Source of the DNA: Promethearchaeota archaeon
GTDB taxonomy: Archaea; Asgardarchaeota; Lokiarchaeia; Sigyniarchaeales; SOKP01
Assembly (NCBI GenBank): GCA_019894975.1
Contig: JAGXNO010000022.1
Coordinates: forward strand, 1 to 57,041
Length of the DNA: 57,041 nt
Direction of reading: 5' to 3'
Within the stretch, counting starts at the first letter, position 1. Each line of letters starts with the position of its first letter. The position numbers were made by a program, and so were the translations under genes. Under the pieces are notes generated by a model. The model worked only from the letters and a program-made list of their open reading frames with translations, was not told the DNA's origin and made no database searches. Of this stretch, positions 1 to 57,041 are shown in pieces.

Positions 1-68
1 CTCTTATCCTTATCTGTTCTTATTAAACCGTCTTTGCAGCCGTCTTTACAACCTCTTTTGGATTCCAT
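1..68 (-). CDS. 5' fragment of a CDS running off the window edge (MESKRGCKDGCKDGLIRTDKDK...)
   Basis: ATG at 68 on the minus strand, open to position 1; Cys-containing start, possibly a Zn finger. Confidence 0.4.
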   Translation of the reverse strand, partial: MESKRGCKDGCKDGLIRTDKDK

Positions 69-107
69 TGTCTTTTATATTAGAATTTAAAAATTTTTAA
101 ATTTTTT

Positions 108-314
108 TTAGTTGAAGTAGATCAAAATCGCAATAATTATTATTACTGAGCCATAAATAATCGAAATAATCCCAAATATTATTTTCGTATGTTTTATTTT
201 CTCCAGTCTTATTAAGATTATTTCAGCAACTATAATTAAAGGTAAACCAAGAACTATAAGAATCCCTAAGATTTGAAGAGGTAAATAATAATCATATAGA
301 TTTATGACAAACAT
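108..314 (-). CDS. small two-TM membrane protein
   Basis: 68 aa, two hydrophobic segments joined by a basic loop. Confidence 0.55.
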   Translation of the reverse strand: MFVINLYDYYLPLQILGILIVLGLPLIIVAEIILIRLEKIKHTKIIFGIISIIYGSVIIIIAILIYFN

Positions 315-518
315 ACAAAATGATCATTACCGCTTTATTAACAATATATAATAGCTTAGCTTAAAGTAGTTTTGGTCCAGAAATTATGCGATTGGATTTT
401 AGTATTTATAGAAATTAAAACTATACATATTTCTAAAATCAAAAATTACCAAAATTTTGATTTTCAATATAAAATGAATAACTTTTTAATTATAAATGAA
501 AATATTTTTGAAAACTGA

Positions 519-2009
519 TTGACTTATAATTGTAAGATGAATGTTAATAAAGTTGAGGAGAATATCTACGAGATTCCTCCTAAAACTTTGATGGCGCGAA
601 TTCAAGGGAATATAGAGAAGTTCCAAATGAGAGTTCCTGTTAGAATTTATGCCAACAATTATATTTTGGAGAAGATAAAACAGGATCGCACATTAGATCA
701 AATTTCGAATGTAGCATGTTTACCAGGAATACGAAAATATGCAATTGCGTTATCTGATGCCCACCAAGGATATGGATTTTGTATAGGTGGAGTAGCTGGA
801 ACAGATGCCGAGACAGGGATGATTTCTCCTGGAGGAGTAGGTTATGATATTAATTGTGGGGTAAGATTGTTAAGAACAAATCTAGCTCTCAGTGATATTA
901 CAAATGCACTTCCAAATTTGTTAAATAAAATATTTAGTAATATCCCTTCTGGTTTAGGTTCTAAAGGCAAACTGAATATAAGTTATCCAGATTTAGATGA
1001 TGTTTTAAATCACGGTGTGAACTGGGCTTTAGAAAAAGGATTCGCAGTTGAAGAAGACCTTAAACACTTAGAAGAAAATGGTTGTTTAAAAAATGGTGAC
1101 GCAAGCCTAGTATCCCAAAAAGCAAAACAAAGAGCCATTAAACAACTTGGTTCTTTAGGAAGTGGTAATCATTTTCTTGAAATTCAAAAGGTAGATCAGA
1201 TCTATAATAAAACTGTGGCAGAAAAACTAGGAATAACAGAAAAAAATCAAATTACTGTTATGGTTCATACGGGGAGCAGAGCGTTAGGTCATCAAGTTTG
1301 TACCGATAGTTTGCGAAAAATTGAACAAGCAATGAAACAATACAAAATCAAAGTGCCCGATAGAGAACTGGCTTGTGTACCCGCAGATACACCTGAAGCT
1401 CAAAACTATTTACAGCAGATGGCGTGTGCTGCCAATTTTGGATTTACTAATCGTCAATTAATTACCCATTGGTTAAGAGAATCATTTCAAAATACATTTA
1501 ATAAGGATATTGATGCATTAGACATGCATATGATTTATGGTGTTTGTCATAATATCCTAAAAATAGAAGAACATGAAATAGAGGGTAAAAAGGTGATGTT
1601 AAATGTCCATCGTAAGGGAGCAACTAGAGCATTTCCACCAAATCATCCAGCTTTGCCCCAAGATTATAAGGATATTGGTCAACCGGTTTTAATTCCTGGA
1701 ACCATGGGATCTGCTTCATATTTATGTGTAGGTAAACCAAAAGCTATGGATTTAACTTTTGGTTCTACTGCTCATGGATCTGGTAGAGTAATGTCTAGAT
1801 CAAAAGCTGTTAAAAAATATTGGGGAACCAAAATTCAAGAAGATTTAGGAAAGAGAGGAATATTAGTAAAGAGTGCTTCTATGAAAGTTTTAGCTGAAGA
1901 AAGTCCTGGAGCTTACAAAGATATTGATCAAGTTGTACAAGTAAGTCACGATCTAGGAATTGTTGAAAAAATTGTAAGACTCACTCCAGTAGGGGTTGTT
2001 AAAGGATAA
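519..2009 (+). CDS. rtcB: RNA-splicing ligase RtcB
   Basis: DAHQGYGFCIG, GVGYDINCGVR, LGSGNHFLE, HRKGATRAF, STAHGSGR, EESPGAYKDI motifs. Confidence 0.97.
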   Translation: MTYNCKMNVNKVEENIYEIPPKTLMARIQGNIEKFQMRVPVRIYANNYILEKIKQDRTLDQISNVACLPGIRKYAIALSDAHQGYGFCIGGVAGTDAETGMISPGGVGYDINCGVRLLRTNLALSDITNALPNLLNKIFSNIPSGLGSKGKLNISYPDLDDVLNHGVNWALEKGFAVEEDLKHLEENGCLKNGDASLVSQKAKQRAIKQLGSLGSGNHFLEIQKVDQIYNKTVAEKLGITEKNQITVMVHTGSRALGHQVCTDSLRKIEQAMKQYKIKVPDRELACVPADTPEAQNYLQQMACAANFGFTNRQLITHWLRESFQNTFNKDIDALDMHMIYGVCHNILKIEEHEIEGKKVMLNVHRKGATRAFPPNHPALPQDYKDIGQPVLIPGTMGSASYLCVGKPKAMDLTFGSTAHGSGRVMSRSKAVKKYWGTKIQEDLGKRGILVKSASMKVLAEESPGAYKDIDQVVQVSHDLGIVEKIVRLTPVGVVKG

Positions 2010-2024
2010 AAACTCTAAGATTTT

Positions 2025-2462
2025 CTAAATATCAAATACTATATCAATTTCTACTCTGTTCTTTTTCTCTAAGATCTCCATAAAGCTATACGTGATGGCT
2101 TTCACTTCTGTCCCAATTTCATGCTTATTTCTATTGAATTTTTCCCCGTTAGCTACAGCTTTTAATTTAAACTTGGTATTAGTTTTTTCTATAGTTTCGA
2201 CATTTATTTTATTAAATACTAATTCTTCTACGTCAAAAATATAAAGGAACTCTGATAAGAAATCAAAACATAAGGCGTATTTATCTTCTGACTCAATTTC
2301 AATTAGTTTTTCAATTTCTTGAGAAATCTTACTTAAGTTAGGAGTAATTGTGGTCATTAAACTAAGGGCAGTTTGTGAAAAAGCTTCCTCAAGAGTTCTA
2401 CCCCAGCTTCTAACGCGAACGTCTGCAGTATGATCTTTAAATTCAAATCCCGCTTCCTTCAT
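2025..2462 (-). CDS. archease (RtcB activator)
   Basis: DHTADV N-terminal motif, EVKAITY, C-terminal FDI; adjacent to rtcB. Confidence 0.95.
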   Translation of the reverse strand: MKEAGFEFKDHTADVRVRSWGRTLEEAFSQTALSLMTTITPNLSKISQEIEKLIEIESEDKYALCFDFLSEFLYIFDVEELVFNKINVETIEKTNTKFKLKAVANGEKFNRNKHEIGTEVKAITYSFMEILEKKNRVEIDIVFDI

Positions 2463-2583
2463 TTTTATTTTAAACCTAAAAGTAAAATTTTTCCACTTTA
2501 GTAAGTGTTAATGATTTAAAATTATAACCAATTAGAGGAATTTCTTAGTACTTTAAATTTTTCCTTTAAGAAATTTTATTAAC

Positions 2584-3087
2584 ATGAATTTCTACACCAT
2601 AATTGATGATTTATATTTTTATCAAATGCTATCATTTGTAAGAAAATATTCTAATTTTGAGCTTAAGTTAAGCAAATATTTTTATAATAAAACTAATGGA
2701 GTATTTCCAGAATTTATTGTGGTAATTGACAAATTTATCTTTTTTTTTGTTAGAAAAGATAGGTATTTTACTTCTAAAATCTATTTGGACTCTATTAGAA
2801 GAGAGATTTCACCAAGAAAGGTTTTAATTATAAGAGCTGAGAATGTTTTTATTAATTTACTGTTTAGTTTTTTTCCAGATTTATATATCCATGATATAAA
2901 GATAGAAGTTGATGATACAACAGGAGAAAGAGAAGTTACATTATATTTTTTGAATTATAGGGATAGAGGTATTGCAATTGGAAGAAAAGGAGAGTATATT
3001 AAGTGTTTAAATGATTTATGTCAAAGATATATAATTCTTGAAAATAAAATAACACCGTTAGAAATAAAATGCAAATTCTTAGGTTAA
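2584..3087 (+). CDS. archaeal NusA-like KH-domain protein (degenerate first KH)
   Basis: DRGIAIGRKGEYIK matches the second KH motif of archaeal NusA; length fits. Confidence 0.7.
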   Translation: MNFYTIIDDLYFYQMLSFVRKYSNFELKLSKYFYNKTNGVFPEFIVVIDKFIFFFVRKDRYFTSKIYLDSIRREISPRKVLIIRAENVFINLLFSFFPDLYIHDIKIEVDDTTGEREVTLYFLNYRDRGIAIGRKGEYIKCLNDLCQRYIILENKITPLEIKCKFLG

Positions 3088-3092
3088 CATTT

Positions 3093-3863
3093 CTAGTAAG
3101 GGACAGACTTCAGCCCTACTAAATAGGCAACAGTATTAGCAATAATACTTACTGCCGGTGTTATTATCATTAAAAAAATGAAAATGTGTATATCGGGTAA
3201 TAAAAACACTGAGGGGAAAATGAATCCTGGAATTGCAATAAATAGTGTTGCACCTAAAGCGAAATCTAGTTGATCTATTATCCAAAAAGGTGCTCCACTA
3301 CTGATGTCAAATCGTCTTTTTAAAAAGGAACCAGCTAAATCTCCTAACACAGCCCCATAAGAAGCAAGAACAATTCTTATTAGTAATACTAAGAAATTCA
3401 TAGGTATGGGTCCACCCATAAAATAATATTGAAAGATGTTTATGTCATTATAGAGTATATATTGCCCTTCGCTTGAAGCTTGAATTATTGTTTCTTTTAT
3501 CGGTTCCCAGAGAATTATAAAAAGTAGAAAAACCATAAATGTTAGGGGGATACCAACATATAAGGGTCCTTTTAATCCATTGATAGTTTTATGATCTCCT
3601 AATATCCTCCTTCCATCTCTAAAAAGCTTGCCATTGTCAATTGGACGTCCTCCCCCTGTGAAAACCATTGATGCGTTAGAGAGATAGGCAGGCAATATCA
3701 ATAATAGTGAGAAAATTAACAAACTAACCCAGTCTGCCCATGAAAACAATACCGAAATGACTATGAAATTGACCAGGATTAAACAAGCGAAAAACAGAGC
3801 TAATATAAATGCGATCCTATTATTTCTTTTTTCTGCTTCTTCTAATGTACTTGATTCTTTCAA
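3093..3863 (-). CDS. carS: CDP-archaeol synthase
   Basis: PAYLSNA, PIDNGK..DGRRILGDHKT, GDLAGSFLKRR, DQLDF, GLKSVPY. Confidence 0.93.
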   Translation of the reverse strand: MKESSTLEEAEKRNNRIAFILALFFACLILVNFIVISVLFSWADWVSLLIFSLLLILPAYLSNASMVFTGGGRPIDNGKLFRDGRRILGDHKTINGLKGPLYVGIPLTFMVFLLFIILWEPIKETIIQASSEGQYILYNDINIFQYYFMGGPIPMNFLVLLIRIVLASYGAVLGDLAGSFLKRRFDISSGAPFWIIDQLDFALGATLFIAIPGFIFPSVFLLPDIHIFIFLMIITPAVSIIANTVAYLVGLKSVPY

Positions 3864-4102
3864 AATATTATTCTAACCTATGTAAAAAGACATTATTATC
3901 TAATTTGATAATTATCCAAATTATTGATTAAATTAAATTTTTATGAAGTAATTATTATTAACTAGATCTTAATAAATATTGCTTCCTAAATAATATTCTT
4001 TTAATGTACCGACAATAAATATATAACTTATTGAAAAGGTTATTCAAAATCAAATATTAAAGCTTTAATATTTTCCCGTTAAATTAAAGGTTAATAATTA
4101 AC

Positions 4103-4151
4103 TTTATAAATGCAGTAGAAATATTGTATAATATATTATTTCGAGTGGAAA
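4103..4151 (+). promoter_or_regulatory. cdc6 promoter: TATA box plus two mini-ORB-like boxes
   Basis: TTTATAAA at 4103-4110; TGCAGTAGAAAT at 4111-4122 and TTTCGAGTGGAAA at 4139-4151 resemble the ORB core TTCCAGTGGAAA. Confidence 0.5.
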
Positions 4152-4188
4152 ATAATTCTCCTATTAAAATGAAGAACTGGTGTCATAA

Positions 4189-5496
4189 TTGTTGAAAAAT
4201 CATGATTATAATTATCAATTTAATATTGATAAATTTTACAAAAACTACCTTAAAGGCCCGAAAATTTTCAATAATCGCAATGCCTTAGATCCCTCTTATA
4301 TTCCTGAAATATTACCTCATCGTGATGTTCAGATAAAGGATATAGCTGAAAAGACTGCTTGTGCCTTACTAGGCGATGCACCTCCGAGCTTTTTATGCTA
4401 TGGTCAGACTGGAACAGGAAAAACTGCTACGATAAGATATGTAAGCCAAAAATTAGCACAACAAAATTCGGAGATTAAACCGTGGTGGATTTATATCAAT
4501 TGCAACGTAGTTTCCACACCATATCGTATTTTAGCACATATATATAATACAATTTCAAGAGAAGAGAAAATTCCCCCAACGGGGCTTCCCAAAGATATTA
4601 TTTTCAAGAAATTATTAGGTTTACTTGATTCTAAGGTAAAGGATTCAATATGTTTTCTCGTGTTGGATGAGATAGACATTTTAGTTGATAAAAAAGGTGG
4701 AAATGAAATATTATATGATTTAACCAGATTGAATGAAAATTTAGACAATTGCAAGTCTAGCCTAATAGGGATCTCAAATAAACTGAAGTTTAGAAATAGT
4801 TTAGACCCAAGAATTTTGTCAAGTTTAGGAGAGGAACATATAGTTTTTCATTCTTATGATGCAAGTGAACTTAGAGACATTCTCAATGAAAGAGCGAGAA
4901 TTGCTTTTCATGAACATGTATTGAAGGAAGATCTAATTCCTTTATGTGCGGCAGTCGCAGCAAAGGAACATGGAGATGCTAGAAAAGCATTACAATTGCT
5001 GAGAAAGGCAGGAGAATTAGCTGAAAGGGCTCAAAGCAAGATTGTAACGTCAGAATATGTTGAAAAAGCTCAAGAAGAAATTGAAAGAGACTATATTATG
5101 GAATTCATAAAAGGTCTCCCCCTTCAAGCTCAATTAATATTAACTTCAATCTATTTAATATCAAAATTCAATCCTGATCATATAATTATTTCAGGAGATA
5201 TCTATGATGTTCATTCTGAAATAAGAGGATTGATCCCGGGAATTCGTCAGTTGACAAAACGGAGGATTAGTGATTATATAAATGAGTTGGCATTAGCAGG
5301 TATAATTACAGCGGATGTCAAATCTATGGGGCACTACGGTAGAACAAAAATTATAAAATTTGATATCGGAATAGATATTATTGAAAAAGTCCTATGTGAG
5401 ATTGATAAAATTCAAGGGATCTTAAACCATAAACCTATATTGTTGCAAACAGATAAAGTGAAATTAAAAAATAATATCTTTAAAAAACTAATTTAA
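4189..5496 (+). CDS. cdc6: Orc1/Cdc6 replication initiator
   Basis: LPHRD, Walker A GQTGTGKT, Walker B LVLDEID, HGDARKAL, C-terminal winged helix (GHYGRT). Confidence 0.96.
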   Translation: MLKNHDYNYQFNIDKFYKNYLKGPKIFNNRNALDPSYIPEILPHRDVQIKDIAEKTACALLGDAPPSFLCYGQTGTGKTATIRYVSQKLAQQNSEIKPWWIYINCNVVSTPYRILAHIYNTISREEKIPPTGLPKDIIFKKLLGLLDSKVKDSICFLVLDEIDILVDKKGGNEILYDLTRLNENLDNCKSSLIGISNKLKFRNSLDPRILSSLGEEHIVFHSYDASELRDILNERARIAFHEHVLKEDLIPLCAAVAAKEHGDARKALQLLRKAGELAERAQSKIVTSEYVEKAQEEIERDYIMEFIKGLPLQAQLILTSIYLISKFNPDHIIISGDIYDVHSEIRGLIPGIRQLTKRRISDYINELALAGIITADVKSMGHYGRTKIIKFDIGIDIIEKVLCEIDKIQGILNHKPILLQTDKVKLKNNIFKKLI

Positions 5497-6176
5497 GGAC
5501 TGAACTCCCATTCTTCAACGTCCTTTGCTAACTCTTTAAGGAAGAATTCAGCAGATTGCTCATTTTTCTCTTTTAAAAGCAGAAATAATCTAACTAAATG
5601 CTTACAAAATTGTTTGTTTTTGCTCCTTCGGGTCTCAAAATCATGACAATTGTGTTTTAACAATTTTTTCTTTAGATCAATTTCTATATAATAGGAATTT
5701 TCCTTAGAACCCGCAACTGATGATTTTATCATACCCTTTTCGTTATCAAGCTCTTGTACATCAAAATCTTTATCTGATATATTTACTGCTCTATTCAATG
5801 TGTTTTTATCAGAAAATGATTTCAATATGAGACTAAAACTTGATTTTTCATCATTTTCTATTTTAGTGGTGAGGAGTCTTCTTTTTTTAACTGATTTTAT
5901 ATTCCCTAAAACCGTGTTTTTCCTATCCGCTTGCCAGAGTAACAATCTCTTATTTAGAGTTGTTGAAAGACTTATCATTCCATTCTCATCTTCAATCAAT
6001 AAATTCTCCTTAAGCAAGGTCTTTATAAATGTCGTTGCTCTTTCTGGGGGGAATAGGAATAATTCATATGAAATTTTATATAAAAGATCATCTAAATGGA
6101 TGTAGGGTAAATCAATAATTTTCCAAACATATAATAACAGTTCCGTGTTATCCTGCCGAGGAATTGCGAAATTCAT
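5493..6176 (-). CDS. SWIM zinc-finger protein with a wHTH-like N-terminus
   Basis: GSKENSYYIEID...HNCHDF...FCKH SWIM-like motif. Confidence 0.7.
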   Translation of the reverse strand: MNFAIPRQDNTELLLYVWKIIDLPYIHLDDLLYKISYELFLFPPERATTFIKTLLKENLLIEDENGMISLSTTLNKRLLLWQADRKNTVLGNIKSVKKRRLLTTKIENDEKSSFSLILKSFSDKNTLNRAVNISDKDFDVQELDNEKGMIKSSVAGSKENSYYIEIDLKKKLLKHNCHDFETRRSKNKQFCKHLVRLFLLLKEKNEQSAEFFLKELAKDVEEWEFSP

Positions 6177-6213
6177 AAGTTTAAGTTTTTCATATTTATT
6201 TAAAATTAAATTA

Positions 6214-8007
6214 TTAAATATTGTTCTTTAAATCTAATTGAGTTCCTCTTAACGAATCTAAATCAACAATAGCTACAATTCCTGGTGTAGGGTGAATCCC
6301 TAAAGATTTCATAAAATCTGTTTGGCTTTGAAAACAACCCGAATTAACCAATACAACGTTGTTGTAAGTGCTCAAATCATTGATATGGATATGACCTGTG
6401 TGAAAAATATCCGGTATTTTATCAATTACGAGCCAATCCTTACGTGTGGGCGCAATTTGTGTTTTCTTTCCGTATATTGGAGCTAAATGCCTACATTTCA
6501 AGAATTCTTTCATAGTTTCAGCAGATTTTGTATTTTCCATTCCGGGGATTAACATATTCAAGTCGAGAAGACTATCACCGTGAAAAACTAATGTATTGAC
6601 ACCATGAGTTTTAATAAGAGAAGGATTACCAATACAATTTACTCCGATATCAAGAAGTTCTTTTGAATATTTTTTAGGTACAGCGGGTCTAGGGATAGCA
6701 TTTCTAACTGGCTCGTGGTTTCCAGAGCTATAAAAGATTTTAATATATTCAGGAATTTCAGCAAGCAGTTTTGCTGCTTTGCTATACTGATTATAAATAT
6801 CAGAAATAAGGAGATCGTTTTCTTGTGATGGGTAAATTCCAATTCCATCAACTAAATCTCCATTGATTACCATGTATTTAATTCTACCAGCTCTATCTCT
6901 TTGAGACTTATTCCCTACTTTTCCGTTTAAAAAATCTGTGAATCGATTCCATAGATTAGCTTCAAATTCTTTACTGCCAATATGTGTATCCGAAATTAAG
7001 ACAATGGATAATGGATCGTTTGATTTATTTGGTTCAAAATCTTTTGGAATATCAATTTGTGAAATGTAGTTCCCATAAATTATCCCAGTTTTACCTTTAT
7101 CTCCTGGGTTGTAAGTACCTTCTATGTAAAGCATCTGATCATTAAGAGTTCTTTGGGCAATTTTTACATTATCTTGATTTTCTGTGTCTTTTCTAATTAT
7201 TACATTAACTAGCCCCGTTAGATCCTCCAAAGTAATGAAGTAAAATCCATTTTTTGTTACTCGGATTTCGTTTACAAGGCCAATTACGGATACTTCTACC
7301 CTATTGGATAGTCTTAATATATTATTGATGTTATCAGCATTGTGTACTTCTGTCCTTTTTCTCATTAAATTCCTAAGTTTATTGAATTTATCAAAGGTTA
7401 GGTCATAAAAATCCTTGTAATTTCCGTTGGTATACAATTTTCCAGTAGGATCTTTAAGAATTTCAAATTGGGAATTATAATCCTTTGCCACTGGTTTAAA
7501 TGCAAGCGGAGAATTAGTACCTCCTAATAATTTTATCTTAGGTCTTTTATTTATTTCAATGATAGTGGCACTACTACTATATTCCCTGGAGGGAGAAGTT
7601 ACTGCATTAATAGGATTGTTGTTAAGTCGTTTGGGAGTTATTTCATTATTCTCAGTATAATTTGATCCAAAAGGTTTGTTACTAACTCTTTCAGAGAGCT
7701 CATTTTGAGGTTTATCAAATTCTAATTTTACATCTAACTCCTCTTTCCCAGAAGATATTTCCTGTTTAAGTAATTTTCTCTTCATTATTCTCTTTATTTC
7801 TTCATTGGATGTTTTGTTTAAGATGTTTTCGGTTAAATGGCTCTTGAAACTTGGGATAAAGCTTGAGTCTTTAATGATGAGATTAATTTTATTTAAAGGA
7901 TCTTCTAAATCTACTATGATGTCTAAAAGAGAAGGAGTTATATTTATGCCAGAATTCACTAGTTTTTTTACAATGATTTTTTTTATCTCTATATTTTCAG
8001 TTTTCAC
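6214..8007 (-). CDS. polB: DNA polymerase D small subunit DP1 (proofreading exonuclease)
   Basis: OB fold (LEDLTG); SDTHIGS, GDLVDGIGIYP, GNHE, RHLAP, HTGHIH phosphoesterase motifs. Confidence 0.96.
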   Translation of the reverse strand: MKTENIEIKKIIVKKLVNSGINITPSLLDIIVDLEDPLNKINLIIKDSSFIPSFKSHLTENILNKTSNEEIKRIMKRKLLKQEISSGKEELDVKLEFDKPQNELSERVSNKPFGSNYTENNEITPKRLNNNPINAVTSPSREYSSSATIIEINKRPKIKLLGGTNSPLAFKPVAKDYNSQFEILKDPTGKLYTNGNYKDFYDLTFDKFNKLRNLMRKRTEVHNADNINNILRLSNRVEVSVIGLVNEIRVTKNGFYFITLEDLTGLVNVIIRKDTENQDNVKIAQRTLNDQMLYIEGTYNPGDKGKTGIIYGNYISQIDIPKDFEPNKSNDPLSIVLISDTHIGSKEFEANLWNRFTDFLNGKVGNKSQRDRAGRIKYMVINGDLVDGIGIYPSQENDLLISDIYNQYSKAAKLLAEIPEYIKIFYSSGNHEPVRNAIPRPAVPKKYSKELLDIGVNCIGNPSLIKTHGVNTLVFHGDSLLDLNMLIPGMENTKSAETMKEFLKCRHLAPIYGKKTQIAPTRKDWLVIDKIPDIFHTGHIHINDLSTYNNVVLVNSGCFQSQTDFMKSLGIHPTPGIVAIVDLDSLRGTQLDLKNNI

Positions 8008-8250
8008 GGGTTCCCCATTCCAAGGTTGAATTAAATTAATTATTGCATGACAAAATTAAAGCCTTTTTTATTAAAGGAAAAACATTATTTATTTTTATTT
8101 CAATGGAGTGTTATAAATTAACGTTCTCATCCCCTTTTTAAATGAAATAGCTGATTAATAAATGAATTTAATTTGTATTAGGAAATATCAATAATAATAT
8201 CTATAAATCGATCCTCATCATATATATAAAATTTTTAGAATGGGTACATT

Positions 8251-11200
8251 ATGGCTGAAATGAGTAAGGAAATAGAAGAATATTTCACTTCAATTCAAAA
8301 TCAGGTAGATTGCTGTTATTCGATTGCAGAGGAAGCACGCAGCAAGGGATATGATCCAGAAAAATATGTAGAATGTCCACAAGCAAAAGATTTAGCAGGA
8401 AGGGTTGAAAAATTAGTTGGTCCAGAAGGTATTGCTGAAGAAATAAGAGAGCTAAAAAAAAGTGGATTAAATGATGATGAAATTGTTTTTAAAATAGTTA
8501 CGAATATATTAGATAAAAAAATTGGAAATATAGATTCTCTAGAAGAACGTGTAGAGAGAGCAATAAGAGCAGGATTAGCTATAAAGACAATGGGTGTAGT
8601 AAGTGCTCCACTTGAAGGAATTTCCAAAATTCAAATTCGAACAGATCAATCTGGTGGAAAATATCTATCCTTATATTTTGCAGGTCCAATACGAGCTGCA
8701 GGGGGAACAACTGCGGCACTATGTGTACTTATTGCAGATTTCGTTAGGAAGAAATCAAACATACCAAAATATGAAGCCACTGAAGCAGAAATAGGAAGAT
8801 ATGTGGAGGAGGTAAAGCTCTATGATAGAAATGTCCATTTACAATATCCATCTTCAAATCGGGAGATAAGATACGCTGTTAAAAATCTGCCAATAGAAAT
8901 TAATGGTGATGCAACTGAGGTTGAACAAGTATCTGCTTTTAGGGATTTACCTAGAATTGAAACAAATAATATTAGGGGGGGAGCTTGCCTTGTTTTGAAT
9001 GATGGCATCTTATTAAAAGCCCCAAAACTGTTGAAAATTGCTAAATCTATGAAATTAGAAGGCTGGGATTGGTTAGATGATCTGAAAAAAATAGGTCAAA
9101 AAGAAGAATCAAAAATAAAAAGTGAAAAGGATATATTAGTTTCTCCTAATTTTAAATATGTTGCAGATATTATAGCTGGAAGACCTGTTTTTAGTCACCC
9201 CTCAGAGATTGGAGGTCATAGAATAAGATATGGACGATCTCGGAATACTGGATTAGCCGCGGGAGGTATTCATCCCGCAACAATGGGAATCTTAGATGAT
9301 TTTGCGGCTATTGGTACGCAACTTAGAATTGAAAGACCGGGTAAGAGTACTAGCATTTGTCCTGTCAGTTCTATTGAGCCTCCCATTATAAAGTTAAAAA
9401 ATGGAGATGTTATCAGGGTTACCTCATATAATTTGGCTAGAAAAGTATTTCCAAACATTGACGAAATTCTATTCTTAGGAGATATTCTCTTTGGTTTCGG
9501 AGAATTTGCTGAGAATAATCATATATTAATGCCCTCTGGATATGTTGAAGAATGGTGGGCATTGGAATTAAAAAATGCCCTAAAAGATAAAGAAATCAAT
9601 GATTCCAGATTATTAGAATTGATAAAAGATCCTTTTACTTTTAAACCAACAGCTGAAGAAGCTATTAGATTATCGAAAGAGTTTCAAATTCCCTTGCATC
9701 CATCTTTCACAGACTTCTGGGGGAATATTTCAGTTGAGGAACTCTCTATCTTAAGAAATGCGTTTATCAAAGGATTTTCTACAGAGAAAAAAAAAATTGT
9801 TCTAAACAAAGATGAAGATATTAAAACTATATTAGAAAAAGCGTTTATTATCCATAAAATAAGGGAGGAACGGATAGTATTCAGTAAAAATATGAATCTT
9901 ATCTACTCTGAGATATTTCGGCTTGAAGATAAAAAAGAAGTAAATTATGAAAGGGAAGAGGATATTTTTTCATTTTTTAATAAAATTTCTTCAATAGACA
10001 TTAAGAATAAAGCCCCCCATTTCATAGGATCTAGAATGGGAAGACCCGAAAAATCTGAAAGAAAAAGCATGAAGGGTGTTCATACACTTTTTCCTTTAAG
10101 TGATAAAGTAGGAAGCTCAAGGGAAGTAGAAAAGGCACTCGAACTCCAGAAAATTAGGATTGATGTGTGTAGAAAAAAGTGTCCAAAATGTGATACCATA
10201 AGTATATTCAATATTTGCCCTAAATGTTCTACCCATACAGAATTAGGATCAATTTGTGAGAAATGTAAGAAATTTTTTCGACCGAGTGAACATAAAAGTG
10301 GGGATAGATGTCCTCATTGTAATGGTCGGGTGAAAGCTTCTGATGAGGCAATTTTTAATCTTAAGAATCACCTAAACTCAATTTTGAAATCCTTACAGAT
10401 ACCCCTTCCAAAGAAATTAAAGGGTATTTATGGTTTGACAAATCAATTTAAAGTTCCTGAACCTTTAGAAAAAGGAATTTTAAGAGCTAAAAACAATGTA
10501 TTAGTTTATAAGACTGCTGAGATAAGATACGATGCTACTGATATTCCTTTATCACATTTTAAACCAGAAGAAATTGGAACTTCTATTAAAGATCTTAAGG
10601 ATTTAGGATATCAACATGATTATAAAGGAGAACCTTTACAAACTGAAGATCAGATTATTGAGCTAAAAGTTCAGGATGTTATACTCTCAGATGACTGTGG
10701 TCAATATTTTATTAAAGTTTCAAATTTTTTAGACGATGAGTTGGAGTATTTCTACGGAATGAATCGCTTTTATAACATTGATGATTCAAAAGACTTAATT
10801 GGCCATCTTGCAGTAGGATTAGCACCACATACTAGCGCGGGAATAATTGGAAGAATAATTGGGTTCTCTCCAGCTAGATCTATTTATGCTCACCCTTTCT
10901 GGCATAGCGCAAAAAGAAGAAACTGTGATGGAGATGAGGATGGAATAATGTTATTACTAGATCCTTTATTAAATTTTTCAAGACATTATTTACCAAATAA
11001 AATTGGTGGGAGGATGGATGCTACATTAGTTATTGGTACTTTATTAGATCCTAATGAAATTGAACCAGAAGCGCATAATGTTGACACTCTATTTCAGTAT
11101 CCCTTAGAATTCTATAAGGCCACTGAAAAGTATACTACTCCATCAAAAATAGAAAAAATGATGAGTTTAGTTAGAAGTCATTTAGGTACAGTAGATCAAT

Positions 11201-11682
11201 ATGAGAACATTGGGTTTAACATCCCTACAAGAAATATCAATGAAGGTCCTAAAACTACAGCTTATAAATTATATGAATCCATAGATGAAAAAATAGATGC
11301 TCAGTTACATCTTGCAGAAATAATAAGAGCGGTTGATGCGAGAAAAGTTGCTGAAAAAATTCTTTCTACTCATTTTAATCCAGATATTTTAGGAAACTTA
11401 AGAAAATTTAGTGTACAGACATTCAGGTGTGTTAAATGTAATTCGAAATATAGAAGACCTCCTCTTTCAAACTCAGGAAAATGTCCTAAATGTGGGAATA
11501 AAGTAATTTTAACTGTTAATCGAGGTGGAATTGAAAAATATATCTCTAGAGCCATAAAACTCTGTGAAGATTTTCATCTTAATGAGTATACTATTCAAAG
11601 AATGGAATTGATTGAGGAATATGTAGAAAGTCTAACAAACAATCCTAAAATCAAGCAATATAAGCTAGGTGATTTTTTTTAA
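8251..11682 (+). CDS. polC: DNA polymerase D large subunit DP2
   Basis: YFAGPIRAAGGT, RYGRSRNTG, RMGRPEK, catalytic RRNCDGDED, Zn fingers; no intein. Confidence 0.98.
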   Translation: MAEMSKEIEEYFTSIQNQVDCCYSIAEEARSKGYDPEKYVECPQAKDLAGRVEKLVGPEGIAEEIRELKKSGLNDDEIVFKIVTNILDKKIGNIDSLEERVERAIRAGLAIKTMGVVSAPLEGISKIQIRTDQSGGKYLSLYFAGPIRAAGGTTAALCVLIADFVRKKSNIPKYEATEAEIGRYVEEVKLYDRNVHLQYPSSNREIRYAVKNLPIEINGDATEVEQVSAFRDLPRIETNNIRGGACLVLNDGILLKAPKLLKIAKSMKLEGWDWLDDLKKIGQKEESKIKSEKDILVSPNFKYVADIIAGRPVFSHPSEIGGHRIRYGRSRNTGLAAGGIHPATMGILDDFAAIGTQLRIERPGKSTSICPVSSIEPPIIKLKNGDVIRVTSYNLARKVFPNIDEILFLGDILFGFGEFAENNHILMPSGYVEEWWALELKNALKDKEINDSRLLELIKDPFTFKPTAEEAIRLSKEFQIPLHPSFTDFWGNISVEELSILRNAFIKGFSTEKKKIVLNKDEDIKTILEKAFIIHKIREERIVFSKNMNLIYSEIFRLEDKKEVNYEREEDIFSFFNKISSIDIKNKAPHFIGSRMGRPEKSERKSMKGVHTLFPLSDKVGSSREVEKALELQKIRIDVCRKKCPKCDTISIFNICPKCSTHTELGSICEKCKKFFRPSEHKSGDRCPHCNGRVKASDEAIFNLKNHLNSILKSLQIPLPKKLKGIYGLTNQFKVPEPLEKGILRAKNNVLVYKTAEIRYDATDIPLSHFKPEEIGTSIKDLKDLGYQHDYKGEPLQTEDQIIELKVQDVILSDDCGQYFIKVSNFLDDELEYFYGMNRFYNIDDSKDLIGHLAVGLAPHTSAGIIGRIIGFSPARSIYAHPFWHSAKRRNCDGDEDGIMLLLDPLLNFSRHYLPNKIGGRMDATLVIGTLLDPNEIEPEAHNVDTLFQYPLEFYKATEKYTTPSKIEKMMSLVRSHLGTVDQYENIGFNIPTRNINEGPKTTAYKLYESIDEKIDAQLHLAEIIRAVDARKVAEKILSTHFNPDILGNLRKFSVQTFRCVKCNSKYRRPPLSNSGKCPKCGNKVILTVNRGGIEKYISRAIKLCEDFHLNEYTIQRMELIEEYVESLTNNPKIKQYKLGDFF

Positions 11683-11683
11683 T

Positions 11684-12883
11684 TTAAAGTGTTTCTGAGT
11701 CTATTTTTCTTAGAGCTTGGTAACAAATTGCCAAACACCCATTCAGATTTTCAGGTAAAACTTTATCAGGTGTGTCTCTTAAGGAGTGGATATATTTAGA
11801 ATCTTTATCTGAATGAAAAAAGATAGTTTGAAGCTTTTTTCTAGCCCTTTTAGCGTACCGTCTAAATATTGTATGATCACTTTTTGGCTCAAAAAACTTA
11901 CTAAACCTAGTAATTGGTATATTCAAAGAATTTGCTGTTGCTTCGATAAGATCGTTGTAACCCTTATTCATCCGTTTTCTTAATGGAAAACCTGCTTTGT
12001 CTAATAATCCAATATAAGTACCAACCATATCTATGTTGATATTAATCGATTTATTCAAGTTATAATCTTCATTCAATACACGAAAATGTTCAGAACAAAA
12101 TTTTTTTGAACCTTTTAAGCCCCATTCTTCAGCACCTGTCCAGATAAAAAGCAATTCAATATTATCTAATGGATTTCTTTTGAACAATTTTGCTAACTCA
12201 ATTAATATTGAGACTCCGCTAGCATTATCAATTGAGCATGAGGCAGGTTTTTCATTAAATACAAGATAAAGAATGGGTAAAGAAATGACAATTCCAAATA
12301 AGGATACTATTGCAATAATTATTATAATATTAGTAGGGAGAGAAAAAATTAGAAGTATGTCAAGAGTTAACCAAATGGAAAAAACTACAACGATAAGTAG
12401 ATAAAAACCTATTATCAATCTATAAATTAAAAACATAAATACTTGGAACCGAAAAGGAATATTTGCCGAAACGGAATCATAATGTGCTGTTAATATAACA
12501 ATCGGTCTTTTTTCCTTTTTATTATTTGCAGGAATTTCCGCATATATATTTTTAGAGGATTCTTTTTTTATCAAGGTCATTTTACGTGTTCTTTCAAATA
12601 AATGCTTTATTACAAAGTAAATGACCAAAATTAGAATTAAACGTGAGAGGAGGAGATACGTGATTAGTATCAAATAACTAGTTCTCATTAATAACCTTGT
12701 CGGTCCCGTCCAGTGGAAATATTCACGCTGAGATTTGATATTTTCTTTTTTCAATTCTTCTTCAATATAATTTATAGCTTTTGTTTCCCCTGTAGTTGAT
12801 GCCGATCTATTAAAAGCTAATGATTCAACATGCTTTTTAGTTTCTAACTCTTTACTTATTACTACACTCGTAATAGAAATCAC
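11684..12883 (-). CDS. membrane-embedded M28 family metallopeptidase
   Basis: AHYDS, DNASGV, GAEEWGLKGS, NIDMVG, SDH, IHSLRDTPD with TM insertions. Confidence 0.88.
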   Translation of the reverse strand: MISITSVVISKELETKKHVESLAFNRSASTTGETKAINYIEEELKKENIKSQREYFHWTGPTRLLMRTSYLILITYLLLSRLILILVIYFVIKHLFERTRKMTLIKKESSKNIYAEIPANNKKEKRPIVILTAHYDSVSANIPFRFQVFMFLIYRLIIGFYLLIVVVFSIWLTLDILLIFSLPTNIIIIIAIVSLFGIVISLPILYLVFNEKPASCSIDNASGVSILIELAKLFKRNPLDNIELLFIWTGAEEWGLKGSKKFCSEHFRVLNEDYNLNKSININIDMVGTYIGLLDKAGFPLRKRMNKGYNDLIEATANSLNIPITRFSKFFEPKSDHTIFRRYAKRARKKLQTIFFHSDKDSKYIHSLRDTPDKVLPENLNGCLAICYQALRKIDSETL

Positions 12884-12996
12884 AAATTCTGTTGTATATT
12901 TAACTCTTCTATTTTTTGATCATTATTAAATGGGTAATACGAATAGAGGTATCTTTCTCAATATTTTAACATGAAAATAAATATTAAGCTTAAATA

Positions 12997-13148
12997 TGCA
13001 GGAGGTGGGATATTCGAAAGAGATCGATATGATCCGTTATCATTATTCGAACCCACGAAGACCTATGTCACTAGAACCTCAATCTAGCGCCGATAGCCGC
13101 TTGTTCTATATACCAAACAATGCTTAGACCAGGCTTGGCAACTCCTGC
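12997..13148 (-). tRNA. tRNA-Leu(GAG) with two non-canonical introns (D-loop 13093-13124, 32 nt; T-loop 59/60 13011-13045, 35 nt)
   Basis: Acceptor GCAGGAG/CTCCTGC-A; anticodon arm CTAGA-TTGAGGT-TCTAG; long variable arm; T arm GTGGG-TTCGAAT-CCCAC after splicing; mature 85 nt; no encoded CCA. Confidence 0.92.
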
Positions 13149-13397
13149 TTTGAATTAATTGTATTTTAGACCTTTTTTTTGATATCAAGAATAGACTGCA
13201 TTATTGATATTGAATTAGATAATGTATCCAATTTTTAAAATCTTATTCCTAAATTATTCTTAATTTTCATTTTTAATGCTTAATTCAAAAAATGTTAAAG
13301 ATTATCGTTTTCTATAAATTTTTAAGATAAACTTATTATATTAAATAATAAAATTTTAGTTATTTTATAGTGCATTTAAAAACATAATACAAAGGTT

Positions 13398-14420
13398 ATG
13401 AATTTCATGTCAGTTGATCGAAACAAATTAGAAGCGTTGCTAAAATGGTATAGGCAGGAAGTTGGTGCAAATTTGATTGCGGCTATTATTGTGAATAGGG
13501 AAGGTTTAGTAATGGCAGCAGTAAAAGGAGAATCAGAAACAGAAGTAGAAGAGGATGTAATTGCTGGTGTAAGTGCATTAGTAGAACCTGTTCTAACCAG
13601 AATTACAGAAGAGTTCAGTTCAGGGGCTTTCGGAACAGGCACGTTTGATACAGAAGAACAACGTATTATTTTTTGCGAAGCGGGACCTGAAGCAATTTTT
13701 GTAACAGTATTAGATTCAATTGCAATGGTTGATCCCATTTTTCCATATGCGTATTTAGCTGCAGAGAAAATAGCTCGAATTTTTGATGGGAGAACAGTCA
13801 GTCCTGTGATTCCAAAGCTGATTTCTGACCATGATACTCAAAAAATCGAAAGAAAAGTGGATAAACTTCAAAAAATTAAAGTCAAATCCGGGGAATATGC
13901 TTACAAACTAATTTTGGGAGGGGAAGGAGGAGTAGGTAAAACTAGTATGGTTCATCGTTTTGTTGAAAACGCGTTTCAAACTGATTACAAATCTACGATA
14001 GGGACATCAATAATGAAAAAAGAATGTGACTTTGAAGGTTTAGATTCAAAAGTAAGGTTTGTTCTTTGGGACTTGGCGGGACAAGCACAATTTAAGCGTG
14101 TTAGACAATCATATTTATCAAATGCTGAAGCAGGTATTTTGGTTTATGATGTGACTCGTAAAGATACTCTTGATAAAGTAGAAAATTGGTTTAGTGAAAT
14201 AAAAGATGTCTCACCGAACATTTCTTTAATCTTAGTAGGTAATAAAATTGATCTAACAGAAGATCGGGTAATTTCGACTGAAATGGGAGAAGCATTCGCG
14301 AAAAAACTAAATCTTTCATATATCGAGACTTCAGCAAAAACCGGAGAAAACATAAATGATGCATTTAAAATGCTTGCTTTACAAAGAATAAGAGAATATG
14401 TTTTCACTGAGGAAGTGTAA
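13398..14420 (+). CDS. Roadblock/LC7 domain - Rab-like small GTPase fusion
   Basis: N-terminal IIVNREGLVMAA roadblock pattern; C-terminal GEGGVGKT, WDLAGQ, GNKID, ETSAK. Confidence 0.9.
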   Translation: MNFMSVDRNKLEALLKWYRQEVGANLIAAIIVNREGLVMAAVKGESETEVEEDVIAGVSALVEPVLTRITEEFSSGAFGTGTFDTEEQRIIFCEAGPEAIFVTVLDSIAMVDPIFPYAYLAAEKIARIFDGRTVSPVIPKLISDHDTQKIERKVDKLQKIKVKSGEYAYKLILGGEGGVGKTSMVHRFVENAFQTDYKSTIGTSIMKKECDFEGLDSKVRFVLWDLAGQAQFKRVRQSYLSNAEAGILVYDVTRKDTLDKVENWFSEIKDVSPNISLILVGNKIDLTEDRVISTEMGEAFAKKLNLSYIETSAKTGENINDAFKMLALQRIREYVFTEEV

Positions 14421-14424
14421 TATA

Positions 14425-14526
14425 AGCCTCTGGGGGGAATTGAACCCCCGACCGAATCACCTGATTGATTGAATTAAAAAATCAATTGATTACGAATCAA
14501 TAGCTCTACCACTAAGCCACAGAGGC
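14425..14526 (-). tRNA. tRNA-Thr(CGT) with a ~30 nt non-canonical intron (~14456-14485, position ~42-44)
   Basis: Acceptor GCCTCTG/CAGAGGC-T; D arm GCTT/GAGC; ATTGA-TTCGTAA-TCAAT; T arm GGGGG-TTCAATT-CCCCC. Confidence 0.9.
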
Positions 14527-14594
14527 ACAGAAATTTTTAAAAATATAAGTTTATTCAAAAATAATAGTTATTAAAAAATTATAAAATTTTACTT

Positions 14595-15614
14595 ATGAGT
14601 GATAATCCTCAGATAGGTAACCTAGGAGAAATAAAATTAATAAAAATTATTGAAGATTTGGTAAGAAGTAAAACGGGAAAAGCTTTAATAAGAGATGATG
14701 CTTTTTTTTTTGAACTTTTAGATGAAGATACTAAGGAGTATTTGGTTTTGAATTCAGATATGCTTGTTTCTTCCACGGATATACCACCACAGATGAATTC
14801 TTATCAAGTTGGGACTAAATCCGTTATAATGAATATTAGTGATTTATTAGTGAAAGGAGTTCGTCCAAAAGGAATTATCATATCTCTAGGTTTACCCAAG
14901 ACGCTTAAAAAAGAATCTTTCATAAAAATTATAAGTGGGATAATCGATTGTTCTTTAAAATTTGATCTTAAACTTATTGGGGGAGATATCAATGAAACAA
15001 AAGAAATCATAATAGCCCCGACCGTGTTTGGTTTAAAAAGTCCTTCGAATATAATCTTAAGAAAAGGGATAAATGTTGATGATATTTTAGTGATTAATAG
15101 AAAATTTGGATTAACAGGTGTTGGATTTGACCTTCTCTTAAACAGAGGCAGTGAAATTGAGATTTTTCCAAATTATATTAGATCCATCAAAAGTGTATTG
15201 GAACCAAGAGTTTCGGGATTGGAAGCATCTATTCTTTCAGAGAAGAAGTTAGCAACTTCAAGTATTGATTCTTCGGATGGTTTAACAAAATCTCTAACAG
15301 ATTTAATGATATCTAATCCAGACATAGGATTTGAAATTGATTTTAATGAGAATTTAATTGATAATGAGGCTATCTTATATTCCCAAGAGTTTAACATTCC
15401 ATTGGAAAATCTTGTTTTTAATGGGGGGGAAGAATACATTCATTTATTTACAATTAAAGCAAACAATTTTTTCAAGGCTAAAAAAGAAATTCAAAAAAAG
15501 GGTGGAACTCTTTTTAAAATAGGAAAAGTAATTCCTGAGGAATATATATATATCTTGAAAGATAATAAAAGAAGCAGACTAAAAAGCTATGGGTTTGAAC
15601 ATTTTACTATTTAA
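14595..15614 (+). CDS. thiL: thiamine-monophosphate kinase
   Basis: GEIKLI, DDA, MNISDL, IGGD, DSSDGL, GGEEY, GFEHF. Confidence 0.9.
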   Translation: MSDNPQIGNLGEIKLIKIIEDLVRSKTGKALIRDDAFFFELLDEDTKEYLVLNSDMLVSSTDIPPQMNSYQVGTKSVIMNISDLLVKGVRPKGIIISLGLPKTLKKESFIKIISGIIDCSLKFDLKLIGGDINETKEIIIAPTVFGLKSPSNIILRKGINVDDILVINRKFGLTGVGFDLLLNRGSEIEIFPNYIRSIKSVLEPRVSGLEASILSEKKLATSSIDSSDGLTKSLTDLMISNPDIGFEIDFNENLIDNEAILYSQEFNIPLENLVFNGGEEYIHLFTIKANNFFKAKKEIQKKGGTLFKIGKVIPEEYIYILKDNKRSRLKSYGFEHFTI

Positions 15615-15747
15615 GTTTAATTTATTAATAGATTTTTCTATATAGTCTTAAAACAGAAGAAGATATTCTCTATACAATAAAATTTTTATACTATAATAGA
15701 TTTATTGCACATACTATCAAGGTTTGTTTACACAAAAATATAGATAT

Positions 15748-15851
15748 GGGCTATTAGCGCAGGCAGGTAGCGCAGCAGGCTTTTAACCTGAAATTTATGA
15801 GATGATCTCTTATAAAAAGGAAGGTCAGGGGTTCAATTCCCCTATAGCCCG
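15748..15851 (+). tRNA. tRNA-Lys(TTT) with a ~30 nt non-canonical intron (~15793-15822, position ~43-45)
   Basis: Acceptor GGGCTAT/ATAGCCC-G; D arm GCGC/GCGC; CAGG-CTTTTAA-CCTG; T arm AGGGG-TTCAATT-CCCCT; intron hairpin TTTATGAGA/TCTTATAAA. Confidence 0.9.
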
Positions 15852-15966
15852 CTTATTTTCTATTACTTTCGTTTATGGAAATTAATTTACTTCATAATTT
15901 TAAAGAAACATTTATGTAAGGTCTAAGTTTATATTTACATAACAAATCCCCTCACTATATTTTAAA

Positions 15967-16977
15967 ATGGATGTTCCAGAATTTAAATTACCTTCTGATG
16001 AACCTGAGCAGTTAATGGTTAAATCTCAAGATACCAGCAATCCTAATTACGGATGTAACCCAGAAAGTAGGGATATAACTAATCTTCTGGAGTTTGGAGT
16101 AATAAATTTGGATAAACCGAGTGGTCCAACTAGTCATGAAGTGGTATCGTGGGTTCGTAAAGTACTAGGAATTTCAAACGCAGGACATGGAGGAACTCTG
16201 GATCCTAAAGTTACAGGAGTGTTACCATGTGCCCTTGGAAGAGCTACACGTGCTTTGTCATCGTTATTGAAAGCTGGTAAAGAGTATGTAGGTGTACTTT
16301 ATCTCCATTCTCCTGAAAATTTGACAAGAATCGAAAAAATATTTAAACTTTTCAATGGCAAGATATATCAAAGACCACCATTAAAATCATCGGTCGCCAG
16401 AAAGCTTAGAATAAGAGAAATATATTATAGTCAAATAATTGAGGTTAATAATAATCACGTTCTTTTTAGAATAGGATGTGAAGCAGGTACCTATATACGT
16501 AAGTTTTGTTTTGATATTGGAGAAGCTCTCTGTTCAGGTGCTCATATGCTAGAGCTAAGAAGAACTAGAGTAGGATATTTTACTGAAGATGAGAAATTAA
16601 TAACTCTCCAAAATTTGAAGGACGCTTATACAATTTTCCAACTGGAGAACGATGAACGTTATTTGAGGGAAATTATATTTCCTATAGAAAAGATGGTTTC
16701 TCATTTGCCTAAAATCTATATTAGAGATACTGCGGTTGATGCAATTTGCCATGGTGCTGATTTAGCTTCAGCAGGAATTTGTTTTATTGATGCTAGAATA
16801 AAACCAAATTTGTCGGTTGCGCTAATGACTTTGAAGAAAGAATTAATTGGATATGGGACTTCATTGAAAAATGCTATGCAGATATATAAAGCTAAATCGG
16901 GTATCCTAGTAAAAACAAATAAAATTTTTATGAACAGAGGAGTATATCCTCGATGGAATGAAAAAAAAATAAAGTGA
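15967..16977 (+). CDS. cbf5: H/ACA / tRNA pseudouridine-55 synthase Cbf5
   Basis: LDKPSGPTSHEVV, GHGGTLDPKVTG, C-terminal PUA domain. Confidence 0.96.
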   Translation: MDVPEFKLPSDEPEQLMVKSQDTSNPNYGCNPESRDITNLLEFGVINLDKPSGPTSHEVVSWVRKVLGISNAGHGGTLDPKVTGVLPCALGRATRALSSLLKAGKEYVGVLYLHSPENLTRIEKIFKLFNGKIYQRPPLKSSVARKLRIREIYYSQIIEVNNNHVLFRIGCEAGTYIRKFCFDIGEALCSGAHMLELRRTRVGYFTEDEKLITLQNLKDAYTIFQLENDERYLREIIFPIEKMVSHLPKIYIRDTAVDAICHGADLASAGICFIDARIKPNLSVALMTLKKELIGYGTSLKNAMQIYKAKSGILVKTNKIFMNRGVYPRWNEKKIK

Positions 16978-16999
16978 ATATTCTAAACTATTTCTTGTT

Positions 17000-17638
17000 A
17001 TGAAAAATAATAATCAACATTATTTTGATGAATTTCCTGATGTAAAGGTGAAGATCCAAACAATTTCAGAGAGCCTAAGAAGGCATCTCTATATTTTTAA
17101 GACTATTACCGGAGTGTTTTCATTTAGTAAGATAGATTTAGGAACTAAAGTACTGGTAGAACATATGATTATTTCGAAAGAACCTAGTATATTTCTCGAT
17201 TTGGGATGTGGATATGGGCCTATTGGCATTATTTTAGGATATGAATCTCCAGATAGCTTAGTGTATTTAATTGATATTAATAAACGAGCAGTATGGTGTA
17301 CTAAAGAAAATATAAAAATAAATTTAAATAACACCAAAAAAAACATTCAAGTTTTGCAGGGTAATTATTTTGAACCATTACAAAAAAAGAATGTAAAATT
17401 TGATACGATTTACATGAATCCTCCTCTACGACAAGGCAGAAAAGAATTCTTACAGTTATTTGAAGTTATCCCAAGTTATTTAAAACCACAGGGTTCTTTT
17501 CAATTTGTAATTAAAAAAAAGATGGGTGCCCAATATGTTTTAGATTATATCAATCAAACTTATCCAAATAATCATATTGAAATCATTTGTAAAAGAAGCG
17601 GTTATTGGGTTTTTAGGTATTGTATTGATATAAGTTGA
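17000..17638 (+). CDS. RsmC/MTS-like class I SAM methyltransferase
   Basis: GVFSFSKIDLGT, LDLGCGYGPIG, NPP. Confidence 0.88.
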   Translation: MKNNNQHYFDEFPDVKVKIQTISESLRRHLYIFKTITGVFSFSKIDLGTKVLVEHMIISKEPSIFLDLGCGYGPIGIILGYESPDSLVYLIDINKRAVWCTKENIKINLNNTKKNIQVLQGNYFEPLQKKNVKFDTIYMNPPLRQGRKEFLQLFEVIPSYLKPQGSFQFVIKKKMGAQYVLDYINQTYPNNHIEIICKRSGYWVFRYCIDIS

Positions 17639-17740
17639 ATTCAATATGAATAAATTATTAAAAAATAAGTAAAATTGGTAAAATTTTTTAGAAAAGGTAT
17701 ATTTCTTTCAATATTAATCGTTATGTAAGAGGATTTTTCC

Positions 17741-17998
17741 TTGACTAAGAAAAAAAGTATTGATGTCTTACTACATAAATTTGTTCCACGACATCTTCTT
17801 TTAACTAAAGAAGAATCTCTAGAACTCTTAGAAAAATATCAAATAGAGGTAACTGATTTACCTCAGGTATTTGAAAAAGATCCGGTTGCTATAGCTATCG
17901 GAGCAAAAGAGGGAGATATCGTGAGAATAATCCGAGATTCATATACGACAGTAAGTCACATGGATTACTATCGATATGTAAAGAAGGAAAAAGCATGA
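17741..17998 (+). CDS. rpoH: RNA polymerase subunit H (Rpo5)
   Basis: HKFVPRH, LPQVFEKDPVA, GDIVRIIRDS, YYRYV. Confidence 0.96.
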   Translation: MTKKKSIDVLLHKFVPRHLLLTKEESLELLEKYQIEVTDLPQVFEKDPVAIAIGAKEGDIVRIIRDSYTTVSHMDYYRYVKKEKA

Positions 17999-18041
17999 AA
18001 TAAATACAATTATTTTAAATAATATTTTGGATAGATAAATT

Positions 18042-21000
18042 TTGAGTACTGAAAAATTATCAAATGAGGATAAATGGGTTGTTTTAAAAAGTCTGTTTGA
18101 CGAAAAGGGCTTAGTTAGACAACATTTGGATTCTTACAACCAATTCATTGAAGATGAAATGCAATCTATTGTCGATGAGTCTGGAGAAGTTATTCCTGAC
18201 ATTCCTGGCTTTAAAATTAAATTTGGAAAGATTAAAGTGGGTATGCCAAAAGTTAGAGAAGCTGATGGAGCTACGATGGAAATAACCCCTATTGAAGCAA
18301 GAATAAGGGAATTAAGTTACGCAGCAGATATTACATTAGAAATGACTCCGATCACTATAGACGAACGCACACAGAGAGAAGAAGCAGAAGAAACCCTTGA
18401 TATATATATCGGGAAAATTCCAATAATGCTAAAAAGCTGTCGATGTCCTTTAGAAAGTTTGTCTGAGCAAGAATTAATTAATCGGGGTGAAGACCCACTG
18501 GATCCGGGGGGATATTTTATAATAAACGGTACAGAACGAGTTCTCGTTACCCAAGAAGACTTAGCGCCTAATAGAATACTTGCTGAAGAAGCAAGTAGAA
18601 GTTCAAGTGCAACTCACCAAGCAAAAGTATTTTCAACGAGAAGTGGTTTCCGAGCACCTGTCACAATTGAAAGGAAAAAGGATGGTAATTTAAGAGTTTC
18701 TTTTCCTTCTGTTCCTGGCAAAATTCCTTTAGCAATTCTCATGAGAGCATTAGGTTTACATTCAGATAGAGAGATTTTTGAAGCCATATCTGAAAATGAA
18801 GAAATTCAAAAAGAATTAATCCCTGTCATAGATGTTGCTTCTGAGATCCAAGTATTAAAGGATCCAGAGAAATCTCAACAAAACGCTCTCGATTATATTG
18901 GAAAAAGAGTTGCTATCGGGCAGACTAAGGACTATCGTATTAGAAGAGCACTTCAAGTTTTAGATCGATATTTATTACCACATATAGGAAATGCTGAAGA
19001 AGATAGGCTTAAAAAAGCATATTATTTAGGCCAAATGGCACAAAAAGTAATGGAACTTGCTTTAAGTTTGAGAGAACCAGATGATAAAGACCATTACTCA
19101 AATAAGAGATTAAAACTAGCTGGAGAATTATTTACGGGTTTATTTAGGGTTGCGTTTCTAAACCTAGTAAAGGATATTAAGTATCAATTAGAGAGGACGG
19201 CAGTTCGAGGTCGAGCACCAAATATAAAGACCGCAGTTAGAGCAGATGTAATTACAGAGAGAATCAGGCATGCTTTAGCTACAGGAAATTGGGTTGGGGG
19301 TAAAGCAGGTGTGAGTCAATTGTTAAATAGACAGAATCATGTTGGAACATTAAGCCATTTGAGAAGAGTAATTTCTCCTTTAAGTCGAAGTCAACCTCAT
19401 TTTGAAGCTAGAGATTTACATCCAACTCAATGGGGAAAAATTTGTCCAGCAGAAACACCAGAAGGGCCGAATTGTGGTTTGGTTAAAAATCTTGCGTTAG
19501 CTGCTATAATCTCGGTGGGAGCTGATGAAAGAATAATAGAAAATATCTTATTTGATTTAGGAGTTATTCCCATAAATGAAGTAAAAAATGTGAGAGGGGA
19601 CAAAGTAAAAGTATTTCTTAATGGAAAGTTAGTAGGTATTCATCAGCAGTATAATCCGTTTATTAGACAACTTAGAGAAAAAAGAAGAAAAGGGGAAATT
19701 AGTCAGCATGTAAATATCGGTTATTATCATGACTCCAGTGAAATTCAAATTAATTGTGATGCGGGGAGAGCAACAAGACCACTTTTTGTTTTAAAAAATA
19801 AAATGCCACTTATTTTAAAAGAGGATATTGAGAAATTAAGACAAAATAAATACATCTGGTCTGATTTAGTTCAAAAGGGTGTAATAGAATACTTAGACGC
19901 TGAAGAAGAAGAAAATGCTTACATAGCTATGTTTGAAGAAGATTTAACAAGTGAACATACTCATTTAGAAATTTCCCCGGCAGCGATACTCGGAATTTGC
20001 GCTTCAATCATTCCATTTCCAGAACATAACCAATCACCAAGAAATACATATGAAGCGGGAATGGTAAAACAGGCATTAGGATTATGGGCTGCGAATATGC
20101 ATCTTAGGCTTGATACAAGAGGACATACATTACATTATCCTCAGCAACCTTTAGTAAAAACAAGCCCAATGGAAATAATAGGAATCAATAAGCGCCCAGC
20201 AGGACAAAATTTCATTATTGGGATGATGAGCTTTGAGGGATTCAATATTGAAGATGCAATAATCATTAATAAAGCATCTATTGAACGAGGTCTGGCTCGA
20301 AGTCATTTCTTTAGAACTTATGATGCTGAAGAAAGAAAATATCCTGGAGGAGAAGTTGATAAGTTTGAGATTCCAGAAAGAGGAGTAAGAGGGTTTAAAT
20401 CTGCTGAATCTTATCGCCTTTTATCAGAAGAAGATGGCATAATAGAGCCAGAAACTCAAGTTAATGGAGGAGATGTTCTTATTGGTAGAACTTCTCCACC
20501 AAGGTTCATCAAATCTTATGAAGAGTTTGAATTAATGCAACCAAATAGACGTGAAACCTCGAAAAACATGAGACATAATGAAAAAGGAATCGTTGATACC
20601 GTAATTATTTCAGAGACCGTAGATGGAAACAAGCTAGTTAAAATAAAGGCAAGAGATTTAAGAATTCCGGAATTAGGAGATAAATTTTCTTCCAGACATG
20701 GTCAGAAGGGTGTTCTTGGTTTAATAGTTGATCAATCTGATATGCCCTTTACATCTTCAGGCGTCATTCCTGATATTATTGTTAATCCGCATGCTATGCC
20801 TTCGAGGATGACTTTAGGACAATTATTTGAAGGAATAAGTGGTAAAATTGCCTGTGTGAATGGGAAATTGGGTGATGCTACTGCTTTTGAATGGACAAAT
20901 ATAACGAAACTTCAAGAGTTAGTAGTTGAATCTGGGTTCGAATTTAATGGTAGAGAAGTTATGTATAATGGAATAACAGGGGAAAAATATGAAGCGGGTA

Positions 21001-21413
21001 TATATTGCGCACCTATTTATTATCAAAAATTATATCACTTAGTAGCAGATAAACTTCATGCTAGAGCACGTGGACCTGTTCAAATATTAACAAGGCAACC
21101 AACAGAAGGTAGAGCAAGAGAAGGCGGGTTACGGTTTGGTGAAATGGAACGAGATTGTCTTGTAGGACATGGATCTGCATTACTCCTAAAGGAGAGATTG
21201 TTAGATGAGTCAGATAGAACAGTTATACTAGTTTGTGAAAAATGTGGGCTATTAGCGGTGTATGATCGAAATCGAGATAAGCGTTATTGTCCTGTATGTG
21301 GAGAAAGTACAATCATATCAAAGGTTGTTTGCTCATATGCTTTCAAATTGTTATTACAAGAGATGATGAGTTTAGGTCTTGCTCCAAGACTCAAGCTCAA
21401 AGAGAAAATTTAG
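18042..21413 (+). CDS. rpoB: RNA polymerase subunit B (Rpo2), unsplit
   Basis: GYFIINGTE, CPAETPEGPNCGLVKN, GDKFSSRHGQKG, GGLRFGEMERD, C-terminal Zn finger. Confidence 0.99.
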   Translation: MSTEKLSNEDKWVVLKSLFDEKGLVRQHLDSYNQFIEDEMQSIVDESGEVIPDIPGFKIKFGKIKVGMPKVREADGATMEITPIEARIRELSYAADITLEMTPITIDERTQREEAEETLDIYIGKIPIMLKSCRCPLESLSEQELINRGEDPLDPGGYFIINGTERVLVTQEDLAPNRILAEEASRSSSATHQAKVFSTRSGFRAPVTIERKKDGNLRVSFPSVPGKIPLAILMRALGLHSDREIFEAISENEEIQKELIPVIDVASEIQVLKDPEKSQQNALDYIGKRVAIGQTKDYRIRRALQVLDRYLLPHIGNAEEDRLKKAYYLGQMAQKVMELALSLREPDDKDHYSNKRLKLAGELFTGLFRVAFLNLVKDIKYQLERTAVRGRAPNIKTAVRADVITERIRHALATGNWVGGKAGVSQLLNRQNHVGTLSHLRRVISPLSRSQPHFEARDLHPTQWGKICPAETPEGPNCGLVKNLALAAIISVGADERIIENILFDLGVIPINEVKNVRGDKVKVFLNGKLVGIHQQYNPFIRQLREKRRKGEISQHVNIGYYHDSSEIQINCDAGRATRPLFVLKNKMPLILKEDIEKLRQNKYIWSDLVQKGVIEYLDAEEEENAYIAMFEEDLTSEHTHLEISPAAILGICASIIPFPEHNQSPRNTYEAGMVKQALGLWAANMHLRLDTRGHTLHYPQQPLVKTSPMEIIGINKRPAGQNFIIGMMSFEGFNIEDAIIINKASIERGLARSHFFRTYDAEERKYPGGEVDKFEIPERGVRGFKSAESYRLLSEEDGIIEPETQVNGGDVLIGRTSPPRFIKSYEEFELMQPNRRETSKNMRHNEKGIVDTVIISETVDGNKLVKIKARDLRIPELGDKFSSRHGQKGVLGLIVDQSDMPFTSSGVIPDIIVNPHAMPSRMTLGQLFEGISGKIACVNGKLGDATAFEWTNITKLQELVVESGFEFNGREVMYNGITGEKYEAGIYCAPIYYQKLYHLVADKLHARARGPVQILTRQPTEGRAREGGLRFGEMERDCLVGHGSALLLKERLLDESDRTVILVCEKCGLLAVYDRNRDKRYCPVCGESTIISKVVCSYAFKLLLQEMMSLGLAPRLKLKEKI

Positions 21414-21519
21414 GTTTTACTTAAATTACTCTAAAATATATCTTCTTTTTTTAAAGAAATTTTATTTAATTCAAGTGAGAAAAAAGAAAAAAAATTAGTT
21501 TTTAAGATTTTTTTATTAC

Positions 21520-21960
21520 TTAGAATCCGAATCCTAAGAATGTGTATAGTTCTGGTATTAAACAGTATAGTATGTATAGTATGAATAATGTCAATAAGGA
21601 AACCCATACAGATTTATCCCAAGGAAGATCAATTAGGAACTTTACAAGAACTAACAAAATAAGAAATCCAATAATCGGTGTTAAATTAATTAAGAAATTT
21701 GCTCCGCCGTCGTCAATTGCGTCCCTAATCGCCGCTAAAGCGTCTCCAATAGCACTTAACACGTTATTAATCGCATTTAAAACGACTGGTAAAAGTAACA
21801 CAATAATAAAAGCTAAGATTGCTATCAAGAACTTCTTATCAGAAGCTTTTGTCTTTGATTCTAAGAGAAGTACCACGATGTATATTATTAAAAACACAAT
21901 AATCGTTGCAAGTATTAACCATATTACAAACATTAAAGGTTCAGCATCTTGAAACAACAT
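21520..21960 (-). CDS. four-TM membrane protein of unknown function
   Basis: 146 aa with four hydrophobic helices. Confidence 0.7.
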   Translation of the reverse strand: MLFQDAEPLMFVIWLILATIIVFLIIYIVVLLLESKTKASDKKFLIAILAFIIVLLLPVVLNAINNVLSAIGDALAAIRDAIDDGGANFLINLTPIIGFLILLVLVKFLIDLPWDKSVWVSLLTLFILYILYCLIPELYTFLGFGF

Positions 21961-22093
21961 TTTAATGACCTATGAAGTGTATTTTTATAAATAAAGTAAT
22001 AAAAAATATTACACTTCTTCTTTTTTAAAGATTGAGTTCTCAAATTATAAATAAAATGATTATAAATTTCTCACCATTAAATTTGAGATCTTC

Positions 22094-22294
22094 CTATATT
22101 CCCAAGTTCAACAAGAAGAAGTGAATAGAGAATCCTAGAAATACCGATGCTATAATTATGGTAATTACCGATAACCGAACTGATTTTTCTCTCCCATATC
22201 TTGTATATACTACTAAAATTGTTAAAGCTGCTAATCCTATGAAGAGAAAAATCCATGCTAATACCCATAATGATAATGAAGGAACTTGAGCCAT
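22094..22294 (-). CDS. candidate OST5/TMEM258-like oligosaccharyltransferase subunit
   Basis: 66 aa TM hairpin; FIG...VY and ASVFLGFSIHFFLLNLGI resemble the TMEM258 C-terminus as recalled (ASLFMGFGVLFLLLWVGI). Confidence 0.7.
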   Translation of the reverse strand: MAQVPSLSLWVLAWIFLFIGLAALTILVVYTRYGREKSVRLSVITIIIASVFLGFSIHFFLLNLGI

Positions 22295-22448
22295 TTATAG
22301 ATAACCAAATTTTTTTTGTAATTAGTATATGTAATTATGTTAGATTTTTTTTTAATTTTATTGAAGAATGAAATTTAAAATAATGATTTTTTGATAGTTA
22401 TTAAATAGAATCTATTTTATTATTCAAGAAAGATTTTTATATATAATT

Positions 22449-23228
22449 ATGATGCATTTTCTAAAAAAAATAATAGAAACCCCAATTTTAAAAGATCCTG
22501 CTGGAGAACATATAGATGTTCATCGTCATTTTTATAGATATTCAAAAGGAGAATTTATCGGCCCTGCTTTAAAGATTTCAAAAAGTAGCTCGCGAATAAC
22601 ACTAAAAGGTAGTCATGAATATGAAGATTTAATACTTGAGGCTGTAGCGGATACTATTTCTCAAGAGGAAGTAGAGATTAAGGGTGTATTAATATCTGGG
22701 GGTGATGTTGGTGATCTAATTGAAGATCTGGGTTTTGATTGGGCTTTGAAAAAATCAACAGGTAAAACAAAGAATTTTAAAGCTAATTTCGAAAGTACAA
22801 CTAATAAAGATACCCTTATAGAAAGTATTAAAGAGTTTAGAAAAACCAGTTATTATTTAATTTCTTTTAATATTACTCCTACATGTAAGGTAACCACTAA
22901 AAAGAATATCCCACAACCCTCTAAAAAGAAAGTGGAGGAAGATGACGTAAGTAAGAGAATATCATTCTGTACTGGAGTTATGAATTACTCTGAACAAAAC
23001 TTAAATAACACAATAAATCTAACTTTACATGACTTTAAATCGGAACTCCCTACAAAATGGAAAAGCATAATTATTACAAATAACTATAAAATTACTGATA
23101 TTGTGTTACCTGATGACGTCGATAATTGGGGATTAAAAAGAATATTAGGAATCAGAAAAGCTAAATTATTTCGATCGATAGATATAGATGGTGAAATTAT
23201 AGAAAAGCAATATAATATTGTTGTCTAA
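22449..23228 (+). CDS. hypothetical protein upstream of tfe
   Basis: 259 aa basic ORF; HRHFYRYSKGEF-type N-terminus; no function recognised. Confidence 0.75.
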   Translation: MMHFLKKIIETPILKDPAGEHIDVHRHFYRYSKGEFIGPALKISKSSSRITLKGSHEYEDLILEAVADTISQEEVEIKGVLISGGDVGDLIEDLGFDWALKKSTGKTKNFKANFESTTNKDTLIESIKEFRKTSYYLISFNITPTCKVTTKKNIPQPSKKKVEEDDVSKRISFCTGVMNYSEQNLNNTINLTLHDFKSELPTKWKSIIITNNYKITDIVLPDDVDNWGLKRILGIRKAKLFRSIDIDGEIIEKQYNIVV

Positions 23229-23350
23229 CTATTGATTGGAAGTTTTTTCATTTATTTTAAAAAAATTTAATTCTAATAAAAAATATTTAATTATCAATTT
23301 AATACTAAATGTGAACAAGGTAGAGCTGCATTAAAGAAATAAATCCGTTC

Positions 23351-23905
23351 TTGCGATCTTTTCTCTATATCATTGCGGGGGATATTGGGGTTTATGTTGG
23401 GATTGAACTCCTAAAATCTAAATCCCAGGATATAACCGATGAAGATATAACAGAAAGTATAAAGCGCGAGATTAAAGATACAGAAGTTGATTTCGAACCT
23501 GATGATTCAGAAGTTTTAAAATTGAATACCGTGCGAAAAACACTCTACAAATTATATTCAGAAAAACTCGCTCAATTTAGGAGAATACGAGATAAATCTA
23601 CAGGGTGGTTTATTTATTATTGGTGGCATGAATTTGATTTATTGGAAGAAATCCTTATTGAGAAGAAAAAAGTAGTAGAGAGTAAATTGAGAGAGCGATT
23701 AAGTTTTGAGGAGAAGAATTATTTTTTCTTTTGTAAAACTTGTCAAAAAATTAATATTAAATATAATTTTGATGAAGCTTTTGAACTTAATTTTAGATGT
23801 CCTGATTGTGGAAGTCCCTTAGAAGCCCAAGACAACCAGAAAATCATTGAACTTTTAAAAAACAAAATAGCACTAAGTCGAAACTTGAAGATTTCAATTG
23901 ATTAA
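23351..23905 (+). CDS. tfe: transcription factor E (TFIIE-alpha)
   Basis: LNTVRKTLYKL wHTH, TGWFIYYW, Zn ribbon CKTC...FRCPDCG. Confidence 0.95.
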   Translation: MRSFLYIIAGDIGVYVGIELLKSKSQDITDEDITESIKREIKDTEVDFEPDDSEVLKLNTVRKTLYKLYSEKLAQFRRIRDKSTGWFIYYWWHEFDLLEEILIEKKKVVESKLRERLSFEEKNYFFFCKTCQKINIKYNFDEAFELNFRCPDCGSPLEAQDNQKIIELLKNKIALSRNLKISID

Positions 23906-23980
23906 GTTAAGCTTTAATTTGCATAAATTTTGAGCTTCATTGTAATTAGCTTTAAAACAATTATACATTGGGATCTATTT

Positions 23981-26020
23981 ATGAATAAATTAGTTAGGTT
24001 TGGAACTTGTACAAAAGATTGTTATGGATCATGCGTATTTCATGGAGTTTGGAATGATGATGCTTTAGAGCATAAATTATTGCATACAAAACCTATAAAG
24101 GATCATCCTTTTACTAATGGTTTTTTTTGTCCAAAATATAATAATAGACAAGAATTACTTTATCATCCAAATCGTTTGCGAAAGCCGTTAATTAGGACTG
24201 GTTCAAAACCTGGGAGCGAATTCGAGATTATATCTTCCCAACAAGCACTTGATATAATAGCACAAAAAATACGTGGTCTTATAGAGAATAAAAAACAAAA
24301 ATCTATAATTGGAGCTTATTATGCGGGAAATTCTGGCCTAATATCTATGAATTCACCTCTAAGGTTTTTCAATAAAATTGGAACTACTATTACCAGTGCG
24401 GGATTATGTAATGAAGGGGGTTGTGAAGGTTTAAAAAAAATATTTGGTACCTATTCAATAACAAATCCATTTCAAATAAATAATCCTGAAACCCATTTAA
24501 TTGTGATTTGGGGAAGTAATCTCTCAGATAGTAATATTCATGCTTATACTATGGTCAAACGAGCGTTAAAAGAAAAAACAAAAATAATTGTCATTGACTC
24601 TCGAAAAACTCAGATAGCTAAATATTCTCATTGTTTTCTGCAAGTTAATCCTGGTACTGAACAGTTATTAGTTAAACTTATTGTAAATGAATTTCTTAAA
24701 CAAAAGCTCTGTGATGTAGGATTTCTAGAAGAACATGTTGATTCCTATTCAGCTATTTTTTCAGAAATCGGAAATATCGATGAAAGTGAATTATTGGTAA
24801 AAGTAGGGATAGATGAAAAAATATTTCAGAAATTTATTGATTTACTAATTGAGAATAAACATCACACCTTGTTCATGGTTGGTTATGGTGTTCAGAAAGA
24901 TTATTATGGGGGAAGAATCCTTCAATCTATCGCATTAGTTCAAATTTTACTTGGAAATATTGCTAAACCTGGAACGGGATTAATATACTCTCAAAGTGAT
25001 TTTGTAAAACCTATAACTAAGCCAATTTTAGATTATATCACTCAATCTACAAAATTTCCCAGTTTAGAAAAGGTACCCTTAATTAATCTTGGTAAGGTTT
25101 TATCTACTGAGGATTTCAAATTATTATTCATTTACAATATCAATCCTGTGAGTTCTTTACCTAATCAAAATTTATTAAGAGAAGCTCTCTTAAATAAAGA
25201 ATTATTTGTAGTAGTTTTAGATTTATTTTTGAATGAAACTACAGATTATGCTGATATAGTGATACCTGCGAAATTTGATTTAGAATCAACTGATATAATA
25301 GCCCCGTATTATATTCCAAGTATATCTATAAATTTAGGAGGCCCGTGTCCTTATTCCGATTGTATGTCAAATTATGAATTTTTTCAGCAATTAGCTTGGA
25401 AAATTGGTTATGAAGAATCACCAATTTTTAATGAATCGGGTGAAGAAATATTTTATAAAGGATTAGAGATGTTACCAAAAAAAATACATGAAGATCTTAT
25501 TTCTAAAGGGTACCATTTGTTGTTAGACCCATCAGAGATTCCGTTTAATAATTATAATTTCCCTACTCAAAATCAAAAAATTCAGGTTCAAGATATAAAT
25601 TTGGGATTTGGGGAGAATATGATAAATCAAAGGCTTAAACGCAAAATAAATGAATTTCTTCTAATTTCACCTTCTCATGCAAATTTCCTACACTCTCAAC
25701 TAGGCCAATTGAATTCTATGTATTATGAAGATTTCAGTAAAGTTTTTTTAAATTCAGAAAATATCAAGAAACTTAACTTAAAAATTGATGAAAACGTGCG
25801 AGTTTATAATGAATATGGTTCCGCAAATTATGTTTTAGGTGCCCTCAAATCTTTAAAACCAGGGACAGCTTTAATTTATTCAGGAGCATCATCACCCCTT
25901 AATCGAAGTTTGAATGTTAATCTTTTTACTCCCGACACCCCTGAAGAATCAGGGCTTTCTGGAGCCTATAATTCTACAGTAATACAAGTTAAGAAATTAA
26001 AACATAAATCCTTGGATTAA
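23981..26020 (+). CDS. molybdopterin-dependent oxidoreductase (DMSO reductase family)
   Basis: CTKDCYGSC...FCPK Fe-S motif, IWGSN, ETTDYADIVIPA; ATG at 23981 preferred as start. Confidence 0.88.
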   Translation: MNKLVRFGTCTKDCYGSCVFHGVWNDDALEHKLLHTKPIKDHPFTNGFFCPKYNNRQELLYHPNRLRKPLIRTGSKPGSEFEIISSQQALDIIAQKIRGLIENKKQKSIIGAYYAGNSGLISMNSPLRFFNKIGTTITSAGLCNEGGCEGLKKIFGTYSITNPFQINNPETHLIVIWGSNLSDSNIHAYTMVKRALKEKTKIIVIDSRKTQIAKYSHCFLQVNPGTEQLLVKLIVNEFLKQKLCDVGFLEEHVDSYSAIFSEIGNIDESELLVKVGIDEKIFQKFIDLLIENKHHTLFMVGYGVQKDYYGGRILQSIALVQILLGNIAKPGTGLIYSQSDFVKPITKPILDYITQSTKFPSLEKVPLINLGKVLSTEDFKLLFIYNINPVSSLPNQNLLREALLNKELFVVVLDLFLNETTDYADIVIPAKFDLESTDIIAPYYIPSISINLGGPCPYSDCMSNYEFFQQLAWKIGYEESPIFNESGEEIFYKGLEMLPKKIHEDLISKGYHLLLDPSEIPFNNYNFPTQNQKIQVQDINLGFGENMINQRLKRKINEFLLISPSHANFLHSQLGQLNSMYYEDFSKVFLNSENIKKLNLKIDENVRVYNEYGSANYVLGALKSLKPGTALIYSGASSPLNRSLNVNLFTPDTPEESGLSGAYNSTVIQVKKLKHKSLD

Positions 26021-26040
26021 ACCTAATTTCATGGTTCTAT

Positions 26041-26589
26041 TTAGGAATCTAAGTCTTTACTTTTTTTTCTAATATAAGCGATATCTCCCAATGAACCACC
26101 AGTTGATTTTTTCATGAATTTGGTATCTTGAACATTGAACTCAGTATTCTCAGCTTTCTTTATTAATTGGAGGTTATACACTTTTAAGATTTTTTTGGCT
26201 AATTTAATAGTTGGTTCAACTTTTCCTGCTTCAATTCTTTTAAGTAATGAGGGTTTCTCATTTAATTTCTGAGCAAATTGATCTTGGTTAAGCTTAAGAT
26301 TATTTCTAGCATTTCTGATTCTTTTAGCATAATCCAAAACAATTTCTAGCGCTTCAACTCCCCTAGGTTTTGAGGTTTGTTTTCTTGGTGCTGATTGGGA
26401 TCTAATTTGTCTCGATTTTGTTATTTTAGCATTGGAGGGGGATTTATAGATTTTCTTTCCATGTTGTGCGCAATTATCACAAACGGTGATATTTGCGCCT
26501 TCTAATAGAACTTTTTGTCCTCTTCCCCATATTATACCACCACATACCGGACATTCCTTGTCTAACTCATTATATCTAGGTTTTGGCAT
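26041..26589 (-). CDS. mbf1: archaeal multiprotein bridging factor aMBF1
   Basis: CPVCG...VCDNC Zn ribbon, Cro-type HTH, SLGD motif; next to pan. Confidence 0.92.
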   Translation of the reverse strand: MPKPRYNELDKECPVCGGIIWGRGQKVLLEGANITVCDNCAQHGKKIYKSPSNAKITKSRQIRSQSAPRKQTSKPRGVEALEIVLDYAKRIRNARNNLKLNQDQFAQKLNEKPSLLKRIEAGKVEPTIKLAKKILKVYNLQLIKKAENTEFNVQDTKFMKKSTGGSLGDIAYIRKKSKDLDS

Positions 26590-26833
26590 AAATTCAACTC
26601 CAGTTTTACTACATGCTAGAATCCACTTTCATATATAGAAGGTACTTGAGAACTCTTAAAATTTATGCTTTTTTTCCCATTATATTTTATAATCTATAAA
26701 TTTTTTAAAAAACGAGATTTTTAAGAATTAGTAAAGTGATAACCTTAAATTTAAATGAATAAAAGTTTATTATTAAATTAAAGCACTTTCTTAAGGATAA
26801 TAGAAATTTGAGAAACAAAGGGGTACAATTTTT

Positions 26834-28042
26834 TTGACTACGACTAAGGATAAGAGAAAGAGAGAAGAAGTTAAAGATGGCGAGTATTTGATAACCTATA
26901 CCAGACATCTAGAGAAAAGGTTGAGAAACTTAGAGACTGAAAAGCAGTTATTGGATGCAGAGAGATTAAGATTAGAACAAGAACTACACAGTTTGAGAAA
27001 TGAAATTGATAGATTAAGAGAACCTCCTTTAGTCTCCGCAACAATCATAGATTTTATAGATGATAAAGGAAGGGCAATAGTGAAAAGTTCTACAGGCCCA
27101 AGTTTCGTTGTTAATGCTAGTAGAAAAGTGAAAAATGAAAAATTAGTACCAGGAATGAGAGTTGCCCTAAATCAGAGAACGTTCGCAATTATGGAAGTTT
27201 TACCAACAAAGTTAGACCCATTTGTTAAAGGTATGGAAGTAATAGATTCAGTTCCAGATATTTCTTATGGTGACATCGGGGGATTGGAAGATCAGTTACA
27301 GGAAGTTAGAGAGACAGTTGAATTACCATTAAAGAAGCCTGAACTGTTTGAAAAAATAGGGATTGAACCCCCTAGAGGTGTATTATTGTATGGTCCCCCT
27401 GGTACGGGAAAAACATTATTAGCAAAAGCAGTTGCTCATGAAACGGAAGCTACCTTTATCAGAATCATTGGATCTGAACTTGTTCAAAAATTCATTGGTG
27501 AAGGTGCTCGTTTAGTTAGGGAGATTTTTCATCTAGCAAAACAAAAGGCTCCTACTATATTATTTATTGATGAATTAGATGCAATTGGATCTCAAAGATT
27601 AAAAATAGCTACATCTGGAGATAGGGAAGTTCAGAGAACTCTTATGCAGTTATTAAGTGAATTAGACGGTTTTGAGCAACGAGGGGATGTGAAAATAATT
27701 GGAGCTACAAATAGAGTTGACATTTTAGATCCTGCTTTACTGAGGCCTGGTAGATTCGATCGCATGATAGATTTTCCTATTCCCGGAGATGAAGCAAGGA
27801 AAGCTATTTTTAAGATTCACACTAGAAAATTGAGTATCGTAGAAAAAGTTGATTTCAACAGATTGGTACAATTAACAGAAGGCGCTACTGGTGCAGATAT
27901 AAAAGCTATCGCTACGGAAGCAGGTATGTTTGCTATTAGAAATGACGCTGAGATAATTAGTGGTAAAAATTTTATTGATGCTGTTGATAAAGTTATGAAT
28001 AAAGTAAGAGATAAATGTATTGAATCTAGGTTATATTCATAA
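26834..28042 (+). CDS. pan: proteasome-activating nucleotidase
   Basis: Coiled coil plus OB fold, [22 protein letters not shown]-terminal HbYX (LYS). Confidence 0.97.
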
Positions 28043-28110
28043 TACAATAAAAACTATTTATTTTTTATATACTTTTTTCAATATAACCAATTTTTTTTTT
28101 AAAACTAAAT

Positions 28111-28602
28111 ATGGATCCTAAACGCTTAATAGGCTTAAGACAAGTTAAAGCAATTTCAGATTATCAATTTGGCAAACCAGTAACGGATGTTCTATTTGAA
28201 AATATGCAGAATATTCATCTTGAAAGATCTCGTTCTACTGATAAAATAAGATATATTTTTCATAATGATAATTTAATGCTTACTTTAAGACCAAATAACG
28301 GATTCTTTACATTAAGTCTGTATTCTGCCAATATTATTATTCAAAATTGTGTTTCTCCAAAGATGAGAGTAATCGTTTTAAACGAAATTTCGGAGTTTAT
28401 TGAGAGAGGTAGAAATGTGTTTTGTAAACACGTTGTTGATTTAGATGAGGATTTAAGGCCGTTTGATGAAGTAATTGTTGTTAATCAAAATGATAAACTA
28501 TTAGCTATTGGGAAATTAAAATTACCGGTTTCTTACGTTAAATCTTTTACGAGTGGAGTTGCTGTAAATGTTCGAAAGGGAATCTACAAATCAAAAATTT
28601 AA
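28111..28602 (+). CDS. pre-PUA/PUA domain protein (TgtA C-terminal-like)
   Basis: DYQFG, GRNVFCKHVV, DEVIVV, VAVNVRKG. Confidence 0.88.
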   Translation: MDPKRLIGLRQVKAISDYQFGKPVTDVLFENMQNIHLERSRSTDKIRYIFHNDNLMLTLRPNNGFFTLSLYSANIIIQNCVSPKMRVIVLNEISEFIERGRNVFCKHVVDLDEDLRPFDEVIVVNQNDKLLAIGKLKLPVSYVKSFTSGVAVNVRKGIYKSKI

Positions 28603-28644
28603 ATTGCAAACTATTCTATAGTAATATAAAAACTACATTAAAAA

Positions 28645-29133
28645 GTGAAGATTTTGGTAAAACTACCAAAAGAAATGCAAGATAAAATAAAAAATAAACC
28701 TAGAAGACCGCAACCAGCGGTAAAGAGAGATAGTGCTCAAGTTGGATCAAGACAGATGCGAAGAAAAATGCAACAACAAGGAATCGAAATGGATCAGATT
28801 GAAGCGACGAGAGTTATCATCGAAGGAATAGAGAAAACATTAGTATTAGAACACCCTGAGGTTGTTCTGATGAAACAAGCTGGTCAAGAGATTTATCAAA
28901 TAATTGGTACCGCTGAAGAAGTTTCCCCAGAAGATCTTACAGTTGTTTCTGATTCTAAAATTGATGAGGATAACATATTAGAAGAGACACAATATAAGTC
29001 TGCTATAACAGAAAATGATATTATGTTAGTGGCCGCTCAAGCAAATGTAGATAAAAAAGAGGCAGAAACTATTTTAAAAGAATGTGATGGTGACATTGCT
29101 AAAGCAATATTAATGCTAAAAAATCGACCGTAA
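28645..29133 (+). CDS. nac: nascent polypeptide-associated complex protein
   Basis: QMRRKMQQQGI, YQIIG, C-terminal UBA (DIMLVAAQA...GDIAKAI). Confidence 0.92.
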   Translation: MKILVKLPKEMQDKIKNKPRRPQPAVKRDSAQVGSRQMRRKMQQQGIEMDQIEATRVIIEGIEKTLVLEHPEVVLMKQAGQEIYQIIGTAEEVSPEDLTVVSDSKIDEDNILEETQYKSAITENDIMLVAAQANVDKKEAETILKECDGDIAKAILMLKNRP

Positions 29134-29220
29134 TGGAAGTGCTTTTTTCAAAAATAAGAAATAATAAAAATTATGAATTATAAAATTTTAATATTCAAAA
29201 AGAAGGTTAACTGGTAACAA

Positions 29221-29574
29221 ATGTCAAAAGTTAGGGAAAAACAGAAACAACGTCAAAAAGATATATCAGAATTTGACGTTAAATTTGAAAAAATTATTCA
29301 ATTTTCTGGTTGGATGTTTTTATTGGCTCTAGCTGTTTTTATGGGAGGTTGGTTTCTTCTTGATATGGTTTTAGAGATGATAGATTTAAATTTAAATGCC
29401 ATGACTTTCAGCATTATTATTTTTATAGGAACAAATTCAGCCGTGAGTTTTGCTTTAGCATCAAAAATTAAAAATGACCGTACCAAAAAAAGAGAAATAC
29501 TTTTTGATTGGTTAATAGGAGAGTTTTTATTATCAATGTTTGCGATTTTTGCTGTAGCGGCATATCAGTGGTGA
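29221..29574 (+). CDS. three-TM protein, candidate OST2/DAD1-like
   Basis: 117 aa; hydrophilic N-terminal helix plus 3 TM; FDWLIG before TM3 resembles DAD1 ADFLFA. Confidence 0.5.
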   Translation: MSKVREKQKQRQKDISEFDVKFEKIIQFSGWMFLLALAVFMGGWFLLDMVLEMIDLNLNAMTFSIIIFIGTNSAVSFALASKIKNDRTKKREILFDWLIGEFLLSMFAIFAVAAYQW

Positions 29575-29627
29575 AGTTTTCCTTTATTTCTTCTTATATT
29601 GCTTCGTTTTTTATAGAAATAAAATAA

Positions 29628-29957
29628 TCATTTATAATCTTCTCTAGCAGGATTGAAAACATCAATCACTTCAGAATCTTCTAAAACTACTGCCCCATGT
29701 TTTTCATTTGAATCAAATATATAACTGTCACCTCCCTTAGCTATAAATTCTCCTTCCTCGGTAATGAATTGTAATTTTCCTTTTATGACATATCCAATTT
29801 GGTGTTCTTTATGAGTATGTAAGGGGATATTAGCATTTTTTTCAAGTGTAAAATGACATAGCATAAGTTGTTTATTATATAATAATGTTTTTCGATAAAC
29901 TCCTTCAAAAACTTTTATTGCCTGGACATTATTTCTACTGGTGATATTTCTTATCAT
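29628..29957 (-). CDS. cupin domain protein
   Basis: HTHKEHQIGY...H, DVFNPAREDY. Confidence 0.9.
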   Translation of the reverse strand: MIRNITSRNNVQAIKVFEGVYRKTLLYNKQLMLCHFTLEKNANIPLHTHKEHQIGYVIKGKLQFITEEGEFIAKGGDSYIFDSNEKHGAVVLEDSEVIDVFNPAREDYK

Positions 29958-30385
29958 AATAACTTCACTTTAACAAAACCCTTTGATAAATTTTTTTATT
30001 TAAATATGTTCATGTCTAATTTTAATGTATTTTATCTATGTTGAATTTCAGAGAAACTATAGTCTCTTCGACATAATTTGATAATACTAGCAAATATCAA
30101 GATAATAAATTAGAAATCAATTAGACTCCAAATGAATATGAATTTTAACTTGATTTACCTGCACAAGAATAGAAATTGCACATAAAGGCTTAATAAAATA
30201 ACTTTAAATTGGAGAAAAGAATAAATTTTTATATCAAAAGAGGTAAAATATTAACGATAATAAAGAATTAATAATGCTCTTAATTCAGATCATACCACCG
30301 ACAAAATTCTGTACTTCCATAATCCGTATATGATAGTTCTTTATTGTTATAGATTATTAGTAATTAAAAAAAGAGATGTAAAACT

Positions 30386-32521
30386 GTGGTATTGTTATCA
30401 GATCCTAAAACTATAGACAAAAGGAGTAATGAAAATATAAAACGAGATTACCTAACAAAGTTGTTACCTCAAGTTTTTAGAACCGAAGGTGATGTTTCCC
30501 CTTTCGATCCAGTTAAGATTGAAAATAGCCTAATCAGAGAAACAGGGTTAGAACAAAAATCTGCTGATAGAATTACTGAACTTGTTGTTAGAAGAATTAT
30601 TTCTTCAGGAATAAAATTTTTATCAGGTCCACATATCAGAGAAATCGTTTGTTCGATTTTATCAGAACAACATTTTGAGGAAGAGCGGAAAATCTACACT
30701 CGAATTGGAATGCCTTTGATGGATTACGAAGCTATATTAGAATATGGTATCAATGAAAATGCAAATCAAGATATGAATCCTGAAAGTATTCATCATTGGG
30801 CTGCTAATAGAATTTCTGATGAATATGCGCTATTACGAATATTAGATTCAGAAGAATCACATGCTCACTTATTTGGCGATATTCATATTCATATGCTTCG
30901 TTATTTCGATTTGCGTCCATTTTGTCAAGAATGGGATCCACGGATGATTCTTGAACATGGACTCCCCCCGGTGGACAGTTGGGCTCATTGCAGCAAATCA
31001 GGTCCTGCTGGTAGTTTACGAGTTGCAGTTACACATTTAGCAAAATGGTTAGGAATTATTCAAGGTGAATTTAGTGGTGGGCAGGGATATGACTACATAA
31101 CCACTTTTTTGGCACCTTATGCGCGTGCGATTTCTGATAGGGAGATTGAACAATCAATGCAATGTTTAATTTATGAGACTAATCAAATTTTTGCGGCAAG
31201 AGGAGGGCAAGTTCCATTTACCTCAATATCCTGTACTCCAACTGTACCCGAAGGATTATTTGAGATCCCCGCAGTTGGACCACATGGGGAAATAAAGGGG
31301 ACATATGGAGATTATAAAGAGGAATGTCTTAAAATCTTTGATGCTCTAACTGATGTATATATTAAAGGTGATCATAATGGAAAACTCTTTGCTTTCCCTA
31401 AACATGAGGTTAAAATTAAAAAGGAATGGTTAAAAGAATTCGAACCATCATATTTAAAACTAATGGAAGAAGTTGCCACAATGGGAACTCCATATTTCTT
31501 AAATATGTGCCCAGATTGGATGCCGGATGAAATCCATAGCCAATGTTGTAGAAAATTTTTAAGTGGAAATCAAATAATTGAACAATGCATCCTTGATCCA
31601 GAGAAAAGGAAAAACGTTAATATTTGGGAAAATTATGTAACAATTGGTTCATTGCAAAGCGTCAGTTTGAATTTACCCCGATATGCTTATTTATCCAAAA
31701 ATGAGGATGATTATTTTATAATATTAGACAAAAAAATGGAACTATCCGCTCAAATTCTTAGAAAAAAATGGAATCTAATGGAAAAAAGGCTAGAAACCGG
31801 TCATTTACCCTTATGTAGTGGGACAATTAATGGAAATCCAATTTTTAATATAAAAGATCAGAATCTTTCAATAGGATTCACTGGATTAAATGAAGCTGTT
31901 AAGAGTTTAACAGGTTATGAATTACATGAAAATGAATCTTCATATAGGTTAGGAAAGAAAATATTAAGCTATATGGTGGCTAAATGTAACAACATGACAG
32001 AAAGAGATAAAAAATACTATTCTTTATGGGAGCAACCTGCGGAATCTAGTTCTGGACGCTTTGCTAGATTGGATTTAAAGCATTTTTCTGAAAAAGCAAT
32101 TACTCAATCAAGTGGAAAATCGGCTTATTATACAAACTCTGATCATTTTAGATATGACGCTGAAATACCACTATCGCAACGAATTATAAAACAGGGAGAT
32201 TATCATCCAATCGTAAACGGAGGGGTTATAACACATATTTGGCTTGGAGAACAAAAACCTGATATTAATGGGTTATGGGAACTTACAAAAAATATTTGTC
32301 TTAATACAAACACCGCTTATTTTGCTTATTCACCAGATTTTACATATTGTCCTCATTGTAGAAAGATGTTCCGAGGGGGAAATTTTACTTGTCCACAATG
32401 TCAGTCTGGAGATGTAAAAGTTTATTCCCGAGTAACAGGATACTATAGTGAGGTAAACAGGTATAATCCTGGCAAAAAAGCTGAATGGGAAGCAAGAAAA
32501 CGAGAATATCTGTTCCATTAA
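30386..32521 (+). CDS. nrdD: class III (anaerobic) ribonucleoside-triphosphate reductase with ATP cone
   Basis: N-terminal ATP cone, SQCCR, NLPR, PAES, YTNS, CPHC/CPQC, glycyl motif SRVTGYY. Confidence 0.95.
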   Translation: MVLLSDPKTIDKRSNENIKRDYLTKLLPQVFRTEGDVSPFDPVKIENSLIRETGLEQKSADRITELVVRRIISSGIKFLSGPHIREIVCSILSEQHFEEERKIYTRIGMPLMDYEAILEYGINENANQDMNPESIHHWAANRISDEYALLRILDSEESHAHLFGDIHIHMLRYFDLRPFCQEWDPRMILEHGLPPVDSWAHCSKSGPAGSLRVAVTHLAKWLGIIQGEFSGGQGYDYITTFLAPYARAISDREIEQSMQCLIYETNQIFAARGGQVPFTSISCTPTVPEGLFEIPAVGPHGEIKGTYGDYKEECLKIFDALTDVYIKGDHNGKLFAFPKHEVKIKKEWLKEFEPSYLKLMEEVATMGTPYFLNMCPDWMPDEIHSQCCRKFLSGNQIIEQCILDPEKRKNVNIWENYVTIGSLQSVSLNLPRYAYLSKNEDDYFIILDKKMELSAQILRKKWNLMEKRLETGHLPLCSGTINGNPIFNIKDQNLSIGFTGLNEAVKSLTGYELHENESSYRLGKKILSYMVAKCNNMTERDKKYYSLWEQPAESSSGRFARLDLKHFSEKAITQSSGKSAYYTNSDHFRYDAEIPLSQRIIKQGDYHPIVNGGVITHIWLGEQKPDINGLWELTKNICLNTNTAYFAYSPDFTYCPHCRKMFRGGNFTCPQCQSGDVKVYSRVTGYYSEVNRYNPGKKAEWEARKREYLFH

Positions 32522-32561
32522 TTTTTTTATTTTTTAAATATGATTGCGTATTATTTGATAT

Positions 32562-32888
32562 ATGGAAATAAAGAATTCATTTATTGAAATTCAGAAAATT
32601 GTTGATAAATTTATCCTTGGACATGGGGGTTATTGGCCTCCTCTATCTATGATTTGTGCAATAATGGAAGAATTGGGTGAATTAGCGAGAGAAATTAATT
32701 CTCTTGAAGGATATAAGCCTAAAAAATCTGATAAATTGAATTCAAATCTTGGTGAAGAATTAGCTGATCTTCTTTTTTCTGTAATATGCCTTGCTAATTC
32801 TTATAAAATAGATTTGGGAAAAGAATTTATTAATATAATAGAAAAATATTCTAAGAGGGATTCAACTCGATTCTTAAGGTTAGATTAA
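32562..32888 (+). CDS. MazG-like nucleotide pyrophosphohydrolase
   Basis: EELGELAREIN, EELADLLF, RD near the C-terminus. Confidence 0.9.
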   Translation: MEIKNSFIEIQKIVDKFILGHGGYWPPLSMICAIMEELGELAREINSLEGYKPKKSDKLNSNLGEELADLLFSVICLANSYKIDLGKEFINIIEKYSKRDSTRFLRLD

Positions 32889-32977
32889 TCTAATATTCAT
32901 GAGTGTAAAATTTTAATTTATTGGAGTTTACTATTTTATAAAGCAGTTGGAATGAGTTACCCATTAAACCAAAACTT

Positions 32978-34147
32978 ATGTTGGAAGATGGATTAGAAAA
33001 ACAGGAAATACTCAGACTTTTAGACGAAAAGTTAAAATTAGATATGAGATATGATTCAGGATCAATATTAGGATCAATGTGTACAGAACCAATTAATTTG
33101 GGTATTGAAATCTACACGAAATATGTGTCTAAAAATTTAGGTGATCCTGGTTTATTTTTGGGAACAGCAGCATTAGAAGAGGAATTAGCAACAGAGATCG
33201 GTGAACTTTTTGGGGGAAAGAATATTATCGGTAGCTTTACTACAGGAGGGTCAGAAGCAAATCTGATTGCATTAAGAATAGCCAAGAAATTAAGACCTGA
33301 TATTAAAAAACCTGAAGTTGTATTACCTATTTCTGCTCATATTTCATTTGATAAAGCAGCCGATATACTGGATATAAAACTTCGTAAAGTTAAGTTACAA
33401 AATGATTTTAGCATAAATATAAACCATTTTGAGTCTTTGGTTAATAAAAATACCTGTGGGGCGATAGGAGTTGCTGGAACTACTTCTTTAGGTCTAGTTG
33501 ACCCAATCGAAGAGATAGGAGAGATTATTTCAGGAAAAGATATTTTTTTTCACATCGATGCTGCATTTGGGGGTTTTATATTACCTTTCCTGAAAAACTT
33601 GAATTTCACAACTCCTCCCTGGGATTTTTCAGTTGAACATGTGGATTCAATTACTGCCGATCCTCACAAAATGGGGATGGGAATAATTCCTACTGGTGGA
33701 ATTTTCCTAAGAGATAAATCTATTTTGCAAAAAATTGGATTTGAAATCCCGTATTTAGCGGGAGGAATTTCTAAACATCTTCACATTGTTGGAACAAGAC
33801 CTGGGGGTACGATTATAGCCTTTTGGGCAATAATTAAGTCTTTGGGAATTAAAGGGTTTAATAAAATAATTCAAAAATGCATGGATAATACTAGTTATCT
33901 GATAAAAAGAATTAGAGAGATTCAGGGAATCAAAATACCTGCCAAACCGGTTATGAATGTTGTAGGTATTACAACTGAAAATGGAGAAAGTGTTTGTGAA
34001 ATTGATGAACAATTACGTAAGAGAAATTGGTTGACTGGTAAATTCGAAGAGTTTAACTTAATAAGGGTTGTGGTTATGCCACATGTTCAGAAAGCCCATT
34101 TGAAAAATTTTTGTGATGATTTAGAAAAAATTACACAAAATTTATGA
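32978..34147 (+). CDS. mfnA: L-tyrosine/L-aspartate decarboxylase (PLP group II)
   Basis: ILGSMCTEP, NLGDPGLF, GGSEAN, HIDAAFGG, DPHKMG, VMPH. Confidence 0.92.
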   Translation: MLEDGLEKQEILRLLDEKLKLDMRYDSGSILGSMCTEPINLGIEIYTKYVSKNLGDPGLFLGTAALEEELATEIGELFGGKNIIGSFTTGGSEANLIALRIAKKLRPDIKKPEVVLPISAHISFDKAADILDIKLRKVKLQNDFSININHFESLVNKNTCGAIGVAGTTSLGLVDPIEEIGEIISGKDIFFHIDAAFGGFILPFLKNLNFTTPPWDFSVEHVDSITADPHKMGMGIIPTGGIFLRDKSILQKIGFEIPYLAGGISKHLHIVGTRPGGTIIAFWAIIKSLGIKGFNKIIQKCMDNTSYLIKRIREIQGIKIPAKPVMNVVGITTENGESVCEIDEQLRKRNWLTGKFEEFNLIRVVVMPHVQKAHLKNFCDDLEKITQNL

Positions 34148-34272
34148 AATAAAATCAAATCAATTGCTCTAAATCGTATTATCAATGAAAAAATATATTT
34201 AGTACTTTTTACTATTTAATAATTAGTATAAAATATTTTGGAGTTATAATGCATAAAGTCTGATTTAGAGAA

Positions 34273-35037
34273 ATGGGAAAAGAAAAAAAGGCACTTGGGA
34301 TAAAAACAACACGTTATTTTACGAAGAATTGTTCTAAATGCAGTTTTGAATACCCAAATTGGTTTACAAATTGTCCAAAGTGTGGAACAGCTTGGGATGA
34401 AATGCAAGCAAAAGCTTTTTCTAGACCCGCAGAGGATCATAAGAAAAAAATTAAAATTGTTGTAAAAATAACTGAAGATGATTTTAACAAAGCAATATTA
34501 TATGTGAATTTAATTTTTAGCGCGGATCAAGGGAAATCCTGGTACCAAATGCCAATGGAAACAAAAATGGACTATTTTATAGCAGAAATAGATGATATTC
34601 CTGCAGGTTCGATTATAATATATTATATTGAAGTTTATTTAGAGAATGGGGAAAGAATCATAGAAAATAATGACAATAAATATTACTATTATAAAGTCGG
34701 TATTTCCATAGGAGAACCTGAAGAAACTCCTTCAGAAAGCGAAAAAAAAGCTCTTAAAGAACAAATTAAGGATTCCACGATTGAACCTCAGAGTTATTCT
34801 AAAGAATCTCAAAAATCTAACTCTCACTTAACTAAAAATATGATTGTACAATCCACGAAAATACCACAAGAATCAATTCAACCTAACACGAGTAATAATA
34901 CTGAAACATCAAGAGGATCAACAATTTTTGATAAACCTCAAACGAAAATTGATCCTGAATTGAAAGTTTGCAACTATTGCAATTCAAAAATAAAGAAAAT
35001 GTGGAGCACTTGTCCAATTTGTGGAAAAGATTTATGA
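34273..35037 (+). CDS. protein with terminal double zinc ribbons flanking a beta-rich (Ig-like?) domain and a low-complexity linker
   Basis: CSKC..CPKC at the N-terminus, CNYC..CPIC at the C-terminus. Confidence 0.75.
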   Translation: MGKEKKALGIKTTRYFTKNCSKCSFEYPNWFTNCPKCGTAWDEMQAKAFSRPAEDHKKKIKIVVKITEDDFNKAILYVNLIFSADQGKSWYQMPMETKMDYFIAEIDDIPAGSIIIYYIEVYLENGERIIENNDNKYYYYKVGISIGEPEETPSESEKKALKEQIKDSTIEPQSYSKESQKSNSHLTKNMIVQSTKIPQESIQPNTSNNTETSRGSTIFDKPQTKIDPELKVCNYCNSKIKKMWSTCPICGKDL

Positions 35038-35092
35038 CTAATCCTATTTAATATTTGTTTCAATCAGTAAGAAACAGATATATTAAACATAC

Positions 35093-36790
35093 CTATAAGT
35101 GTGAACCACATTTATTGCAGAAAGCGTAATCTGATGACAGCATTGCACCACAATTTTTACAAATAATAAGTTCCTTGCTGCTTGAATTAGAACTTGTATT
35201 TTGGTTTGAGGTTGTTGGTTGTAGTGAGGTAAATCCACTTGGTTTACTGCTCATAGCAGTAGCATCAGGGATTATTCTTAGTTTACTCTCTTCTTGGAAT
35301 TGAGATTTTTTTGTCGCGCTGAATGGAACAAATGGGGATGATTGATTAGTAGTTGTTTCTTCGCTTTTTTGAGTTAACGCTTGAAAAAGAGAAGGAGTGC
35401 TAGAGGGCTCAGTTACCGCAGTTTTAGATGCTGATGGAACAGAGCGTTTTGGTTCACTATATTCTGCTTTTTCTTTCTTATCTTTTTTAGATTTTTCTTT
35501 CTTTTCTTTTTTCGCACTTTTCATCTCTTCTAATAACTTCTGCTGTTTCTCCTGTTCGTCCTGTATTTTTTCTTCTTTTTCTTCTTTTTTCTTCTGTTTT
35601 TCAAGTTTTTTCTTATCTTTCTTCGAAATAATCGGTTCAGGCATATAATCTACTAAAAAATCAGACTTTGACTGTGGTCCTTGCCCCAACATGGCAAAGG
35701 GTGCAGTAGATCCTGCTTGGTTGTCGCCAGAAGGAATATCTTGAGGAGATTGAAATCCTTCCGGGGTAGGGGCTGGAACGGGTACGTTTGAGGCAAAAGG
35801 AATAGATCTAGGTTTATATTTTTCTTCACTTGTTGATATTGAGGATCCTTGAAAGGGAGGTGTAGATGCACTAGGGATCTCTTCTGACCTTTCTCCAGCC
35901 AATATTTCTTCAGGAGTCTTAAATTCAAAATCAGTCGAAGAACTTATATTCCTAACTATTTCTGGTTCAGGTATAGGAATTTCTGGTTCAAATTCTGGTT
36001 CAAAAGAAGGACTAGGTGCAGATGATTCTACAGGTGCTGGTTCTGGAACGGGAGGAGCAGAATATTCAAATTCGGGCTCAGGTTCAAAAGAAGGACTAGG
36101 TGTAGATGATTCTACAGATCCTGGTTCTGGAACGGGAGGAGCGGAATATTCGAAATCAGGTTGTTCTTGATATGGGCTGGGCATCTGTACTTCTGTAGCT
36201 GTAATTGGAATCTTTCCCGGATTAAATACAATATTATTGGCAATAAGTTGATCGGGAATTCCAGATCCTATCATTAAGCACGCAAGAATATAAAAGCAAT
36301 CACCAACACCCTCTCCTGTTTTAGCGGATGTCTCCATGTAAAATAAATTAAAATCTCGGGTAAATACATTAATCTCATCCAACGATACTGCTCTCTGATC
36401 CACCAAATCGCTTTTATTGCCGACTAATAGTAGCGGTATCTCATTTTTCACATTTGCTCTTACTTCTTCAATCCATCCAGGTAGATGTTCAAAAGTGGCA
36501 GAATTTGTTAAATCAAAAATTAATAATGCGCCCAAAGATCCTCGGTAATACATAGGTCTAATTGAACTAAAGCGTTCTTGTCCACCTGTATCCCATATTT
36601 GTAGCTTTGCTCTAATTAGACCTTCATTAGAATCTATATTAATTGTTTTTACATGAAAATCTACTCCGATTGTCATCTTATAATCCTCGGTAAAGAAGCC
36701 CTTAGAGAATCTGAGAGTTAATGCTGTCTTTCCCACTCCGCCATCTCCTACTACAATTGATTTAAAAAGATAGTCATATTCTTCTGCCAT
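35093..36790 (-). CDS. Rab-like GTPase with a long Pro/Glu-rich, Lys/Glu-rich and zinc-ribbon tail
   Basis: YDYLFK, GDGGVGKT, TIGVDF, KLQIWDTGGQERF, YYRG, GNKSD, ETSAK; C-terminal CKNC..CNKC. Confidence 0.92.
   Translation of the reverse strand: MAEEYDYLFKSIVVGDGGVGKTALTLRFSKGFFTEDYKMTIGVDFHVKTINIDSNEGLIRAKLQIWDTGGQERFSSIRPMYYRGSLGALLIFDLTNSATFEHLPGWIEEVRANVKNEIPLLLVGNKSDLVDQRAVSLDEINVFTRDFNLFYMETSAKTGEGVGDCFYILACLMIGSGIPDQLIANNIVFNPGKIPITATEVQMPSPYQEQPDFEYSAPPVPEPGSVESSTPSPSFEPEPEFEYSAPPVPEPAPVESSAPSPSFEPEFEPEIPIPEPEIVRNISSSTDFEFKTPEEILAGERSEEIPSASTPPFQGSSISTSEEKYKPRSIPFASNVPVPAPTPEGFQSPQDIPSGDNQAGSTAPFAMLGQGPQSKSDFLVDYMPEPIISKKDKKKLEKQKKKEEKEEKIQDEQEKQQKLLEEMKSAKKEKKEKSKKDKKEKAEYSEPKRSVPSASKTAVTEPSSTPSLFQALTQKSEETTTNQSSPFVPFSATKKSQFQEESKLRIIPDATAMSSKPSGFTSLQPTTSNQNTSSNSSSKELIICKNCGAMLSSDYAFCNKCGSHL
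35997..36160. repeat. in-frame 84-bp tandem duplication (2 copies) inside the Rab-like gene
   Basis: GGTTCAAAAGAAGGACTAGGTG starts at 35997 and 36081; encodes FEYSAPPVPEPxxVESSxPSPSFEPE twice. Confidence 0.9.
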
Positions 36791-37107
36791 TACATGTCTC
36801 CCGTTTATGGTTCACAATATTTTTTTTTTAAATGTTCAAATATGTTCAAGCTTTTATATATTATAACTATAAATACAAATTTATAATATTATTTATATCT
36901 TTAAAACGGTATTTCGTCATTATACTAATAATCAAATGAGATATTCTGGTATTATTCTTCTTTATATTTTTTTTACCAAATTCAAAAATAATTATCGGTT
37001 CAAATCATTAAATGATTTAATTTATATCTAATTCATTTTTTTGCTAAAAAGATTTTTTATAGACCTTTCATATTTTTTTTACAAGTTTAAACTAGAAGGT
37101 GATTGTT

Positions 37108-38136
37108 ATGATAAACCCTAAAGATATCGATTTTTACTCGTTAGGTTTTGAGTTCATTGAAACCAGAAGTATGTTTGTTTCCAATTTTAAAAATGGTAGT
37201 TGGGATGAAGGAAAATTAATGCCATTTGGTAAGTTTGAGATTTCTCCTGCTGCTTGTGTATTAAATTATGGACAAGGGATTTTCGAAGGAATGAAAGCAT
37301 TACGCGCTAAAAACGGAGAAATTACGTTATTTAGACCGGAGGAGAATGGAAAAAGATTTAATAAAAGCGCAAAAAGAATGCTAATGCCTGAATATGATTT
37401 GGACAAATTCATTAAAGGTATCAAAATTGTAGTGAAGGCTAATGAAGATTATATTCCTCCTCATGATAGTGGAGGTGCTTTATATATCCGACCTATGTTA
37501 TTTGGGAATGGCCCCATGCTAGGTGTAGCTCCTGCAAAAGAATTCAAGTTAATTATTTTTACGGCACCCGTTGGTCCATACTTCCCAGAAGGCTTTAAAG
37601 GGATTGATTTAGAGATATCAAAAACATATACAAGAGCCGCACCTGGTGGAACGGGCTCCACAAAAACAATCTGTAATTATGCGGGAACAATGTTACCCGC
37701 AAAAGAAGCAAAGTCTAGGGGGTTTGCTCAAATTTTATACTTAGACGCTATAAATTTAGAATTTATAGAGGAGGTGGGAGCTGCTAATTTTTTTGGAATA
37801 ATAAATGGTAAATTGGCCACTCCAAGAAAAACAGGAACAATACTTGAGGGAATCACAAGAGAAGCTGTTCTAGAGTTGGCTTCTAAAAATCTTGGTTTGG
37901 AAGTCGAAGAAAGAGATATCTCTTATAGAGAATTATTTGAAGAGAGTTGTAGTGAAGTTTTTTGTTCAGGAACCGCTGCGGTTATTACCCCTATTGCTTC
38001 AGTTTCTTTTGACGGTAAACAGAGGATTTTCAATAATAAAAAACCGGGTACAATTACAACCAAGTTGTATGAAATTCTAACGGGAATTCAACGTTTAGAA
38101 ATTGAAGATAAGTTTGGGTGGATGGTTTTAGTATAA
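37108..38136 (+). CDS. ilvE: branched-chain amino acid aminotransferase
   Basis: LNYGQGIFEGMKA, LYIRP, KTICNYA, EEVGAAN, ILEGITR, GTAAVITP. Confidence 0.93.
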   Translation: MINPKDIDFYSLGFEFIETRSMFVSNFKNGSWDEGKLMPFGKFEISPAACVLNYGQGIFEGMKALRAKNGEITLFRPEENGKRFNKSAKRMLMPEYDLDKFIKGIKIVVKANEDYIPPHDSGGALYIRPMLFGNGPMLGVAPAKEFKLIIFTAPVGPYFPEGFKGIDLEISKTYTRAAPGGTGSTKTICNYAGTMLPAKEAKSRGFAQILYLDAINLEFIEEVGAANFFGIINGKLATPRKTGTILEGITREAVLELASKNLGLEVEERDISYRELFEESCSEVFCSGTAAVITPIASVSFDGKQRIFNNKKPGTITTKLYEILTGIQRLEIEDKFGWMVLV

Positions 38137-38148
38137 ATCTTTTCCTTT

Positions 38149-38658
38149 TTAATTTGATAAACTATCAATTAGATTGTAAAAAGCCAGTTTTACATTGAAT
38201 CCTAATTTCGATGATATTTTTGTATAACCTATTATATTTTTATTATTCTTTTTAATTTCTGATATGTAATCATCAAAAATATGGGCTTCACTTGCATCAA
38301 TGATATCACTTTTTGTACCTATTATGTATACGGGAATATTTCCGCATTGATTTAAAGTAGTGATCCACTCCTCAACACCCTCAAGAGTATTAAATCGTGA
38401 TAAATCAAATAACACGAAAGCTGCAAGAGAACCATTTACAAAATCAGATAGCAACTTCTTAAACTGATCCTGTCCTGCAAAATCCCACATTACAAAATTA
38501 TATTCATATCCGTTGATTTGGACTTCTTTTGAAAAAAACTCAACTCCTTTGGTCAATCCACTATTAATATCGAAATTATCATGTATTAAACGGGTAAGAA
38601 ATGAGGTCTTTCCTACTCCTCCATCTCCAGAAACAATGACTTTAATCGTTTTTCTCAT
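38149..38658 (-). CDS. minimal Rab/Ras-like small GTPase
   Basis: GDGGVGKT, WDFAGQ, GTKSD, ISSK. Confidence 0.88.
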   Translation of the reverse strand: MRKTIKVIVSGDGGVGKTSFLTRLIHDNFDINSGLTKGVEFFSKEVQINGYEYNFVMWDFAGQDQFKKLLSDFVNGSLAAFVLFDLSRFNTLEGVEEWITTLNQCGNIPVYIIGTKSDIIDASEAHIFDDYISEIKKNNKNIIGYTKISSKLGFNVKLAFYNLIDSLSN

Positions 38659-38816
38659 TTTAATATATACTATTTTATTTCAAATTTAAAAAAGTACTAT
38701 AAAAATTGTTTTCCGTAATACGAGAACATAAAAAAAGTTTGGTAGTCAGATATAGGCTTTTATACAGAACTGTAAAAGAATTATTGATACTCCTTCCTTA
38801 CGGAATAATTAAAAAT

Positions 38817-39209
38817 CTACGATATTCGGAGTAGCTGTGAGCTTCCTGTGCTAATTAGGTTATTATTCTCATTCCATACTTTTGCTTTGCAGAAAAATAT
38901 ATTCTTTCCCGCTTTTATGCACTTAGCTTTTCCTAGAAGTTTACCATTAGAAACGGGTTTAAGAAATTCAACTTGTAAATTGATAGTGGTTACGTACCCC
39001 TCAGGAAATATTAAAGAAAATGCTGCACATGCGCATGACGAATCAATTAATGATGCTATAACCCCACCATGAACCATGCCATTCTGGGTTAAATGTTGGT
39101 TGATATTTATTTCAAAACTAGCTCTACCATTCCCGATTTCAAGGAGTTCAAGACCTAATGTGGTGTAGAACGGAATTCTGGAGTAAAGATGTTTTTTTAT
39201 TTCTTCCAT
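38817..39209 (-). CDS. PaaI family thioesterase
   Basis: GMVHGGVIASLID hotdog motif. Confidence 0.9.
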   Translation of the reverse strand: MEEIKKHLYSRIPFYTTLGLELLEIGNGRASFEININQHLTQNGMVHGGVIASLIDSSCACAAFSLIFPEGYVTTINLQVEFLKPVSNGKLLGKAKCIKAGKNIFFCKAKVWNENNNLISTGSSQLLRIS

Positions 39210-39399
39210 AGTGTTTATCCCTTATGTCTGAAATTATTCTTTATTAATAACTTTGCTTCTAATAAGGACATATAATTAATGTGGCTTATCCTATTATGCT
39301 TATAAATAAATAGTCTTTGATAATTAATAACAATCTATAAAGACTTCTTTTCAAGTTTTATCAGTAACGACAAAATTAATATAAAAAAGTTGAAGACAA

Positions 39400-40452
39400 T
39401 TGAAAAACTGGATGTTATATGGGGCATATGGATATACAGGTAGTTTAATCGCACAAGAAGCAAGTAAACGTGGTCATAATCCTGTATTAGCTGGGCGTTC
39501 TGCAGAGAAACTGGTTCCGTTAGCAGAAAAATTAAACTTCGATTATATGGTTTTAGATTTAAAGGATGATAGTTCTTTAAAAAAAAGTCTTGAGGATTTT
39601 GATCTTGTTTTTCATTCAGCAGGACCGTTTAAACATACTAGTGCTCCTATGGTAAAAGCATGCTTAAAAGCCGGTACAAATTATGTTGATATTACAGGGG
39701 AAATCCCCGTTTTTGAAGAGAATTTTAGATATGACACCCAAGCAAAAGATGCGGGAATTGCAATTATTTCTGGGGTTGGATTTGACGTAGTTCCTACAGA
39801 TTGTTTAGCAAAATTCGTAAGTGAAAAAGTATCTGATCCCACCACTTTAGATCTTGGGATAACTGCTATGAGTAATCCAAGTCCAGGAACTCTTAAAACT
39901 ATGTTAGAACATTATGATATTGGCCAATTAGTTAGAAAGGATGGAAATCTTGTCCGTCTTGAGAAGGTAGAAGTCCGAAAAATGCAATTTTCTGATATGG
40001 AACGTACAGTACGACCAGTAACTTGGGGTGATTTGTCTACGGCCTATCGATCAACGGGTATTCCAAATATAACGACTTATTTTCCATTACCAAAGAAATT
40101 TCCTAACTTACTTGGTTCTCTAGGAATTTCACCAAAGGAAATGTCTGAAAACGAGGAGGCTAAGAAAAAAGTTGATAGTTGGATTGAAGAAAATATTCAT
40201 GGCCCAGATGAAAATAAGCGAAAAACCTATCGATGCTATATATATGCTTCGGTTCATAATACAAAAGGTGTTAAAGCCCAAGCTTGGCTTGAAACAATGG
40301 AGTCTTACCGTTTTACTGCTGTTGCAGGAGTAAGATCTGTAGAAAAATTATTGGAACTCCGACCAAAAGGTGCGTTGACACCTGCTTTAGCTTTTGGTGC
40401 GGATTTCATATTAGAAATTCCTGAGACCAAACGTATTGATACAATTAATTGA
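39400..40452 (+). CDS. saccharopine dehydrogenase-like NAD(P)-dependent oxidoreductase
   Basis: YGAYGYTG, AGPF, YVDITGE, GFDVVPTDC. Confidence 0.88.
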   Translation: MKNWMLYGAYGYTGSLIAQEASKRGHNPVLAGRSAEKLVPLAEKLNFDYMVLDLKDDSSLKKSLEDFDLVFHSAGPFKHTSAPMVKACLKAGTNYVDITGEIPVFEENFRYDTQAKDAGIAIISGVGFDVVPTDCLAKFVSEKVSDPTTLDLGITAMSNPSPGTLKTMLEHYDIGQLVRKDGNLVRLEKVEVRKMQFSDMERTVRPVTWGDLSTAYRSTGIPNITTYFPLPKKFPNLLGSLGISPKEMSENEEAKKKVDSWIEENIHGPDENKRKTYRCYIYASVHNTKGVKAQAWLETMESYRFTAVAGVRSVEKLLELRPKGALTPALAFGADFILEIPETKRIDTIN

Positions 40453-40547
40453 GATATATATCCATAAATTTATTTTTAATTTAATATATTCCCTTAATAA
40501 CGTCAAACTTGGAGAACTCAGCTCTCTGAACATCACATGTACAATTA

Positions 40548-40760
40548 ATGACAAATAAGTCGAATATAGCAAAATTAATTCTGAAGAATTGTGTTGGTTG
40601 TGGTGCTTGTGTCGAATACTGCCCCAAAAGTGCTATTCCAGATTCATTAATTGGATTTATCTCGTCTTTAGCAAAAATTAATTTAGATAAATGTGATGGT
40701 TGTGGAAAATGTGTTGAAGTCTGCTCACATAGAGCAATTTTACTTCTTAATCATAACTAG
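40548..40760 (+). CDS. 2x[4Fe-4S] ferredoxin
   Basis: CVGCGACVEYCP and CDGCGKCVEVCS. Confidence 0.9.
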   Translation: MTNKSNIAKLILKNCVGCGACVEYCPKSAIPDSLIGFISSLAKINLDKCDGCGKCVEVCSHRAILLLNHN

Positions 40761-40952
40761 CAGTGATATTAATGTGAATAATCCCTTTTTTTAAGAAGAT
40801 CAATAAGGTAAATCAATCATGACATCTCGATTTCCGATATATCAGATTTGGAAGTATATGTATTTAAGTGTTAAAAGATTATGTTTAGAAAGATTTATAA
40901 ATGTTTTAAACTAAGCGGATTAATAAAAAGCTTCTAAAAGTGAAATGTTTCT

Positions 40953-42233
40953 ATGGAAAAAGAACATATTTTTTTAAAACTATTTGGGCAAAAACTCATA
41001 AGTTATAAGAAGCTTAAAAACGGTCAAGTTGCTGGAACTGGACTCCTCAATCCCCTTCTTGATAGACTACGTATTTATCGGTTAATTTTAATGATATTAT
41101 TGCAATCAAACTTCTACAAAAACTATGAAACAATAGGAAGGTGGAAAGGTAAAATGGTTGCTAATACCTTTGCTCCTCCCGTTGGGAGTCGTCCTATGAT
41201 TCGAGCATTAAAAGGACTAGTAAAGTCTCAACTAATGCCTTACCCTTTTCCTGTTGCAATGACTTTTGCAATTACCTATAATTGTCAATGTAAATGCGTT
41301 CATTGTAGTGCTGGCAGACATTATCGAGAAGATAGAAAAGAACTCTCTACAGAAGAAGCTAAAAGATTAATTGATGACGCTCAGAAATTAGGGGTAACCA
41401 TTATAGCTTTTACAGGAGGAGAACCTTTACTGCGGGAAGATCTTTTTGAACTTATTTCTTACGTTGATCAAAAGAAAGCGATGCCTGTTATGTTTACAAA
41501 TGGCCAATTCCTCACTGAAGAAAATGTTGAAAAACTAGCAGAAGCAGGACTTTACTCGCTTTTCTTAAGTGTAGATTCTCCGGATCCTGAGGTACATAAT
41601 GAGTTGAGAGGAATGCCTAATTTACTTGAAACTGCCCTTGAAGGTTTGAAGAGAGTTAAAGAGAAAGGGATATTTGCTTGTTTTTCATCTTATGCAACTC
41701 GCTCTGGAACAGAAAAGGGAGTATATAAAAAGCTTCATGAGTTAGCTATTGAACTTGGTCTTCATAATATAATCTATTTTGATTGTGTACCTACTGGTAA
41801 TATGTTAAAAGACACAAGTGAAATGTTAACTCCCGAATTACATGAGGAACTCCATGAATATTCAGCTGAAGTATTCAGAAAAAAAATTGTCCCCCCTTTA
41901 TCATCGCAAGCTTGGCAAAATTCTGTGGAAGCATATCTTTCCGGAATAGGATGCTTAGCTGCAAATATTCAATATTATGCTTCTGCCTACGGAGATATTT
42001 CCCCTTGTGATTTCTCTCCTCTTTCTTTTGGGAATATTCGTAATGAAAACTTAAAGAATATATGGATGAGGATGGTGAAACATCCTGCGTTCAATCATAA
42101 GAGCCCTTTTTGTAGAATGCAGAACAAGGAATTCAGACATTTCTATATCGATCCTATTCCTGATGATGCATCTCTCCCTTACTCGATGAAAAACCTTCCT
42201 CGCATAGATTATCGGACAGCAGAAATTCCTTAA
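40953..42233 (+). CDS. radical SAM protein with SPASM/twitch domain
   Basis: CQCKCVHC, TGGEP, GC...GDISPC, GNI. Confidence 0.92.
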   Translation: MEKEHIFLKLFGQKLISYKKLKNGQVAGTGLLNPLLDRLRIYRLILMILLQSNFYKNYETIGRWKGKMVANTFAPPVGSRPMIRALKGLVKSQLMPYPFPVAMTFAITYNCQCKCVHCSAGRHYREDRKELSTEEAKRLIDDAQKLGVTIIAFTGGEPLLREDLFELISYVDQKKAMPVMFTNGQFLTEENVEKLAEAGLYSLFLSVDSPDPEVHNELRGMPNLLETALEGLKRVKEKGIFACFSSYATRSGTEKGVYKKLHELAIELGLHNIIYFDCVPTGNMLKDTSEMLTPELHEELHEYSAEVFRKKIVPPLSSQAWQNSVEAYLSGIGCLAANIQYYASAYGDISPCDFSPLSFGNIRNENLKNIWMRMVKHPAFNHKSPFCRMQNKEFRHFYIDPIPDDASLPYSMKNLPRIDYRTAEIP

Positions 42234-42430
42234 GTTGATATTAGATAAAAATTCCTTTTTTTTACCCCCTAATCAACAATAAAGTTGAGTATTGATCTTG
42301 AGGTAATTAAAACCAGGTTGTTCATTAAAAAGAACCTTAAATTGTCTTCCCACCAATTATTGAAGGCTTTAATTTATAATTTTGATAGAATCTTCATTTA
42401 GAACATAATTTCGTTTAAATTAAATAATCT

Positions 42431-42976
42431 CTAAACGTCCATTAAATATTCATCTGGAATTTCTTGTCCTAATCCTGCTTCTTTAAATTTCTGACCATTT
42501 TCTACATAAAGATTAGAACCCCACTCGCCCATTCTTCTTGTTGGATATTCTTTCTTTTTTATTGCTGGAACACCTGCATAAAGACAATTATCCTCTGTTT
42601 CGCCTTTAATAACAGCCCCTCCAGCTATAATCACTCCTGATCCTATTTTTGAATTCTGTAAAACAGAAGCGCTAATTCCTATTAATGTCTTGTCACCAAT
42701 AGTTGTGGGACCATGGACCATTGATAAATGGCCAAGAGTAACATTCTTTCCTATTTTACACAATCCCTTAACTGTAGAATGGATTACACAATTTTCCTGA
42801 ATACTTGTGTTTTCTCCCACAATAATTTTTCCCCAGTCCCCCCTTAATTTCGCGCCAAACCATATATTTACGTAAGCACCAATCTCAACATCCCCAATAA
42901 TAACCACATCTTTTGCTATAAAAGCGGTAGGATGGATAGAGGGAGTTGTTCCGTCATACGGTGATGCAACAATCAT
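42431..42976 (-). CDS. gamma-class carbonic anhydrase family (PaaY/CaiE-like)
   Basis: Hexapeptide repeats, LRGD, IQENCVIH, GH...H. Confidence 0.9.
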   Translation of the reverse strand: MIVASPYDGTTPSIHPTAFIAKDVVIIGDVEIGAYVNIWFGAKLRGDWGKIIVGENTSIQENCVIHSTVKGLCKIGKNVTLGHLSMVHGPTTIGDKTLIGISASVLQNSKIGSGVIIAGGAVIKGETEDNCLYAGVPAIKKKEYPTRRMGEWGSNLYVENGQKFKEAGLGQEIPDEYLMDV

Positions 42977-43146
42977 GTTTAGAACCTAATAACCTTTTTA
43001 AAAAAATATTGATTGATTTCTAAAGAGTCAAAAATTATTTAAGATTTTTGAATTATGCAAATAGTCCAATTTCTATAACATGATATATTAATAAATTTGA
43101 AATTTCATTACTTTAGTGAATATTAACAAACAGACTGAAATAAACA

Positions 43147-43626
43147 ATGAAAGTCAATCTAGTTTATGAAGAAAATTTTCAATTAGACGTTAATCAAGCA
43201 TTTGATATAACAATGCAGTGGTTAAAGAGCCAATATAAGGCAAAGATTAAAGTATCAACACCTCCCAAATATATTGAAGCTAAGCAAGGGACTATGATGA
43301 CTAATACTGGTCATGATCCAAATTGGAAAAAGAGAATTGGGATTACATTTTATGAATTAGATGGAGAAAGGACATTGTTAAGAGTGGAAGCAACTCCGCT
43401 TGCGCGAAACATATTTAGAGTAGAAAAACTCAAAGAGTCTTGGTTTAAAGGTTTATTCTCTCATTTATTTTCACTCCTTCAAAATGTAGGAGAAGAAAAT
43501 AAGCCAAAAGTTGCATTCCAATCCAATTTTGAGAGTAAAGACAAATCTAAATATTGCCCCAATTGTGGAGAGAGCATTGAGGAACAAATTATTATTTGTC
43601 CTGCGTGTGGTATTACATTAATTTAA
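43147..43626 (+). CDS. hypothetical protein with a C-terminal zinc ribbon
   Basis: YCPNCG...ICPACG. Confidence 0.75.
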   Translation: MKVNLVYEENFQLDVNQAFDITMQWLKSQYKAKIKVSTPPKYIEAKQGTMMTNTGHDPNWKKRIGITFYELDGERTLLRVEATPLARNIFRVEKLKESWFKGLFSHLFSLLQNVGEENKPKVAFQSNFESKDKSKYCPNCGESIEEQIIICPACGITLI

Positions 43627-43799
43627 TCAACAAGAAAATAAGCAGAAACAAGCAATAAACAAATCATTAAAATCAGTAGTGTAAAACTTATCATAAAACA
43701 AGGCTCCGATTGAGTGACATGACAGAGAGACGAAGCTAAAATATATAATACAGTTACATAAATAAACGACAGAAACGATACTACGATTTTATATTTCAT
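43623..43799 (-). CDS. 58-aa two-TM small protein not in the ORF track
   Basis: MKYKIVVSFLSFIYVTVLYILASSLCHVTQSEPCFMISFTLLILMICLLLVSAYFLVD*; co-directional and 35 bp downstream of the MaoC gene. Confidence 0.5.
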   Translation of the reverse strand: MKYKIVVSFLSFIYVTVLYILASSLCHVTQSEPCFMISFTLLILMICLLLVSAYFLVD

Positions 43800-43834
43800 T
43801 ACAATAAAATATCTGCTTTTTTTATTAAGGTTTT

Positions 43835-44326
43835 CTACATTTTGAAATTGCGTTTTTTTAACATGTGAGTCATTTCAAAAGACATTACAAATTGTTTAGC
43901 TAGATCCTTATTGACTTTATTGATTGTAAATAAAGATTTTAATATACCCCTATCAGGATAGCTATTTGATTCCTTCTTATGAAGTATCTTCACACCAGCT
44001 TCCATAGTCTCACCAACTCTAAGAGAGGTTTTAAATTTTAAGTTTTGAATTCCAAGTAACGCAATTACAGTCTTTTCATAAATACCTGTCTTTAAAAAAA
44101 GTCCAATTGCTAAAGGAATGATAAATGGGCCCGGAAAAACGGGAGTTTTATAGGGCATTTCTTTTTCAGCATAGAGCTCATCAAAGAACATCGATAAATT
44201 AAACCAGCATAAATTACAAAAATTGAGTAAGTCTGCCTCTTTTAATGTTCTCCTCGATGTTGTATATACTTCTCCCTCATTAAATTCCTCATAAAATTTT
44301 CCATGTTTATAAGAGATTGTTACCAC
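43835..44326 (-). CDS. MaoC-like (hotdog) dehydratase
   Basis: GKFYEEFNEGEVYTTSRRTL.EAD; catalytic D/H motif appears divergent. Confidence 0.8.
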   Translation of the reverse strand: MVTISYKHGKFYEEFNEGEVYTTSRRTLKEADLLNFCNLCWFNLSMFFDELYAEKEMPYKTPVFPGPFIIPLAIGLFLKTGIYEKTVIALLGIQNLKFKTSLRVGETMEAGVKILHKKESNSYPDRGILKSLFTINKVNKDLAKQFVMSFEMTHMLKKRNFKM

Positions 44327-44544
44327 CCCAATCTATTTTATATTCTAATCTACTAATTATGAGTCTAATTTTAAATGAATCATTTACTGATATTAACTTT
44401 TATTGAATTCTACAATCTCTCTATCTACTATGTAATAATTAGAGCTAAAGTTTATAATGTTATTACTCCTTTTTTTTGTAGGAATATAAATACCTCAAGA
44501 TCAGAGAAGTATCCTTGAAAATTATCTTTAGAGTTTAAAATTTA

Positions 44545-45030
44545 ATGAAAGACGAAACTGAAGAAGATACCTTCAATATCATCAAATCTAATGAAATCAA
44601 TGAATATATTGCTATTACATATGAAACTTGTGGTAATTCTAATAAGGATGTTAAAATTATAGTTTATATTAAAAATAATCCTTTAATTACCATCCCAAGC
44701 ACTTCATATCCTAGCTTAGAGAATTTTTTTCAAGGCTCAATAAAGTCTCTTAATTTAGATAAAATGACCCAAAAAAAGAACTTAGCTATAACTGTTTACC
44801 AAAAACTACTAAGAGATTTAATGTTATGGTCTGAAAATAACTATACTACTAAATATATTGACTACAGAATGGCATTCCCCTTATTAAAAGAATTGTGCAA
44901 GGTTGGAAACACTAAATTTCAAATTATTTTCCAACAAGAAATTTTAAAGGAGTACGCTACCAATAGTTCACAGGTTAAAGAATTTTTAAAACGGGAAGGT
45001 TACCTAAAACTAATTGGAGACTTTTTTTAA
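44545..45030 (+). CDS. hypothetical protein (Lokiarchaeia-type domain)
   Basis: INEYI...WSENNY...AFPLLKEL...EGYL pattern. Confidence 0.65.
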   Translation: MKDETEEDTFNIIKSNEINEYIAITYETCGNSNKDVKIIVYIKNNPLITIPSTSYPSLENFFQGSIKSLNLDKMTQKKNLAITVYQKLLRDLMLWSENNYTTKYIDYRMAFPLLKELCKVGNTKFQIIFQQEILKEYATNSSQVKEFLKREGYLKLIGDFF

Positions 45031-45089
45031 ATTCTCTCTTTAAGGAAAAAAAAAATAAAAAAATTAATAGATTTTGCAATTAACTGGAT

Positions 45090-46568
45090 TTAAGATTTAT
45101 TTAATTCATCATTAATGCCAGCAATTCTTTTTACAATATCTTTTCTAGATTCAATATCATACTGAGTAGTAATTGCAATACTTTCCATTACAGGCGAACC
45201 CCCACCATGATAACTCCCAAAGAGATGTACACCTCCAGATGCAGAGACATACATATCACCGATAAATCTCCAGAATTGAGCCGCGTTTTCAGGTGAAATA
45301 TTAGGGTTTCTAGTTATATATTTATAAAGTTGTTCTCTTAATTCTGGATTTACAAAATCTCCTTCATGAGGGAAAGTTGCAGGAATTCCTCCTGAAAGAT
45401 CAACTATAATTTCAGCTTCACGAAAAACATTTTCTCCTGATAAACATCTTCCCACATTGCAATAAATAGAATTTGGTATGTAACTTCCTGGCCCATATGG
45501 GATAAATCCGATTCCAGGCATATATACTTCTGGCTTACCTAAATCGGAGGCAGTATATCCCGCAGCATAGCCTAATTCCGTAACCATAATTAATTCAGCT
45601 AATTTACTCCTCACATGAGATGCTCTATGAATATTATTATATTCTGCTGCCAAAGCCGCAGTTCCTACTAATAAATCTCCTATTGCAGGTTTACATCCTG
45701 AATAACTATGTCGATGGAATAGAGCGAATAATAAGGCGAGAGTACCAGCATGTTGATGTTCACCACAGAGAAAAACTCTTTCCCATGGGACAAATACATC
45801 ATCAAAAATAATATAGGAATCAGTTGCCCCAGGCATAAATCCTCGTTTAAAATGTTCTCTTTCACGAAGGTTATGAATTGTCACTACTTGTTTTACTCCT
45901 TCGTAATCCCCAGGTACCGCAAATGCAACAGCATAATCTTTATCTTCGGGTCTCAATGCCCTAGTTGGTACTACAATGATCTCATCAGAAACAGAAGCTT
46001 CAGAGATGTGAACTTTGCATCCTCGAACGATAATTCCATCATCTCGTTTTTCTACCACACGAACATACATATCTGGATCTTCTTGATCTGCAGGTCTTTT
46101 TATTCTATTACCTTTTACATCGGTTTGAGCACAAGCTGCAATTAAATCTTCTCTTTGAAATCGTTCCATCCATTTTTTAAAATTCTCATGGTAATTAGTT
46201 TCCCCATTGTTGGATTTATCTGCCTCGTAGCTAACATTATATACCGCATTAGCTCCGTCACAACCCATGCATCGTTGTATACATCCACCTACTTTTTGGC
46301 AGAGCTTACGAGTCATGTCTTGCTTCCTGTGAAGGTCCTCAGTACTTTGATGTATGTGCGTAAAACGGTTAATTATATCCCCCGTAAGATGAGATTTTGC
46401 GAAAATAAGATCTTTATATTCTGGATCATCCACTACATCAAAGGTAGTACCGATAGTATTTAGGCAAGGAATTTGTCGTTCATCTAATCTATCGATTCGT
46501 TCACCGTTAAAGAAAATATTATTCTTCATTTTACTTAGGTCATTCATGTATTCTTCTTTTGTTCTCAT
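45090..46568 (-). CDS. 4-hydroxybutyryl-CoA dehydratase-like (AbfD/HpaB family)
   Basis: CIQRCMG and HRHSYSGCK Fe-S ligands, AQTDVKG, HGGGSP. Confidence 0.88.
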   Translation of the reverse strand: MRTKEEYMNDLSKMKNNIFFNGERIDRLDERQIPCLNTIGTTFDVVDDPEYKDLIFAKSHLTGDIINRFTHIHQSTEDLHRKQDMTRKLCQKVGGCIQRCMGCDGANAVYNVSYEADKSNNGETNYHENFKKWMERFQREDLIAACAQTDVKGNRIKRPADQEDPDMYVRVVEKRDDGIIVRGCKVHISEASVSDEIIVVPTRALRPEDKDYAVAFAVPGDYEGVKQVVTIHNLREREHFKRGFMPGATDSYIIFDDVFVPWERVFLCGEHQHAGTLALLFALFHRHSYSGCKPAIGDLLVGTAALAAEYNNIHRASHVRSKLAELIMVTELGYAAGYTASDLGKPEVYMPGIGFIPYGPGSYIPNSIYCNVGRCLSGENVFREAEIIVDLSGGIPATFPHEGDFVNPELREQLYKYITRNPNISPENAAQFWRFIGDMYVSASGGVHLFGSYHGGGSPVMESIAITTQYDIESRKDIVKRIAGINDELNKS

Positions 46569-46898
46569 TTTTTATACCTCGTTTATAAAATATTAGAGAA
46601 AAATTCCATTTTATAATATTACCCTTTTTAAGAGCCAATAAAAAGAGGTAATAAACTACAAAATAGTCATCTTCTACTTATTATATTTTATTAATTAAAA
46701 TATAAATTATTTATTGATTTTAGTCTGAATCTAAATCTCAAATCTTTGGCTTTTCTCCCATGTAAAAAAGAGGCTACTTTGTGAGTTTAAGTCATTCAAA
46801 TAAGTCTAAAAAGATAGTATAATCATTCAATTCTTTAATTATCAATCTTTTTACAATATAACTTACAATTATAAATTTACTACTAGGAGAATTGTGCT

Positions 46899-48407
46899 AT
46901 GGATGTCGAAGAAAAGCTAGATCTGATGAAAACTATGTTTAATCCAAAAAACGTTGCGCTTATGGGAGCAACGAGTAAAATGGGTAAAATCGGTTCTTTA
47001 GTAGGTATGAGTCTGTTAAGCTGTGGATTTAAGAAGAAAATATTTCCTATTAATCCAAGTCCTAATTATCAAGGCAAAAAAATACTAGGATTTGATGTTT
47101 ATTCCTCTCTCGATAAATGTCCTGAACAAATTGATTTAGTGGGAATAGTTGTGCCCCCAAATGCGGTAGTAGATTCAGTGAAGCAAGCAATAGAAAATGA
47201 CATTAAAACAGCAGCGATAATCACAGCGGGATTTGGGGAGGTAAAAAGCGATGAGCGACAGAACGAAAATAAAGAATTAGTTAAAGTTGCCGAAAAGGGA
47301 GGTTTAATCTTTGTTGGACCTAATTCCATGGGATTTTATTCCTCAGAAGATACAACCTCCCCTTTGCATTTAGGATTTGGTTTTATGCTTCCTAATCCTG
47401 GAAATATTTCAATTGTATCACAATCTGGAACCATGGGAACAATTCTGTGTAACGCATTACAGAGAATCAGATATTTTGTGTCAAGTGGGAATGAAGCCTC
47501 TTTAACCCTTGAAGATTATCTGCAATATTATGCTCAAGATGAAGAAACAAAAACTATAGCTTTATTCGCTGAGGGGTTACGCGCAGGTAAGCGATTTAAA
47601 GAAATATGTACTGAAATGACTAAAAAGAAACCTGTCCTTTTCCTCAAAGCAGGTATCACCAAAACTGGTGCAAGAGCTGCTAATAGTCATACTGGTTCAA
47701 TTGCGGGTTCATTAGATATTTACAAATCAGTTTTTAAACAAACTGGTGTAATATTTGCTGATCAAATAATGGAATTCATCTACCTTATCAAAGGAGCACA
47801 TTTTCTTCTCCCTCTTCCTGATCATGATCCTCTACGAGCAGGTATTATAAGTGGAGGCGGTGGTTTTGTGGTACATCTTACTGATCTATGTGAAAAGCAT
47901 GGAATCAACGTAGTTGATTTACAGACAGAACCAAATGGTCCTAAACTTATAGAAGATATTTCAGAACACCTTCCTTTCTATTGGAGTCATAATAATCCCG
48001 TCGATATGGTTGCTACGAACAATCCCAATGCTTATCAAAATGTAATGAAACTTATGTTAGATTCTGACTGTTTTGATATTATTTTTACTATGACTTCCGC
48101 CACGTTTCACGAAAGGATAAAGATGTTGAAACCTGTAAACGAATCTGGAAAAATAATGAAGGAAATGATGATGTCGAGAAGGGGTGATATGATAAATCAA
48201 ATAGTTGATAGTGAAATAAAATTAGCTCAAAGCCAACTTACTAAGAAGTTAATTTACGTTTCATTAACCCCTAATCTTGGTAATCCGCTCTATGACAAAT
48301 ATGATGAAAATCAAGTAATGGTGTTCGGTGGAAATTTTGAGACTGCTGCGATTGTATTAAGAAAACTTCATGACTATCAAACATTTATTAGCCGTTCTTC
48401 TTCTTGA
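46899..48407 (+). CDS. ADP-forming acyl-CoA synthetase, alpha subunit
   Basis: CoA-binding domain, GPNSMG, SQSG, GNEA, phospho-His SHTGS, NPVD. Confidence 0.9.
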   Translation: MDVEEKLDLMKTMFNPKNVALMGATSKMGKIGSLVGMSLLSCGFKKKIFPINPSPNYQGKKILGFDVYSSLDKCPEQIDLVGIVVPPNAVVDSVKQAIENDIKTAAIITAGFGEVKSDERQNENKELVKVAEKGGLIFVGPNSMGFYSSEDTTSPLHLGFGFMLPNPGNISIVSQSGTMGTILCNALQRIRYFVSSGNEASLTLEDYLQYYAQDEETKTIALFAEGLRAGKRFKEICTEMTKKKPVLFLKAGITKTGARAANSHTGSIAGSLDIYKSVFKQTGVIFADQIMEFIYLIKGAHFLLPLPDHDPLRAGIISGGGGFVVHLTDLCEKHGINVVDLQTEPNGPKLIEDISEHLPFYWSHNNPVDMVATNNPNAYQNVMKLMLDSDCFDIIFTMTSATFHERIKMLKPVNESGKIMKEMMMSRRGDMINQIVDSEIKLAQSQLTKKLIYVSLTPNLGNPLYDKYDENQVMVFGGNFETAAIVLRKLHDYQTFISRSSS

Positions 48408-48535
48408 TCTTTCCTCTTTTCCACTAAATCGAGATTGAAGGGCTCTAATTATTCTTTTTGAAAGCTTTTTGATAAAAATGTAAAAAAATAGTAATTATAA
48501 TAAAATTCTCACTCAAATATATACTGTTTTCTTTG

Positions 48536-48919
48536 TTATTTTGTCTCTAAAACTGCGCGAGCTTTTTCTAAATTATCAACTCCAATAACTATTCTGTTAT
48601 TTTCAGTCAAATAAATTAGATCTATATTAACACCTGCTTTCCCTATTTTTCGAGCCAGTTTCCCTCCAGAACCGGGTTTTCCTGCGATATGACCTATATC
48701 CAAAACAAGTACTTCCCGAACTGCACGTACTTCAAACCCTTCATTCTCTAGAACCCATTTGGTTGTCGTTTCATCTTCAACTAAAATGTGAATGATTCCA
48801 TCCTCATTTAGAGGAAACCCACATAACCCTTCTATATTAATCCCATTTTTACCTAGAACTTCCCCCATATCAGCTAACATTCCTGGTTCATTTTTCAAAA
48901 TTACAGTAAGATCTCTCAT
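48536..48919 (-). CDS. tandem ACT domain protein
   Basis: NEPGMLA...GINI and KPG...GVNI repeats. Confidence 0.88.
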   Translation of the reverse strand: MRDLTVILKNEPGMLADMGEVLGKNGINIEGLCGFPLNEDGIIHILVEDETTTKWVLENEGFEVRAVREVLVLDIGHIAGKPGSGGKLARKIGKAGVNIDLIYLTENNRIVIGVDNLEKARAVLETK

Positions 48920-49077
48920 TTTATTATTCCTCTTGTATCTAATTATGTTATTTATTAAACTTAACTAAATTTCATTATCATTAGATTTTATACCAATGCT
49001 TAATAAAGTCATTTCTCTATTTAAGCTTTATAAATTACTTAAAAAATAATCATATAAGTGAAAGTAGTTCAATTACT

Positions 49078-49569
49078 CTAAGAGTATAGTTCTTTTATGT
49101 AACTTCTCAATGTTTCAATATTTTCAAAATAAAATAAGGTTATTTCTTCCTTAAAAAAAGGAGTTAGCAATCCTCCTCTTTTTAGAACCTCAGTTATATC
49201 CGTATCTTTTAACACAAATACTTTTGTCTTGTTAAAAAATTCTTCAAAGGAGAGGATAATTCCCATCTCAATCATGTGTCCTCCTTTATCATGTTCTATT
49301 ACCATGATTATCTCATTCGAAAATTTTGCAATAAGATCGAATTTTAAAATCAGATTCTCAAGATGGGTGCGATGAAATTCCTTTTCAAAAAACCCAAGGT
49401 TGTTTTCTATAGAATTTACTATTTTTTGAACTTCTTGAAGGGTAATAAATGTCTCATTACTATATGAACCACAAATAAAGATTTTATTTTTCTGCAAATC
49501 GTAAACTGAAAAAATATTAATAAACTCATCTAAAAAATCATCCCAGGCACTATCGTGTGAAATTTGCAT
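49078..49569 (-). CDS. hypothetical protein with a flavodoxin-like NDT/TIR-type pattern
   Basis: KIFICGSY ... SNEIIMVIE..KGGHMIEMG. Confidence 0.55.
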   Translation of the reverse strand: MQISHDSAWDDFLDEFINIFSVYDLQKNKIFICGSYSNETFITLQEVQKIVNSIENNLGFFEKEFHRTHLENLILKFDLIAKFSNEIIMVIEHDKGGHMIEMGIILSFEEFFNKTKVFVLKDTDITEVLKRGGLLTPFFKEEITLFYFENIETLRSYIKELYS

Positions 49570-49641
49570 GCTATTCCCCCAATTTATATAAAATAATTTA
49601 AAAATTCATTTATGCTATAAATTATTATATATCAATAATAA

Positions 49642-49665
49642 TTGACTCAATCGATTTTGAGTTAA
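49642..49665. promoter_or_regulatory. palindromic operator candidate
   Basis: TTGACTCAA-N6-TTGAGTTAA between divergent genes. Confidence 0.5.
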
Positions 49666-49726
49666 ATTTAAATACATGATTATGCTTATTTAACATGAAA
49701 ATAGATGAGAAAATTAATATGAATAT

Positions 49727-50083
49727 ATGGGGGTAAATGATTTGGAAACTCCAAAAAAATTGGAAAATATGAGGAAAGAATTGGAAATTATATCAGAAAA
49801 AACAAGGTATAAAATACTACTTACTTTATTAGCTAGTGAAAACTCTCTCTCTTTCAGTCAACTGAGAGAACTACTACCTTCTATTCCAGAAAATACCTTA
49901 AATTATCATCTCAAAATTCTTAAAGAGAATGATTTTATTAAGAACGAGAAAAGAACGGAATACAAACGCTCTGAACCTCGCTCATTTTATTCGCTTAGCA
50001 AAAGATCGGTGGATTTACTTGGAAGTTTAGGACTAACAGCAGTAAAGAAAGAATTTCAAGCCCTATTCAAACAAATGACTTAA
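49727..50083 (+). CDS. ArsR-family winged-helix regulator
   Basis: TRYKILLTL, LSFSQL, LNYHLKILKE, FYSLS. Confidence 0.88.
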   Translation: MGVNDLETPKKLENMRKELEIISEKTRYKILLTLLASENSLSFSQLRELLPSIPENTLNYHLKILKENDFIKNEKRTEYKRSEPRSFYSLSKRSVDLLGSLGLTAVKKEFQALFKQMT

Positions 50084-50243
50084 TTTTTCCTCAATTATAC
50101 CCATTTTCGCAACCTGCAAGGTTTTTAAATCCTTTTTGTACTTTTTAAATCTAAAAAGTTATAAATTTCCATAAATTTAGCAATAAATAATTCATAAATT
50201 GCATTTTTGTTATCAAATAGTAAGATAAAATTGGGGATGCTAA

Positions 50244-52013
50244 TTGGAAGCTAATTTTACTCCTAAAGAAAAAGAGACGTATGATAGATATCTCGCAAAG
50301 GCAGAGGAAGTGTGGAAAAATGAAAATCAGAGTGTTGGGATTTATGTCGAACAACTTGCTAAGGATTTCCCAAACAAAAACGCTTTATTTTACGAGGATA
50401 GCTCATGGACATGGAAGGAATTTAATGAGGAAGTAAATCTTATTGCAAATTATTTCCAAAAACTCGGACTGAAGCCAGGAGATACGATTGCTGTGATGAT
50501 GGAAAATTCCCCAAATTATTTTTTTGTTACTACCGGAATTAATAAAATACAGGGAACAAGTGCGCTAATTAATATTAATCAAAGAAGACAAGCTTTAATT
50601 CACTCAATCAAAATTGTGAATGCTAAATATATTATTGTTGACGGAGATAGTCTTCCGAATTTACTTGAAGTAATTGAGGAAGTGCATTTCAGGGATGATG
50701 AAATTTTTATTTTGAACAGCTTAGATCAAGTTCAGAATGAGTATATCGATCTCCAAAGAAAAATAAAAGATATTACTAAAAATAATCCTGCGACAACTAA
50801 AAACTCAACAATGACCGACATTGGATTTTATATCTACACTTCAGGGACTACAGGTCTCCCTAAAGCAGTAATAATAGAAAACCAATCACTTACTTGGAAT
50901 GGAGTATTTTACGGATATTCGATAACCCAAGCGGATTCTAATGATATAATTCTAATTGCAAATCCCTTATATCACTCTTTATCAATTTGCACAGCATGGG
51001 GTATCGCTGTGTATTTGGGTGCGACAGTTGTATTACGTAAACGAATTTCTGCCTCAAATTTTTGGAGAGACATTCACAAATATAAAATTACTTTCTCGAC
51101 ATATGTTGGTGAAATTCCTCGCTATCTTTTAAATCAACTCCCGTCTGAATTAGAAAAAAACCATACACTTAAAAAAATGCTGGGTTTAGGATTAAGGAAA
51201 GACATTTGGTTAAAATTTAAAGAACGATTTCAGATCGAACATATTTTTGAATATTATAGTTCCACAGAAGGTTATGGACCGATTATAAATGTAGACGAAG
51301 TTCCAGGTATGATTGGAAGAAATAATATTCCAAATCATGCTTTAGTAAAAGCGGATCCAGAAACTGGTGAGCTCTTTAAAGATGAAGATGGTTATCTTAA
51401 ATGTGAGCCGGGAGATGTTGGAATGTCCTTAATGAAGATTCTGGAGATTGAGAATTTTAGAAAGTATAGCAATAAAGAGAAGACAAATGAGAGGGTTATT
51501 CGAAATGTCTTCGAAGAAGGAGATGCATATTTTATTACAGGTGATTTACTTCAGCTCCATGATGATATGTGGCTTTCTTTTGCAGATAGATTCGGGGATA
51601 CTTTCCGCTGGAAAGGAGAAAATGTTTCTACCCAAGAAGTTGAAAATATTTTGAGCTCCCATGTATCAATTTTAATGAGTGCTGTATATGGCGTAGAGAT
51701 CCCAAATCATGAAGGAAAAGCAGGAATGGCAGCGATTAAACTTGATCCAAATATGGGATTTAAACCAGATGAAATCTCTCGTTTTGTTACTGAAGTGCTA
51801 CCAAAATATTCCATACCAATTTTTATTCGTATACGTCAGCAACTAGAAGTAACAGGGAGTAAAAAAATTAGAAAGTCAAATCTTCGAAAAGAAGGATTTA
51901 ATCTTAATGAAATTACAGAACCTATGTATTTTTGGGATTCAAAAATAAGTAAATATATCGAATTTAATCAAATAAAATATCAAGAAATTGTAAATGGAAA
52001 AGTACATCTCTAA
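50244..52013 (+). CDS. long-chain acyl-CoA synthetase (FATP/SLC27-like)
   Basis: YIYTSGTTGLPKA, YVGEIPRYL, DRFGDTFRWKGENVST. Confidence 0.93.
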   Translation: MEANFTPKEKETYDRYLAKAEEVWKNENQSVGIYVEQLAKDFPNKNALFYEDSSWTWKEFNEEVNLIANYFQKLGLKPGDTIAVMMENSPNYFFVTTGINKIQGTSALININQRRQALIHSIKIVNAKYIIVDGDSLPNLLEVIEEVHFRDDEIFILNSLDQVQNEYIDLQRKIKDITKNNPATTKNSTMTDIGFYIYTSGTTGLPKAVIIENQSLTWNGVFYGYSITQADSNDIILIANPLYHSLSICTAWGIAVYLGATVVLRKRISASNFWRDIHKYKITFSTYVGEIPRYLLNQLPSELEKNHTLKKMLGLGLRKDIWLKFKERFQIEHIFEYYSSTEGYGPIINVDEVPGMIGRNNIPNHALVKADPETGELFKDEDGYLKCEPGDVGMSLMKILEIENFRKYSNKEKTNERVIRNVFEEGDAYFITGDLLQLHDDMWLSFADRFGDTFRWKGENVSTQEVENILSSHVSILMSAVYGVEIPNHEGKAGMAAIKLDPNMGFKPDEISRFVTEVLPKYSIPIFIRIRQQLEVTGSKKIRKSNLRKEGFNLNEITEPMYFWDSKISKYIEFNQIKYQEIVNGKVHL

Positions 52014-52062
52014 GTTGTGGAATTAAATTTTTATTTCTTAGTGCGTTCCTATAGTTTGAGCT

Positions 52063-53250
52063 TTAAATTAATGATAATAAACCATATAAACCAAGCAATA
52101 GCATAAAAGATATAAAAATAGGTTTCCCCAAGACTTTTACAACTTTCATAAAATCTGTTTCAAAGTATTCTGTGCTATAGGCAACACAAGGATGAAGTGG
52201 AGTAATCAGATAACCTAAAGAAATAGAAGTATAGATAAAGATGAAATCGATAAGTGACATAGTAAGAACGGTAATTGGTGCTAAATATATAGGAATTACA
52301 ATTGATATTGGTAATTGAATACGTCCCGTTGCGAATCCGAGAAAAAATCCAATTAATATTAGAAGAAATACTGATAAATCTAACACTGCAATTTCCTCAG
52401 GAGCACCAGAAAGGACAAAGACCTCTAAGAATATAAACATTGAAAAAATAATTAATGGGAATCGCCATATTTTCATTTTTTTTGAGATAGTCTTTACACT
52501 TGAGAAGTTCATCTTACCAAATCTGAGAGCAAGCCAAATACTAAAAACGAGACCAATAAGAAGGAACAGTTCAGGAACAGAGAAATTAAAAAATATTCTT
52601 CCAACAAAATCTAAGATTGGTGCAATAAGAATTGGCACCAAATTGTGAAAAGCTCTTTTAAGATCTCTTTCTCCTTGTTCGGTAAAAGGTGATATATTCT
52701 TTACTAGAGTAATATATCCTATTAACCACATTACAATAAGGCCAGGAAACAATCCGAGTACAAGTATATAAAGATTTATATCAGTGAGAAAACTGGATAT
52801 AATCAATGAAGAAGATAAGGGATAAACCATTATTAGCATATGTCTATACCACACATTAATTGAGACTTTTTTAGTTGCATCTTCTTCAGAATCTATTTGC
52901 TGTACAATAGGAGCTGACATTAATGCGCCCCCCGGCACCGGTAATAAACCAAATAAAGCAGGTATCATCATTAGAGAAGATTTCTTCGAAATTCGCATTT
53001 TTTGAATCATCTCCATCATCAACCCAGATTCTTCCATTATCCCTCCCAGAATTGGTATAAAGATCATAATAATAATCAGGGTTAGAATCGATGGATTAGT
53101 CAAAACATTGATTAGGGATTGCAAGATATTAACTCCTGCCAATAGAGCAAAACCAAACGCTCCTAAAGTTAAAACAATGCCTAATTCATACTTAGAAAGT
53201 ATCATAACTAGGCCAATAACAATGACAAAACTTAACCATGCCGGTAACAT
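52063..53250 (-). CDS. DUF401-like multi-TM transporter
   Basis: GLLPVPGGALMSAP, NVWYRH, TPLHPC. Confidence 0.8.
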   Translation of the reverse strand: MLPAWLSFVIVIGLVMILSKYELGIVLTLGAFGFALLAGVNILQSLINVLTNPSILTLIIIMIFIPILGGIMEESGLMMEMIQKMRISKKSSLMMIPALFGLLPVPGGALMSAPIVQQIDSEEDATKKVSINVWYRHMLIMVYPLSSSLIISSFLTDINLYILVLGLFPGLIVMWLIGYITLVKNISPFTEQGERDLKRAFHNLVPILIAPILDFVGRIFFNFSVPELFLLIGLVFSIWLALRFGKMNFSSVKTISKKMKIWRFPLIIFSMFIFLEVFVLSGAPEEIAVLDLSVFLLILIGFFLGFATGRIQLPISIVIPIYLAPITVLTMSLIDFIFIYTSISLGYLITPLHPCVAYSTEYFETDFMKVVKVLGKPIFISFMLLLGLYGLLSLI

Positions 53251-53362
53251 ATCTTGGAATCGAGGACTTTGATAATTCTACAAACGCTTTCTTATAAAAA
53301 TAAAGGAAAAAATAATTACTTTCTCATTAATGAAAAACTCCTTGTGAGTTGTATTTCGTCTT

Positions 53363-54196
53363 TTAGGGAATTTCAACACCTGGAACTTCTACTTTTACAA
53401 ATTCAATTTTTCCACTTGTTCTTTTACCATAAAAGAGTTGATTGGTGCACATAAAAAGAGTTCTCCCATCCTCTCCACCCAAACAGCACGCATAGACATT
53501 AGTATCATTTACTTTAACAGTAGAAGTGATTTCTCCTCCTTCCAGAATACGTAAAACTTCTGCATTTGATGGGTTTGCCACCCATATAGCTCCCTCTTCA
53601 TCAAGGCAAATACCATCTGGAGAAAATCCTTCAAATTCTGCCCAAGTTCTTCGGTTTGTTAAATTCCCTGAAGGTTCAATATCGAAAGCAGTAAGACGTC
53701 CTCCATGACTTTCCCCTACAATGAAAGTCTTATTATCGGGAGTCACTATACAACCGTTGGGAAATAGAAGACCTTCCGCAACAATACTAGCTTTCCCCTC
53801 TCGAGTGACCATAATAATAGTTGTAGGGTCAGAAGGGGGTTCGGGTGTTTTAGAACCCCAGTTCCCAATGTAAGTTCGTTCTTTAGCATCAGTTACACAA
53901 TCATTACAGTTATAATCTGTAAGTTTGCTTAGGTCCGCATGAATTTTCAATCCATCTGGATCTAAACGCATTAAACGTCGTTTTTGCATCGAAACTACAA
54001 GCATCCTACCATCATTTAAAAAACCCAATCCTGAGGTAAAATCCTGCATTTGGATAATAGTTTCTGATTTACCTTTATCATCTACAGCAATGACTTTTCC
54101 TGAAACGGCATCCGAAAAATACAACTTTCCGTTTCTCCACCTAGGTCCTTCAGGAAATTCCAAATCCGACAATAAAACTTTAGTCTCTTTATTCAT
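53363..54196 (-). CDS. SMP-30/gluconolactonase family protein
   Basis: FPEGPRW, ND, FPNG, PDGICLDEEGAIW; ATG at 54196 preferred. Confidence 0.9.
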   Translation of the reverse strand: MNKETKVLLSDLEFPEGPRWRNGKLYFSDAVSGKVIAVDDKGKSETIIQMQDFTSGLGFLNDGRMLVVSMQKRRLMRLDPDGLKIHADLSKLTDYNCNDCVTDAKERTYIGNWGSKTPEPPSDPTTIIMVTREGKASIVAEGLLFPNGCIVTPDNKTFIVGESHGGRLTAFDIEPSGNLTNRRTWAEFEGFSPDGICLDEEGAIWVANPSNAEVLRILEGGEITSTVKVNDTNVYACCLGGEDGRTLFMCTNQLFYGKRTSGKIEFVKVEVPGVEIP

Positions 54197-54423
54197 ATCA
54201 ATCAATTTATTTCTTTTGTTATCTACAAAAAGAAAAATAAAAGCGTTCTTATATAGGTTTCCCACAAGCTATACAGAAGTTGAAAAACAGGTTTATAACT
54301 TGCCGAAATCAATAAATCATCTCCGTACCCACAGATTTATTGAAATATTTCTTATAAAATTATATCAAAATTATTTTTAATTTGATTAAAAAGGTGGGAT
54401 GATTTAATATAACGGTTCAAGAA

Positions 54424-54819
54424 ATGAAAAATGATCTGACAAAATATCTGTCAAGTAAGAAGCTTGAGGAACACGTATCTCATATAATAGCCATTATTGA
54501 TAGGCATAGTAATAAAAAGCCAAATCAAGTCCGTACAGCAACAAAACCGATCAAGAGAAGAGGATCAAAAGAGAGTCTATTTGAAAACCAATTTTTTGTG
54601 ATAGCGAAAGATTATCACACTAAAGACAAAATTGATATTTGGGTATTAAAACTAAAGCGCAAAATCTGGTTAGAAAAAGATCAATTCTCTGAATTAAAAG
54701 AACTTATTGAATGCTACGAGGGATATTATTCAGGCTTTTCAGGGGGCTTTATTTTTCCCTCCATGCCTACCGCAAAAATCATTGAAGAAGTAACAGAACT
54801 TCTTCTGAGTCTTGTATAA
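54424..54819 (+). CDS. hypothetical protein
   Basis: 131 aa ORF; GYYSGFSGGFIF motif. Confidence 0.6.
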   Translation: MKNDLTKYLSSKKLEEHVSHIIAIIDRHSNKKPNQVRTATKPIKRRGSKESLFENQFFVIAKDYHTKDKIDIWVLKLKRKIWLEKDQFSELKELIECYEGYYSGFSGGFIFPSMPTAKIIEEVTELLLSLV

Positions 54820-54915
54820 TTCAAGTTTTACGACTTTTTTCCTATAGTACTAATATGCAATAATAGTATTCTAGTTTATTTGGGCAATTACTTTAATTAA
54901 TCGTTAATCATTACA

Positions 54916-55974
54916 ATGGATATGGAAGAAAAATTTCCTGTGGTAGATGTAACTGGGAGTCCTGAAGAAATAGGGACACAACATGGAAAAATATTGAAAA
55001 ACCGAATAAACAGAGTAATTGATTTTTATAGTGATGTAACCAAGAAATTAGATGAAGATGATCGGGAGAGTAATAGAAAGTATATTTTGGACTCAGCTCG
55101 AACTTTTAAAAATGTTATTCATACATATAATTCAGATTATTCAATTGAAATTGAATCAATTGCAGAAGCAGCAGATGTAGATCCTCTTTGGATTTATGCA
55201 ATTAATTCAAGAAGTGAAATTATGTCAAATATGGAAAATGAGAGTACTGAGTGTACTGCATTATATTTCAAAAATTCACGTATTCTAGGCCAAAACTGGG
55301 ATTGGGCTGCAAATTTTGAAGAATTAGCCTTTATTATGAGATTAACCAAACCAGATGGCCACAAAATAATTCAAGTAACTGAACCAGGAATGATTGGTAA
55401 AATTGGTTTTAATAGTTCAGGTTTAGGGGTGTGTTTAAATTTCCTTCATGTAGACGAAGAATTAAACGGATTACCAATTCATATTATTCTTCGTGCGATG
55501 CTAGATTGTAAATCTATTGAAGAAGCAAAAAGCTTAGCTAAAAATGTAGGCAAGGGTCAATCGGGGAATATATTGATCGGTGATAAAAATGGGAAATACC
55601 AGGATATTGAATTTGGGGGGAATGAAGTCTATCTTTTAGACGTTGAAAATAACCATTTTATTCATACAAACCATTTTTTGAAGAATGAAACACTTAATTC
55701 AGAACCAGAATTATTACTAAGCTCATTTAATAGATACAAAACAGCTACTAATTTGGCAAAAAGTAACCAGACCCAGTCTTTAGAGCGTATGAAAAGTATA
55801 TTATTAGATGATACTGATCCTGAATTACCGATATGTAGGAAATTTATCCCTGGTACAGTAATGGAAAAAGTTGGCACTGTATGCACGATTTTGATGGATT
55901 TGAATCAGGAAGTGATACATATTACTAAAGGAAGCCCCCTTCATAATCCATTTACCAAAATCTCACTAAATTAA
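54916..55974 (+). CDS. C45 family Ntn-hydrolase (acyl-CoA:6-APA acyltransferase-like)
   Basis: ECT autoproteolytic site, GQNWDW, GFNSSG, HTNHF. Confidence 0.9.
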   Translation: MDMEEKFPVVDVTGSPEEIGTQHGKILKNRINRVIDFYSDVTKKLDEDDRESNRKYILDSARTFKNVIHTYNSDYSIEIESIAEAADVDPLWIYAINSRSEIMSNMENESTECTALYFKNSRILGQNWDWAANFEELAFIMRLTKPDGHKIIQVTEPGMIGKIGFNSSGLGVCLNFLHVDEELNGLPIHIILRAMLDCKSIEEAKSLAKNVGKGQSGNILIGDKNGKYQDIEFGGNEVYLLDVENNHFIHTNHFLKNETLNSEPELLLSSFNRYKTATNLAKSNQTQSLERMKSILLDDTDPELPICRKFIPGTVMEKVGTVCTILMDLNQEVIHITKGSPLHNPFTKISLN

Positions 55975-56331
55975 ATTCCTAGTAAACTTTCTTATAGTAC
56001 AAAATTATAAGAGTAAAAATTGAAAAAATTGAGTATAGAACATTACTCTCCCAATCAAAAGAAGAGTAGGCTCTATTAGATCTCAATTATTTTTCTTAAA
56101 GGCTCTAAATTTCTTCCAGTTCTCCACGGGTACAACTCTCACACTCGCCTTGTATGAATTACCCATAACTCTCTTAAATATATTGAACAAAACTACTATA
56201 TAAAATTAGCTCAAGTTAAAAAAAAAAAATAAATCTAAGCTCACTACCATACTCCTTCTAAATCATATAAACCTTTTAATTACCAATCAAAATGCGATAT
56301 TTTTATTGTTTTAAAATACTTAGATTATTCT

Positions 56332-57041
56332 ATGAAATATGATCGATTAAGAGCAATTCGAGTATCACCTGATAATGAAGCATTTTTCTATGATTATATT
56401 AAAAATAACTTTGCTGAATACTTCTTTTTTCATGTCGATTATGCTCAATATCCGGAAAGCACTGAAATCTATATAGCGTTAGATAATGGAGATAAGATTC
56501 AAGGAATGGTCTTAGTCTGGAAAGATCGCAGAATTCAATTGAGAGGATCCATTACAAGTCTTGAATTTTTATTAAGTGGAAAGAAGTATAATCCGATATC
56601 TATTACTGGATTTGATAACCATAAAAAATTGATCGCAAAATTCTTTCCGGATTATAAAAAAGAAATTGCGCTGTATCGCATGTTTTTAAATGAAGGAGAT
56701 CAAAAGGATTTTGAGAAATATGCTTTCCAGAGACTAAATGAATCTTATAGAGAAGAGATAGCATCGTTAATGAGAATTGCTGACCCTATTTATTGGGGTT
56801 CACGCGAGCCAGAGGATATCTTGATTGATGAAAATAATATATGGTATGGGATAGTAGAAAGAAAAGAGTTGATAAGTATAACGAGCATATGGAAATATCA
56901 AAGTATAGGATATATAACCATCGTTGGGACTCGTCCAAATTACTGGACGAAAGGATATGCCAGTTCGTTAATCTCTTCAGCATTAAAAGATTTATTTTGC
57001 GAAAAAGAACAATGTTTCATTATGGTGAGGATGGCCAATAC
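56332..57041 (+). CDS. GNAT-family acetyltransferase (runs off the window end; not in the ORF track)
   Basis: Open frame MKYDRLRAIRVS... with acetyl-CoA motif VGTRPNYWTKGYAS. Confidence 0.85.
   Translation, partial: MKYDRLRAIRVSPDNEAFFYDYIKNNFAEYFFFHVDYAQYPESTEIYIALDNGDKIQGMVLVWKDRRIQLRGSITSLEFLLSGKKYNPISITGFDNHKKLIAKFFPDYKKEIALYRMFLNEGDQKDFEKYAFQRLNESYREEIASLMRIADPIYWGSREPEDILIDENNIWYGIVERKELISITSIWKYQSIGYITIVGTRPNYWTKGYASSLISSALKDLFCEKEQCFIMVRMAN

Follow-up and report, generated by a model that had tools for sequence, protein, structure and literature searches.

How can a tRNA gene be functional when it is interrupted, once or twice, anywhere but at position 37/38? The question is raised by three clustered tRNA genes in the stretch of DNA analysed here (57,041 nucleotides, hereafter the window), which belongs to the AT-rich, mesophilic-type genome of an uncultured Promethearchaeota (Loki) archaeon, a 95% complete MAG in 175 contigs. 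An earlier reading of this DNA, made from the letters only, had described three genes carrying four inserts of 30-35 nt that have to be removed for the tRNAs to fold, and all four are found where it placed them. The tRNA-Leu(GAG) gene (12997-13148, minus strand, 152 nt, class II) was delimited with an insert-tolerant cloverleaf scan; its three exons (13125-13148, 13046-13092 and 12997-13010) are separated by inserts of 32 nt at 21/22 and 35 nt at 59/60. The tRNA-Thr(CGT) gene (14425-14526, minus strand, 102 nt; exons 14486-14526 and 14425-14455) and the tRNA-Lys(TTT) gene (15748-15851, plus strand, 104 nt; exons 15748-15792 and 15823-15851) contain one insert each, both of 30 nt, at 42/43 and 44/45 respectively. 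None is at 37/38. At each locus the exons are collinear, within spans of 102 to 152 nt, which rules out split or permuted tRNA genes. ARAGORN, Infernal and the insert-tolerant scan found no further tRNA gene on the contig.

Removing the inserts restores in the three genes a canonical cloverleaf with all its stems intact: ARAGORN recognizes the spliced sequences as regular tRNA-Leu(gag) of 85 nt, Thr(cgt) of 72 nt (the ARAGORN model spans 74) and Lys(ttt) of 74 nt. One could object that the inserts are not spliced out but persist as extra arms (expansion segments) of the mature RNA, since each of them contains its own hairpin and ARAGORN in intron mode can fit a portion of the inserts of Thr and Lys into a long variable arm. 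However, the tertiary interaction between the D and T loops is required by all elongator tRNAs, and 30-35 nt lodged in either loop would break it; besides, the insert positions follow the bulge-helix-bulge (BHB) geometry, and the same genes in sister species are either free of insert or interrupted elsewhere. We thus regard the retention of the inserts as highly improbable.

If the inserts are introns, the place of the cuts can be predicted. The primary transcript would fold locally around a short helix H, in which the exon bases just upstream of the 5' splice site pair with the intron bases just upstream of the 3' splice site; a 3-nt bulge holding one of the two sites would adjoin H at each end, and H would always be flanked by an intron hairpin h', and for both Leu introns by an exon helix h as well. 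The intron coordinates given here are splice sites predicted from this geometry, which is strict for Leu and only relaxed for Thr and Lys. Leu intron 1 (13093-13124, minus strand), at the junction of the D loop and the D stem, forms a strict hBHBh' motif with an H of 4 bp (GGTC/GGCT, two of them G-U pairs), an h of 2 bp and an h' of 2 bp extended by 5 further bp. Leu intron 2 (13011-13045, minus strand), in the T loop, is also strict hBHBh': the 5-bp T stem serves as h, TTCG/CGAA forms the 4-bp H, and the two bulges have 3 nt. The Thr intron (14456-14485, minus strand), at the 3' end of the anticodon stem, and the Lys intron (15793-15822, plus strand), in the variable loop, fit the relaxed HBh' form, without h. 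For Thr, H has three of four pairs and h' 5 bp. For Lys, h' reaches 9 bp, paired at 92% over 14 species with GC-to-AU compensation, and H is weak (3/4 pairs here, 2/4 in most congeners). In this geometry the 5' cut precedes h' by 1 nt and the 3' cut follows it by 6 nt.

The Thr junction is uncertain by 1 nt, 42/43 and 43/44 being equivalent by sequence. Registers with a strict 4-bp H would leave a variable loop of 4 or 6 nt; the register retained gives the 5-nt loop seen in relatives and agrees with the geometry established for Lys, so that we infer the exact junction to within ±1 nt.

The comparison with sister species, in which the three-tRNA cluster is syntenic, is more direct for two other junctions. 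In the congener G011 the syntenic Lys(TTT) gene is intron-less, exactly those 30 nt being missing, and the syntenic Leu(GAG) gene lacks the D-loop insert; these intron-less orthologues correspond exactly to the predicted spliced sequence (of Lys, and of the Leu D arm), which fixes the junctions at Lys 44/45 and Leu 21/22. The synteny of the cluster, together with the absence of these two inserts in G011, also indicates that the insert architecture is not due to chance. Seven syntenic Leu(GAG) orthologues cover the full gene; the intron at 59/60 is retained by 7 of the 8 orthologues, only G012 lacking it. The geometry of the Thr intron is the same in G008 and G005, where h' has undergone compensatory changes and H one such change.

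Other orthologues carry BHB-type introns at other sites while giving the same mature tRNA: among syntenic genes, introns occupy four different sites in Thr(CGT), and Leu(GAG) occurs in four configurations. As syntenic genes of sister species are interrupted at different sites, the turnover of these introns is rapid, and their gain, loss and relocation become datable on syntenic genes within one genus.

Is this architecture peculiar to the cluster? It recurs in about 25 other tRNA genes of this archaeon. Introns are present in about 28 of the 43 detected tRNA genes (~65%), 11 of which have two, and about 33 of 39 introns (~85%) do not lie at 37/38; the pervasive non-canonical splicing that the sequence-only reading had anticipated is therefore borne out at the genome scale. 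Our genome scan enumerated all junction registers, with a penalty per intron, and chose among equivalent junctions by the BHB score; the motif tally, 20 hBHBh', 13 HBh' and 3 hBH, is for this reason partly circular.

These numbers bear on a simpler explanation, namely that the loci are decaying pseudogenes broken by insertions, with functional copies elsewhere or on unassembled DNA. The fragmentation of the MAG and its incompleteness leave some room for such copies, as do the few isoacceptors that escaped detection, our gene list being incomplete. Yet intron-less duplicates, which the earlier reading had named, together with missing spliced reads, as what would speak for pseudogenes, were not found: ARAGORN, Infernal and the insert-tolerant scan revealed no second Leu(GAG), Thr(CGT) or Lys(TTT) in the genome. 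The stems are intact once the inserts are removed; across 14 to 24 species the exons hardly change, while the introns diverge, h' undergoing compensatory changes; and about two thirds of the detected tRNA genes look alike and cannot all be pseudogenes. This explanation is largely refuted, and we give it hardly any weight. The three loci are very probably functional, single-copy tRNA genes with four introns of the BHB class, endonuclease-type, at non-canonical positions, and we infer that these introns are cleaved out and the exons ligated in vivo.

Such genes are poorly served by the usual tools, as had been suspected from the letters. In the window ARAGORN in its default mode calls no tRNA, and its intron mode pushes the inserts into the anticodon loop and a long variable arm, giving wrong models. 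Infernal (RF00005) detects Thr(CGT) with 61.3 bits and Lys(TTT) with 55.2 bits, each with an insert of ~30 nt directly 3' of the anticodon stem; Leu(GAG) has no Infernal match even at E<=10, and was recovered with its two introns by our insert-tolerant scan. Exhaustive deletion of segments followed by ARAGORN calls proved useless, because hundreds of deletions were accepted. Elsewhere in the genome, an apparently "intron-less" Thr(TGT) model is wrong. The isoacceptors not found in the genome are Tyr, Pro GGG/CGG, Arg CCG and two CAT genes; a search for them seeded on the T arm added one gene only, Gln(TTG)-like, on contig C149. Gene calls for Asgard genomes of the Loki type thus under-report and mis-model tRNA genes (in the window, 0/3 for ARAGORN and 2/3 for Infernal), so that apparent gaps in the tRNA sets of such MAGs should not be taken as biology.

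Could the splicing machinery of this archaeon deal with such substrates? Since the Thr and Lys introns have a weak H and no h, their splicing depends on an EndA accepting relaxed motifs. The genome encodes two EndA paralogues, pointing to the (alpha-beta)2 type. The alpha subunit (202 aa, on contig C22) retains the Tyr/His/Lys triad, and is 70-87% identical to its EndA alpha counterparts in Promethearchaeota/Promethearchaeia MAGs, in agreement with the Asgard-like origin proposed at first; the beta paralogue, on contig C55, is devoid of the Tyr and the His. EndA of Aeropyrum pernix is known to accept relaxed substrates. Among PDB entries the alpha subunit matches this enzyme best (3P1Z, 3AJV; E=1e-34); the alignment runs through the Crenarchaea-specific loop (CSL) and places K60 opposite the CSL residue K44 of A. 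pernix (for the role of K44, see PMC6379350). For the beta subunit, the top PDB hit is the alpha4 enzyme of M. jannaschii and not a crenarchaeal beta. The Loki enzyme is thus predicted, from these alignments, to be a broad-specificity (alpha-beta)2 EndA with a CSL lysine; the earlier reading had linked heavy non-canonical introns to such endonucleases in lineages like Thermoproteales, and the subunit architecture, now classified, agrees with it.

A ligase gene lies within the window itself, outside the tRNA cluster: the ORF 519-2009 (plus strand) encodes RtcB, an RNA 3'-phosphate ligase, and matches the whole PF01139 model (562.6 bits, 699-2006). A second, partial PF01139 match occurs on contig C48. 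RtcB joins tRNA exon halves after EndA cleavage. In the splicing pathway that we propose, a heterotetrameric (alpha-beta)2 EndA would cut both bulges, the CSL lysine of its catalytic subunit would permit the relaxed motifs, and RtcB would then ligate the exons.

Where do these introns come from? Their size is uniform, with a mode at 30 nt (15 of 37 have exactly this length, 29 of 37 measure 28 to 32 nt), and their position shifts fast between congeners, as would be the case if copies of one mobile mini-element had recently transposed into many tRNA genes, a scheme put forward for the introns of Thermoproteales. Recent copies should resemble each other, but the all-versus-all local alignment of the 37 introns gave a mean score of 5.43 against 5.51 for shuffled sequences, with a top score of 14 against a shuffled maximum of 10 to 15; moreover, the Thr introns of orthologous genes at different positions have no evident sequence in common. 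As an account of relatedness at the sequence level, a mobile mini-element is disfavoured, and we consider it quite unlikely. A looser scheme may be entertained, though only tentatively: the BHB mini-introns of ~30 nt would form one class, gained and lost fast within this Loki genus, and one active insertion process would seed tRNAs and mRNAs alike. If so, EndA-dependent introns would be spreading in an archaeon closely related to the ancestor of eukaryotes. On the mRNA side, a strict-BHB scan of the window returned 147 motifs against ~89 in shuffles and is not specific; one candidate mRNA intron, 49600-49642 (minus strand), was rejected, as it fuses a real ORF with apparently non-coding sequence. 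With their narrow size class at 30 nt and their weak central helices, these introns are concrete substrates on which the recognition by Asgard EndA could be probed.

Selection might also keep the introns in place because they break tRNA-borne attachment sites of viruses and plasmids. That introns could disrupt attB was part of the sequence-only reading, and is an existing hypothesis of Randau and Soll, as cited in PMC4090602. The 3' half of tRNA genes is often used by archaeal integrases, and SSV integrates at the region from the anticodon loop to the T arm, including that of Leu(GAG) (PMC4090602); in our genome the T loop, within this half, is the commonest intron position (9 introns at 59/60 and 2 at 58/59). 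Against this, many introns occupy the D loop, within the 5' half, and positions change between sister species with no visible link to mobile elements. The 3' halves of the three spliced tRNAs (25-29 nt) had no match among 2.9 million IMG/VR contigs, in a search for exact matches only, which is a weak test. This part of the earlier reading thus found no backing, and a role of attachment sites in keeping the introns appears improbable, less so however than pseudogenes, retained inserts or a mobile mini-element.

How far is all this already known? Heavy loads of non-canonical tRNA introns and this type of EndA have been published for Asgard archaea, in 2018 and 2024. In Atabeyarchaeia and Freyarchaeia most tRNA genes have introns, many of them non-canonical or multiple, some being missed by tRNAscan-SE, and two EndA paralogues are annotated in a supplementary table (Valentin-Alvarado et al. 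2024, PMC11291895). Our genome resembles theirs by its Asgard affiliation and its many non-canonical and multiple introns. It belongs however to a different class (Promethearchaeia/Loki), its load is lower (~65% of genes with introns and no more than 2-3 in any one gene, the published figures being 92-95% and up to 4), and its intron length is centred on 30 nt whereas theirs ranges from ~13 to >200 nt (PMC11291895). For Asgard archaea, one Lokiarchaeota MAG among them, Kaneta et al. 2018 (PMC5829648) reported an EndA of (alpha-beta)2 type that carries the L1 (CSL) insert, as well as disrupted tRNA genes and tRNA sets whose gaps call for manual curation; their survey took one genome per Asgard phylum, and gave no account of intron sites across a genus or of their turnover from one species to the next. 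The caveat, raised with the first description of the locus, that the phenomenon might be already catalogued in the clade therefore holds in part, through Atabeyarchaeia and Freyarchaeia and, for the EndA type and the disrupted tRNA genes, through the Asgard genomes of that survey.

Outside Asgard, the closest likeness is with Thermoproteales and other Crenarchaeota, whose multi-intron, non-canonical tRNA genes (Sugahara 2007/2008, Fujishima 2010) are summarised in PMC4090602. As presented there, they share with our genome BHB motifs together with relaxed HBh'/hBH ones, several introns per gene, an (alpha-beta)2 EndA with CSL, and the same kinds of position (theirs include 25/26, 30/31, 45/46 and 59/60). 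Two differences stand out: the host is here a mesophilic-type, AT-rich Asgard, and its introns show no similarity to each other, whereas in Thermoproteales such similarity is, according to this literature, evidence of transposition. With the A. pernix EndA (Hirata 2011, as reviewed in PMC6379350) the Loki enzyme would share, as judged by its sequence, the triad, the CSL lysine and a separate non-catalytic beta subunit; its beta is nevertheless closest, among PDB entries, to the M. jannaschii enzyme. The present analysis extends the published Asgard pattern to a species-rich genus of Promethearchaeia.

ARAGORN in default mode found no tRNA across the 57-kb window. The Rfam tRNA model, run with Infernal, recovers tRNA-Thr(CGT) at 14425-14526 on the reverse strand (61.3 bits) and tRNA-Lys(TTT) at 15748-15851 on the forward strand (55.2 bits), each leaving about 30 nt unaligned directly 3' of the anticodon stem. 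The class II tRNA-Leu(GAG), at 12997-13148 on the reverse strand, was not found by Infernal in the window even with E<=10; it was recognized by eye and with an insert-tolerant cloverleaf scan, which place one insert in the D loop (13093-13124, reverse) and one in the T loop (13011-13045, reverse). The Thr and Lys inserts occupy 14456-14485 (reverse) and 15793-15822 (forward). Once all inserts are excised, ARAGORN folds regular cloverleafs of 85 nt for Leu(gag), 72 nt for Thr(cgt) and 74 nt for Lys(ttt), so that the sequence-only reading was right: the inserts number four, measure 30-35 nt and all lie away from the canonical archaeal site 37/38. These genes might have been pseudogenes shadowed by intact copies; this reading fails, since the combined tRNA searches found no second copy of any of the three isoacceptors in the genome. 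We are highly confident that they are real, functional, intron-bearing tRNA genes, presumably spliced by the archaeal EndA/RtcB pathway.

Between Leu and Thr lies a gene (13407-14417, forward) for a 337-aa product with a Ras-family small GTPase domain at residues 167-324 (E=2e-50); for the 160 or so N-terminal residues ahead of it, Pfam gives no match. The protein belongs to the "eukaryotic signature" GTPases typical of Asgard archaea.

In the bulge-helix-bulge (BHB) motif, the 5' side runs through the exon helix h, 4 nt of the central helix H, a 3-nt bulge and the intron helix h'; the return strand runs through h', H, a 3-nt bulge and then h, and each bulge is cut after its second base. The Leu T-loop intron, cut at 59/60, is a textbook strict motif (hBHBh') with the 5-bp T stem as h and TTCG:CGAA as H: it is the canonical 37/38 geometry transferred to the T arm. 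The Leu D-loop intron, cut at 21/22, has a 4-bp H that includes two G-U pairs, an h of 2 bp and an h' of 2 bp with a 5-bp continuation. The two others are of the relaxed HBh' type: the Lys intron (44/45) has a 9-bp h', three of the four H pairs and no h; the Thr intron (42/43) has three of the four H pairs and a 5-bp h', and cutting at 43/44 would give the same product because a T is repeated at the junction. A strict-BHB scan of the window for mRNA introns was not specific, and its sole ORF-fusing candidate was rejected.

The cluster of three tRNA genes and two intervening protein genes is syntenic throughout the genus, its order and spacing being kept on single contigs of the congeners G018, G011, G013, G017, G012 and others. 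The Lys(TTT) gene of G011 lacks the insert and measures 74 nt: at the site, a single base separates the anticodon-stem strand from GGTC, precisely as predicted for removal of a 30-nt intron at 44/45, which provides an independent check of the junction. Likewise Leu(GAG) of G011, devoid of the D-loop insert, sets that junction at 21/22. The Lys intron is full-length in 21 of 24 congeners (88-93% identity). Over 14 species the exons are nearly invariant and the Lys h' helix is 92% paired, with a GC-to-AU compensation at one pair, while only the two middle pairs of H are kept in most of them. The geometry of the Thr intron is unchanged in the sister genomes G008 and G005, where h' has compensatory changes and H has one as well.

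Syntenic orthologues nevertheless differ in intron site. The Thr(CGT) intron lies at 42/43 in the studied genome, G008 and G005, at 28/29 in G014 and G013, at 37/38 in G018 and G011, and in the D loop in G017. Leu(GAG) has introns at 21/22 and 59/60 in three genomes, at 30/31 and 59/60 in four, at 59/60 alone in G011 and at 30/31 alone in G012. All these variants have a BHB-type motif and yield the same kind of mature tRNA, which further supports true introns, rapidly gained, lost or moved.

The whole assembly (3.93 Mb, 175 contigs, G+C 31.6%, completeness 95%) gave 16 tRNA genes with ARAGORN run without introns and 29 with Infernal. Our own scan, anchored on a 7-bp acceptor stem, U8 and C61, then fitted the T, D and anticodon arms with inserts allowed, equivalent registers being decided by BHB score. 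Together with ARAGORN, Infernal and one T-arm seed match it brings the tally, a lower bound, to about 43 genes, some 28 of them intron-bearing and 11 with two introns. Among about 39 introns, six lie at 37/38, nine at 59/60, five at 21/22, two each at 58/59, 19/20, 25/26, 32/33, 44/45 and 45/46, and the remaining sites are single cases. Lengths range from 17 to 47 nt, with exactly 30 nt in 15 of 37; motif classes, whose counts are partly circular, are hBHBh' (20), HBh' (13), hBH (3) and poor (1). Predicted non-canonical splicing is thus pervasive, as the sequence-only reading proposed, with about 33 of the 39 introns off 37/38. It also suggested that standard annotation may miss such genes, which agrees with the failures in the window and with Thr(TGT) on contig C169, an example of a wrong model by standard tools: the 73-nt intron-less gene of ARAGORN and Infernal (4008-4080), whose acceptor stem barely pairs, is rejected for a 102-nt model (4008-4109, reverse) with a 28-nt D-loop intron (15/16) and a perfect acceptor stem. 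Genes for Tyr, Pro(GGG/CGG), Arg(CCG) and two of three CAT tRNAs were not found in the genome by the combined searches, and intron-to-intron similarity did not exceed shuffled controls.

Several other loci deserve mention. On C104, Ala(TGC) (161-262, forward) adjoins the 16S rRNA 3' end, downstream, and has a 30-nt intron at 25/26, so that the rRNA-operon spacer tRNA is interrupted too. Cys(GCA) (C2:1842-1926, forward) is unusual in its T loop, TGCAAAT, where position 55 is a G, and its 14-nt variable region is stem-forming; either a mini-insert or an atypical Cys tRNA resembling class II could account for this. Two Phe(GAA) genes (C32:507-641, reverse; C87:47371-47508, forward) differ in their D-region introns, and a second Gln(TTG)-like gene (C149:~233-340, reverse) has C at position 33 and a 59/60 intron only; these extra genes could represent paralogues, or else contaminants, which make up 8.5% of the bin. 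At C44:62823-63039 (forward), a 217-nt candidate tRNA includes a well-formed BHB intron at 58/59, with 4 bp in H, 3 in h and 6 in h'; it may be a missing isoacceptor with three introns. The same contig encodes tRNA-Sec(TCA) (65491-65583, reverse), thus the organism probably uses selenocysteine.

The genome encodes two EndA paralogues. The first (contig C22, 202 aa) carries the full catalytic triad (Tyr, His, Lys), and its best match in the PDB is Aeropyrum pernix 3P1Z_B, a catalytic alpha subunit (E=1e-34). The two align across the Crenarchaea-specific loop (CSL), with K60 facing K44, the CSL lysine to which broad substrate specificity is due (PMC6379350). The second (C55, 200 aa) has Phe for Tyr and lacks His, and is therefore a structural beta subunit. 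The ligase RtcB is encoded in the window (519-2009, forward; PF01139, 562.6 bits), about 11 kb upstream of the three tRNA genes; a partial second RtcB match occurs on C48. EndA alpha is 70-87% identical to proteins of Promethearchaeota/Promethearchaeia-labelled MAGs, including Loki_b31 and Loki_b32, so that the genome, presumed Asgard-like, is indeed of Loki type.

The further proposal that introns in the 3' half could break integrase attB sites found no support: a search of IMG/VR for exact matches to the 3' halves (25-29 nt) of the three tRNAs after splicing, a weak test, gave none. The anti-integration idea itself, of Randau and Soll, is cited by Yoshihisa 2014 (PMC4090602), who also lists 25/26, 30/31, 45/46 and 59/60 among crenarchaeotal intron positions. 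In Asgard archaea, Kaneta et al. 2018 (PMC5829648) described (alpha-beta)2 EndA bearing the L1/CSL insert throughout the group; they also noted disrupted tRNA genes, as well as tRNA sets that are incomplete and call for curation by hand. In Atabeyarchaeia and Freyarchaeia, according to Valentin-Alvarado et al. 2024 (PMC11291895), 92-95% of the tRNA genes contain introns, often non-canonical and often multiple, some being missed by tRNAscan-SE. Given these precedents, the finding of non-canonical introns is correct, yet of a known kind; the present analysis adds their occurrence in a Loki genus, the tight clustering of intron length at 30 nt and, from syntenic genes, the turnover of introns within that genus.
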